From Oikopleura dioica (lineage: Eukaryota > Animalia > Chordata): a stretch of DNA of 64,000 nt. The stretch lies in assembly GCA_907165135.1 (NCBI GenBank), contig OU015569.1, positions 7,502,001 through 7,566,000 of the forward strand, written 5' to 3'. Made by a program: the position numbers and the translations under genes. This document shows, piece after piece, positions 1 through 64,000 of this stretch; position 1 is the first letter of the stretch, and each line of letters starts with the position of its first letter. A model generated the notes under the pieces. The model ran no database searches and was not told the DNA's origin. It saw nothing but the letters and a program-made list of their open reading frames with translations.

Positions 1-166
1 AACGGCCGGTGACAACGTATTTTCCGGTAACCAGCCGGTAAACTGGTCAATCCTTAGAATTATTAGGAGTTAGACCCATCATTCGACTCGTCTTGACGAG
101 CTGAAGAAAACTGCACTTGCAGTTTTTTACCATTTCCGGCCCCACTAAAAGTTTTTTGAAATCATC
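1..166. mobile_element. Right arm (truncated by window edge) of the foldback/MITE family seen complete at 21038-21675
   Basis: Matches about 21512-21675 with roughly 8 differences by eye and ends in the same terminus GAAATCATC. It lies 7 nt upstream of the astacin acceptor tttatag. Confidence 0.92.
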
Positions 167-173
167 TTTATAG

Positions 174-2045
174 ATATTCTATTGAAGGTTTCGCACGAGA
201 TGCTGATGACACGGTTAAAAAATGGAAAGATTATTTTGATGAAACATCGAGTAAATATCAAGTGCCCTGGATTTTCAGTCCGACTTATCCGCCAGAGTGG
301 CAGCCTTATGTTCGGGCTGCTTTAGCTGAATTTGAAAGATCTACTTGCATAAAGACCGTTGAAATTTCTTCATCAGAGGTAAAAAAGACCAACTCTGAAA
401 CGAGAATTATATGTTTAGGTGGACAACTGGGACTCGGTCATATACGTTCATCGCGGAGAAAATGGGCCGGTCGGAGCAGCTGGCTGCTGGTCTTACGTAG
501 GTAATGCACAACTTGGTCTCCAGCATCTCAGTCTTTCCGGGGGGTGCACAAACACCAAAACAGTTCAGCATGAGTTTATCCATGCGCTTGGTTTCTGGCA
601 TGAGCAACAACGTGGCGATTTCGCGAGCAATATTAACATGAACAAAGAGGCATATTCCTGCGACGAATCCTTCTGGGGTCCAACATACCAATGCTTGATG
701 GATTGTGAAGATGGATTTAGCCAGTGGAAGGATTTGCACTCACCTTATGATTTTGACTCGATCATGCACTATTACGGAAACACTTGTTCTGATGGGTCGA
801 TTCCGTTGATGACCCATAAAGGTGATAATTTACCGCTGCGAAAATCATTGAGCTTTTGAAGGTACCACCGCGGGTGTTGAACCGAATCCACCGGGTGATA
901 GAATGACAACACAAGATGCTCTGCAAATTAACGCATTCTATGAGTGCCCCATCCAAAGAACATTTTCTTGCAACACATGGAACTATCCCTCACAGAGCGT
1001 GTACTTGGAATCAAGGAGATGTGACGGCGTTCTGGACTGTATCGATGGTAGCGATGAGGATCCTGCTAAATGCAATACCGAGAATAATTGCAGTAACCAA
1101 ATTCAACTTGCCGGAAATATTTATGTTAAAAGTGGCGACGCAAATGGTCGACTCGTCTACTTATCTCAAGACAGATTGAGGAAATTGTGCTTTCACTCGA
1201 AGACATTAATCGGACATGGATACTGGATAGTTGTCGAAAACGTGGAGGGGCAGGAAGCGTCATGTGAGTCAACGTGCGGAGCTATAATTATGGCAGAGCT
1301 TCCCGAATGGAGTCGATGTGTTGACGGGGCTACTTTCAAAACTTACGATTCAGTAACGCAGCAATGGAAAGAACATTCCAATCCGATATTCTACACGGCA
1401 ACTTCTGACGACAACGTATTGACAACAACGACGACAACAACGACGACTACACTTGGTGTCAATGATTACGTTCAGCTATCTGGAGTGAGCGTTCACAAGA
1501 AATACAATGGCTTGTACGTTAAATCTGGAATATTGAATGGAGAAGACTACTTTTCTAAAAAGTTTCGCGGAACCAGCAGAGCAGAAACAGAAAGTCATTT
1601 TTTGTTTCTGTCGGAGAGCGGGAACTCTTGGATCGTATCGTCCGAGCTAAATTCGCAATCTGGTGATTTGTATCTTTCAGTTGTCGGAGGAGCTACTTTA
1701 GAAACATCTGAGAGCTGGTTTCAGAAGGTAGGAGGTGAATGGATAGAAGCATCGATTTCAACAGAAATTGCAAATAATATGCTGCCAGTTGATGAATGTG
1801 AAACAATAGAAAACCCTTGTTCTGATCCGCTCAAATCTTGTGTTGATAAACTCGATGGGTATTCTTGTGAATGCATTTCCGGCTATGTTGAAGAAGGAAA
1901 CTCTTGTGTTGATTTCGAAGAATGTAAATTCGAGGGCACTTGCGAAAGTGGATACATTTGTACGGAGCTCATCGGATCCTACAAGTGTGTGTGTCCTGTC
2001 TCGCAACCAGTCTCGGATTCATATAATACTTCGTTTATTTTCTAA
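174..2045 (+). CDS. Astacin-family zinc metalloprotease copy 1 (5' end outside window or upstream of the element): astacin, LDLa, two uncharacterised beta domains, Thr linker, EGF/cbEGF
   Basis: HEFIHALGFWHEQQR zinc motif, SIMHY Met-turn, CDGVLDCIDGSDE LDLa, and EGF cysteine pattern. GT-AG introns at about 380-419 and 821-861 join the ORFs in frame. The C-terminus may be spliced to about 2082. Confidence 0.93.
1422..1451 (+). repeat. ACA/ACG trinucleotide run encoding 10 Thr (mucin-like linker)
   Basis: aca aca acg acg aca aca acg acg act aca in frame in ORF 903..2045. Confidence 0.9.
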
Positions 2046-2078
2046 CCGTTGCAAGTGTGAATTCCGAAACAGGCCATC

Positions 2079-3575
2079 ATGATCTTCCTGATATTTCTTC
2101 AACTCGGCGAAGTGACTTAGGAGAGACCAAGATCCAACGCAGCGTCCGCAAAGAAAATCGTAGATCTCTAGTAGACGATCTTCGATTCAGCAAAAGACAG
2201 TACAATTTAATGCTGAAGCGGGGAATCACTATTTCGTACGATTCAGTTTCCAAATCAAGCTTGAGCAATACTCGTCATTTAGTGCAGTGGTTCAAACTTT
2301 CTTGTGAGGATAAAAATTATTTCGAAATAATAGAAAAAAATATAAATTGGAACCCAAATAAGCAATACTCCCAACTCTCGCCCGGGGAGCAGATGCTCTT
2401 GTTCAAAAATGGACGGACACATGGGATCAAAGTTCCAAGAGTTATCTAGTTCCGTATTATTTTATGTCAAGCTACCCTGAAGAATATAAAGAACCCATAA
2501 GAATGGCACTGGAGGAGTTTGAAAGGTCAACATGCATTAATTTTCTGGAAATAACTGAAGCTGCGGCGTCTCTTTGGCCTGCGAAAATTCTAGTCCACAG
2601 AGGAGAAGATGGACCTGAGCAATTGGAAGGATGCTGGTCGCATTTAGGCAAAGAGGAGACGACTCAACTTCTTTCTCTTTCAGGTATGATTGTGGTTCGA
2701 TTTCCTCATGTTACGGAGTTAAAGCCGGTTGTCTCAGCACAGAGACGATTCACCACGAATTCTTACATGCTCTCGGCTTTTGGCATGAACAGCAGCGTCC
2801 AGATAGAGACGATTTTATTGATTTTCACGAGGATAGATTCAGCTGTTCTGATGCCAGTCGTAATGCTAATTATGACTCAATTACAATGAGAGGCTCGACA
2901 TGGAACGATCTCAAATCCCCTTACGACTTCGACTCTGTAATGCATTACGACGGAAATAACTGTGGCCCTGGTTATATGACACACAAGGGCAGTAATAATG
3001 TCGTTTCGCCAAACAACCATCGAATGTCCACCCAAGATGCTTTGGAGTTAAATGCATTCTACAACTGTCCGCTGCAAGAGACTCTGAACTGTCCGAATTC
3101 CGCTAGTGAACACCGCGCTGTTTATCTACGGACCAGGAAATGTGACGGTGTCGCGGACTGCGAAGACGGCAGCGACGAAAGCGTGAGCGCATGTTCTGAA
3201 GACTTGAAATGTTCGACCGGAATCTCTCTCGTTGGCAATGAATTTTACGCTAGAATTGACAAAAGCGGTTCCTTTGAGAGGATCAACGGTCACTTGTTCT
3301 ATCTGTCAAACGACGGGAAGCTGAAACTGTGCTACAGTAGAGTAAACCTCGCTGGACAAGGAAGATGGATCGTTCAAGAGAATCTCCAGGGCTTCGAACA
3401 CAGCTGCGATGAGAACTGCGGAGCGATTGCTTGGGCTATGCATACAGCCACGAGTGACTGTATAACTGGGCTCGAGTTCCAAACATTCACAAATGGAGAA
3501 TGGGCGATTCCGGGAACCTCTGATTATTCTGCTGTAGAAGGTAATGCTATAAAACAGGGCTTTTTATTCGTATAA
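2079..3575 (+). CDS. Astacin-family zinc metalloprotease copy 2 (shorter tandem paralog: signal/pro, astacin, LDLa, one beta domain)
   Basis: HEFLHALGFWHEQQRPDRD, SVMHY and CDGVADCEDGSDE are present. The exon from about 2363 (LARGADALVQKWTDTW) is homologous to copy 1 (FARDADDTVKKWKDYF). A 41-nt GT-AG intron joins LLSLS to AGCLS. The start MIFLIFLQLGE at 2079 is inferred. Confidence 0.88.
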
Positions 3576-3640
3576 CGGATAACAAACCCAAAAGAAGCGC
3601 TATTTTCGACCAAATAATCACAAAATACTCTCAACAACTG

Positions 3641-3646
3641 AAAAAA
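3641..3646 (-). terminator. Pol III T6 terminator of the tRNA
   Basis: aaaaaa on + (TTTTTT on -) 3 nt past the discriminator base. Confidence 0.85.
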
Positions 3647-3649
3647 GTT

Positions 3650-3731
3650 TGACTGAAGTGGGATTCGAACCCACGCCCCCGAAGAGATTGGAGCCTTAAT
3701 CCAACGCCTTAGACCGCTCGGCCATCCAGTC
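3650..3731 (-). tRNA. tRNA-Leu(AAG): tRNA-Leu, anticodon AAG
   Basis: Minus strand GACTGGATGGCCGAGCGGTCTAAGGCGTTGGATTAAGGCTCCAATCTCTTCGGGGGCGTGGGTTCGAATCCCACTTCAGTCA. It has a 7-bp acceptor stem, TTGGA/TCCAA anticodon stem, long variable arm and TTCGAAT T-loop; 82 nt. Confidence 0.97.
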
Positions 3732-3793
3732 CTGACGAGGCGATTGAATTCGTAATTATTTAATTCAAAGAAATTACGATGAACAGGATTTTG

Positions 3794-5420
3794 CTAGAAA
3801 TTGACAGACGATTGATAATTTCTGCGTTTTCTAATTTCGTGATGCAGAATTTTTTCTAAATCCTGAAAGGTATTCTTTCGAATAGCCGGTGCGCTCCTTA
3901 TAAGATTCATAATCAGCTGATCGGGTGATCCGTCGACGTTCTGTAGGTACAGAAGGAATGAATGAATTATCTGCTCCTCTGTTGTGCAATTTTGCGATGT
4001 TATTCGTGAGAAATGGTGTTTCTTTAGCTTCATTTGCGACCACAAGGTTGACACTGCGTCTTGTTATAGGATTAAACATACAGTAGGTTGACATAAAATT
4101 CGATGAGCTCGGCTTATTAAGCCGAGAGTATCGTTTTATCCTTGTCCTGCGCCTTTAACAGACACCCAACTAGCGACGAATTTGATCATCCAAAAACTGC
4201 TGATAACTTTCTCCAAGAACTCAAAGGGCATCTCGTTTTCAATCAGGTCTGCCAGGTAACCCTTGTCGATGATTAAAATAACTATCGTCTGCTTTAGTCT
4301 ACTAGAAAGAAATCACCGCTGCCTGCCAAGCCCCTGATTGTCCACGGAGAATTTTGCATAGTCGCCGGACATATCGTGGATCTCCTGATTCAAAAATGTG
4401 TTCAATAAGAGCTCTTGCCAAAACTCTGTTGGGTCCAGAAACTCGTTTCAGGTACGAGCCAAAGTCACGTGACAGGACAACTTCGCGTATGCAACTGTCA
4501 ATCAAAGGCGTTCCACGAACGCGCAAGTTTTCCCTGACTATTTTAGCCGTGATTTCAAGTCTCTGCAGGGTCGACGAATCGTAATTCACGTCATAGGTGT
4601 CGACCAGTTTTGGAAAACGTTTAACTTTGGCGACGGAAGAGATGCTGAAGTATCGCTTGATTGATTGACGGAAGGGTAAACATCCTTACGTGTAGAAATT
4701 ATGAAAGTCTCTGTTCCGGGTTCGCAATCGTTCCGATACAAGCGGCTTCTCCTCACTTCCAATATCGAAAAATCTGTTTTAAAATTGACAATTAATCATT
4801 CCGTTAAACTGTAAATAAAACTGCTTGCCACTTTTCCTGTGTGTGACGGGAAACGAATCTATGCTCAGTTGGACCAGCTCAGGCAGCGACTTTGCCTTTC
4901 TCTTTCTCACGGTTACTTTCATGATTATAACTCGCGGGCGAAAAAGTTTATGAGATTAATTTTTTGGATGACTTTCCATTTTGAGTTTTCGGAATCAAGA
5001 CACACAACGACAAAGCCTCTTCAACTCCTTTATGCCTCTGTATGAACAGTCCTCTGCCAGGAAGCGGGTGTTGACACAACAAACCAAGTTCTGCGCTAAG
5101 TAGCGATGGAATTTATACAGCAGTTTACTTTTTATTCATTAATTAGTGATAAGAATCTTTTTCGGAGATTGAATTTCAAAGGGTCGTAGTAATGTACAGG
5201 GAGAACTTCTTCAGCTCTGTGACAGATTGTTCAATACAATGGAGAGATTTCGAGGACGAGCTTCGGGGATGAGTCGAATGCGGTTGTGCTTGACCCGAGG
5301 AAAACGTGTCGGACTAGAGTAAGTAAATCGCTGGTAGTGATTTTGCGCATTGGATACTCGCCGAGACTTCTTGTTGGCTTTGCAAAACTGATACTGGATT
5401 TCGCATGTTGGCAAACTCAT
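3794..5420 (-). CDS. Candidate death-fold adaptor with a CARD-like and a death-domain-like module (RAIDD/CRADD-like order); 5' extent uncertain
   Basis: 4302-4589 (LQRLEITAKIVRENLRVRGTPLIDSCIREVVLS...ARALIEHIFESG...RRLCKILR) resembles a CARD. 3794-4054 (TTEEQIIHSFLLYLQ...DQLIMNLIR...QDLEKIL) resembles the C-terminal half of a death domain. A 45-nt GT-AG intron near 4645-4690 extends the frame upstream. Pattern recognition only. Confidence 0.45.
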
Positions 5421-5505
5421 ACTACCAAGTAGTAATGTTTACTACCAGTGTATTTGCAGGTTTGTACTGCATTTTAGCCAATAATTTGCTAATGTTCATT
5501 CGGCC

Positions 5506-8500
5506 TTATTCTGATCGGAATAATTCATATGTCACGCGACGATTTGCGCCTAAACAAATTATACAAAATAAAGAAACCTTAAAAAAGCAATCATCAAAAT
5601 GCATGTAAAGGAATAAACATCCATTTTTCTAATCCATTCCTTTGCATCGAGTCGATTCAACAACGATAAAGTCTCATTGCATTTCTGAATATTGCAGGCG
5701 TCCGTACCCTTAATACCCGCGTTAATAATAATTTCTCCTGGGTGTAAAACCTCCTTAACGGCATCAAATGAATTCTGAAAATTGTCAGAAATCATTGAAA
5801 TGACGCCACCGATCCAAGTTAGCCCCATGAGAATCCAGAAGAACACAGACATTCTGTAGATGCTTAATAAGATTGAAACGGTGCTCTGGTTTTCTTCTAA
5901 AATCTATAGAGCATCTATTCTACAGAGTCTATACACGATTTCACGCTCCTGTAATAGGCTTGGATCATGACGGGCCAATCTGACGGATCACAAAGTTTAC
6001 TCAGCCCAGTATTCTTGTTGACATCTTTGGAAGGAACTTGAGCAGGCTCAAATGCAAAATACGACTGCATGATTGTTCAAATAAAAATAAAGACTTATTT
6101 GCGATTTAGATTTCTTCGAGCCAGGCCTGGGTTGATTAATTCATAGAGGCAAGCTGTTTCATTTCTTATGCGTTTTGCATCTTCATCCGGCTAAAGAATT
6201 AGAGTTCAATCATGCTCCAAAAACGACCAGGCTTACCGGATCATTTCGGGGCAAAAAATCGCCGAACCCGATCGTCTTCGAGTAATCAGATAAATAACTT
6301 GATTTTAATCACGAAAATACCGTCAGTGAAATGATTATGAAATAAATTGCGTCGAGAAAAGTCCATCCCTCAACAAATTGAAAGATTTTGGCGGGAATAA
6401 CAATCATCAGCATTGTGCCTAAAATACGCAATGATAAAATCCATGATGTGAAATGCTGAACCTGATATCAGGTAGCCGTAAGTTATGACTTTCGAGGGGA
6501 GCTTGAGGGACTTCTTGAACTTGTCGATTGCAGAACCTATGAGATCAGCCAGCGAGCCAATCATGTAGGCAAAGTAGGGTATGCCAATGATGGTAAATAC
6601 GATGCAAAACAGCTTGCCCTAGGAATACATGATTGAGTGGAGTTAATTTTTAATTGCTCTTCTAATGGAACTACCGTCATGGACAGACACGTCACATCAC
6701 TGTCCATAAACGATGAAGAAACATCGGGAAATGTTTGGTGCTGTCTGCCACTGTATGCTTATCTGTATAGAAGACAGCTGCGTTCCATTTTCAAGTTCGC
6801 AAACTGATTAGTATTTCTTTACCTCCTCGGTTACTGGCGTGATGGATCCATAGCCGATTGTCGTTGCCACTGAATTGAATTGTAGCTATTTAATTTAAGC
6901 TCCTTTTTGACAAGTGTTCAACAAATTTAGTGGTCAAGGGTAGATACATCTCGCGCCAGACAATGACTTACCTGTTCCAGCAAAGAAAAATGAGTTGTGA
7001 AAATTCCAATTATGTGTACAGTCGTTTTGAAGCGCGAGGAAATTGTTGATGCCAAATTGGGCGGTTCGCTTTGCTGGTGTAAACGCGAAATTCCGAATAG
7101 CAGAAATGCTTTGAAATTAAATTTCATAATCTTAGTTCGACTAAGCTAATAGCTTTTACACACGGTAACTGGAGAACTGATTTGATCGTTGCACCAGAAA
7201 CAACGAGTATTTCATCGTTGAATGAGTCAGCTCAAGATAGGATATTCACCTAATGGAGCGCTCCTTGCTCGTTCTGTGGAAAGAGCTTGCGACAACGCGG
7301 TCAGTTTAGGTCTACTTATCCTTTCCTAGAACGGTTTTTGAAATGCTTTTCCAAATCTCGATGTATCGCTTCATGAACGTCTCGTTCTTGCCTTGAATCT
7401 CGTTCCAAATCTTCGTTTCCGCCGGCTTCGAGCAGTTCGATGAGAGCCATTTGTCGAAATACTTTTTAGTTGTTGGCGACTTGCACTAACGCTATTTTAT
7501 TTCTCGTTCCTCGCAAACACGTTTTCTTCACATATGAAGCATCCAAAGCCAGTTGAGCAGGATCACTATTTGCTTTGTACATTTGTATCCCCTTGCAGAA
7601 CTTGAAATTAAGGCCGAAGATGTAGAAGTATTTCTTCGAAAAATCCGACTTCTGAACACTCACTTGCCGCTTTGCCTCCTTGCACTTAGCCTCTTCTGCT
7701 TTAGACTCTAGAAAACTGAAAACAACTTAATTTAGCTCGTGATTTTTTTCTTCAAAAATAAAAAATAATACTTTTCACATTTCACGAGCTATTCCTGCAC
7801 CAAGAAATAAATAGGCGATGTAAATAAGTAGCATAACTGTATAGGAGTACCAGGGGAGGAGCTTCCGTCTTCTCCGACTAGGAAAAATATTTTCAATAAG
7901 AATGACCTTTTGATAGAACCTAGATATATGGCACGGGGATTGTTCTCTTGTTTTCTTTTGCGCTCTTAACGAATCTGTTTTTTGGTTTTTTGTTTCGAAT
8001 ATTCAGAAACTATCATTTTAATTCTGATTTATCTGGAGACGCTTTTCAAATGCGTGAAAATCGTAAACCTCTGCCTGAATTGCGAATCCGATTTAGAACT
8101 GGCTTGAATTTGGACCATTTGGCAGGTACCATTCTTTCCTCATTTCCGTTGGGCACTTTCTTTCCATTTTTCGAGAACGGAACAGAGTGGCTTCTACGAG
8201 AGGTTAAATAAGAAAGACTGGAAGCAAAGGAAAAAGAATCTCAACGCGTACTGATCTATCACTTACTGTCAATAATTAGGTCTGGCATTTACCTTACTTA
8301 TTGGTTTTTTTTAAAAAGAAAGCTGTTTAATTACTATGAACCCTTGTTATTTTCTCTACGGACGATGATTAACGTGTTATTTGGTAATTACCGAAGAAAT
8401 TCTGATTCAATCTGTCACAGCCTTTAAATAACCCTCGCCTTGTATTTTTACATGCAGAATCCTTGAGGTTATTATTATTTGTCTGTCTATCGATGAACTC

Positions 8501-8745
8501 AAAACTAAATGTAGAGATCACTTTTTTCGTCTAAACTTGAGCTCGTTTCTTGGAGTGTCATTTTCACAATGCTGGACGCAATGCCCATTCGCTAACTGTT
8601 TTTTCTTGTTCACAGAAGCATCACTGGTGAACTCACTGGTACTGTGGGTAACCGTACTTGAATTACTTGCCAGAGTCTCTTCGTCGACGATTTCTTTCTT
8701 GATCACGTATTCACTAAAAACTCTGTCGGCGAGGTCCTCGGCCAT
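5506..8745 (-). CDS. Two-pore-domain potassium channel (K2P/KCNK family)
   Basis: M1 YIAYLFLGAG (about 7800); P1 WNFHNSFFFAGT|VATTIGYGSITP (about 6840-7010); M2 GKLFCIVFTIIGIPYF; EGWTFLDAIYFIIISLT|TIGFGDFLP P2 (about 6250-6400); M4 VFFWILMGLTWIGGVI. The 3' end (5506 vs 5559) is uncertain. Confidence 0.93.
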
Positions 8746-9267
8746 AGCTCGCCACGGAAGTAAAAAATAAAATCAAATCGCTCCGTCACTCATCTTTCCT
8801 TGTTCATTCAGTCACATGTTCACTGCGCCAGATTTTAAAGAAATCAACATAATGTATTTGTCAGTATAGTATAGGCGAATAGGGACGACGACACCGTGTG
8901 GAGGGCGCGCGCTCTGTCCTTCAGTGTCCACTAAACTCAACATATGTCTGCAAATTCATCATCTGCTCTTATGCATGATCATTTTTTCCCAGAAGCCTTT
9001 GCCCGAAAGATTATTTCTGCTTAAAATTTTATGAAATATGTCACATATCATGTGGAAATTTTGCTACAGTAAAACGAAATCTGACCACTTTTGATGATTT
9101 TTTTCAAGAAGATATTTCATTCCTAATCAAGAGTGAACGCAATTTTAAGTGTACATCAATCGACGTAGATGATCCTATTTTTGTCAAACGAAGTCTTCTT
9201 TGCGAGCATTCGTAATTTATTTCTATATGTTATTTATGAACTTGAATGCATTCTAATTGACGCTGGT

Positions 9268-11130
9268 TTAGACTTCATCGTTAAAAGGATAGAATTTTGA
9301 AAGCTTGGCAATCCATTTGTGCGAGTAGAATCGCAAGTTACAGTCGAAACTAAGAAGTTTGTTCATGACTTCTTCTCCTAGCGGCTGCATTGAAAGGGCC
9401 TCGAAATTCTCGCGAATGTGGATGGAATTCGACGACTTCGGAATTGGAATAATGCCTCGTTCTATGAAAGTAGTGTGGAGCAGTCGAATACGAAAATTAC
9501 CTATGTGAAATCGGAGAAGAAGTTTAACTGGACTCGTCTCGAGCTGTGAAGCCAACTTGGAGAGCTGAGGATCATCGCGCAAATGACGATCATCCCTTTT
9601 TACTCTCGTTTCGCCAATAGGATGGAACGCTAATATTTTTTTATTCGTCTCATTCACCTTATAGAAAAGTTTAATTTTCTTACCCATTAGTGGGATGTTA
9701 AGTTTCTGGCAAAATAAATTCAGTTTTTGATTGTTGAAATAAAGCTGACACGAGGCTAAAAAAACAATATTTGCCATGCATCTACTTAGATTGATTATTA
9801 ATTAATCTTTTTTAGCCTTGCATGAGATTCAATTTGGTTCAGGACGGGTTTTATTCGGCACGACTTCATAAGAGTTTGATTAATTTCTCCCTTATCGATG
9901 GCGATCGCACATATTCCCTTACTTCTTTAACCCCTATAAACAAAGTGTACAATTTTTGTCGATTTCGGGTTATTATCGCCTGCCAAACAGAACTTGTAAA
10001 TCGGAACGATCTGAAAACTTAAATGAGTATTTGCACACGCATTACGGACCTCCCTAAAAAGTTTCAGCCTGATAAGACCCACGAGTACTGCGTGAGCACC
10101 GTTTTTCTCACCTCCACCTGCGCGCTTCAAAGGAACAAAAAATTCTTTTTATCTTTTAGACGTCTCTGAGCTATTGTTTTTAACTTATTTACAGGTTTTT
10201 AAGTATGGAGAATTCGAATCTGGGATCTTTGAAAAGATTGGATCAAGATTTTTAATAATTCCGACATAATTAATTATATAAGAAAGACAAATTCTAGTGC
10301 GTAGTATAGGTTTTTTAGAAAATCTAAAAGTGCAGTTTGAAAGAAAATGTTCGTTTATGTTTAATCTGTGATTTTCAGGAGATTATCTCAAGAGGAAGGC
10401 CAAATCGACAAAAATTGTACACTTCGTCTAAGGGGGTTCTTTAGACTGCTTCGCTTATAGGGGTTAACTATGAGACCCTTTCTTTATCAAATCTTCAAGC
10501 ATTTTCCCCGAAAAGTTGCACACTGCGATAGATTTCGCAAGTCCAAGATCGACACATCTTTCCATTTCTTTCCACGTATCGAGAATATCGACTTCTTCTA
10601 CGATTGCTCCGAACTGATCTTCCTTTGCTTCGCACGAAATAACCTCATCATCCTTGTTCAAAAAGTTTTAAGATGTTCCATAAAGCGAACGATCTTACTT
10701 TTGGCACAAACGCCCATGGAGCATGGATCATCCAGCAGTCTATATAATCCAAGTTAAGGTCAGAAAGAGATTTCTTCAAAGCAGGAATCACTCGTGCAGG
10801 TCGATGGTCAGTGTGGTAGAGCTTCGAGGTCACAAAAAGATCTTCCCGCTTTATGCCAGCTTCCATGAGGCCCGTAGCGATACCCTTGCCAACTCCAACC
10901 TCGTTAGCATATTTTGGCGCTGCATCAATGAGTCTGTATCCCACTTTTATAGCCTCGGCTACAGCAAATTCCATCTCATCCGAAGAAGCGAAGCAGGTTC
11001 CGAATCCTTTCTGTGGTTATTAACAATGTACTGTTTGCACGTAAAAGCCCTTGCTTTATGCAAGTTTGATTAACCAGATCCCGATTAGGGGGACTTTCCT
11101 GCCATCAGCTAACGCTATACTTTCTCTCAT
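9268..11130 (-). CDS. Aldo-keto reductase (AKR1-like)
   Basis: MRESIALADGRKVPLIG|FGT start. Catalytic tetrad IDAA(D), KY(Y), TSKL(K), MIH(H); KSIAVCNFS; IKPVLNQIESH; RGIIPIPKSS; YPFNDEV C-terminus. Confidence 0.95.
9931..10463. mobile_element. 533-bp non-autonomous piggyBac-type MITE in an AKR intron
   Basis: TTAA duplication at 9927-9930 and 10464-10467. Terminal IR CCCCTATAA; 23-bp subterminal IR AAGTGTACAATTTTTGTCGATTT at 9943-9965 and 10402-10424, with spacers of 3 and 30 bp. Confidence 0.92.
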
Positions 11131-11421
11131 GCTAAATATTTAATGAAAAATGATATTCATTCAGCAGTTTTTTTCGGCAAAAGGGAAACATCGTACCCCA
11201 AAGGCAAGCCATATTGTAAACAACTGCTAACTAAATTAGTTTTGTGATCATGTATTACAGAAAACTTGATTGAACTGGTAGGAATTGACTGATTTGTACA
11301 GTGTGAGGGATACTTTAATCAGGACATGAAGTTTGCGTTGAACTTGTCCGCGATCAGCATTAATAGTTTTCTATGGGAGCCAAATAGATCCTTAACAATT
11401 AGTTACGTTTTTAAGTAGCTG

Positions 11422-14400
11422 TCAGTCAACCTGATCTCTCAGTTCAGCCCAAACGGCGGAATTTTTGGCCAGTTTCAGGTTGTCCAAAACGCCCTCTTCG
11501 TCATGAAAGTGAATAGCAATCGTCTCCATCCAAGCGTTGTCTGTTGCCCTTACATCATCAACCATTCCTGGGAAATGGTTAGTATCCACTTATAAACACC
11601 TCTCACCTTTATGAATAACATCTGCATCAGTGTAATTGAAGAATTTATTGAGCACCTCCTCTGTTGCTTTGTCTTGCTTCCCGAAAACCTTCTCCTCCAT
11701 GATCCGCGAAATGCATGCCCCTGACACGAAGACTCGGTCATCTTCTGCGGCTTCAAACTCGAATTGCCTAACCATCCCTCCTGGAAGACAATTTAGAAAT
11801 ATTCGAATGGTGTAAAACTGGAACCTGGAATGGCCCATTCGCCGGTGTTCCGCTGGACGGCGACCCATTCCAACACACTTGTTGCTCCCTTCCTCCACCT
11901 TGTTATGATTGGATCGACTGCATGGTTTGGTCCCCAGTTTGGCAATTCTCCTAAGTATACACTTTAAAGAAGAGACGGCTGAAAGGGCACGATCTAAGCC
12001 AGTTTAAAGTAAGAGATTTTTAAGCGCGTAAATGCGCAATGAGTCGATCTAAGCTGCGTTTACTGACCTCTTCCTGAGATTCCTGTTCGCCCGATCCGAT
12101 TTCGCGGTAAGTTGTCGTATATTTCGAAATCGCCGTCGTGCGACTTGCGATTTATTCCGCTTTCGCGACTGAACTCGTTGAATGGAAGGGATTCAAGACT
12201 CTTCTTGTCTGAAGGGTCAGCCCAGGAAGCTGTTCCACGGATCATTACTTCATTATTTCAAAAATGGATTCATCAATAATAAATTTTCATCATCTTAAAC
12301 TTTAAAGCTTTATCCAATCCTTTTAGAATACTTTCTTCGGTGAACTCTCGTGGCTTGTAGTCATTGAAAGTAACGTCCCAACTTAATTAGTGTATTATTG
12401 GATGACAGTGCTGAAAAATGACAATGAAATTATTCTTACTTGTATCTGTTTGGTGGGAGAATAAATCGCCTAATGGATGTGTTTCCATACATTTTCTGGC
12501 GCGATTTAGGCCAGCGCCCGGTCGTTGAAATATTTAGTTTCTCCAAACTGTCTATAGAGTCTTCGTTGATGCCCGTCATCTCACGAAGACTCGAGTTACG
12601 GCGAATTCCTACGAAATACATCAGAAGAGAAACTGACACTGTGGCTTACCGTTAGTCGTTATTTGCCCACTGTTAAGTCTATTGTAATTTTGCATATTTT
12701 CCATGGCCCTTTGAAACTTTGCTTGCAAGTCTGATTGTTTTCGGAGAATGGTATCGCACGATTCCATGTATTCAGTCAGTCTCTCTAAGCGCGACTCTAA
12801 ATCGACTTCAAGAACGTATTCTCTGTTCCGAACAACGGTCTCTGTTGCCCATGACTCGAAGATTTTCAGCTCATCTTGCGTTGTCTCATCGTAAGATTGA
12901 TTCTCGACCACAAGTCTTGTTTCAGATAGAGGGCTGTTGGTTGATAAGTGATATGTCCGGAAAGGCCGTTTTCCTCGACGCAGACGCTTTTTAATCAGAA
13001 TCAGGAATATAAATGCATATTCTTAAGTACCTGAGCTACAGTATTGAAGTTATCTTTAACACTGTTCTGTCGACCAAAGAAGAAATTATAAAGGTATCTC
13101 AGACCGCTGTAAAAATGTCCAATAATAATCAGAGGAGGAGCCAGTGGGGGTCTGTAGTAATATTCCCTTATGTATGTGTATCGATAAAATTTCCAAATTT
13201 TCTGCGAGTTTGCTTGAATTTTCTCAAATGTGTTTGAAAACAAGGCAATCAGCAGATTGATGAGCAATACGTTCACCATGAGCATGTAGACCCAATTCAT
13301 TATATCAACCGTGAAATGCTGCCTTGGGCATCGCTCAGGATCATCTAGGCCTGTTATGTTCACAAAACAGTTATCGCCATCTGTCGGTTTGTCTTCGAAG
13401 CTAAAAATATTGTCACACTTTCGCTTCGTATTTAATCAATACCTGTATGTCGTTCGCTCTCCTATGAATACTTCGCCGAATATTTGAAAGCATGGTGTAA
13501 AAAGTACGTTATAAATGATTTCACTGACTCGCCACTCGTTTGGATATAGAATTGCAGTTGACCCGATCCCATACGATAAAATAAATATGGCTAAGATGTA
13601 AATAAATTCCAACATGTCTTTGAGCATCGTCGTGACCATCAAAACTCTAAATCGACGTTAGTTCATTCCAAATTATTGCATTTGAAATAACCGTGGACCA
13701 AGTCTTCTGGAAATCGAGTAGAAGTTCATTGTTCGCAAGCACAAGGTGATAAAGCTGAAAGAATACAAAATGTGTCCATGAAAGAAATCGCCATCAGTTA
13801 TCGAAGGACAGTTATCCTTTTGGATGTGGAATGATCGCTCGTCTTTGAATTTTACTCCGACGCCGATGAAAAAGGAAATATACGCTAGGCAGTCCATTTT
13901 GTTGTAAAGATCGGAGAACCATGTCTTCAGTTTGTCTTTCTTTCCGGGCTCGTAATAAATCTTATCTTTTTAGTGATAACTTCCTTACATAGACTTACTT
14001 GTCGAGCTTCTTCGATAACAAGAGTTCCGGTCCAAGCAATGAGCACCCATTCTAGCCAGTGTGGATCGTAACAAAAGCGTGACAGAATAACTGCGGCAAA
14101 GACGAAAAGATAAACGAAGAAAAATACAATATTGTAGACGAAAACTGAGAACGGAGCTTGAAATGTCCAGAGATATTTTCGCCGCCAGGATATTTGTTCG
14201 TCTTTTGCAGAAAGGTCGAATGTTATAATTCGAGCTGGAAGAAATGGCAAAAATGGCAGAGCAAGACAAATAAGAACTTGTCGATATGGCTGGTCGAGAT
14301 GAATATTTCCTCGCCAGATCATAGATAACAGTTCCTGTACTCCAACAAGAGCCACGAAATCACGACACTTGCCACTCACTGCTAATTCTAAGCATGTTGA

Positions 14401-17090
14401 GTTTCCCCAACTTGGTTGAACGCGACTCAAAAGCTTGTATGACTAGTACGGGCTAAAAATCTGATGGGTTTTGAATTAGTAATCCTTATCTTTTTTAATT
14501 TTAGCCATGCCTTGCTCCTGTCGTTTTTGTAGGACTCAAGGAATACATCGACAGCTAATTGCTGGTACTCGTGGGACTCTTGAGTGTACCGCTGCACGAC
14601 ATCTGTATCTCTATCGTCGAGTTTGGAAGCTCTTTTAGAAAGAACGGATGCAGCGAGAGCAAAAGTCAACCCCTCACTTGAATTGGACCAAATAACTCGC
14701 GCCATTTCAACTCGTTTAAATATAAGGCACCAAAGAAACAAGTCTCGAAATGGGTCCAAGCATTGATCTTCTAATATTGAGTATTCGACGGCTCTTCTTT
14801 CATAAATGGAATTCCAAGCCTTGCCTAATAGTTTGCTCTCGCAATAAGCAAGATTATCAAACAAGAACAACTTGCGTGGCATCGCTGAAGTTCTCTTGAA
14901 GTCAAGGACATTCGAGCCATTATTATTGTTGTTGAATTCAGTGAGGCTTTTTATCCAACGGTTAAATTTATCATAGTCTTCTCCTACAATGTTCTTCTTC
15001 AAGCAAAGTTCATAAAAGAACGACCTTCCTCCTGTGGAAGAAAAATCCTGTTCGAGCCCCTTGACATACATCTCCACGAGTCTCTTGTTCGTCATAAAAG
15101 AACTGATGTTGATATATGACGAGTCTACGAGTAATTTAACAAAGTCAACTCTATTTCCAAGAAGAGCTTCCATCATCAGTTCATTTGCTTCAGAGTCCTT
15201 TATGTTTTCAGTCGACTTCGCGATGCGATCCTTCGCGAGCTCAATTTGATTTAGACGCATGCAGAGTTTTATTTGTTGAATAAGATCATCTTTCTGAAGA
15301 TTATTCATCAACGCTCCAAGAATCGAGTGCTCTAATCGAGTGCTTCTTTGATTGTGGTAGAATACTTCGATGAGGTCTTGCTGTGAAAGTACAATCTGAA
15401 AAAAGTGATGTTCATGGGTCATGTTGAAAAGGGCACCTGGAGATTTTCTTCCCACTGCCTGGTCTCTTCTGAATCTTTCGTTTTTATATCAATTTTACGG
15501 AGCCATTCGTGTACTTTCTGCGAGTCAATTTTTTCGAGTGCTTTGTATACTTCATTCATCTCTGATTCGGAGTTCAAGACAGACTCGTCACGGGCACCTT
15601 TTTCGACGAGGAACTCTATGCCAAGACGAATAAGATCAGCCACACCGCCTGATTCAGCGACGACAACACAAGGAATCGACTCACAGAGCATCTCTTTGAC
15701 AGCAAGAAGAGTCCCTAGTTTTCCATTGAAGACAACGCTGATAGTCTGTACATTTTTGGATCCTTGCCGAGGATTAAGAATAGTAAGAGAAAATAAAAAA
15801 AAAACAAAAATTATCTAAATCCTCAGCCTGCTCCACCGCCTTCAGCATTTATGTAGGTCCCGAAAGCCCTTCGAAACTCAAATGTTGACCAGGAATCGAG
15901 TTTTTCTCCTTTGTCTTCACCCTCCACAGCGAGTAAAAATTTGTGATTTGGGTCGAGTGCATGGACGCCTGGTTTTCTTTGCTCAGCTTTATTCGTATTT
16001 ATTTCGATTGGCTTCAAACTGTTCACTGGATTAAGATCAAGCAGGTGATTATCAGGTATCTCGTTCATATTCATGATGCCTATAACTGGCACCGAGTCAC
16101 TATAGGCTGAGCTATACTGTCTTCTCGCTTTGCCGACTTCTTTCATGACTCCAACGTTTAGTCCCCCTGAGACGATCCAAGCCCCTGTGTGCGCCGCCGA
16201 TTCATATAATCCTCTTCTGAACGCGTCCAACAGTGATCCTTGGATCCCGTTGATCAGGTGCGCTGAGCCCGTCACAGAAATAAGCAGGGTTGGCCTCGGA
16301 ATACCCCAATGTTTCAGTAGAAGTTCGTTGTACACACGGCTCATCTTCGAGTCATGCCCCAGCAGGGCGAAATGCGCGAACTGTTGCGAATCACCTTTGA
16401 ACACAACTCGCCCGAATGCTTTCCTTCCTGATTTAAAGTTTTTGTACCAGCGAAGAGCCTCATTTGAATCTTCCTGGCGAATTTTTCTAACATCCTTTTT
16501 AGAGATCAATAAAGCGAATTCAAATTCGGCGGGGACTTTTTTCTAGCCTGCGGCGATTATACAAATAATTCCGATCCCGTTTTCCTGTTCTTTCTTCTGT
16601 ATCTCTTCGATAAAAGTTCTTGGGCCTCCGTTGCGATTTGAATACTGTCTCTGAAACCTCATAGGGTCCCAACCCCTTATCCGGTCTCTTTTTCTTTCAA
16701 TATGTCTGCGCATAACTCATTCTCCCACAAAAATTCTTTTGAGAAAGAAATCCTATTGGTACGTAAAAGGACGCATTTCTGCGTTGCTGAATTTCCGGAG
16801 AATCATAAGGAATGGATTCAAATCGCTTCCTAATGGGCTCGTCGGTCGAGGACTTGGAAATGTTTCGGCATCATGAGTGTGCAACTGCCGGTTGCGAACG
16901 GACTTCCTCATCGCAGCAGGAGAGCTCATCTCTAGAGGTCATGGATGACCGGACCAGGGGTGTGGATTTGGGCACATTCTTTATTCTCCAGTTGCTCGTT
17001 ACTTAGCATTCGCCTTTGTTCCAGCGGCTCGTGTTTGACGATCAGTGCAGACAATGAATCCACCGTCTTCTGTATGGCTTCTTTGGTCAT
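11422..17090 (-). CDS. TRPM2: TRPM2-like cation channel with C-terminal NUDT9-H domain
   Basis: MHR/SLOG ([14 protein letters not shown]...[18 protein letters not shown]); [10 protein letters not shown]; [10 protein letters not shown]; S2 IEEARQ and S3 YNKMD Ca2+ site; pore FQIFGEVF; S6 [13 protein letters not shown]; NUDT9-[10 protein letters not shown]|[18 protein letters not shown] and TDNAWMET. The start at 17090 is inferred. Confidence 0.95.
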
Positions 17091-17967
17091 CGTAACAAAA
17101 GGGATCTAATTATTAGAATGTGTTTAAAGAATGAGTAAATTTCAGAATTCGTTTTTAGGGAAGGAATTTCGTCTCATCGCATTAAAAAACGAGCTTGTGA
17201 CGTTGGTTATAATTAATTATTTGGGGAAAAGCGTATGGTATATTTATGGATCAGATCAAGCGTAATTATCTGGGAAAGAGCATACACGCATCTTCTGTTT
17301 ATTCGATCAGACTTTCATCGAGTTCTTTGAAGAAAGGCACCGATCCGTTGCCAAAAAAGCTTGTGATTAGTGACGTTCTCAGTCTTTCCCATGATTATTT
17401 CAACACTCCGTAACAAAGGATTTTGTAATTAATTCGCAAGCACGAGTAGTCCAAATCGAGGGCATTTATAACTTAACTGTCGTTTTGCGATGAAAGTTGA
17501 ATTTTACGTACGAGTCTCCGGAAAGGCTAATTTTCAAGTTACGAAGCTCAAGCTGTCCACTGGGGCGGTGAGGTACCCGCAAAATGTCTCGGGCCTTCGG
17601 AAAGGGACTTTGAACAAAAAGAAACACGTGGGCCACTTCGAACACTTCTCATTCCTGTGTAAGAAGTTGAATTTCTAATAAAGACACTGCTTCTACTCTG
17701 CGAAGCCGTGTCTCTGTAGCTCATTTTCACGGCACAGATCTTTTTTATCATCCCTTTGGAATACGCAGTGTATGACTTTACAAAATGCTGCATTTGCCTA
17801 ATCACATTTGAAATGTTCTGAATGTCCTTAATCGGCAAGACCGATCCACCATGCGGTGTTCTATGCAAATAGGGGATTGTTGACAAGGAATATTTATTTG
17901 ACCTCAATCAGCCCGTCCTTAAACGATTGTTGAGCATAATCAGAATCATTTTGCTTCTTCGACTTTG

Positions 17968-19402
17968 ATGATTTTTAGGGCTGCGTTCTTGCTCGTCGGT
18001 TTTTGCGAGTCTGCCATATTTTGCCCTTTACCGGAGTCGCCGGAATATTGCACTAACTTGGAAAATGGTGTTAGTCTTAGAGATCTGCTCGCGTTCTCCT
18101 TGCAAGCTGTCAACGATGGTGGAAATGTTCTTCGAACGACTAGAGAAAACAATGACTTGAAAGTGTGCAGGGCTAAATTTATTTATATTTGTTCAACGAC
18201 CGCAAGACAATATTTTACATAGAAGTTAGCCCTCATAAGTCACTGTCAAATCTGATTCGAGCCCAGTAACTTATGCTGACGAGGAGTCCAATAGAAGAAT
18301 AACGGCTTATTTCAAAGCACATTTCCCAAGTGTTACTGTCATTTCCGAGGAAGCTACCCAAACTAGTCCCTCCGAGTTCACGCCTCGCTCCAAGGAATCG
18401 TTTTCCAGACATTTTATTTTGCTTTTTTTCTTTTAAAAATTTGATTGAAAAACCCTTGCAAAGCCTTTCCGTCGATTTACGCGTGTGGCTGGAAAATTCC
18501 TTCCAACTGACGTACCACGTAAGTTTGCCGCATCCGGATTCCAATTTTCATTCCATTGCTTGAAAACATTCGAATCCGATTGCCTCAGTTATTCCTGTTG
18601 CTAGCAACCATATATTTAAGTTAATGCATCATCCCTCACGATTTGGATCGACCCGCTTGATGCAACCAAGGAGTATATAGAAGGATTGACACAATATACG
18701 ACCGTCATGATTGGCATTGCCGTCGATGGCACTCCAGTTGCTGGAATTATTCATAAACCCTTCCTCGTTGAAACCGTTGTTGGCGTCAATCTACCTGGAT
18801 TTAGGTAAGGAGAAGCTTTCAATATGAGTGTCAAACGTTCCTAGCAAATCTGTTCGTATAGTTGGACAAAAAGCTCCCAACAGAAAGACGCCTCCATACA
18901 AAATCATGCACTCACGATCACATGTTACTTTAGGTAAGCTGAAATACAGTTATACAATTTTGGATGTTGTATTTTGAGTTGCTTTATTAAGATGCTGTGA
19001 AATCTGCATTTAAAGCAGTTTGCGAAATTCCTGTCGTATATCGGACACCGACCCAGACAAATGTCCGTATCGGTCGGAGATTTTATACTGGCTGGGAATA
19101 CACTCCTGCTGGGGGTCTGGCTTCAAATCTCTCGAATTAATTCATTCTCGTGCATTCTACTACATTCATCCCTCGATAATAAAGCTTTGGGACTTGTGTG
19201 CCCCAGCAGGTAACTTCATTTATCCTCAGCAACCATGAAAATCTAAACTTGTGTTTCAAAAGCTATTCTTGCTGCCAGTGGAGGTGCTTTGCTCGACCTA
19301 CAACTCAACGAAATCGACTTCAGTAAAGACCAAAATCCTGTTCATAAAGGCGGGGTATTTGCTCAAGCTTTTCATACGAAAAGAACTTGCTTAGAACTTT
19401 GA
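17968..19402 (+). CDS. BPNT2: Golgi-type 3'(2'),5'-bisphosphate nucleotidase (IMPAD1/BPNT2-like)
   Basis: N-terminal hydrophobic anchor; [20 protein letters not shown]; [10 protein letters not shown]; VISEE; [11 protein letters not shown]; [17 protein letters not shown]; KLWDLCAP|AAILAASGG. Confidence 0.9.
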
Positions 19403-19814
19403 TAAATTTCTTGACAAGTGAATATGTGCTACTGCCAATACAGTTCTATGTATTCTAGTTAATACGTCTGTCAATACAGTACATTCCTATCAGTTTTTTC
19501 GAATATATTTTTGACGAAAAAATAGTATCAGAAGTGTCTCAGCGCGAATTGCTGCTGTTATAAAAATGATTGTCGTAATCCACTCAGCGCTTGAGTCTGT
19601 TTTGGCCATGAATTCACGAAATTGGCTAGCTCGAGCAGCTAATTACGTTTCCGTAAAGACCGGTGAAAACTTATCGAAGAAAAAGAAGTGGATGAAAATG
19701 GCTATAGATACTAGAAAAGGTTGAATTAATGCCAATAATAAGGTGGTAGGTAAATGGAAGATTGAAATAGGCACCAAAGTGAGCAGATAAATGAAGATGC
19801 AGTTGTTCTTTTTG

Positions 19815-20211
19815 TCATATCAAGGCGGCATGTTGATTATTGCAAACTGCGATTTGCAATTCGTCTGTGAGTTCGTTAACTTCAATTATCGTCGCATCAT
19901 GTGTTCTGTGTAGTACTGAAAAGATGAAAATCAGTCTTTGACTAGTTGAAGTATTTTTTTACCCTTCTCTTCATGTCCTTGAAGGGGAGAAATTCTTTCT
20001 TCGAGAACTGAGACCCGAGAACACTTCGTCTGATCAATTCTTTGCTGTGGTGGGAAAAGCTTCGGTTGCGGTGTGCCCTGTAGCCGATGACTGATCGGCG
20101 TGTGCGAAGGAGCGGCGTTTCAATTTCTTGTACTCTGTTTGAGGTCGTCGAGGTCGTCGAAACGGCGGGATAGGCAGCAGCCAATTGAACAAGAATCGTC
20201 AAAAGCAGCAT
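19815..20211 (-). CDS. Small secreted precursor (about 120 aa) with multibasic sites
   Basis: Signal peptide MLLLTILVQLAAA, Thr/Ser stretch, RTRR, RR and KRR sites. A GT-AG intron after MKRR joins a second exon VLHRTHDATIIEVNELTDELQIAVCNNQHAALI*. Confidence 0.6.
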
Positions 20212-20816
20212 GCTTTAGTTTCGTTTTTAAATTATATATGAGTATTTAACTTGTTTCGGCTATTAAAAAGTGCTTACATTCGGCGAGTCTAGTGCGCCAC
20301 TACCGGCAGATAGTGCGCGGGAGCTGCGTTCCTAAACACATTGCTAGAACGAAACCGTTCTGCGGCTTCATCATGCGATGATTGATCACTCTCAAACTAG
20401 TTTAACTCGATTTCAGTAGCCGTTCATAAGAATTAGGCGGTAACACCGCGTTTATCGTGTCTCCTTCAGCTCTTCACTGTTTTATTTTCGATTTGAAATC
20501 TGAATTGAAGATCGGCTCAGTTTCGCTTTTATAGGAGCTTTCGTTAGTGCCAATCATAAGATATCAAGTTGCGGCTAATTGCTCCGGAGCTGGTCAGATG
20601 TTCCCGCCTGAACCACGAACTCGCCAATGCGCCATCCAATTTCTTTAAGATTTTGGACGAGTAGCGGCTTTTCGAGAAAACATAACCCCTTTTACAATTT
20701 TCTTCGTAGGAATCACCATTCAATTAGGTGAATAACGAGTGAATAAGGTTTCAAAAATATCACCAGTTCTGTATTTGATTGATCTTTTGAGTCCTTTAGA
20801 GAACACGTGTGCTTCT

Positions 20817-21941
20817 TTAAACCGAAACATGTGAGAAGTTGAATAAACGTTGCAAAGCAGAGCTGATATTTTTATGTTCGAAAGTACGATGATTTATAGT
20901 GTCTGTTGTGATGTCTGTCCCAAAAATATGATCGTTTAATTGACTGGCACCGAAAACGAGAGCAGTTTCTTTATCAACTCTGGATAACGCACCTCAGTTT
21001 GTAAATTTGGAAGATTCTCTTGTGATCTTGGAACTTGGATGATTTCAAAAAACTTTTGTGGGGCCGGAAATTGTAAAAACTGCAAGTGCAGTTTTCTTCA
21101 GCTCGTCAAGACGAGTCGAATGATGGGTCTAAATCCTGATAACTCTAAGGATTTACCGGTTTACCGGCTGGTTACCGGAAAATACGTTGTCACCGGCCGT
21201 TTTCGTTCTAGAAGTGATAGACTGATGTTTGACACCGGAAATTGTTCCTTATAGTCAGTTCTCCTGCAGCCTAAAAGATGAAGGTTGTATCAATTCTCTG
21301 AAGAGAGTTATCACTAAAAACAGTAATTTTTACTAAAATTTTGTTGTTGCTGCACGTTCCTAATTTCTAGTCCCATTATCGTCAAAAATAGTAATTTAGT
21401 GATAACTCTCTTCAGATAATTGATACAACCTTCATCTTTTAGGCTGCAGGAGAACTGACTATAAGGAACAATTTCCGGTGTCAAACATCAGTCTATCACT
21501 TCTAGAACGAAAACGGCCGGTGACAACGTATTTTCCGGTAACCAGCCGGTAAACCGGTAAATCCTTAGAGTTATCAGGATTTAGACCCATCATTCGACTC
21601 GTCTTGACGAGCTGAAGAAAACTGCACTTGCAGTTTTTACGATTTCCGGCCCCACAAAAGTTTTTTGAAATCATCTTGGTCAGTTGCGATCTTGGAGAAG
21701 GCAATAATGAATTCAGTTTTGTTTCTATGATGAATTACCTGTCTCTCTGAAGCAAACTGTCAATTCGAAATCGAGCACCTCTCGTTGATAATTGATCAGA
21801 TGTAGGACTTCTTCTCTTCTTGCCACATAAAAAAGGATTATAAATGTATCGAAAGATCGCGCTGATTGCAAAATCGGTGGTCCAGAATGGAGATGATTTG
21901 CCGCATGTTATCATCGGATAAAATTGCATCTCTCTAGTCAT
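20817..21941 (-). CDS. Unidentified spliced gene fragment apparently interrupted by the foldback element
   Basis: Removing 21038-21675 plus one TTG gives an open frame flanked by 48-nt (21691-21738) and 49-nt (20944-20992) GT-AG introns with matching phases. No family was recognised. Confidence 0.35.
21038..21675. mobile_element. 638-bp foldback (palindromic) non-autonomous DNA transposon
   Basis: 281-bp arms (21038-21318 and 21395-21675) with about 2 mismatches and a 76-bp spacer. Flanking direct repeat TTG (alternatively CTTGG if the termini are 1 nt shorter). Internal TTACCGG subrepeats. Second copy at 1-166. Confidence 0.95.
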
Positions 21942-22777
21942 ATCGACAGGTGCTGATTGCTAAGCAGAATACAATGCTTTAGTTTTTACTTAACAGCTAC
22001 GTGGTCGTGAATAGGCTGAGAAATTTCCGGCAATAAACCGGGATTACGCCAAGAAAGAGTTTGATCTTCATGTTTTGAATTTCATGTGACTCAAACGACT
22101 GGCAAGTGCGCGAAAATCAACGTGCAACACTCAAGTGCGAATACAATGTTCGATGCAAATTTATACAGTTTGACAATAGCGTTAGAATGTTTTTTTTTGC
22201 GCACAGTTCTTTTAATCTTTTAGAACTTATTAGCTATCTCTTTTTCGGAATCCAAAGTTTCATTTCCTTCAAGTCCACCGTTCCGCCAATATTTCCCAAA
22301 ATGTTGCCCATCGGATCACTTAAAGAAACTTTTGATGGAAGGACACGCAGCGTAATTGATCTCACAGAATTTGTTTGATCTCTCCTAAATCGAGGAGACC
22401 TTCTTTCGTACATCTGCGAGTGACGCCATCTTTAGTCCGTTCTTTACCGGCATTTCTATTTTCGATACATCGATTTATGACACGTTCTTATCCCTTGATT
22501 ACCGTTAATTTCTCTATCAGTTAGAGAGGTATTTTTATATATAACGATGTCATAATATTGTCACTCAAATTTGAACGAGTCTTTACAGCGAACCCATGTG
22601 GTCCCTTCTCTCACCGCCCTGGAAGGCATCTAAATTCACTATCAATGTTTGTTTATACAGCTTGATATTCTACGCTTGATAATTCTACGCTGTGAACATC
22701 ACAGTTTGAAGGTTGAATAATCTATTCCATTGACTCCATTTTCCGAGTTTTCACGCTCCTTTTATCGTTACGAAAAA

Positions 22778-22803
22778 TAGGGTTAGGGTTAGCCAGCCCT
22801 AAA
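22778..22803 (+). repeat. Short telomere-like TTAGGG dimer with adjacent CCCTAA
   Basis: tagggttagggttagccagccctaaa. Confidence 0.4.
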
Positions 22804-23496
22804 CACCAGAAAAATATACCTGAGCATCAATGATTTTTGTGAACGAATTTTAAAATCTTTCTCGGTGTATTTTGAAATTTTCGCAATCGCTTCGGAAACA
22901 TTCTTTTTCACTTCATCCTTAAATTATCAAATTAGTAGTTGGCGTAAACGACAAATTCACTGTTTCGTCGTGGAGCTTACATAGATTTCCATAGCAGACG
23001 GCCCTAACGCGCTGTTCCACTCATGCAATTCTCCACAAATGATCTTTATACGACGTATTTTGAATAGATCTATTTAAATCTATATGTCGTAAGACCGTTT
23101 TCCGGCAGCCAACGCTGTGAAGTCACCCTTTGAGCAGCTTTTTGCGTTTTCTAAAAAAAATATAAATCTCGTCGTCTAATTTGTGTACCTAAGGCATAAA
23201 CGGCTCCCGCACGATTCCCAAGAGCAACTTCAATTTTCGTCTTTCAACGGGCTTACTTATATTCTCGTTTATATTTTTGTATTATTTTTGAAAGCCAATA
23301 TAGGTGATCCAAAGGCGCGCATCTTTGCCATCTGATTTTTGAACAGCCTTTTGACATCATCAAGGGCTAAAATAACTGCAATTATTTTGCTTTTTGAGGC
23401 AGTAAGACTGGGTGTGGGTTAACGTTAATCGCTTGCATCGGCCATAAACTAAACTCATGTTAGGAGCAAAACGAAAATATTCAAAAATCAATTTTT

Positions 23497-26059
23497 TTAT
23501 TTTTTGAAAAAACGATATTTCCGTGAACTGGCAAGTGAACCTTTCTCAAAATGTTTTTGCTGAGATTCGGCATCTTCTGATTGCAGTGCCAGTTCCATTC
23601 GAGCCTTTTTGAGAATGAAGGCGCGTGTTATAATTAAAGAAAAAGGCGCGTTTTCTCCACTTTCCTTGCTACGATGCCAGAAGAGCCGCCAGTGATCAAG
23701 AGCTGCGATTCCTTCAAACTCGAGTGACAAAAGATTTAATACTGCAAATTTAAACTACACTACATTTGATCGAAAGATGAATTATGTATTAGTTGGTATG
23801 CAAAACGAAATTGAATAGAGAATTACACCTTTGGAATAAATTTCTTCCGCTTTGGCAAAGTCCCGGCAGCTTTCATGCTCCTCAGCTTGTGGGCTATTTG
23901 ATTAAGTGACCTAGTGCTTAATTAAAGGCTTTCTTACATAAAATCTCTTAATTGCAGCATCTCGGAGAGACTCTTTGTGACAATGACGAAAAAACTATGA
24001 CGTCGAGCTCAAGTTCAACTTTTCCCAAAATAACAGTCTCGCGCCTTACGCTCGATAGCTCTCTAAAGAGCATCCCAATCTAATTTTCGGGGAAGCTTCC
24101 CGTTACTACCGAAAATGCGCAAAATCGTATCACTCATTCATTGAGAGGAAGATGGGCGGGCCACCTGCTGATTTATTCCAGAACAGGGCTGGGCGGCAGC
24201 AAGTGGCTTCTTTCGCAGCCGCAAAAGAGCTGAACAAGACGGATTAGCCGAGCCGGTTACGTAAGCCGAAAAAGGATAATTAACACACTGCAAACCACGT
24301 TCTGAGAATTTCTTTCCAAGAAGCTGGATGTTTCAATGTCACGTTAGCGTCTGGTAGTAAACATGTTCGCCGCTTGTACTATTAATTACCTCTAATTACG
24401 CCATTATTGAATACCTACAAATGTGGCAAAACTGTTTTTGCTTCTAAAAATAAGGTATTCTAGGAAATGAGGGATGAACTCGTGAAGACTCCAGTCGAGC
24501 GAGGCAGAACTCGATCTACGATTGACGCGAATACAGCACGCGTTCTCATTCATTAGAGTTCTTCTCTTTCACTGGAAACAAGGATAAGTCCACTCGTGTT
24601 ATTCCATTCCAAATGCGCAAATCGTAAACAATCGAGCGAGAATTTTTTAACGGAAAATCTCAGAAACGATATTTTATTCAGGAGAAATTAGTCTCAACAG
24701 TGCGAGTTCAGATATTCTTCCAGAATTTTGAAAACAGATAGTGCTCGAGAAAATATGGAGTCCTCAATTTTGACGATGATGCTACCGCCAATCGGGTTTT
24801 CATTTGAAATGCTTGTTCGGAGAAACTGCATCGTGAAGTCGTTTAATATCTCTTCGTATTCTTGAAGCTTATCCAACTCGGCTATTTCTAGGGACTCGCT
24901 TTGTGAAAAAGAGGTCATTTTTGAAATATCATCCAGGATACACACGATTTCAGAAATATTCACTATTTCCATCTTCTCGGTCAGAAAAAGTGTTCGGAAA
25001 ATTTTACTCTTGCGTCGATCTAGGGCAGTGTATAAATGTTGTGAAGCAGCTGCGCTTGGATTTTTCAGAGTCAGTAATGATTCGCAATGAATTACAATAC
25101 CGCTTATCGAAGAAGACCGAATGATCGCATCGTTATTTTATCTTTAGTGTGGCTTTTTCCGATGTTCAGGCAAGTTCCTCGGATATTCTGAAAACAGTGC
25201 GCTTCTTTTGAATATGTCCTTGATCTTTTGTCGCCAGGAATTGAGCTGTTTATCTTAGGCGGTTATTTTGATACCGGCTCTAACGTGCTACTGGATTTGT
25301 TTCCCTTTTACGAAACAGTTCTTGAATTCTGTTAAATACTGCCACTGTCTAACGTGAGCAAGCGCCCATCAACAAAAAGCTGCATCGAGATTGCCAGAAA
25401 GAATAATGTCAGTGAAATAGTTTAATATACATTTTCATGGAGGTGGAAATAAGCAAGAAAAAAGGTTGAGCCAGTAGAGCTGATCCAAGCTAGAGCGTTT
25501 CTCTCAAGACGAGGGAGTAGTCTGGTGGCAGGTCCCCAAATGGTGTCTTGTGGCCCACTGAAATGAGTAGTTGTGCATTCGAACTCCGTGAAGTCTAACA
25601 CAAATGGGGCCATAAATTAATACGCTAGTTACGATGTTTCGGAAAGCCAATTAAAATATTTTGTTTAAATATGATTCACACAATCTCATCATTTTGAAAG
25701 AAAACCGCCGCACTCAATTACCGGTCATGTGGTAGAATCGATGAGAAATTCTCTGTTCGTCAATGAACTCCACTGCCCTTGAGCATGAATCTTGCGCAAC
25801 CGATTTTTCAAACGAATAAACTAATGCTTTACGAGGGGGCTTTCATACCTTCTCGAACTCGTCGCATTACTTCCGAAGTCTTAGAAGTCGAGTAGCTTTC
25901 GAAGTCCTCTGTCACTGTTTGGGAGAACTCGTCGTGCGGTATCAAATAAATCCCATTTCTACCGACTGTTCCGATCGGCGAAGGATCTTCTTTTGGGGCA
26001 GACGCAGCTACCTTTGCAGGGTTTTTCACTGAAATAGAGGTCATTAACATTATTGACAA
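23497..26059 (-). CDS. Coding-like exons of one or more unidentified genes
   Basis: Several minus-strand open frames have protein-like composition (23497-23730; 24694-about 25140 open for about 150 codons; 25422-25613; 25829-26059 ending at a GT donor). No family was recognised. Confidence 0.35.
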
Positions 26060-26261
26060 CTGTAGATTGTAGATTTATTTGCTAATTTGGCGAGGAAAAA
26101 TGTTACTCTTGGTCAGCGAGTTGTTGGAATAGGGGATAAATGTTACGGGCCAGGTAGGCATAATAAACGAATCAAGCTGGATCTTTGCTTTGGATGAACA
26201 CATCCTGATCACATCCAATTACATCATGTATTGATGGTTTCCTGCTGCTTATTAAAACCAC

Positions 26262-27177
26262 CTAATCCAGTTTTCTAAACAGCGATTCAGCCGAGTTCAT
26301 TTCTCGTCGTCTTGAGGACTTACTATGTGGAAGTTTCCATAAACTATTATTACGTGCAATTTAGACCATCAACTTTAGTTAATTTATGTTAAACTATGTC
26401 AACGACTCAACTAATTGCTTACATTTAATATGATATATGAGGCCAACAAATAACCAGAGGAAGAAACAAATCGCCAGAACTCCTCCAATAATGTAATACG
26501 AAATCGGGAAGAGCGCTTCTTTCAGAATCTCTGAGCTTCCAGCTACTTCTATGAAATTAAAAAGGACTGCTTGTCGCTTGTCATTGTCTCTTGATTAAAA
26601 GTGGACGGTTGCTTCTCAAATGGGGAAATTTAGAGGACGGCGCGCTCGTTAAATGCTCCAAAGCTCCCCAACAGATCTCCTTCTGACGACATTTTTGTTT
26701 TTGACTTTTTATTGCGCATTATGTAGCTTTCTTTCAGCTGCGGTTTTTGAGGATTGGAAAGTAACTGTAGCGCAAGAATAGGCAGTAGGTATAATTTCCG
26801 CACTCGATCTGTGTTGAACCACGTGCTCGCTGATAGTAAAGAGAGCTACTATTAGATGAACGGTGACCTGACGAGAGAAGAATTTTTGCGTCCGTTCTCT
26901 TATACTGTTTACAAAGCGAGATCGGCAAAGTCTTAAGGTAATAATATTCTGACTGTTATTGAAAAATTGACGAACTCGGATAATGAGAGTAGACGAAGAT
27001 AAGAAAAACGAGGCTAGCGGATTAATTACGGGAGTTATTTTTAGCAAGTATTATGCTCTCGATGGCTTTATTTACGTCGAAGGTTTTATTACCTTCCAAA
27101 AAAGCTTGACCTAGTATAGGGTTATCAAAACAGCTCGACTTGAAGAGACAGAGCAGCAGTAATGCTTGAATCATCAT
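26262..27177 (-). CDS. Small single-pass (type I-like) membrane protein, unidentified
   Basis: Signal exon MMIQALLLLCLFKSSCFDNPIL|gt; Cys- and N-x-S/T-containing segment 26734-26928; TM exon YYIIGGVLAICFFLWLFVGLIY (about 26440-26530); basic tail WKLPHSKSSRRREM...KLD*. Not all junctions were resolved. Confidence 0.5.
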
Positions 27178-27216
27178 TGTCTTCAGTGATGTAGTGTATT
27201 TAAATTCACGTGGCGA

Positions 27217-27775
27217 ATGTCGTCGGAAATCGGCAAACTCGGCGACTGTGGAGTCGAATCAGAATTCGGATCAGGCGCAAGAGTCACAAGCTTTGAAAAA
27301 AAAATGACGAAAACTTTAAATTCTCACGTTCGATTTCACCCAAGTCTCTTTTTTTGTTATAGCTCTAAAACCAATCATGCGAAAATTACAACTACCGCAC
27401 TTCTTATAACAACTGGCAGATGCCAACTTCCTAACTTTTTATAAGTTATCAATTATAAGTTAAATGGGATAAAACTACGTCAAATAATCACATGATATTT
27501 GCGGGCAGATATTGTGCTTCTTCTTGCGTTTATAATAACTCTGATTATCAAATATTTTATCAGAATATCATTTTATAATCAGACGCTTGATTATTTACGT
27601 GATTTTACGTAAGATTTGCTTTATTGAAACAAGACTATTTTATTTTTCAGAAATATATACAGATGTTTCTGGAACTGATGCGAGGAGAGTATTTCAATTT
27701 CGAGGCCATTGTGACTGTAGGGATGAGTTCAGTTTCGAACGAAAAAGTACAGAAAACTGTTTTTAAAAATTCTAG
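27217..27775 (+). CDS. Possible small gene divergent from the membrane-protein gene
   Basis: True ATG at 27217 (MSSEIGKLGDCGVESEF...) and a tttcag acceptor at about 27650 followed by an open frame. No homology was recognised. Confidence 0.25.
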
Positions 27776-30700
27776 AGTTTTGAATCGTCGCTTTCGCGAG
27801 AAAGATCGGAAGAAGTAGTGAGCTCGTTCTTTTCTTTGAGCATCGCTAATCCATCCAACAGCGTCGGGTATATGCCAACATTGACCTCTTCAGAGATGCC
27901 AGAGATATTGAGCAGATTCATTGTTTTCTCACTGACACAGCAGAAGCCAACGAAGTCTAGAAATTGGATCAAAAATGTAAAAATGGCCGAAGACTTAACA
28001 AACTTCTTCAATTTACTTGTAAGCGACGCATCTACCTGAAATTATCAATACAAATTTGGGATTTCTTTTATCAAATGGACAGGAGATTGCGGTTGTTAAC
28101 TATTTCGCGAAATTACGACGGGCAATGTCCTGTGGCATGTTAGTGTATTCAGATTAAAGTCCAGAAAATAAACGCTTTTAAGGGTTCGTCCAAATCGGAA
28201 TAATTCAACACGCCATGGAGCAAAAATGGACTTGTTACAGAACACTGCATTCAAAATAGATTCAGGGGCTAGGGGTGACTCTTCAGGCAGTAAGATGCAT
28301 GAAATGGAATTTCGATTGACACGTCTCGACTTCAAATGAAATCGAATAATGCGCTCATAACGGTGAAACGTAATAGAAGAGCCTATCTCTCTTACCAATA
28401 TGTTTTATGACGGCTTCGAGCGTGTTCCGGCCAACACAATCGATGTAAGACACCTCCGAAAAGTCCAACAGCATCTGGCCGCGTCTGGGAAGCGCCTAAA
28501 CCATCAAAATTAGGAGATAACTCGCCGTGACTTTGCTCGCAATTTCCTTGCTCCTTGGCAGCCCCAGAATGGACTTGGATCTTGTTGGACAAACTAGATT
28601 AATCAGCTTTGGGAACTTACAACGAGAACTTTCTCAGCTGAAGCGAAATCGAGTGAACCAGGCAATTTATAGATCGGGTACTCAGAAACATTCAACGACT
28701 CGTACTGCTCTTCAAGGAGAGCTCTTGCAAAGTTCTTCGAAGATCTTTTATTGTTAAATCGTACGTAAGAGGCTCCCGTTTCCTGTTTCTCTAAAAATAT
28801 CTCCTTCTGGCGTCGTGCCGAGTTCGGCAACAACAACGTCGGTTTTGCGCACCACCACCGAGAGTAAAAGAATAAGGATAGCTAAACCAAGACCAAGATC
28901 GATTCCAAATACGAGAACGGATATGAAGGAGCCCACCCAAACGCCAAAGTCGACTTTTGAAAACTTCCAGAGTTCCGGCAACGCGTGGAACTGGATGAAC
29001 ATGCCTCGCAGATTAACAGCGATCACACTCGCCAAAAGTGCTTTGGGAATCACCGAGAAGTACGGGCCAGCGACGACTAAAATGAATAAGACTTGAAGTC
29101 AAGTCCAGTCACTTACGGAGAAATATTAAGATAACGATACATGACATGATGCCAGCGAGCTGAGTTCTTCCTCCAGAAGCCTAAAGGTCATATTTCGTCA
29201 GGCATTAATTAGAAATTATCGATTCGTCCTGATTCACTTGGCTCTCGAGTATAATATTAACTGTCTAGAATCTTCTCCTGTATACCAATTAAAGTAGGTT
29301 AGTCAACATAATGTTACGCAATGTTTTCTAGTGATTTTTCTTTCCCGTATCTATTTCCCAATGAATCAAATTTGAAGCTAAGAAGAAAAAAACACCGCCA
29401 AGATTGGAACGTGACGAGTTCGAGAGAAACTCCACGTTCAAAGTTCGTTTCTCACCTCTTGTAATGACGAGCGCGAGAGGGATGCCGCACCTGGAATTGA
29501 TGAAAAGAACGCAGAGCCTGAATCACTCAAATTAAAACAAACTCGAGTTAATTAATAAAACTAGGAATTTTAAAGAAGTCTGCCTTACAAATATTCGCGA
29601 TGCCGATGGCCAGAGCTTCTTGCATCGCGTCGATTTGGTAGTTGTTCTTTTTGTGGTTTAAATAATTGCGATTTCGGATAATTGAGAAATGCAATCAATG
29701 AACCAGCCTTGAATGCGAAGAGTTTGCCCAGAGAAAGGTTTGTCGAGTAGGCCACGACAGAGATCGGAATTACTTCGGCAATCATTTTCGACCACAGTGT
29801 GACATCGGGAAGCACAGGCACCGGCAGTCCTTTCGGTATTTCACCTACTTCGGGTATTTTGCCTAAACTTCCCCACTCGGGCGCGAATGTTTGCGAAATG
29901 GCGAAAATGACAATCAGAAGGAGCTCCCCGGGAATGGGGAATCCGCGCAGCTTCTCTTTGTATTTTCTCGAAGCCCACTTTGATTGGGTTAATGGTTTTC
30001 GCTGGTGTTTTGAGTACCTTGATTGGGACGAGAATGGAGATGCAAATGATGGAGACAACGATGGAGCCGACGTTTGCGTGCTTGAGACTTTTGAGAATAT
30101 TCACCCAGGTTACAAATAATCCACCAACATCCATGTTTCGAGGGACGTGAATTCTCGTCAGTCCGAGCTTGGCGGGATCGTCATTGCGACAGTAATCGTG
30201 CGCATTATCGACATTTGAACGATGTTTGATAATAAGAGCGATGATAGACTCAAAACAGGGCATTAAGTGCGGTGCAAAAATTGTTAGCAAATTGTGTCCA
30301 CTTGCAAGAGCGGAGTGGTGGTGGTTTCTGCGGTCTCAAAGAACCCACTGGATGATGCTCTCCCGATTTGAGAAAAACCGGGGCTTGGTAAATAAGTTAA
30401 GCTACTGTAATAAGCTTGAAAAACGACTTGCAAGCCGAATTACTTGTAGAGCTAATTTCCGCGTCTTGGCAAGCGCGTACGGCAGATTCTAGGACCCCCA
30501 CCGTCAAGCCAAAATTTGATACACTAAGCCTAAATCGTGTTCGACTTTTTGCTTTACACATGAACGATGATCCCAGATCATGACGGTGACTTGTGACGTA
30601 AGGACGAAAAATGCAGCAGCTGTCGTGAACCCTTAAAGAAACCCGATTATACAACAATACATTTCGAACTTATTCCGAACGCGAGAGTGCGTGCGGGTGA

Positions 30701-32517
30701 TTACTGCAAAATCGCCAAATTTGTCGCGAAGTATCAGCGAAAATGTCACACTTTCTAATCGCCTGTAACCCTGTGAAAGTTCAACAGCGTCGGTCACCAG
30801 TCGACGAAGCGAAGAAATGGTTTTGTAATTTTAATAATTATGAAATACAGTATTGAAATATACCTTGGACCACGTGTCTGGGCAAAAGAAGGGAAAGCTT
30901 TCCTATTTGAAATATCCCGAAGGCCACTTGAAGAATACCGCATAGCATTGTTGCGGACACGACGTACTCAGATTGGTGTCCTCAAAATTAAAATTTCGAT
31001 TTGGTCAAGAAGCCCCAAAACATCGCAATCAAAAGCGTGCATTTACAATTCGTCTTGATACAGACATGAGTTCGGACGAAGGAGTTTACAGGCACTTTCG
31101 GAAGTTGAACGTGGTGCTTAGGTCGTTGACAAAGTCTCATCCTAATCCAAACAGCAGTTCAAAAGAAAACTAAAACGATCATCTCCCCTGTCAGAATCTG
31201 AATTTATGAAAATTAACTTTCCGAAAATGATGGATAGAGACCAGCTAAAATGCACGGAAAACGACGCCCGAAAAATGATTATACACTTCTTGGGACACTT
31301 TCCTGGAGTTTCAGTTGAGTGGCACACGCTTCGTTAGCTAAGGGAATCCTGTCGTGCGGGATCCGAGTTTGTTACTTATGACTTGCCTTGTCACACGGTT
31401 AGTAATCGCTTGTTGTACACATGTACACGTTACAACGACAAAGGGTATTTGGGGAAGAATACGATTGTCAGAGTAGGGAGCCTAAGATTAATCCCATTTC
31501 GAAAAGCGTCTTTCGTTCTTTACCACGCAAGTTACCCAAAAATTAAGCTCTTGGGAAAGTTTAAATTCAACTCTGAACCATTCCTGTCATATTCGTCCAG
31601 TACTTCGTTTGAAATGTTTCTGCTTACTGTCGAATTCGCCGTGTTGCAAACTGAAAAGTCGATGTCTTCTACCATTGTTCCAACCATGAGTGAAAGGACT
31701 GCGAACGTTCCTGAACTCACAATTGGCAAGAGTACCGCTTTTTATTTTTCATTATCTTTTCAAAATACAAAAAAAAAACGAAATGCAAAAACTAAGCAGT
31801 TATTCCGGCTCAAAGGATCTTTGAGATGCTTGTGGAGAAAAACTATCGTTATGTAACATTTTTATGGTAGGGCTACTGACCGACAGAAATGTGACGAGAG
31901 GTCGCAAAGAAACTGTAAAAGAGGCATGTGAAGAATTCAGTGTAGAGTCCGTTGATAGGGGGCACGTTTGCAAGTGCACCGTAGGCAAGTCCCTGTGGCA
32001 ATCGAATGAAGGCTACAGTAACAGCTGATATCAGGTCCGAGAAAAACGCCGACTTCGTGTAGCCAGACAGACTAGAAAAGTTAATTCATACAGATAGCAG
32101 TTATTTTTATGCGCAGGGCGGTAGTGAATCTCGGTTTTGGGCGCGGTTGAATTCAAAAATTTAACCCATCTTTCCAAAGTGGAGAGAATTCTCGGAATGT
32201 AAGCTTTTTAAAGGCGGCGCTGGTCAAAAACTGATTGAAAACAGTCTCAACTTCGGCAGAAATGTAACCAAACTCTTACTGGATGCGATATATTCTAAAG
32301 CCACTGTCTACCGCCAGAACAGCGCTTCTTGGTCAAGTATTTTTACCCGAGCGGTGAGTTTTTTGGTTGCTGAGGCGTCTTCGACGTTTCCCAGAAAATC
32401 AATCTGACAACGCTTTCTTTCAGCTTACCTGTCGAAGAAAGGCAGAAATGTTGTACGGGCCCGTTTCTTGTAATTGTAAGACTTCACCTTGCGTAATAGG
32501 GCAGAATTAGGGTTCAT
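27772..32517 (-). CDS. SLC26 sulfate/anion transporter (prestin/pendrin-like) with STAS domain
   Basis: DLISAVTVAFIRLPQGLAYGALANVPPINGLY; SRHISV|GTFAVLSLMVG; GFTTAAAFFVLTSQ; PIPGELLLIV; YQIDAMQEALAIG; SLSRSSLQE|ASGGRTQLAG; IPKALLASVIAVNLRGMF; STAS YPTLLDG. The start codon is uncertain. Confidence 0.93.
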
Positions 32518-33530
32518 TGTTAATCACGGAAACGCCTTCAATTTGACAGGTTTAAAGTTTATGAGAGTGAACTATTGTCTCTTAGTTTTGACACGCCTTT
32601 GTCAATGCCCAGAATTATGAAGAATCTTCGAGAATAAACGACTTCGTTCAAATTATTTTTTACGGAAAATTAATCGAAAGTTCCCACCAAATTTTGAACC
32701 CTAATCATTTCCTAAAGACGGCTGTAGATGCGGGCTGAAGTTGTTTGTTTCTCTAAATTTGGCTTCGGAAATCGGCTCCCTCCTTAGCGTAATCGTCATC
32801 GTTCCAAATTAAAATTTTCTCAATTGCTCGAAACACAGCGGCGAACTTAACTGTTTACTGATGATTTTATAGAACAATGTGGGAGATATCCAAGGTATTG
32901 ATTTTGGTAAATTGCTGCAGGAGCGCCATCAGCCGAGTTGATTTTTTATTGGGAAATTTTGAGCCCTAATTTTAGTACTCAAACCGAGACCTGAGGGGCG
33001 TGAACCACTCACAGTGGGTGATCTATGCAAAATTGCCGAGTGTGCATTTTCCTGCTGCGCAAAAGTTCACTGTACCTTTTAGCAAGTTGGTACTACGAAC
33101 CTAGAAGCAAAAATACAGACGCGTAAAAAATCCGCGAATTTCAGACTGTGGAAGTGGCCAAAATGATCTTTTACATACTGTTTTCTGTAGAGCTTCTTAT
33201 TTCTGAAGTTTTCTTAGCGCAGCTCTTATGTATTTTAGTAAAAAAGACGTTGGCAAAGTAATAGTGCGACGATTGTGATAAACAAGTTTATCTCAGTTTG
33301 ATGATCTTATTATTGTGTAAAAATTCGGTTTTTGTGTGCTCTTTATCAATGATAAGTGTGAGTTTATTTGGGAGGTTTGTTTGGGCGCCTTTGACGTCAG
33401 GTGACCGCGAATTTTTTCGCCCCTTCCTATGACATACGACAATTCAGAAGGTAGCCAAGCGATCATCTTGTTTGCACCTCTCTGTCTCCATCAAGCTCTT
33501 TTGGCTTAGATCAAGAATCGCTATTCAAAA

Positions 33531-36073
33531 TTGGGATCGAATGGATGCTTTTCAAACTGGCTTTTCGATGCCGGCGACAGTCACAAACTAGTTATGATTG
33601 ATACTGTTGGAACAATCGTTACAGTCTGTCCAAAACAACCAAGACTGACAAAAGAGATTCAGAAAGAAAAGCAACATCTATCAAACCTATTTGCTCATTC
33701 GATTCTGAGGATAAACGTCATTGAGACTGGCCGTTCTCAAGCGACTTTGAACTCGAATGAACTCTTTTCTTTACTGTTATCTTTCAGATCTGACTGAAGC
33801 TGCTCTTACAGAATGTTATGCGAGTAAAAGACCTAAAGCGGCTCAATTTTAACAGATGATGACGAACTGTGAAATTTTTCCTTTAGAAAGCGATAAAGAG
33901 ATTAAGCTAAACTATTTCGCTTTCCAAAATCCAATACAAGACTTTGGCCGCTTTTTCGGTATGAACAGGGCTTACGGCTAAACGGAACCGATCCGCTGAC
34001 CATAAAGCCACTTACTAAGCCAGATACTGTACTCGGCCGCGTATAGTCAGCAGAGCAAAGTGCCTGAGAAGTCGGCATCAAAGAGTCAGATCTTCGACCG
34101 AAAATTTCAGTGAGGCGCTCAATCGATGAAGGGATGAGATCATCCAGACTACAACATCTATGAAGCCTGCTGTGTGCTTCCTGCGGCAATTGGCATAATC
34201 CCCGGATTTGCCAATTATAATACCTGTGCTTATTTTCCCATGAAGAGCGCTGATGTGAACGAAAACCTTCTCACTGACGAGAGTGAGCGCGATAAATACT
34301 CTGCTAAGAGTTGGGAAATTAAGATTATTTTGCCGGCACCGGCTTCTTTCAAAAATAATACAAATAATTAAAAGCCGCTCTTATCATTTCAAAACTCTTC
34401 CTTGAAACTAATTCTCTGCTTGAACGAAGATATTGAGCAAAACAATTCGCATCTGTAACCTAGAAATTACTTAGACTTTCTTGTACGTTTGACTTTATCA
34501 AATTTACGTTAAAAATCTATTGAAGCGGGCCCTTAAATTACTTGTTCGAACTGCTCGATCATGGATCAAGAATCCAACAAGTCGCAGCGATGATTCGGAG
34601 AACATTAAAATGGAACGTTTCATTAGTTCACGTGGCCCTCGTAACATGCGAGCATCTCGAGGGTATCCTGAGTGTGTGGAAGCATAATTACATGCGAGCA
34701 ATTATCATTAGCTTTTTAAAACAAAAAACAAGCAATCGAGTCTTCTCCATTCGATCAGGGGAAGATTTGCCGACAAGATAGTAACAAACGATTTATTAAC
34801 AAATCTTATTTTAACGCATGGAAGCCACAATCCCTAGCCAAAGGGTTTCTTGGAGACTTTCTGCCTGACTATGACTGTTGCTTTTACGAGTTCCCTAATC
34901 TAGGCTTAGTGGGTCGCTCCGAGCTATATCCACGAGGAAAGCTTTTGACAGGCAAATCGAGACTTTACGAACTTCATTTGATTGATTTTTATTGTTCGAG
35001 GAGGCGACAGCTTTGGTCCCTATTATTGACAAATGAGCGCATTTTTAAAATTATCCTCTCTGACTTACTTGGTTTAGTATGAAAAAAACTGTATCACGAA
35101 CCCACCTGTAGAGAGATAAACTGTATTATTTAATTGAAACTAAGGCCTTAATCGCTGCACCGGGAGCAAAGTATTTTGATATCACGCAAGCAGTCTTCTC
35201 CACAATCGATTCTGAAGATTCTAATACAAAGCGAAGACGCTTAGCCGTTAATAATTAAAACAGTTGAATTTTTAAACTGAATCCCTCCGTCATCAAGTCC
35301 GGATTTTCGAAGAACACTTATACGTAGAAAGAGAGCAGTTTTCGCGAGAAGAAAGAGAACTTTTTTCCTCATTCAGATTTCCTTGATCGTGTAAAAATGG
35401 ATACTTATGTCGCGCTGCTTATCGTCAGCGGGCTCGGGATTTCGGAAGACAATACTCGTTGAAAATAAACATGTCTAAAAATCCTCACGGAGCTTAATTT
35501 TCATCTATCCGACGATCGCTGGGGTGCTGCATTTCGCATATGACGTGCGCCGGGGCAGAATATCCAAGGAAAGCGGGAGCTCTTCGATTTCCGCCGCTTT
35601 CCCCGTCTTCATGGCAATTTCGAAGCTCCCTTGCAAGAGAAAAAGACGAAATAGGGAGCTTGGCCCACACAGCCACTCGGTGCACTTACGAATCAAGAAG
35701 GAAGACGAAATCATTATTAATCGAGTGCTGGCTACTGACAAGCAATTGACAAGCAATCTACTGTGACTGACTGGCCTTTGCACTGGCAACAGCTGCCTAA
35801 ATAAATCACTTATGAAGCTGGTTAAGCTGGATGTCTCGTTCGAGTCTGTAATCTTTAGGTGAGGCGTGCTGCAAGCAAATGCAACCAAAATCTTTATCGG
35901 AAGCGATACGTTCTAACCTACCTCAATCCGTTCCTTTATGCATCCGAGTCGAGGACAAGTCTGTGGTTCCAAAAAAGGATTGGATTATTGAACTTCAATT
36001 TCCAGAACTGCAAAGCATTAGAAAGTGCCTAGAATCATCTGAAAATCGATTGTTGCGAAAGTACAGAATGTAG
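33531..36073 (+). CDS. Unidentified multi-exon gene (coding-like blocks)
   Basis: Successive + strand open frames: 33531-33797, about 34140-34371 (HPDYNIYEACCVLP...), about 34800-35080 (FNAWKPQSLAKGFLGDFLPDYDCCFYEFPN...), about 35330-35460, 35680-35766 and 35879-36073. Not assigned to a family. Confidence 0.35.
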
Positions 36074-36197
36074 AAACTTTAGAAGAATTGCAGATTTTTG
36101 TGTTGTGCACACGTGTCTCCTTATGAACATTGATTCTTGAGAGCATCTAAAATTGAAAAACCGTCAAAGATTTTTTTCTCCACAGAAGGAAAATTAA

Positions 36198-36576
36198 GGA
36201 GGGGGTCGACGAGAATCGGGATTTCCGTGACCAAAAATGCGGGAAAACCTGATCAGATAGGCAAAATCTGAATTTACTGGCAAATAGAAAAGGGTTGAAA
36301 AAATTAACCGGCGAGAAGTAGAAAAAATTTTGGCCAGAAAAAATCGGTCAAAAATGCCGTCAAAGTAGGGCCCTATTCGCGAAAATGCACCAAAAATAGT
36401 CATTTTTTTTACATTTTTCTTAATTTTACCCCCTAAATCTTATTTTTATCGAATGATTTTAGGCTCAACAGATTTGTGAGAATCTGTAGATTCCAAAAAT
36501 ATAAGATTCATGCACAGACCATGTGTATACGCGAAATTAGGATCACCCCTGAAAAAATTCTCGTCGACCCCCCCCC
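36198..36576. mobile_element. 379-bp MITE with GG..CC termini and TTAA duplication (Kolobok-like signature)
   Basis: TTAA 36194-36197 and 36577-36580; TIR GG(A/G)GGGGGTCGACGAGAAT / ATTCTCGTCGACCCCCCCCC. Confidence 0.88.
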
Positions 36577-38304
36577 TTAAGGGTATAGAATTTATTTGCC
36601 AGACATGCTTCATCCATATGTATCTATTCTGGTTAACTATCCGTGCGAAACTGTATTGAACTAACGCGGAATGAGCGGCCGGTCTTTTCTAAAACACGTT
36701 TTTGCAAAAAATTTCGTCGTCTAACAAGAATGTCCATCAATCTGCTCGTTGCACGAAAATTGGCACGCTTACTCAAAGAGAACAATCATGTTTAGAAATT
36801 ATGCAATGGATAGTATGAGAAGCATAGACACCTACTTAAAATAATTTTTCCTTGCCTAATTTTACTGTAAAAGTCTAAAACTCTTCAAGTACCGTTGCTC
36901 TGCTCTCCTTTTTTTTTTGTCTCAGAAACAACGTCAATTTTCTTTGCATTTCCATTTTAATCCGAAATTTAAATCTTATGGAGCCAGTCGGATTATGCAG
37001 TTCGCACTGACTGACCCATCGCACACTTCGTCATATTTTAGCCAGGCGAGTTACAGTTCAATCAGCAGAAATGCTCATTTGATACACTTAAAAATTGATT
37101 CTGCATAAACAGGAACGCATCTGCTGGTGAAATATTCTTGGTGGTTTTTATAGAACCCGCTTTATTTTAACGACAGTGTCTTATTGATATGATCGGAGTG
37201 CATTATGCAATTTGTTTCCACCAGAAGTCGACACAAAGTAAGCATTTTTTTAGCTTGTTTCCTGCTAGAAGCTGTAATCATTTCTTGATTGCATTCTAGG
37301 CCGAGCCTACTTTGTATTGTCCGTCATAGAAATGTTAAACATGTTCATTATTCGTCACGAGAGTCCTAAACATTAGACTTCCTCTTTGTAGAATTCATTT
37401 CTCATCCGAATTTCAGGGATTTGCCAAGACTCTTCAGAGTATGAAATCCTCCAATTTTAATTTAAGCCTTTTTTGGGGTTGATTTATGCAAAGCTAATGG
37501 AAAATATTTGCGATTTACTCAGCGCTCTAAACATGCTGTCAAACCCCAGCTGAGTCCTTATTCTTGCGCTTTGGGCAACAGGATAAGAGATAATACAATC
37601 CGAAAGTTGATTTACTCAAAATCGCGGATCTCTCGCCTTGCAAAAAAAAAGACAGTTTTAATTTAATTTTTTTCCGGTCTTCTTTGCCAAGGACCTTTTT
37701 GTTTATTATTGAGAAGATAATGAAAGTGATACAGTATTTACAGAAAGGGTCGTTTGTATTTTATCAGCAAATGTCTTCTGAATACTTCTTCATTTGGTAA
37801 ATTCTTGGGCCCCTGAGGAAAACGCCTGTAGGGTACGCCCGAACAATTTTCAAAAAAATTTTCATACAAACCCGGTGGTCCTCCTAGGGGCAGTGCCCAG
37901 AAGGGGTCGAAGAAAATTTTTGCCCGAAGTGGATTTTCGGCCAAACTAGACTTCCAAAAGAGTTTTTTGATAAATATATAAAATCAAAGATTTCTTTTTA
38001 AAAATTTACATTTATATTATATATGGCACGAAGGAGAGTCGCTCCTGCAGCCAATTTAAGCGATACGAATAGAATCCATTGTGGTTGACCACAGTGGAGG
38101 AAGGTGTATTAAAAATGTTTCGGAATTTAGATTTTGGAGTTTGGTGACCGGATGCGCTATATCTTTGTACAAGTTAAATTGCGTTTGGGCGATTGTTTAT
38201 ACGAATTGTCGGAGTCTTGTCGCCATGATTGAGCCAGTGGTAATCTTCTGACTGTCAAAAATACGCGACGGGGTGATTACGATTTTCGATGAAATGCGAA
38301 AACT

Positions 38305-39115
38305 TTAGAGGGTCTTTGCTTTCTGCTCTTGTCTATCGACTAAAAGTTTGTAGTAGCCTAGGATTTTGGAGTAGATGTTCTTCGCCCGTTTCGCGTGATG
38401 CTTGTGCTTCGGCTGGCCTGGGCAGTCTGCAATGTAGCGCCGCGACCACTTCCAAAAACCGGTCGTGATTTGCTTTAGACCGCGGATGGGATTGCTCTGG
38501 TCATAGCGAAGCAGATCATCTAGCAATTGTAGGTTAGTTTCTGCTACAATGATTGCTTTCTCACCGTGAATATCATCGACATCGAGCTTGGACTCGTCAA
38601 ACATCGCTCGTCTCTTGCGAGACGGGCCTGGTCCACCATGTGGAAGATCAGGATTGAAGTAGAAACATTCTTCTTCAACCAAGTTTCGCAGCCTACATCA
38701 ACAGTGAGCGAACGGAGCTTTACAAGTCAACTTACTTTGCGCCCCAAATAGTAAACCGTTTTTCAAATCTATCCGCCAATCGGTCTCCGCGGACACTCTC
38801 CGGATCCATATTTCTCAAATTGTCGTGGCACCACTCTATGCCGAAGTTAATCAGCGTGGTTAAGCGTTGGCTAGGATGTCGAGGAGGCACCTTAATTGAT
38901 TGTCAATTATCAAGTAATGAATTGACAAAACGCGAAATGGAAGTATGATCTGATGATCGTCGAAGCTTGAGAAAGTTTTTGTAAGTCCAGACAGTTCATG
39001 ATCTGTAGGGTCTTCATACAAGCTCTCTCTGTCTCTCTGGCAGTACCTTTCGATCCTGTTCTTTTTTTCGTGCGGCTTGAGCCGAAGCTATCACGACGGC
39101 GGATGAGATTCTCAT
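38305..39115 (-). CDS. Secreted protein of an Oikopleura-type lineage-specific family (KVPPRHP...PHGGP...RKRR...RYDxxNPxRGLKQITTGFxKWxxRYIxxC)
   Basis: Three exons join via GT-AG introns: MRISSAVVIASAQAARKKEQDRK|VPPRHPSQRL...WGAK|LRNLVEEECFYFNP.... The family resemblance is recalled, not searched. Confidence 0.8.
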
Positions 39116-39489
39116 TAGGGATTTCGGTACTAGAGTCACAAAAATCAAACTATCGGGTGTTCGCTGATCTACTCGTCTTTTCGTGATGCTCTCCTCTAAA
39201 AGGCGGAGAATCCGGAGAACTCGCGCGCGCCTGTTTACCACGGCGCTAGAATGGGGCGCTATAACCCACATGCGTTCAGGATCACCCGGAGAAATCATGA
39301 TTCCTCTTTGTTGTCCTCCCCTATTTCGATTGAAGAAACAGTATCTCAGATGTGTTATTCTAGAATTTATTCAAAAACTCTAATTTTACTTGACGCTTTC
39401 CAGATTTCGGATCATCTCAAGTTCAAAAGATTCGATAAAGGCTCTTGTCTATGTTTTTTGAATTTGAAATAGAGGAACTTCTCTTTTAA

Positions 39490-39830
39490 GGACCCCCCCG
39501 TCAACAATTTTCGAAAAACCTTTTTTCGGAATTTTAAAATTTTGACCCCGGAAATGGATTCTATGGGTCAAAAAACGATTTTGAGGCTGCATTTTTTGGG
39601 GGTCTATCTCGACTCTAACACCCTCAAAATCGCCTTTGAAAATTGGACTTTTTGACGAAAAACGACGAAAAAGTCCCAATTCAGCTAAAATTTAAGGCTT
39701 TTATTGGCCAAAAAGTGCTGCGAACAAGTTTTTATGATGTATTTAGCTTCCAAGCACACTTAGAAGCCAAAATATGGTTTTTTTGAAATTTTCGATTTTT
39801 GAGGGAAAATTGTTGACGGGGGGGGGGGTC
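39490..39830. mobile_element. 341-bp MITE with GG..CC termini and TTAA duplication (Kolobok-like signature)
   Basis: TTAA 39486-39489 and 39831-39834; TIR GGACCCCCCCGTCAACAATTTTC / GAAAATTGTTGACGGGGGGGGGGTCC. Confidence 0.9.
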
Positions 39831-42800
39831 CTTAAGTAAGTACAAATATGTAGCGAGCTCTCTATTTTTCCAAATAAACTAACTAGATTGGTTCTGAAAC
39901 TAATAAAGTAAGCAAATGCGAATCCACGCAAAACACACGTTTGCTAAAACTGAATTATGGCTTTCGTCTTCGCCGAATTCGCGGCGCCAAGAAAATTTAA
40001 TTCAAAAATCTGGACAAGTTTGCTACAATCGGCGTCGCTCTTTTCGCCTGTTTGTGATTAATTTGCGATGTCGTAGAAAATGACCAGTATCGCACGTGCA
40101 TGCGCTTTGTTTCTTTCTTTCCAGCGAGGTAATATAGACAACATGAACAAGGAGCGGTCAGCGATCGTGTCGAAATCGAATTAAAAAATGATCAATTTAT
40201 GTAAGAATGAGTTTCTTAGTGCGGCATGTTTGGGGGCATATCTCGGTCCAGCGATATCGCCCAACGTTTTGCTCAATTTAACCCAAAACATGATCTTTCG
40301 AAAAAGAATACCTCATTTCACGAAAAGACAGGCGAATTTCCAAGGATTTTTATTAAAATTAAAAACTGTGAAATCATGGAAATTAATTTGAATCTAAGAA
40401 AAAATAAGCCTTATGAAAAATCGAAGATGAGCTCAATTTTAAAGGACCTTTTCTTTTCGAAAGTGCTTTTTAAATGATGGGACGCGCCCAATAAGTTGGT
40501 TCATTATGCAGGACAGGAGTCGATAGGATTCTAAATATAATGAAAAATCTGTAGCTCTTTCTTCTTGTTAGCTAGACAATTCTTATTTTTAGAATTTATG
40601 CATGCATAAAATTTCGTTGAGCTTATGATAACTACTTTCAACATTGAAAGTGCGCTGATGCCGGCATCAATGATGCGTCTTTTGCGAATTCATTTCTAGC
40701 GAAGAGCGCGCAATCGGCTTTATATCAGTGATTTTAGAAGCTGTCGAGCTCTCAAATTGACAAAATGCACTTCGAATACTCGAGCAGAAATTGCGAAAAG
40801 AAAACACAAGTGACAAGCTAATTCGTGTATTGGGCTAAGTTATATCAAGAGTGCGCTCTTTAGAAAGCGCACATTAATTACGACGGAGAGGACGTTCTAG
40901 GAAACTTGAAGACTCGCTACTAGTTATACAGTGATAAGACGCGCTCTGTGTTTAGCTCGACATTCGTCGATTTTCAAGTCCGCGGAGAATTCTCAAGATC
41001 AATCGCGGAATCTGTAATATTAACAGGGCTGACTTGAGGCGGTTAGGATTGGGGTTAGCAATGTAGCTCGCTTTGCTAGCCTAGTTCAGAAAATTTACAA
41101 CGCCTCGAAAAAATGCATTTTTGAAGAGGCATCGCAGCAAATGCCTCAGAAATAGAAAAGAACATTTTCAATGAGGCAAACTTGCCTGGCGCGTGTATGG
41201 AACGAAATCTGCCCGGAATTCAAGAAAATATTTTCGCCCTGCTTTTTCTTTAGAAGGAGTCGAACCACGTGTGCGAGTGTGAAGATCGCTGGAATTCGGG
41301 AAATGCTCTTTCCCACTTACCATCCGCCATGTTTACCTTTTATCAAGGAACGTGTTATCAACACAAAACCAGCGTGCAAAAACTACAGTTCCGCTTCTCA
41401 TAAGACTTGTTTTTACCAAGAGAAGACTTTGATTATAACGAGGTAGATTCAGCGAATTTACAAAGCTCGAACTTTGCTGCATCTATGCTGCCCCCTTTTT
41501 CGCGAAATTCCTTGGAGCGTCAGAGGAAACGAAATTTTCAGCACGTATAATCGAGTTAAAGTTTTCTCCACAACAGTCTTGCCAGGCGACAATCGCCAGA
41601 TTTATCAGTCAAAAAAAAGTAAAGGAAATGTTCGAAAATGTTAATTCCACGCGAAAGCGCGAGTACTGGACGGCGAGAAGATATTAAAATTCAGCAGCTC
41701 GCAATAATCAGAACAAAGATTTGATTTGGGCGTATTGATTACGCAACGCAATCAGCATGTAAATGAAGAGGCAGCTTTTTGCAAGTGTCGAATCAAGCTG
41801 ATCAAAAAAGAAAAAAATCTCAGCTCGATGGGACACTCGACGCGGTGGTCTTGTAGCGTACCCGCCGTGACGAGAAAGTAAACTTCGCGGTTGGCCGATT
41901 CGCCCGACCATACTCTAGAATACCCATTTAGTACACGACCAAAAATAGATGTAGCCGCAGTTTCTGTACTCTCAGCGCTGCAACGTCGTGAAATCTCACT
42001 CCGCTCCAGAATAAATTCGCCAAGGGTCACGCGCGCTTCGCCGAAATGGAAGATAATGTTCTGCGCTCGAGTCATTAGCAGAACCCAGCGGACCTGTTGC
42101 AACAGAAGTTGTGATTCTCGTCACGTTACGTTACGTGATTACCGCCATGTTTAGAGGACCAGCTAGCAACATCCAGTTTCCTTTATCGCTTTTTTGTTTA
42201 GTTAGTTTAGTTTGAGTTTCGGGAGTCTCAGCATTATCAAAGTGAGTATGAGTGCCTTGTGGTTACTCACCCTCAATTCTAACAAGCGAACTTGACCACT
42301 ACCTCGAGGACAAAGCTATACTGGGTTAAACAAGGATAACCTTATAGAAACCAGTGTAGATAAATATTATTAGATACATGGTTGAAGCCATAGTAGGGGC
42401 AATTTTCCGCTCACGCAAAATTGACATTTACCTTTGGCACTGAAGAAATGCCATGTTCATCAGCTCCAATTATAGACTGTCCAAAATTAAAATAAGAAGA
42501 CGGAAAAAGCTAGTCATTTTTCTCGTTAAGCAGGGTGCAACTATTGCACTGCAATGAAAGGAGCTGTTTTTCAAGGACGATGCTGTCGTTTTTGGAATTC
42601 ATTTTGCGCGCGTCTCGATTTTTCAGAATCTCCAGTGTCTCTTTTTTTTGAGATTTTTCGCTCATTGCCGCAAGAAGGGTTCATAATTAATGAAGGCTAT
42701 CCTTTGACTAAAAACGTGTGTTTTTTTTCTGTGAATGTGTGGATAGCTCCTTATTGAATCAACGGAACTGGTTAAAGCGATTCGAAGCTGTATTTTCTTT

Positions 42801-43993
42801 CATCTCTGCGTGTTAGTTATCAACAATTTCAGGTGACACTGAACAGCATTCTCAGAAAAAAGTATTTCGCGCAAGACAACGTCGACCTCTGACACTCAAA
42901 ATATTATTCATTTGCGTACAGAAAAAGAAACAGAGAGGCCTAAAAACTGTATTTTCAAATGACTGTCTTCCATGCTTGTGAAGTGCCTTTCTGACGTATG
43001 CAATTAGTCCTGGAAAAACGCAAAGCATAGCCTTAATTTTTTATAAAATAATTGCTAAAATATCGAGCTCAAAGCCGTCCTCTGCTTCTTTCGGGTTCGG
43101 GTTAATAAGAGCGTAATCTTCTCTTAGAGTACTTCTCCAGCAACAAAACAGTAGTTTCACGTTATAAAAAATTTTTGCAATGATGCGATTAAAATCTCTA
43201 TTAGGTGGCTTTTGCCACTTTGATTCCCAACAGGTGGATAATCCTTTTGATAAGAAGCGCTTTTCAAGTAAGTGCGCCAAATAATGAAAAATCAATGGTT
43301 AAAAACGTCAAGCTTCTTAATCTTTTTTTTTAGATTTCGCCGAAAATTCTCCAATAAGCAGCATTTATTAAAATAATGAAATAGTCAGATGGATATTTTG
43401 ACTGTCAATTACTGAAATAATCGGATTTTTGCCTCACTGCAACTCGAAACCGAGTAGAAAGGGTTAAATGGCTCATAAGGGTTTTTTTTTATAATAATAA
43501 AGAAGAAAAACTTATCTTCGCAGCGGGTGGCATAAGAGCGACCTTTTCAGTGTATTGAATAAAGCGCCATGATTCGTATTTTTTCTAAAACTCGGAAGAG
43601 CTTATGCAACATGCCGTCAATGCCTGATCGAAACCGTTCAATTTTTTCGTTTAGGAAAACGTGTATATCTGCTTTTCGAAGCTGCCATGAAAAAACACTA
43701 AATGGGGTTTAAGCACATCGGGAAGGCTACAAGTACCACTGGGCGATATCGGAAGGATAAATATTTAAAGCTCTAAAAATTTCGCTACTTCCGAACGTCA
43801 TTTGAGTCATATACGGAATTCGCGCACTCCCTTCTAAATTCTTGACACGTCCGCTACAATTGCAATTATAGTGTACTTTTTTCCAGGTCAGAAGAGGTTA
43901 CACAATGTAGTTAGGCCATCAACACTCATCTACTTTATTTGTAGAGCCAAATTCAAAGTTCGATTTGAATTGTTTGAACTGTTTCGCGAATTG

Positions 43994-44024
43994 GTCTCCA
44001 TGGTATTTGGTATTCCCCGGCAAC
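43994..44024 (+). promoter_or_regulatory. Two adjacent RFX X-box-like motifs upstream of the dynein gene
   Basis: GTCTCCATGGTATT (43994-44007) and GTATTCCCCGGCAAC (44010-44024), about 170-200 bp before the inferred ATG. Confidence 0.5.
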
Positions 44025-44194
44025 GAGTATCGGTTGTTTGAATTGGCCAACAATTCTTGCGCGCCTTTCTACAATCGTTCTCGCCCCTCACCTAATCTAC
44101 AATAGAGGAGAACTTCGATTCTACTTGATGACTCTCTAAGTGAAGATTGTAACAACAAAGTAACAAGAAAGCGAGCGAAACCGACAAGCCAGTC

Positions 44195-47100
44195 ATGGCG
44201 GATCGAGACACAAGGTATGAGAATATTATCATCGAGAATAGTTAATGCCAGGGTTAGTACATTACAAGTAAGCTTGTTTTTATCGCTTCTGAAATGTGCA
44301 AGTAACATCCGGGTACAGTAAATATAATGTGAATAAAACAAGAATTTGCAGCGATTACAGCGACTCCGACGATGAAGAACGCGGGCCAGATTTGAGGTGT
44401 CCGTTAGAGTTTCGACACGAGTTCTCACTCCTTTTTCATTTCACCAAAAAAGGACTTTTTCACTTTCGTGTTGCCATTTTCGCCACCTTTCTCATCAGAT
44501 CCATTTCATCATTCATTTCTAAAGCGAATTTTTACATCGTGTTAAAAATTCTCTTCATCCACCATAAGAGACATGGAATTTTCATCCTCTCAGTTTTACG
44601 TACACTTTCGCCAGTTTTTTTTAATCAGCTTCAAGCATCTGCTCCAAATCTGAAAAGGAATTAATGGCTACTGATGTTTTGGATCACGTTAAAGTTTCAG
44701 TTTGGCTGAAATTTTAAGAACTCATCAGAAAGCATTAATTCTCCTAGTCAAGCGCACAATTAACGTTTTATTAGATGGGATTTCTTTGAAGAAGTCGTGC
44801 TCAAAACACTATCGATCAAACAAGATAAATGGACTAAATTTGTCCAAAATGAAGATTACAGAAAGGTATCAACAACAAAAAATTGAGCATGATTGAGTTC
44901 TTTGGTAGGACTTTCTCGAGTTTCTCGAAAAGAGGGAGCGACTGTGGATTGGAGTTTTGCTACTTCCATCTGGTCAGTTGGCGACAATTTTCGAGCCTCC
45001 TGCAACTTCCAAAAACAAGGGCGTATTTTTCTACAAACAAGAAGAAGAGCCAGTTCCAAAAGAAAACATAAAAAAGTTAGTGGTCTTCGGCGATTTGTCC
45101 TCGCAATGTCTCGACCAATTCGGGGCTTTTGTTGACGACATCATGGATGATATTCTTGTGCACCACGACTCGGCTACCAGCTGGCCAACAGTCGTATCAG
45201 GAGATGTGCAAACAAACATGAATAAATTGAAATCAGAAGTGTACGAAATTGCCGGAAGCGTAAAGGGTCGGACGCTGTTACCTATGCCAGCAGGCATTGA
45301 ACAGATAGAAAGCGATGCACAAATCCGCGAAGTGATGGGTGTCATTGAAGGCATTGTCATTAAATGGGCGCATCAAATCAAGACTGTCCTTGATCTGAAG
45401 TCTTCCCAGGCGATGCTCGACGGATTTTTTCCGACTCCGCATGAAGAATTGCGCTTCTGGTCAGATCTAACTTCTAATCTTCAGTGCATCTATGATCAGC
45501 TAACATCCTCGAAGGTAATATTTCTTTTTCTATCATAAGTATTAGAGAGTTTCTAAGGTTCGCGAAATTGCTGCCATTTTGCAGGCCAAGCAATCGTCAT
45601 ATTACGATTCACTGGCGATGATGTATGACGACGTTAAAATCTGTCTGGAAGAAGCACGTGATATTTCCATGCATCTGAAGCCTCTTCGAAGTCTTCTTGA
45701 CGATATTGAGCAAACAGACCTTTCTGCAGTGGAGAAAAACTCGGTGCACTTCTTCATCTCGTATCGCTGATCTGGGCTACTTCTGATCACTATCGGCATC
45801 CTGCAAAGATTGTCGTTCTTCTCAGTGAAATTTCAAACTTCGTCATCGACTTGACGAAGACATTCATTGACGCCGATTCCATCCTCAAAGGAGAACTCGA
45901 CGAATCCTACGATTTGATCAAGACAGCGCTCAAAACCCTTCGTCGCTTCAAAGAAATGTATTTTGACTACTCTTCAAAATTGCCCGAATATTTCAAAAAA
46001 ACTGGCAAAAAGGTCGTTCTTTGGGACTTTCGACCAGAACTTGTCTTTCATCGTTTTGATCGTTTTGTGAAGCGAATAGAGCTCATCGAGGAATTCTTCT
46101 TGTCAAGTATTTCGATGATGAACCTTGAGAAAGTCGAAATTGGCGGATCACATGGCTCTGTCCTATCAGCAAAGGTCGGACAAATCTATGAAGAGTTTCA
46201 ACTGCTTCATTCCAAGATCGCCGACGCCGAGGTTGATCCACTCGATCACGATGATCAAAAATATGAACGACTCTACTCACTTTTCAAGAAAAAGCTGTAC
46301 GACTTAGACAGACGGCTAGGAGCAGTTCTTTGCGAAGCTTTCGAGGATTGCGTTAGCGTCGAAAGCATGTTCAAACTTATCGCGATCGCAAGCTCGTTGA
46401 TTGACAGAAAAGTCATTGGCGAGGATTTCGATCCAAAGTATAAAGAACTCGTCGGACAAATGGAAATCGAGATAGAACAAGCGAAAGAGATCTTTGAAGA
46501 ACAAAAGAGTGATCCACCCCTTTATAAAAATCAGCCACCTACAGCGGGAAAAATTCGATGGGCAGAAGACTTGCTGCAACGAGTCAAGACTCCAAGAGAA
46601 CGCTTCTTTCTCCTCGATCATCCTTTCGTCAAAAATGATGAAGCCAAGCTTGTTTTTAAGAAATTCGACGAGTTTGAAAAATTAATTGTTGACTTCAAAG
46701 ATGCGACATACAGACAGTGGGTTGCGAAGGTCGATGATGATTGCCAATTTAACCTTACGAAGCCCTTGCTAAGCAGAGATGAAGAGACCAAACTTATATC
46801 CGTAAATTTTAATTCGAAACTAGAAGCTGTTCTCCGCGAAGTACGGTACTTGGGATATCTTGGCTACGATAAGCTTCCAACATCTGCAGAGAACTTGTAC
46901 CAGAAAGATGAAACATTCCGTACATGGGTTTCTTCGCTCCGTCAAACTGTGCATTGGTACAATAAGATCAGAACGACAATTCTTGAAGTCGAGTTTCCAC
47001 TGGTCGAAGCTCAGCTAGCATCCATTGATCAGTTGCTCTCAAGAGGAGAAAAAGACCTAAGCTGGTCCACAGATGTCTACGACTACATTAAGCAAATCTA

Positions 47101-50100
47101 TGAAGCTGTTTCCGATTTACAAGTTCGCACTCAACGAGCTACTGACAACGTCACTAAGATTGAGGAAATAATGGCCACATGGATGAGTAGTACGATTTTC
47201 GAGCGAAAGAGTGATACTAAAGAACCAGGACTAATTAACTTGGCGAATAAAGATGATCGAATCCAGAAACGATACGAAACAATTAAAGCCAATGGCGAAG
47301 AGATCGTCAACCTTCTTGAAGAAAATATCCAACATTTCAAGGCTGATCCCGCGAACGCCGCCTGGGCTGCATACAAAGAGTTTATCGACGAAAAAATCGT
47401 TGAAGGTTTCTACAATGCTATTTCCTTTAATCTCGACTTCATGATGTCCAACATGTCGACTGATGTTCAACCATTTTTCGTTGCTGATCTGGAACTCCAT
47501 GCTCCCGATCTGGTATTTATTCCAAGTCTGAATCCAGACAAGCACGGAGGACTGCATGACATCGTTGATGATGTTATTAGTGACATTTACAAGATTTCTT
47601 CTCTTATGAAGAGAATAAGCGGCACTGAGAGCTACCAAGATCTTATGGAAAATCACTCGACGCTTGGAGAAATGAGAAATGATATAATGTCTCGTGTCCG
47701 GAAAGTTATCACGGATGCGGCGATCTTTACGAAAGAATTTGATTCGTATTCCTACCTGTGGCATGACGATTCCCAGGAATTCTTGCGACAGTTCCTCACA
47801 TACGGTCATATTTTGACGGAAGAAGAGATCCAAGCGCATGCAATTGAAGGCATCCCTGAAACTCCGCCCGAATTAGATCAATTTAAAGAGCAAATCGACT
47901 CTTACGAAGACCTCTTCGAAGTTGTGAACCAGTTCTCGCCAGAAAAACTTTCGATGGCTGGTTTAAAGTATCTCTTAAACCATTTAAGCATTCTCTGCTT
48001 AATATTGTGAAGAAATGGTCGTTTATGTTCAAGGACCATTTGATTAATCATATCGAAAAGAGCCTTGTGGACCTTGAAGACTTCATTGCCGACACGGATC
48101 TAGGGCTGTCTAAGCCTGTCCAGGACGGAGATTTCGAATCACTTGTTACAACGATGGGTCACATCAAAGAGTGTAAAGAGCGCCAAGAAAAGAACGACAC
48201 TATGTTTGAACCTCTCAAAGCATCGATTGAGCTTCTAAAGACTTACAATCATGAAATGTCGGAAGACGTCTACCGCCAGCTCAGCGACTTACCTGAGAAA
48301 TGGTCGAACACGAAAAAGATACTTGTGGGTGCGAAACAAAATGTTGCTCCATTGCAGAGCGCGCAAATGACCAAAATCAAGAACGATTCAAATGAATTCA
48401 ACACATTACAGTTTGTTCACCGTGAAGGCTTTAGAAAGCTGAACATGTTTAACTTTGCGTCAGAAGAGCCATATGCTGAGATCAATGTGGCGCACGCGGA
48501 AATAAAGCAAATGGAAGATCACATGCAAGAACTTGAAGATAATGCAAACTTATTCGAGGTCAACTTACCGGAGTTCAAGCAGTTGCGAGCTTCAAGGAAG
48601 GATCTTGGCCTGGTTAAAGAGGTTTGGGATCTTACAAAGATCGTCACCTCTTCGATGAGTGACTGGAAAACAACACTTTGGAAGCAGATCGACATTGAAA
48701 CGATGGAAAACGATACCAAACGTTTCGCAAAAGACATCCGTAAAGTTGATAAAGAAGCTCGAGGATGGGATGTTTTCGCAGGCCTTGAAACTGAAGTAAA
48801 GAACATGATCACCTCGCTGAGAGTTGTTGCCGAGCTACAAAATCCCTCGATTAGAGATCGTCATTGGCACCAGTTGATGAATGCGACCGGAGTCAGATTC
48901 ACGATGGACGAAAAGACAACATTGTTTGACCTCCTGAATCTCAACCTTCATCAACACGAAGAAACTGTCCGTGAAATCGTCGATAAGTCTTCTAAAGAGA
49001 TGGGCATGGAAAAAATGCTTAAAGATCTGGAACAAACTTGGTCTGCTCTTGAATTCGAGACCGATAAACATGGAGAAACAATGCTCATTCGATCTTCAGA
49101 AGATCTCGTTGAGGTTCTAGAAGACAACCAAGTCCAGCTTCAGAACTTAATGAGTTCGAAATACATCGCTCACTTCCTTGAAGCAGTATCGGGTTGGCAA
49201 AAGCAACTTTCGACGACGGACTCAGTCATGTCGTTGTGGCTTGAAGTTCAACGTACGTGGTCCTACCTGGAGAGTATTTTCATTGGTTCCGAGGACATTC
49301 GACGACAGCTTCCCGAAGATTCTGATAGATTCGATGGAATCGATCGTGATTTTAAAGTAATCATGAAAGAAGCCGAAAACGATCTCAATGTTGTGAATGC
49401 TACAAACAAGGATGGTCTATTCGAAAAACTAGAATCTCTTCAAGAAAGGCTCACACTTTGCGAAAAGTCTCTTGCTGAATACTTGGAGACAAAACGGCTT
49501 ATTTTCCCTCGATTTTACTTCGTGTCTACGACAACCCTGCTCGATATTTTATCGAACGGTAACAATCCACGGGTAATAGCCAAGCATTTATCGAAGCTTT
49601 TCGACAACACGACCGATTTAAAGTTCAAAGGAGAGTCAAAATCGGCGATTGGGATGTTTTCCTCGGAACGGGAGTACGTTGATTTCCAAGAAGAGTGTAA
49701 TTGCGATGGTCAAGTTGAGGTTTGGCTCAATCGGGTAATGGACTCAATGCGCGCTGCAGTGAGACATTATCTGGCGGAAGCCGTCGTTACGTATGAAGAA
49801 AAAGCGCGTGAGAAATGGCTTTTTGATTATGCAGCTCAAGTGGCGCTCACGACAACTCAGATTTGGTGGACGACAGAAGTTGGAATCGCTTTTGGTCGCC
49901 TTGAAGAAGGCTATGAGAACGCGATGAAAGAGTACTCAAAGAAGCAAATTACTCAGCTCAACAATCTTATCACATTGCTACTTGGTGACCTTAGCAAGGG
50001 CGACCGACAGAAAATCATGACAATTTGTACGATAGACGTTCACGCGCGTGACGTTGTGCTTGGTCTTATCTCGAACAAGACTGACAACTCACAGGACTTT

Positions 50101-53100
50101 ATTTGGCAGCGTCAGATGCGGGCGCGATGGGACGAGTCTCAGCAGCATTGCTTTGTAAATGCGTGCGATGCTCAATTCAAGTACTCGTACGAGTATTTGG
50201 GGAATACGCCCAGACTTGTTGTAACTCCATTGACGGATCGATGCTATATTACGCTCACACAGTCCTTGCACTTGATTATGGGCGGGGCTCCGGCGGGACC
50301 TGCCGGTACGGGTAAAACAGAAACGACGAAAGATCTTGGAAGGGCGATCGGGATCAAAGTCTACGTGTTCAACTGCTCTGAACAAATGGATTACAAGTCT
50401 GTTGGCAACATCTACAAAGGCCTGGCACAAACTGGCGCCTGGGGTTGCTTCGACGAGTTCAATCGAATCGCCATCGAAGTACTCTCAGTCGTTGCGGTGC
50501 AAGTGAAAACAATCCAAGATGCAATCAAGGACAAAAAAGAGCGTTTTGTCTTTGAAGGAGAAGAAATTCAACTCGTCCCAACAGTTGGCATCTTCATCAC
50601 AATGAATCCCGGATACGCCGGCCGAACAGAACTACCTGAAAATCTTAAAGCTCTCTTCCGTCCATGCGCTATGGTTGTTCCCGATTTTGAACTCATCGCT
50701 GAAAACATGCTGCTCGCGGAAGGCTTTTTGGAAGCGAAATATCTGGCAAAGAAATTTATCACGCTGTACACTCTTTGTAGAGAGCTGCTCTCGAAGCAAT
50801 TTCACTACGATTGGGGCTTGAGGGCGATCAAATCTGTTCTTGTTGTTGCCGGCAAACTCAAACGAGACGACAGACAGCGACCGGAAGATCAAGTTCTCAT
50901 GCGAGCACTGAGAGATTTCAACGTCCCGAAAATCGTGACTGACGATATGCCGATCTTCCTAGGCCTCATTGGAGATCTCTTCCCTGCTTTGGATGTTCCA
51001 AGAAAGCAAGATATTGAGCTTGAAAAAATGGTTAAAAAATCGGTGCTTGACTTGAAATTACAGGCAGAGGACTCTTTCTGTCTCAAGGTTGTCCAGCTGG
51101 AGGAACTTCTAAATGTGCGGCATTCAGTCTTTGTGATTGGTCACGCTGGAACTGGAAAATCCAAAATTCTCAAATCACTTCAGCGCACCTATCAGAATAT
51201 GAACAGGAAACCAGTGTGTGTTGACTTAAATCCAAAGGCGGTTTCTAATGATGAGCTTTTCGGAGTGATCAATCCAGCCACTCGAGAATGGAAGGATGGC
51301 CTCTTTTCGACGATCATGAGAGACATGGCTAACATTAGTCATAATGGACCGAAATGGATTTTGCTTGATGGTGACATCGATCCTATGTGGATTGAGTCCC
51401 TGAACACGGTGATGGATGACAACAAAGTACTCACTCTCGCGTCAAATGAGCGAATCCCACTCAATCCATCAATGCGACTTGTTTTTGAAATATCGAGTTT
51501 GAGAACAGCCACTCCAGCTACTGTTTCCCGAGCTGGTATACTGTTTCTTAACGCAAGTGACCTTGGCTGGAATCCCATTGTGACATCGTGGATTGAAACC
51601 CGCGAAATTCAAGCTGAACGAGCGAATATGATCATACTGTTCGAGAAATATGTTCCACCTTGTTTAGAAGCTCTGCGAACGAAATTCAAAACGATCACTC
51701 CTATTCCCGAGACGGCGTACTTGCATATGCTTTGTTATCTGATGGAGAGCCTCCTTACTCCTGAAAACGCGCCAGAGGGCTCAACAAAAGATATCTACGA
51801 GCTATACTTTGTTTGGGCTTGCGTATGGGCCTTTGGCGGTGCTTTGTTCCAGGATCAGCTTGTGGATCATCGAGTGGAGTTTTCCAAATGGTGGTGCGCT
51901 GAGTTCAAGACTATCAAGTTTCCAACAGCGGGAACTGTATTCGACTATTACATCTCTCCCGAACGCAAGTGGTGCCACTGGTCTGAGAAATGTGCGGAAA
52001 CTCAATTCAACTACGACCCGGATATGCCACTTCAGGCTACTATGGTACCAACTGCAGAGACCACAAGAGTTCGATTCTTTATGGACATGCTCATGGAACG
52101 CAAAAAGCCAGTCATGCTCGTTGGAGGCGCTGGGTCCGGCAAAACCGTGTTGATCCAGTCAAGACTTTCAAGTTTTGGGGAGGATTACGTGATCACAAAT
52201 GTGCCGTTTAACTTCTACACTTCCTCGATGATGTTGCAAAATGTACTAGAAAAGCCGCTAGAGAAAAAAGCTGGGCGAAATTTCGGGCCCCCAGGATCTC
52301 GTAAACTCGTGTATTTCATCGACGACATGAATATGCCAGAAGTTGATGAATATGGAACGGTCCAACCTCATACACTTATTCGACAGCATCTAGACTACAA
52401 CCACTGGTACGACAGAAGTAAACTTACCCTCAAGGAAATTCATAATTGTCAATATGTTGCTGCTATGAACCCAACTGCCGGTTCTTTTACCATCAATCCG
52501 CGCTTGCAACGACATTTTTCTGTTTTCGCCATTTCATTCCCTGGAGGAGATTCGCTGGAAAACATTTACAAACAGATTCTGACTCAGCATTTGACACTTA
52601 ATAAGTTCCATCCTTCTGTCATAAAACACTCAGATGCAATCATCAAGGCTGCTCTTGCTGTGCACACGCGCATTTCATCGACCTTTTTGCCCACACCAAT
52701 CAAGTTCCATTACAACTTCAACCTGCGCGACCTCTCCAACATCTTTCAAGGTGTTTTATTCGCCATTCCAGACATGATTAAAACTCCACTTGCGCTGAGC
52801 CGACTATACATGCACGAGGCTACGCGTGTTTACCATGATAAATTCACCGACGCTAAAGATATGGAGACTTTCGACGAGGTTCTGCGTGATATAGCAGTCA
52901 AAACATTCGACGACATGGAAGCAAGTGAACTGATGGCTTCGCCTAACAAGTTCTGTCACTTTTCTGTGGGCATCGGAGAACCTAAATACGGCCAAGTAGA
53001 AAGCTGGGAATCCATCAACAAAATCCTAGTTGATGCTCTTGAGGCTTACAACGATGTCAATGCCGCGATGAAACTTGTACTCTTTGAAGACGCGATGAGC

Positions 53101-56100
53101 CACGTTCTCAGAATAAATCGTATCCTCGAAATGCCCAGAGGAAATGCTCTCCTTGTTGGTGTCGGCGGTTCAGGAAAACAGTCGCTGTCTAGACTCGCTG
53201 CTTATATCTCCGGCCTTGATGTCTTCCAGATTCAGCTTCGAAAGGGCTACGGAATCGGTGATCTCAAAGTCGATCTCGCATCACAGTACATCAAAGCTGG
53301 AGTTAAGAACCAACCAATCATGTTTTTAATGACTGATGCGCAAGTTCCACAAGAAGATTTCCTTGTACTCATTAACGATTTACTTGCTTCGGGTGAGATT
53401 CCTGGGCTTTTCGCGGACGATGAAATCGACGAAATCATAAGTGCTGTGCGAAATGACGTTAAAGCCACGGGAATGGATGACTCAAGAGACAACTGCTGGT
53501 CTTTCTTCATTGATCGGGTTCGTCGAACGCTTAAGGTTGTGCTTTGCTTCTCACCAGTTGGAACGAAGCTTCGTGTACGAGCACGAAAATTTCCAGCACT
53601 AGTCAATTGCACTTCTATAGATTGGTTCCATGAATGGCCAGAAGAAGCTCTCAGAAGCGTGTCTCTAAGATTCCTTTCTGAGATAGAAGAGGTCCCAGAA
53701 GAGCTCAAAGTCTCCGTTTCCGAAACAATGTCATTTGTCCACTCTAAAGTCAATGAAATGTCGACAATCTATCGCGAAAACGACAGGCGATACAACTATA
53801 CTACGCCGAAGTCATTCTTGGAACAAATCAATCTCTACCAAAACCTTCTAAAAATGAAACGCGATGAGCTTTTGGCTAATATGGAACGTCTTGAAAATGG
53901 CCTTGAGAAACTTCGCTCGACAAGTAGTCAAGTTGACGACTTGAAAGGAAAATTAGCATCACAAGAAGTCGAGCTAAATGTCAAAAATGATAACGCAGAT
54001 AAATTGATCAAGGAGGTTGCAATCAAAAAGGAACTTGTCGATAAAGAAACTGCGGCGGCGGAAATCGAAGAAGAAAAAGTTAAGGTTATCCGCGAAGAAG
54101 TCGCCATCAAGCAAGCTGACTGCGAAAAAGATTTGGCTGCTGCTGAACCAGCACTCATTGCTGCGAAAGCGGCCCTTGATACATTAAACAGGGGCAATTT
54201 GACTGAATTAAGGGGGTTTTCAAAGCCCCCGGATGGCGTCGACAAAGTAACAGCCGCATGCATGGTTTTGCTTGCACCAGGTGGAAAGATTCCAAAAGAC
54301 AGAAGCTTCAACGCAGCAAGGAAAACTCTCATGACAAAAGTTGACGATTTCTTGAATAACCTTATCAACTATGACAAAGAAAATATTCCTGAAAGTGCCC
54401 TAAATGCTGTGAAGCCATATTTGAATGATCCAAGTTTCGACCCTAAAAAAATAGAGAAGAAATCTGTTGCAGCAGCCGGACTGTGCGCTTGGGCCATAAA
54501 TATTGTCGAGTACTATAGGATTTTTTGCGATGTTGAGCCAAAAAGGATCGCACTTGAAGAAGCAAATGAGAGAAAAGCCGAAGCGGAGGATAAATTTAAC
54601 AAAATTCAAGAGAAGCTTCAGAATCTTCGAGACAACATGAAAGAACTAACTGATCGATACGATGCTGCTACAGCTGAAAAACAAAAATGCCAAGATGAAG
54701 CTGATCAAACCGCAGCGACGATTGCGCTTGCGAACCGACTTGTTTCCGGACTTGCATCAGAGAATGTTCGATGGGCTGAAGCCGTTGAAACATTCCAAAA
54801 GAATGAGAAGATGCTTCCAGGAGACGTTCTTCTTATAACTGCTTTTATCAGCTACTTCGGGTACTTCACTAAAGCTTACCGTCGAGAGATGCTAGACGAT
54901 CACATCTTACCCTTCATCAAATCGTTAAAAACACCGATCCCGATAACAGAAGATCTTGATCCTATCAGAATGCTGACAGATGACGCCACGGTTGCTGGAT
55001 GGAATAACCAAGGACTTCCAGCCGATAGGATGTCCATGGAAAACGCGACAATTTTGTCTACTTGCGATCGATGGCCTCTGATGGTTGACCCCCAACTTCA
55101 AGGTATCAAGTGGATCAAGAAGAAGTTCGAAGGTAGTGGCTTTCATGTCGTCCGACTTGGCAATAAAGGATATCTTGACACAATTGAGCGTGCTGTTTCA
55201 AATGGAGACACGGTTCTTATTGAAAACCTCGGTGAGACAACAGATCCTGTTCTTGACCCATTGCTCGGACGAAACACCATCAAAAAGGGAAGATTCATTC
55301 AAATTGGAGACAAAGAAGTTGACTTCAATCCTAACTTCCGTTTGATTCTGCATACAAAACTCGCAAATCCTCACTATCAACCAGAAATGCAAGCTCAGTG
55401 CACACTTATAAATTTCACAGTGACTCGAGAAGGACTAGAGGACCAACTTTTGGCAGATGTTGTTGCTGCTGAACGACCTGATCTTGAAGCAGAGAAAGCG
55501 AAACTTACAACACAACAAAATGAGTTCAAAATCACACTGAAGGGACTCGAAGATAACCTTTTGGCGAGACTATCGTCTGCTTCTGGAAATTTCCTCGGTG
55601 ACCATGAGCTTGTCGAAAACTTGGAGACAACGAAGAGAACTGCTGCCGAGATTGAAATTCAAGTTGCAGAAGCTAAAATAACCGAAGAAAAGATTAATCA
55701 AGCTCGTGAGAACTATCGCCCTGCGGCAAATAGAGCATCTCTTCTCTACTTTATTCTTGACGATTTGAACAAGATTCACCCGATGTACCAATTCTCCCTG
55801 AAAGCTTTCAATGTAGTTTTTGCGAAGTCAATTGAGAGAGCTGAACAAGCTGAGCAAGTTAAAGCGCGTGTTGCTAATCTGATTGACTCGACCTCATATT
55901 CAGTCTATATTTATGCTTCTCGAGGTCTTTTTGAAAAGGACAAGTTGACTTTTACGGCGCAGATGGCATTCCAAGTTCTTTTGAATAGAGGTGAAATCGC
56001 CCCAGCAGAACTCGACTTTTTGCTACGCTTTCCAACAAAGTCAAATGTAACCAGTCCTGTCGACTTCTTGAATGATCAACTCTGGGGAGGTGTCCTATGT

Positions 56101-58238
56101 CTGTCAGAAATGGATGAATTCCGTGGATTGGAGAAAGACATCGAGGGTTCAGCTAAACGATGGAAGAAGTTTATCGAGTCGGAAGCTCCTGAGAAGGAGA
56201 AATTCCCTCAAGAATGGAAAAACAAATCACCGCTCCAAAAACTCTGCATGATGCGTTGTTTTAGACCCGATCGGATGACTTATGCAGTTACTGAATTCAT
56301 TTCAGATAAACTCCACCCGAAATACACTGAAAATAGATCAGTTCCATTTTCTCAGTCATTTGAAGAAACTGGCCCTGCCACTCCAACATTCTTCATTCTC
56401 TCGCCTGGTGTTGATCCTCTCAAGGATGTAGAAGCACTTGGCAGAAAACTCGGCTTCACTTTCGCAAAACGAAACTTTCATAACGTCTCTCTCGGACAAG
56501 GACAAGAAGTTGTAGCGGAGCAAGCGATGGAACAAGCAGCGAAGGAGGGGCATTGGGTTATTCTTCAAAATGTTCACTTAGTGGCGAAATGGCTGCCGAC
56601 TCTCGAAAAACTTTTGGAAGAATACGCTGAAGGCTCTCATCCAGATCTTCGTGTATTTTTGTCAGCCGAACCAGCTGGTTCGCCAGAATCTCATATCATC
56701 CCGCAAGGCATACTCGAAAACTCAATCAAGATCACAAACGAACCTCCAACTGGAATTTTGGCAAATTTACATAAAGCACTTGACAATTTCAACCAGGAAA
56801 CCTTGGAGCAGTGCTCAAGAGAGAACGAGTTCAAATCAATTCTGAATTCCGTTTGCTATTTTCACGCTGTTGTATCAGAGCGTACGAAATTTGGTCCTCA
56901 AGGAAGGGGTTCGAAAATTGATAAAGAAAAAATGAATTTTTTTCAATTTTTTTACGAGAAATTATAACATAATTGAACCACTTTAAAGGTTGGAACAGAG
57001 TTTACCCGTTCAATGCTGGAGATCTTACGATCTCAATCGACGTTCTGCTGAATTATCTTGAAGTTAACTCGAAAGTCCCATGGGACGATCTTCGATATCT
57101 CTTTGGCGAGATCATGTATGGCGGGCATATCACTGACGATTGGGATCGAAGACTTTGCAGGACGTATCTGCTTGAGTATATGAGCCCCGAGCAACTCGAA
57201 GGAGAGCTATTCCTCGCACCAGGTTACGCAGTTCCACCAAACTCGGACTATCAAGGATACCATGCGTATATTGACGAGAATCTCCCACCTGAAAGTCCTT
57301 ATCTTTATGGACTGCATCCGAACGCAGAAATAGGAGTGCTTACAAAAACCTCTGAGAATCTTTTCCGAACGCTGCTCGAGATGCAACCCAAAGACGCCGC
57401 TGCAAGTGGCGAGGGAGCAGTGACAATGGAAGAGAAAGTACAGCAAATTCTAGAAACTATCGCAGAGAAGCTGCCAGAAGAATTCGTCATGTACGAGCTA
57501 GCTGGTAGAGTCGAAGAGGTTACTCCATATACAGTAGTTGCACTGCAAGAAGCCGAACGTATGAACAATCTGTTGAACGAAATTTCATCATCGATCAAAA
57601 GCGTAAGCTTAGGGCTCAAGGGTGAACTTACAATCACGCCAGCGATGGAATCGTTGATGAATTCGTTCTTTATCGACCAAGTGCCAGAGTCCTGGCAGAA
57701 ACTTGCCTACCCATCTATGCTTGGCCTAACTGCCTGGTACGACGACTTTTTGAGCAGAATTCGATTCTTGGAAGCATGGGTTACTGATTTCGCAATGCCT
57801 AATACTGTTTGGTTGGGTGGCCTTTTCAACCCGCAATCCTTCCTGACTGCTATTATGCAAAGCATGGCCAGAAAGAACGAGTGGCCGCTCGATAAGATGG
57901 CACTTTCTGTTGACGTACTCAAAAAAACCGTAGAAGATATCCAGGCGCCACCTCGAGAGGGAACTTACTTGAGCAATCTGTTCATGGAAGGCGCTCGCTG
58001 GGACTCACAAGCTGGCTGCATCGCTGAGAGCAAATTGAAGGATCTTCTCCCTGCGATGCCTGTGCTTTACGTGAAAGCTGTGCCCATCGACCGACTAGAG
58101 ACTAAGAATATGTACGAATGTCCTGTCTACAAAACACAAGACCGCGGTCCTAACTTCGTGTGGACATTCAACCTGCGCACAAAAGATCACGAGAACAAAT
58201 GGATTTTGGGAGGAGTTGCTCTTCTCCTTCAGAACTAA
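44195..58238 (+). CDS. Axonemal outer-arm dynein heavy chain, beta type (DNAH9/11/17 family); two apparent 1-nt frameshifts in this assembly
   Basis: MADRDT|[16 protein letters not shown]|[19 protein letters not shown] start. P-loops [24 protein letters not shown] and GVGGSGKQ; stalk/MTBD; C-terminal [12 protein letters not shown]. Introns 44215-44351, 44397-44774, 44866-44908, about 45514-45557 and 56903-56988. Confidence 0.98.
56903..56988 (+). other. 86-nt non-canonical GA-AG intron in dynein
   Basis: Restores the conserved KFGPQG|WNRVYPFN: caa g|GAAGGG...TTAAAG|gt tgg. No GT donor gives the frame. Confidence 0.85.
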
Positions 58239-58333
58239 TTTCCGATCCGTGAAATATATTTTTGAATACACATCTTTATTCTTATTGCCAATCACTGTAA
58301 ATATCAAATCTACCTCAAATAAAGACCAAAAAA

Positions 58334-59520
58334 TCATACCCGAGCGTTTCTTATCACAAAAAAATAGTTGGAATGAGAAAGATTTTGCACTAGAAGTCTA
58401 CTTATCCTCCCATGCGCCCTAAAAGTCTGGCTAGCGTCTGAAGGCGACTTTAGTAAGTAGCATGAGGCGAGAGCCAAATGACCCTCGTGGGTTCGATTAA
58501 TTGACCCTTGAGTAAACAATTGTCTCCCAAGTTTTCTCCTAATTTCTGGCTTCTCCCTCTCACTAAACCAGCTCGTTCTATTCTTCCTCTTTTTGCGGAT
58601 ATCCTTTTCACGCGCGTATTTTTCGGCACTGATCCAAGCCAAAACACAATCACAGACAAGTTCTCAAAGACGCTATAAAACGCATAAGCGTGGCAACTTG
58701 ATCCCGAAAATCCCCTTTGAACATTTGGTAAACTGATAAATTTACGGGCTCTCATTTCCCCAAGCAGTATTTTTCGTAAACAACGTCCGCCAAAGCTCCA
58801 AGTAGAGCGAGTTCCTGAGCAGTTCAAATCTTTTCTCGCTGATGAGGCAGCATATTTTGCAAACCACAGCCATTGTAGTCGATCTTTTCTGTGCTGGAGA
58901 GGCTCCATTCAAACAGTACAACGAAACGGTTGAAAGTAACTTCTGAGGTTTTATCGACGTCTGGCCAAGATTGAAAAAATTCTCCCATGACTGTTTCCGA
59001 TCTGCCGCAATTTTCACAGGACTTGATTCTAGCGTTATTGGCTGATGTTTTAAATTGCCCGTCGCAAATTTTGAGCGATGGTGAGTTGAGGTCTAAAATT
59101 AGAAATTAGAAAATAAGCGAAAGTAAGACCGGTAATCGGCAGTGGCAAAACAGGAATCGCTGGATTTCGAGGGCGTCAACTGGGAGGATAATGAGCTGGA
59201 CAAGCTCGATATGAGCAGTCACGTGATCAATTGAGCGAGTTATATAATTTACACCATAATTTCCAGCGTCGGCGCGCCTCTTTGAAACAATTGAAGTGGG
59301 CATTCACTTCAAAATTATCAATTTCCATCATTAGCGATATCTTGTTTTGGGCCACTTTTGAACTTGGAGAGCGTCAATTAATCACAAAAACGATCATCCC
59401 TTCATTATCGATATCAAAGTGGTCTATCCCAACATATTTTTTCTTCGTCATTTACAGTAGCAAAGAATCAAGGAAAGAAATCAAATTTCATCAAAGAATT
59501 CTTCTGGTAGTCTTTGACTA
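58334..59520 (-). CDS. Unidentified gene convergent with dynein (coding-like exons)
   Basis: Overlapping minus-strand open frames 58334-58642, 58450-58908 and 58742-59017, plus further short coding-like blocks to about 59520. No family was recognised. Confidence 0.3.
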
Positions 59521-60227
59521 TTAGTCAAAGTAAAGTAAGCTAAGCCGGCTGGTGTTCGGAAATTTCCACAGATGGCGCTTTTCACTTGTTCTGGCAAAGG
59601 CGAAAGTTCCTCTGCTGCGTTGTTCAAATGTTTATTCTTCAAACAAATTCTTTTTTATTTTATTTTAAATTGGGCCTTTTCGATATTTGCCTCATAAAGG
59701 TCGCCTTCCACTAAAAAGTCTTAACTGTGTTATTGGAATAAATGGTGACAGCGGATCACATCTGCTTACAACGAGAAATACGGGTTCTCCGGGGACATTG
59801 AAACTTTCATGGAGATTTTACCTGCCATTCAAGGCTAAATAAAAGCTTCTTTCTACTACCGACTGTGCTCAAAATAAGTACTTTTATAGAATAATTCCAA
59901 GATATTGAATATTTATGCGCTGAAGACATAAAAGACAATAAAAGCTCATCGAACTATTAATTCTACTCATTTATGGCTAGAAACGTAAATAAAAACACAA
60001 ATTTTTTTGATTTTTGTGATGGCGCTCGCGCGCCCGAGGCATCTCAAACGGTGGCGCCCATGCACCCAGACTAATCGTGGACTTTCAATAACCTTAGTAT
60101 TGAACCCCTTGCCTGAAATATTTTTTAAAGTTACTGAAAATCATCCTCAATTTTAACTCAGCTGCAAGTTTTTTTTAAATATATCTCACTGAAAAGAGAG
60201 AAACGAAGACGATAAAGATATTTATCC

Positions 60228-60464
60228 ATCGAATATCGACTTGAAGAGAGAATCAGAGAGCTGGAAAGAGTAAATAAACAAACCTTCTACCGCCTTGAAA
60301 CCCTTGAATAGCAAAGAGAGTAACTGAAAATTATAAAAAGAAAATCACCATAAAAGAAAGAGAGAAGAAAAGAAAATCTGAAGCAGCACAATACCGGAGA
60401 TGCCATGAAAATCAAACAAGTCGATTATAACTACTTAGAATCGAAGTTAAAGAGATTCGATTGA
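60228..60464 (+). pseudogene. Decayed coiled-coil-like reading frame
   Basis: One frame reads IEYRLEERIRELERVNKQTFYRLETLE*QRE*LKIIKRKSP*KKERRKENLKQ...LESKLKRFD* with three internal stops. Confidence 0.3.
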
Positions 60465-60506
60465 GCATCCAAAACACACGAAAAGAGACATTTGATAAAA
60501 GAAGTC

Positions 60507-63500
60507 ATGAGGATTCGTCCTGTGCAGCTGGCACTAGCTACTGCAGCCATTGCTCAGCAAGGTAAGCGGGAAGGGGTTTTCTAAGTGAATTTGGCCAGTG
60601 TGGGAAAAACACATTTCTTGGCAGCGCGTATAATCAGCCCTCGATGTCAACTGGCGTCACGTATTTTCTGATCCCTTATTGATCTGGCTATTTCCACCCA
60701 AAAACGATAACGCTAAATAATATACAATGTATCAGATCAAATTTCCAATATTGTTAATTATGTTTAACTGTTTTGCCAAATCCGTGGAACTGACTTTTAG
60801 ACTTTGGCCTTGCGCATAATTAAAATAATATTTTTGTGAATGAAAACTTCAATTTCGATGATTTTATTGATCACTCCAAAGGGGTCGGCTGGAGACAAAA
60901 GGGTGGCTTGTGGAGAATCGCACGTTCCAAATAAATCTGTCGATTTCCGTTGAGAAATGTTCCTTTGCGCTCAGCACATTTCGTGTTGTAATAAAATAAG
61001 AGTGTCAATGCATTTGGGGTGCGTCCAAGTATGAGATCGTTGACATTCAGAGTCCATGTCGCGGCCAAGATTGTCTCTCTGACGGCCGACGCGCTGTCTG
61101 CCGAAAACTTTCGCGAAATGGCAGTTATATTTACGCTCATGTTTAGAAAGTAGGGATCAAAACAAGAAAGATATATTTTTGAAGAAATGCGATCCGGAAG
61201 TTTTGTGTCGATGACTGTACTTGAGCAAATGGAGGTCACAGCGATTGGCACTCTAGGTGCCAAGGGTACTCCGAGGACGATGCATAAGAATTTCCTAAAT
61301 TTCCCAAATTGACTTTTGAACACTCAGCAAGAGTGATAGCCTTGTAGGTGCAGGCGGTACTTGATCTAGTTGCGACTAATATTGATTTGCAGAATGGGAA
61401 GCTTTCCAAGATTCACTATCACAAATGCGCCCAAACAAAGCGCCTCCTGTACATCTTCGTATTTTAACAAAATTTTAGCTCAAACTCTCCGCCCCTCAGA
61501 TCCAAACGTTTGCGCCTCCACGAAAATCGTGAAGAAGCAGAAACGCCAGCCAGTAGTGAAGCAAGCTGACCGAACGAAAAAAGTCTGGAAGAAGAATTGT
61601 CCAAACGGGCAGCGATGGTGTATCGACTACGAAACCACGTAAGTGTTGTTCTGATATCGTTAGCTTTAAGAATTTTCCTCAAAATGTGCCAATAATGAAT
61701 ACAATGATCGTCTCGATTTCCGGTCAGTTTCCTGGCTCTGGCTCTTTATGTGCTCAAATTTCCGCAAATTTTAATGCCAGGAAGTTCAGAAGGGTCAACG
61801 TATTAACGAGCTTCTTGTGTTTGATTTTCGACTGGTTGATTTTGTGGATTCAGTTGCTCTCTTTAATTCAGCAGCTGCACAACACTAGAATATGAGCAAA
61901 TTGCTCCGAGCTTTCGAATCTTAACAATCCGATGGACATTTTTTTCGATAAGGCAAATAATAAATCGCCTGTTTTATTCGCATCCCAGTCTTAAAACCAG
62001 AAACGAGCGGATATGGGCGGCCATATAGAATTGACCTTGACAAAATTCTCCCATGTAGAATTCACTCCCTCAAATCAGCTTTCGTTTCAGCGAAAACATC
62101 GGCTTATTGCTTCACAAAATATATTTTGGTTTTGTGAAAGCATTTCTGGCGGAAGTAGACAACCTTTTGAGAAAGTTTTTATTGGCGTCAGGCCAGGGTT
62201 TTCGGCGCCCTATGAGATTTATACTGAAGTCACAAATAGGATTAAAGTTTATTGGATCTCTAGAATACGTTCTCACTTTTCGCGCTTACCGATATCGACT
62301 TACAGCACTTGTTGACTGTCAATTATTGCGTCTGCATTTCGAAAGTGTCCAAGTTCAAAGTAGAAGCTTCTTCATCAACTAGCGATTTAAACAATATGAT
62401 CTGTTAAATATTCCGGAATTCATGCTTCACTGGTCACTAATAAATCCTGAAGGAATATAAAAGTTATTGTAATTCGAATTTTATATTTCGGAATCTTCAA
62501 GTTCTTTTCAGCTCAGCGACGTCAAGACACCTTCCTCCACACTTTAAAACGGTGCTTCAAAAAAGGAGGATGCGTGGGATAAAATTAATAAAAAATGAAA
62601 TGTAGCTAGATGGCCTGGAAAGCCTCATTGTGGTGAGGTGGCTGGCTCATCTGTGGCTGGCTACGTAATTAGCTCCGACTGAGGTGATGCTCCGGTGTTG
62701 ACATAAATCTAACCGTCAATTCTGCGGCGCACTTCTTTGTATTTGCGGTGCTGAATACAGCGAGCGCGGACGCATACAGTGACGTTCGTGTTTGAGCAGC
62801 TGAACGCCAAAATTTCAGCAATTCTCTCTTCGCGCCTCTTCCTCACCTGTTCCTGGCAATATGATACTGTGTCTTCCTCTTGAACTAATACACTCTTTAG
62901 AACTTTAAACATAATACTATTCGCTGACAAAACATGAATTTTATTTGAAGAAATTTAAAGTTATTTCATTTCCCCGTGCAATGCTCAATTTTCGCAAAAT
63001 GGGTCAAAAATCACAAGCAATTATTTTTAATATTTTCCATTGGAAACGTTCCGATAATCGGTCAATTCTTAAGGAAGGTATTCTACACGACCTTCGAGCA
63101 AGTGACTGTGGATGAGGAAGTAACTGTCTATTCCTGTTGCGCCGGATGGGCAGAAGGAAGCGATCCTGGATGTACTGTACAAGTTTGCGGAGCGGGAGCT
63201 TGTTTTCACGGCGGCTATTGCTCCAAGGATGGCAAAAGGTAACGTCCTGAGCTTACGTTATGTTCTCTTTTTATTCTAGGAAATAGTTGTTAACTTATTT
63301 GCTTAGCTGTATTTGTAAAAATGGATGGACAGGAGACCGCTGTGAGCGAGATATTAATGAGTGCGAAGTCGGCAACGGACAGTGCTCGCACCAATGCTGC
63401 AACCTTGTAGGCAGTTACAAATGTAGCTGTCCACAAGGGTGGATTTTACTCGATGATGAGCGCACATGCTCTGACATCGACGAATGCCAGGAGCGGAACG

Positions 63501-64000
63501 GAGGCTGTGCCCATCAGTGTCACAACGTCGACGGAGGCTATCAATGCTCTTGCGACGTCGGATACAAGCTCCACAACGATCAACGTTCGTGTCTTCCGGT
63601 CAACCGATGCGCGCGAGGAAAGGCTTGTCTAATTATTGATGAGGATCTCCTCTCGACTTATTTTTCCGATATGATTTTGAAATGCCAGCGAAAGATAATG
63701 GCAATTGCGCTCAAAAGTGTATTGTGTTGAACGAACACAGCTTCAAGTGCGACTGTGAAGACGGCTTTGTACTTTCAGAAAATGGACGTAATTGCGAATT
63801 GGAAGATCCTTGCCTGAGAAACAATGCCGGCTGCCAACACAACTGCCAGTCTGTCGGGCAACAAGCAGTCTGTTCCTGCGATGCTGGTTTTCAACTCGGC
63901 CGAGATGGCAAGAAGTGTGTCGACATCGATGAGTGTGCCACTGACAATGGAGGTTGTTCGTTTATGTGCACAAATACAGAGGGCAGCTTCTTCTGTAGCT
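60507..64000 (+). CDS. MEGF6: MEGF6-like secreted protein (signal, EMI domain, EGF and calcium-binding EGF repeats); runs off the window
   Basis: Signal exon MRIRPVQLALATAAIAQQ|gt; EMI PNVCASTKIV...C...WC...|...YSCCAGW; EGF CFHGGYC..CICKNGWTGDRC; repeated DINECEVGNGQCSHQC and DIDECQERNGGCAHQC. Confidence 0.82.

What the first reader, a model, noticed from the sequence alone, without database searches (positions are those of the whole stretch)
11600..13500. TRPM2-like channel with an ancestral-type pore but a degenerate Nudix box
The pore reads [11 protein letters not shown], like the stable invertebrate xGELF filter rather than the shortened vertebrate FGQIP. The Nudix box (11689-11706) reads GGMV+insertion...SRIMEEK instead of the catalytic REFxEE, resembling the inactive vertebrate RILRQE. 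Published work holds that invertebrate TRPM2s are active ADPR-hydrolysing chanzymes and that catalysis and filter stability were lost together in early vertebrates. A tunicate channel uncoupling the two traits would imply independent or stepwise loss.
Basis: partly seen in the sequence, partly recalled or inferred. Interest (0 to 1): 0.72.

Follow-up and report, generated by a model that had tools for sequence, protein, structure and literature searches.

The report
Tunicate TRPM2 channel, dead-looking Nudix box
A planktonic tunicate's TRPM2-type ion channel keeps the old, stable-looking pore, but its attached ADP-ribose-cleaving domain has lost key catalytic residues while staying under strong selection, which goes against the published view that these two traits were only ever lost together.

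Summary
A minus-strand, short-intron gene (about 17100 to 11319) encodes a TRPM2-like channel. It has SLOG/MHR domains, an intact Ca2+ site, the pore [11 protein letters not shown] (13489-13457) and a complete C-terminal NUDT9-H domain.

The Nudix motif carries a 9-10 residue insertion after GX5E and reads RIMEEK (11706-11689). Three alignments give three registers, and none keeps the Mg-binding first glutamate (srTRPM2 E1386). The four ADPR-contacting residues I checked are all conserved.

The degenerate segment is not decaying. Against a related lineage it shows 2 nonsynonymous versus 19 synonymous differences in 36 codons.

The gene falls in a tunicate plus vertebrate TRPM2 clade. Ascidian orthologues (Styela, Phallusia, Clavelina) have canonical REFxEE. 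The loss is therefore most simply specific to the larvacean-like lineage and independent of vertebrates.

The uncoupling is not unique. Clavelina paralogues (REFIKK and similar) and gastropod paralogues also combine degenerate boxes with GELF-type pores. Papers from 2019 and 2026 describe non-vertebrate boxes as conserved.

Activity, gating and the exact register are untested. The spliced protein could not be folded or searched. Unchecked scan notes report further TRPM loci in this genome, one with a dead-looking Nudix box.

The parts
16546..17105 (-). Tentative 5' exons (N-terminus, including an ENKEC motif). Junctions are not resolved.
   Evidence: Open segments. RNA reads align at 16583-16622. 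No exon model was built.
15837..16542 (-). Exon for the SLOG / MHR1-2 domain, which holds the N-terminal ADPR site region ([12 protein letters not shown]).
   Evidence: Pfam LSDAT_euk 1.6e-23. Aligned with TRPM2 orthologues. The upstream border is not fixed.
15437..15762 (-). Exon for the end of MHR2. Both junctions are tentative.
   Evidence: GT-AG candidates chosen by homology. The reading frame stays open.
14511..15395 (-). Exon for MHR3/4. It is followed by a GC-AG intron at 14510-14443.
   Evidence: Pfam TRPM2 domain 1.7e-29. The junction was set by homology to the L005 gene 1 reading frame.
13999..14442 (-). Exon for pre-S1, S1 and S2, with Ca2+-site residues E and Q (IEEARQ).
13692..13960 (-). 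Exon for S3-S4, with Ca2+-site residues N and D (YNKMD).
13443..13646 (-). Exon for S5, the pore helix and the selectivity filter. [11 protein letters not shown] lies at 13489-13457.
   Evidence: Best solved-structure hit is srTRPM2 8sr7 at about 9e-11, and its shorter construct 8srj at 7e-11. Coordinates, alignment.
13031..13400 (-). Exon for the pore loop, S6 and the TRP helix ([13 protein letters not shown], including the E1073 equivalent).
   Evidence: Pfam Ion_trans, weak.
12650..12986 (-). Exon for the post-TRP region (probably rib and pole helices).
   Evidence: The segment is conserved in L001. The helix assignment is by position only.
11825..12608 (-). Four exons (12608-12440, 12381-12320, 12229-12068, 11950-11825) for the linker and the first part of NUDT9-H, up to EWAIPG. 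They include GPNHAVDP (11933-11910). A GA-AG intron lies at 12319-12230.
   Evidence: Exon borders. NUDT9 1q33 hit at 5e-10. Local HMM match.
11607..11780 (-). Nudix-motif exon: GGMV, GX5E, a variable acid-rich insertion, then the conserved [11 protein letters not shown] segment. RIMEEK lies at 11706-11689.
   Evidence: The exon alone has no significant hit among solved structures. pN/pS is about 0.03 over its first 36 codons.
11319..11567 (-). The last two exons (11567-11431 and 11390-11319, stop included): [13 protein letters not shown] ... LFGSHRKLL, the C-terminal part of NUDT9-H.
   Evidence: NUDT9 1q33 hit at 1e-8. Exon borders. The splice 11607|11567 is supported by RNA read ends.

Best explanation
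The gene encodes a functional TRPM2-type (TRPM-beta) cation channel of a tunicate. The short introns suggest a larvacean, but that is an inference.

Shown:
- It has the full domain set and an intact transmembrane Ca2+ site.
- Its filter has the ancestral glutamate and phenylalanine and a full-length post-filter turn.
- Its NUDT9-H domain is complete and under strong purifying selection.

Inferred:
- The channel is opened by ADP-ribose plus Ca2+ through the N-terminal MHR1/2 site, as in the sea-anemone and choanoflagellate channels.
- It conducts Ca2+ well and does not inactivate through filter collapse.
- NUDT9-H still binds ADP-ribose in the chanzyme pose, because the equivalents of srTRPM2 D1330, R1360, D1426 and R1428 are kept.
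- It hydrolyses ADP-ribose very poorly or not at all. The Mg-binding glutamate of the Nudix helix (E1386 equivalent) is replaced by Ile or Arg, depending on register, and a 9-10 residue insertion expands the X7 spacer.
- The domain therefore probably acts as a ligand-binding or regulatory module rather than as an enzyme.
- This state most likely arose within the larvacean-like lineage, independently of the vertebrate loss and without the vertebrate pore changes.
For: Domains and family:
- The local NUDT9-H profile scores 1.5e-70.
- All five Ca2+-site residues are conserved.
- The pore aligns with nv, sr and Styela GELF-LDE, not with FGQIP-GY.

Nudix box:
- R-I-[MV]-E-E-K is conserved in four related sequences (window, L001, L005 gene 1, L009). 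The preceding 13-14 residues vary in sequence and length.
- No register keeps the E1386 equivalent.
- According to PMC11479946, E1386 and E1390 hold the three Mg2+ ions, and replacing the E1386 equivalent in NUDT9 or NUDT5 costs 3-4 orders of magnitude in catalytic efficiency.
- According to PMC6461439, RILGEE and REFGKK mutants are inactive.
- The four ADPR-contacting residues are conserved.

Selection and expression:
- Across NUDT9-H, pN is 0.074 against pS of 0.75. In GGMV..KVFGKQ there are 2 nonsynonymous and 19 synonymous differences.
- The reading frame is intact.
- Spliced RNA reads of an orthologue encode [10 protein letters not shown] across the last-but-one junction.

Independent loss:
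- The gene lies in a clade with ascidian and vertebrate TRPM2 (support 98* in the quick tree, 97/91* in the careful tree).
- Ascidian orthologues read REFSEE, REFQEE and REFTEE.
Against: - No enzymatic, binding or electrophysiological data exist.
- The register of the box is ambiguous. In one register (SRIMEE) two of the three glutamates, including the E1390 equivalent, are kept.
- The insertion is rich in Glu and Asp, which could supply metal ligands.
- The spliced domain could not be folded here.
- The RNA reads come from a divergent lineage (90-95% alike), are few (23), and do not show the Nudix-box exon itself.
- The MHR1/2 arginine equivalent to human R358 is Gly. It is also Gly in amphioxus and in Styela and Clavelina (Gln in Phallusia, Leu in S. 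rosetta), so this is not informative.
- Unchecked scan notes report several TRPM loci in this genome. One or more could carry a canonical box.
Confidence: 0.6

Rival explanations
1. NUDT9-H is still an ADP-ribose hydrolase. It would use a non-canonical metal site made of the two retained glutamates in the SRIMEE register, plus acidic residues of the insertion. The channel would then remain a chanzyme.
For: One MAFFT alignment and the profile alignment of L005 gene 1 place E-E on the last two glutamates of the box. The insertion is acid-rich in all lineages: [17 protein letters not shown] and ESRPVGDD. The substrate-contacting residues are conserved. Strong purifying selection fits an enzyme as well as it fits a sensor.
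Against: The E1386 equivalent is missing in every register, and its replacement alone costs 10^3-10^4 in NUDT9 and NUDT5 (PMC11479946). The insertion is not conserved in sequence or length among the relatives, which is unexpected for a catalytic site. The box exon has no detectable similarity to any solved Nudix protein.
Confidence: 0.17
2. The degenerate box was inherited from a paralogue that already existed in the common ancestor of tunicates and vertebrates. The larvacean gene would then be the orthologue of vertebrate TRPM2, and ascidians would have kept the other, canonical copy. Catalysis would have been lost before the pore changed.
For: The careful tree joins the larvacean-like clade to the vertebrate clade, with weak support of 75/61.
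Against: The quick 106-row tree joins it to ascidians with support 98*. The AU test does not reject that grouping (delta lnL 0.9, p 0.38). The clade sits on a very long stem (1.1-1.3), which is prone to attraction artefacts. No indel is shared with vertebrates: the insertion is larvacean-only, and the vertebrate deletion after the box is absent. The Ile depends on the register.
Confidence: 0.1
3. The C-terminal domain is a decaying relic or the gene is a pseudogene, or the odd box is an artefact of a wrong exon model.
For: The box exon has no significant match among solved structures. Two introns have non-GT donors.
Against: The reading frame stays open through 14 exons. pN/pS is far below 1 and is lowest in the box segment. 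The same exon is conserved at 80% amino-acid identity in a metagenomic relative, and the motif recurs in two more distant ones. There is no alternative canonical box in any frame. Spliced RNA exists.
Confidence: 0.04

Closest known systems
Invertebrate and choanoflagellate TRPM2 chanzymes (Nematostella nvTRPM2, PDB 6CO7; Salpingoeca srTRPM2, PDB 8SR7)
   Same: The domain order is the same. The Ca2+ site is the same. The filter is G-E-[LV]-F followed by a three-residue turn. The NUDT9-H residues that contact ADPR are the same: D1330, R1360, D1426 and R1428.
   Different: The Nudix helix lacks the Mg-binding E1386 equivalent. The X7 spacer is 9-10 residues longer. The post-filter turn has one acidic residue (IGE) instead of two.
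Ascidian TRPM2-like channels (Styela clava P0205, Phallusia mammillata P0217, Clavelina lepadiformis P0220; Ciona savignyi in PMC6461439)
   Same: These are the closest named relatives in the trees. Their pore is also of the GELF type.
   Different: They have canonical boxes (REFSEE, REFQEE, REFTEE) and no insertion. The branch to the window's clade is very long.
Clavelina lepadiformis paralogues P0273, P0276 and P0277, and gastropod paralogues (Lottia P0051, Lymnaea P0052)
   Same: They are non-vertebrate TRPM2-like proteins that combine a degenerate box (REFIKK, RKFIKE, RDFIKK, TVFARE, IDFKES) with a GELF-type pore. This is the same uncoupling of the two traits.
   Different: The substitutions are different and there is no insertion. 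The Clavelina copies are a duplication within Clavelina, sister to its canonical gene, so they are independent events. In P0273 the D1330 equivalent is also lost.
Vertebrate TRPM2 (human, PDB 6PUO/6MIX)
   Same: The Nudix box is degenerate and lacks the first glutamate (RILRQE). The Ca2+ site is conserved.
   Different: Vertebrates have the FGQIP-GY filter. They have lost the D1330 and R1360 equivalents and have a deletion after the box. The window's protein has none of these changes.
Human NUDT9 ADP-ribose pyrophosphatase (PDB 1Q33)
   Same: It is the best solved-structure match of the two exons that flank the box exon.
   Different: NUDT9 is a free enzyme with REFGEE. The window's box exon does not match it at all at E < 1.

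Membership tests
TRPM (melastatin) channels | N-terminal SLOG/MHR region and an MHR3/4 domain | tested here: met
   Pfam LSDAT_euk 1.6e-23 and TRPM2 domain 1.7e-29.
TRPM (melastatin) channels | Six-TM pore module followed by a TRP helix (WKF motif) | tested here: met
   The pore exon matches TRPM2, 5, 3, 4, 7 and 8 structures. IWKFYRY is present in the model.
TRPM2-like / TRPM-beta channels with NUDT9-H | Complete C-terminal NUDT9-homology domain | tested here: met
   Hits to NUDT9 and to TRPM2 NUDT9-H. A local profile of 60 canonical domains gives 1.5e-70 over positions 3-281 of 281.
TRPM2-like / TRPM-beta channels with NUDT9-H | Phylogenetic placement with TRPM2 orthologues | tested here: met
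   In the quick tree the window's clade joins the ascidian genes (98*). In the careful tree it joins ascidian and vertebrate TRPM2 (97/91*). The position inside that clade is unresolved.
TRPM2-like / TRPM-beta channels with NUDT9-H | Transmembrane Ca2+ site (human E843, Q846, N869, D872, E1073) | tested here: met
   All five aligned positions are identical.
TRPM2-like / TRPM-beta channels with NUDT9-H | Gating by ADP-ribose plus Ca2+ | not testable with these tools
   This needs patch-clamp recording of the expressed channel.
TRPM2 chanzymes (active ADPRase) | Canonical Nudix signature GX5EX7REUXEE with the Mg-binding glutamates | tested here: not met
   G and the X5-E are present. The spacer is about 17 residues rather than 7. 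The box reads RIMEEK, SRIMEE or RVFVSG depending on the alignment, and the E1386 equivalent is absent in all three. There is no canonical box elsewhere in the window.
TRPM2 chanzymes (active ADPRase) | Measured ADP-ribose hydrolysis | not testable with these tools
   This needs an enzyme assay on the purified domain.
Vertebrate-type (inactivating) TRPM2 | Filter FGQIP followed by a shortened uncharged doublet | tested here: not met
   The window reads FGEV-F-IGE and aligns with nv, sr and Styela, not with human or frog.

The most novel reading that the evidence does not exclude
The larvacean-type gene is the surviving tunicate orthologue of the vertebrate TRPM2 lineage. It would share with that lineage an ancestral replacement of the Mg-binding glutamate by isoleucine. 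Catalysis would then have been lost in the common ancestor of tunicates and vertebrates, or in one of two ancestral paralogues, before the pore was destabilised. That is a stepwise loss rather than a simultaneous one.
Probability: 0.1. Interest if true: 0.75.

Novelty: new variant of a known kind. Interest (0 to 1): 0.5.

Why it matters
Two papers (eLife 2019, PMC6461439; Mol Biol Evol 2026, PMC13143021) state that non-vertebrate TRPM2/TRPM-beta channels keep the catalytic Nudix residues. They also state that catalysis and pore stability were lost together.

This gene is a natural counter-example: a dead-looking box combined with an ancestral-type pore and a domain that is still strongly constrained. 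The Clavelina and gastropod paralogues found along the way are further counter-examples.

Together they make two questions directly testable with natural proteins:
- Are ligand hydrolysis and filter inactivation really alternative shut-off mechanisms?
- What does a non-catalytic NUDT9-H do in a channel gated from the N-terminal site?

The result is sequence-level only. It comes from a fast-evolving lineage, so its weight for vertebrate history is limited.

Tried and rejected
1. My first idea was that an ungapped alignment puts RVFVSG at the box and that there is no insertion. A profile HMM reproduces this for the window and L001. I rejected it as the best reading because that segment is not conserved in L005 gene 1 (DVMVNN) or L009 (VRIKNN), while R-I-[MV]-E-E-K is invariant.
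2. I looked for a hidden intron inside the apparent insertion. No in-frame GT-AG of plausible length exists, and the segment is coding and conserved in L001.
3. A REFTEE string lies at 12350-12333. It sits in the N-terminal cap of NUDT9-H (the YKPxEYT region), is not conserved in L005 or L009, and is not a Nudix box.
4. Solved-structure and Pfam searches with the box exon alone found nothing.
5. The representative-library search did not return this gene's own full-length protein. No referenceable spliced protein was therefore available.
6. RNA reads did not cover the box exon. The 189-base 'skip' at 11634-11824 probably reflects a stretch too divergent to lay, plus the 44-nt intron. It cannot be read as exon skipping.
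7. Rfam found nothing in 10900-17300. The conserved intron stretch shows no convincing shared fold.
8. The gene tree could not decide between a larvacean+ascidian and a larvacean+vertebrate grouping.

Full report
**What is there.** [11 protein letters not shown] is encoded at 13489-13457 and RIMEEK at 11706-11689, preceded by GGMV plus 21 residues at 11781-11707.

**Gene model.**
- I built the exon model from open segments, AG/GT borders and homology to nearly intron-free relatives.
- From 15762 to 11319, fourteen exons join into an open frame of 1245 codons.
- The SLOG exon 16542-15837 lies upstream, and the first exons (17105-16546) are unresolved.
- Introns are 38-117 nt long. One has GA-AG ends (12319-12230) and one has GC-AG ends (14510-14443).
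It was used only inside local scripts for alignment, a profile search, substitution counts and trees. There is therefore no structure prediction and no database search of the joined protein.

**Expression.**
- DNA runs from five studies, including a marine metagenome, hold the stretch.
- I laid 5851 letters on four RNA runs with the same species label. Twenty-three reads from two runs matched, nearly all only 90-95% alike, so they come from a divergent lineage.
- Their overhang at 11609 continues with the sequence of the next exon and encodes [10 protein letters not shown]. This supports the splice 11607|11567.
- The reads do not show the box exon itself.

**Family.**
- Pfam finds the TRPM SLOG domain (1.6e-23) and the TRPM2 MHR3/4 domain (1.7e-29).
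- The exons on either side of the box exon match human NUDT9 and the NUDT9-H of sea-anemone, zebrafish, human and choanoflagellate TRPM2.
- The best solved-structure match of the pore exon is the S. rosetta TRPM2 chanzyme.
- A local profile built from 60 canonical NUDT9-H domains matches the spliced domain end to end at 1.5e-70.
- The window holds only this one TRPM gene.

**Relatives.**
- The word search with the box exon found a metagenomic orthologue at 80% amino-acid identity. Its contig L001 covers window 13255-11062 at about 72% DNA identity.
- The representative search gave more distant ones. L005 carries two tandem TRPM genes: gene 1 has NUDT9-H, and gene 2 (P0005) has none detectable within 5.4 kb. 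L009 carries one with NUDT9-H.
- In trees of the MHR4-to-TRP region, the window, L005 gene 1 and P0005 form one clade on a long stem. In the 106-row quick tree that clade joins the ascidian genes with support 98*. In the 53-row careful tree it joins ascidians plus vertebrate TRPM2 with 97/91*.
- Within that group the order is unresolved. The best careful tree puts the clade with vertebrates (75/61), while holding it with ascidians costs only 0.9 log-likelihood units (AU p = 0.38).
- 'Tunicate' is therefore supported. 'Larvacean' is my inference from intron size, non-GT donors and planktonic metagenome sources, because the organism is coded.

**The Nudix motif.** All four related sequences share GGM[VI]R..E, then 13-14 residues that vary in sequence and length and are rich in Glu/Asp, then an invariant C-[IL]-x-R-I-[MV]-E-E-K-[VI]-[FY]. 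Three registers were obtained against canonical domains:
- SRIMEE on REFxEE (MAFFT, 10 sequences; also the profile alignment of L005 gene 1).
- An ungapped RVFVSG (profile alignment of the window, L001 and L009).

I favour one of the first two, because the conserved segment should be the Nudix helix and the variable one the insertion. In the first register the hydrophobic spacing, the Arg and a following Gly all fit best.

In every register the glutamate equivalent to srTRPM2 E1386 is missing. It becomes Ile, Arg or Val. According to PMC11479946, E1386 and E1390 hold the three Mg2+ ions, and replacing the E1386 equivalent in NUDT9 or NUDT5 costs three to four orders of magnitude. According to PMC6461439, RILGEE and REFGKK are inactive.

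By contrast, the equivalents of D1330, R1360, D1426 and R1428, which contact ADPR in srTRPM2, are conserved in all four sequences. Human TRPM2 has lost the first two.

No canonical box exists in any frame of the window. A REFTEE string at 12350-12333 lies in the N-terminal cap and is a look-alike.

**Pore and Ca2+ site.** The filter keeps Glu and Phe, and the post-filter turn keeps three residues. It aligns with nv, sr and Styela GELF-LDE and not with vertebrate GQIP-GY. The turn is IGE, with one acidic residue rather than two, so 'ancestral' is slightly overstated. All five Ca2+-site residues are identical to human.

**Selection.** Between the window and L001, synonymous sites of NUDT9-H are saturated (pS 0.75) while pN is 0.074. 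In the 36 codons from GGMV to KVFGKQ there are 19 synonymous and 2 nonsynonymous differences. The odd motif is therefore maintained, not decaying.

**Comparison with the literature.**
- PMC6461439 lists Ciona savignyi among its invertebrates and states that all invertebrate boxes are canonical.
- PMC13143021 (2026) repeats that key ADPRase residues are conserved in non-vertebrate TRPM-beta. It counts two joint losses of catalysis and pore stability.
- In the sequences I fetched, Styela, Phallusia and one Clavelina gene are indeed canonical.
- Three Clavelina paralogues read REFIKK, RKFIKE and RDFIKK. Lottia reads TVFARE and Lymnaea IDFKES. All five have GELF-type pores.
- The Clavelina copies are a duplication within Clavelina.
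- Uncoupling of the two traits therefore occurs repeatedly. The window's gene is one clear, strongly constrained case of it.

**Reading.** The most likely reading is a working ADPR/Ca2+-type channel with a stable pore. Its NUDT9-H domain binds ADP-ribose but no longer cleaves it. This state arose within the larvacean-like lineage, independently of vertebrates. Residual non-canonical catalysis, and a shared ancient origin with the vertebrate loss, remain possible. A relic or a model artefact is unlikely.

**Limits.** There are no functional data, the register is not settled, and the RNA evidence is thin and comes from a divergent lineage. Unchecked notes of this scan mention several other TRPM loci in the genome, one with a 'dead-looking Nudix box'. 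I could not test whether any paralogue is canonical.

Noticed in passing
window 11985-12067 (minus strand, inside the intron 12067-11951): About 85 nt at the 5' end of this intron are roughly 83% identical to the L001 relative, while every other intron is unalignable. Reading through gives a stop after two codons (GRGQ*). There is no Rfam hit and no convincing shared fold.
   Followed up: partly
window 12230-12319 and 14443-14510: Two introns have non-GT donors (GA-AG and GC-AG). The GA-AG intron is absent from the L001 relative, whose exon is continuous there.
   Followed up: partly
L005 698-6003 and 7725-12082: There are two tandem TRPM2-like genes on a marine-metagenome contig. The first has a NUDT9-H domain. 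The second (P0005) shows none in the 5.4 kb downstream, where an astacin-like gene follows.
   Followed up: partly
proteins P0273, P0276, P0277 (Clavelina lepadiformis); P0051 (Lottia); P0052 (Lymnaea): These public non-vertebrate TRPM2-like proteins have degenerate Nudix boxes (REFIKK, RKFIKE, RDFIKK, TVFARE, IDFKES) but GELF-type pores. This contradicts the published statement that all non-vertebrate boxes are canonical.
   Followed up: partly
window 11062-11136 and 11190-11223: Two blocks downstream of the stop codon are conserved in the metagenomic relatives (77% and 91%). There is no Rfam match, and their function is unknown.
   Followed up: partly
window 10464-10974 (minus strand): The open reading frames just downstream of the channel gene look like an aldo-keto reductase (motifs such as GYRLIDAA and LDYIDCWMIH). 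This was judged by eye only.
   Followed up: no
proteins P0004 and P0265: These are neighbouring predicted proteins flagged UNVERIFIED_CONTAM in an Acipenser sinensis assembly. P0004 (2355 aa) matches the MHR3/4 exon in seven separate stretches, as if several TRPM copies had been fused into one prediction.
   Followed up: no
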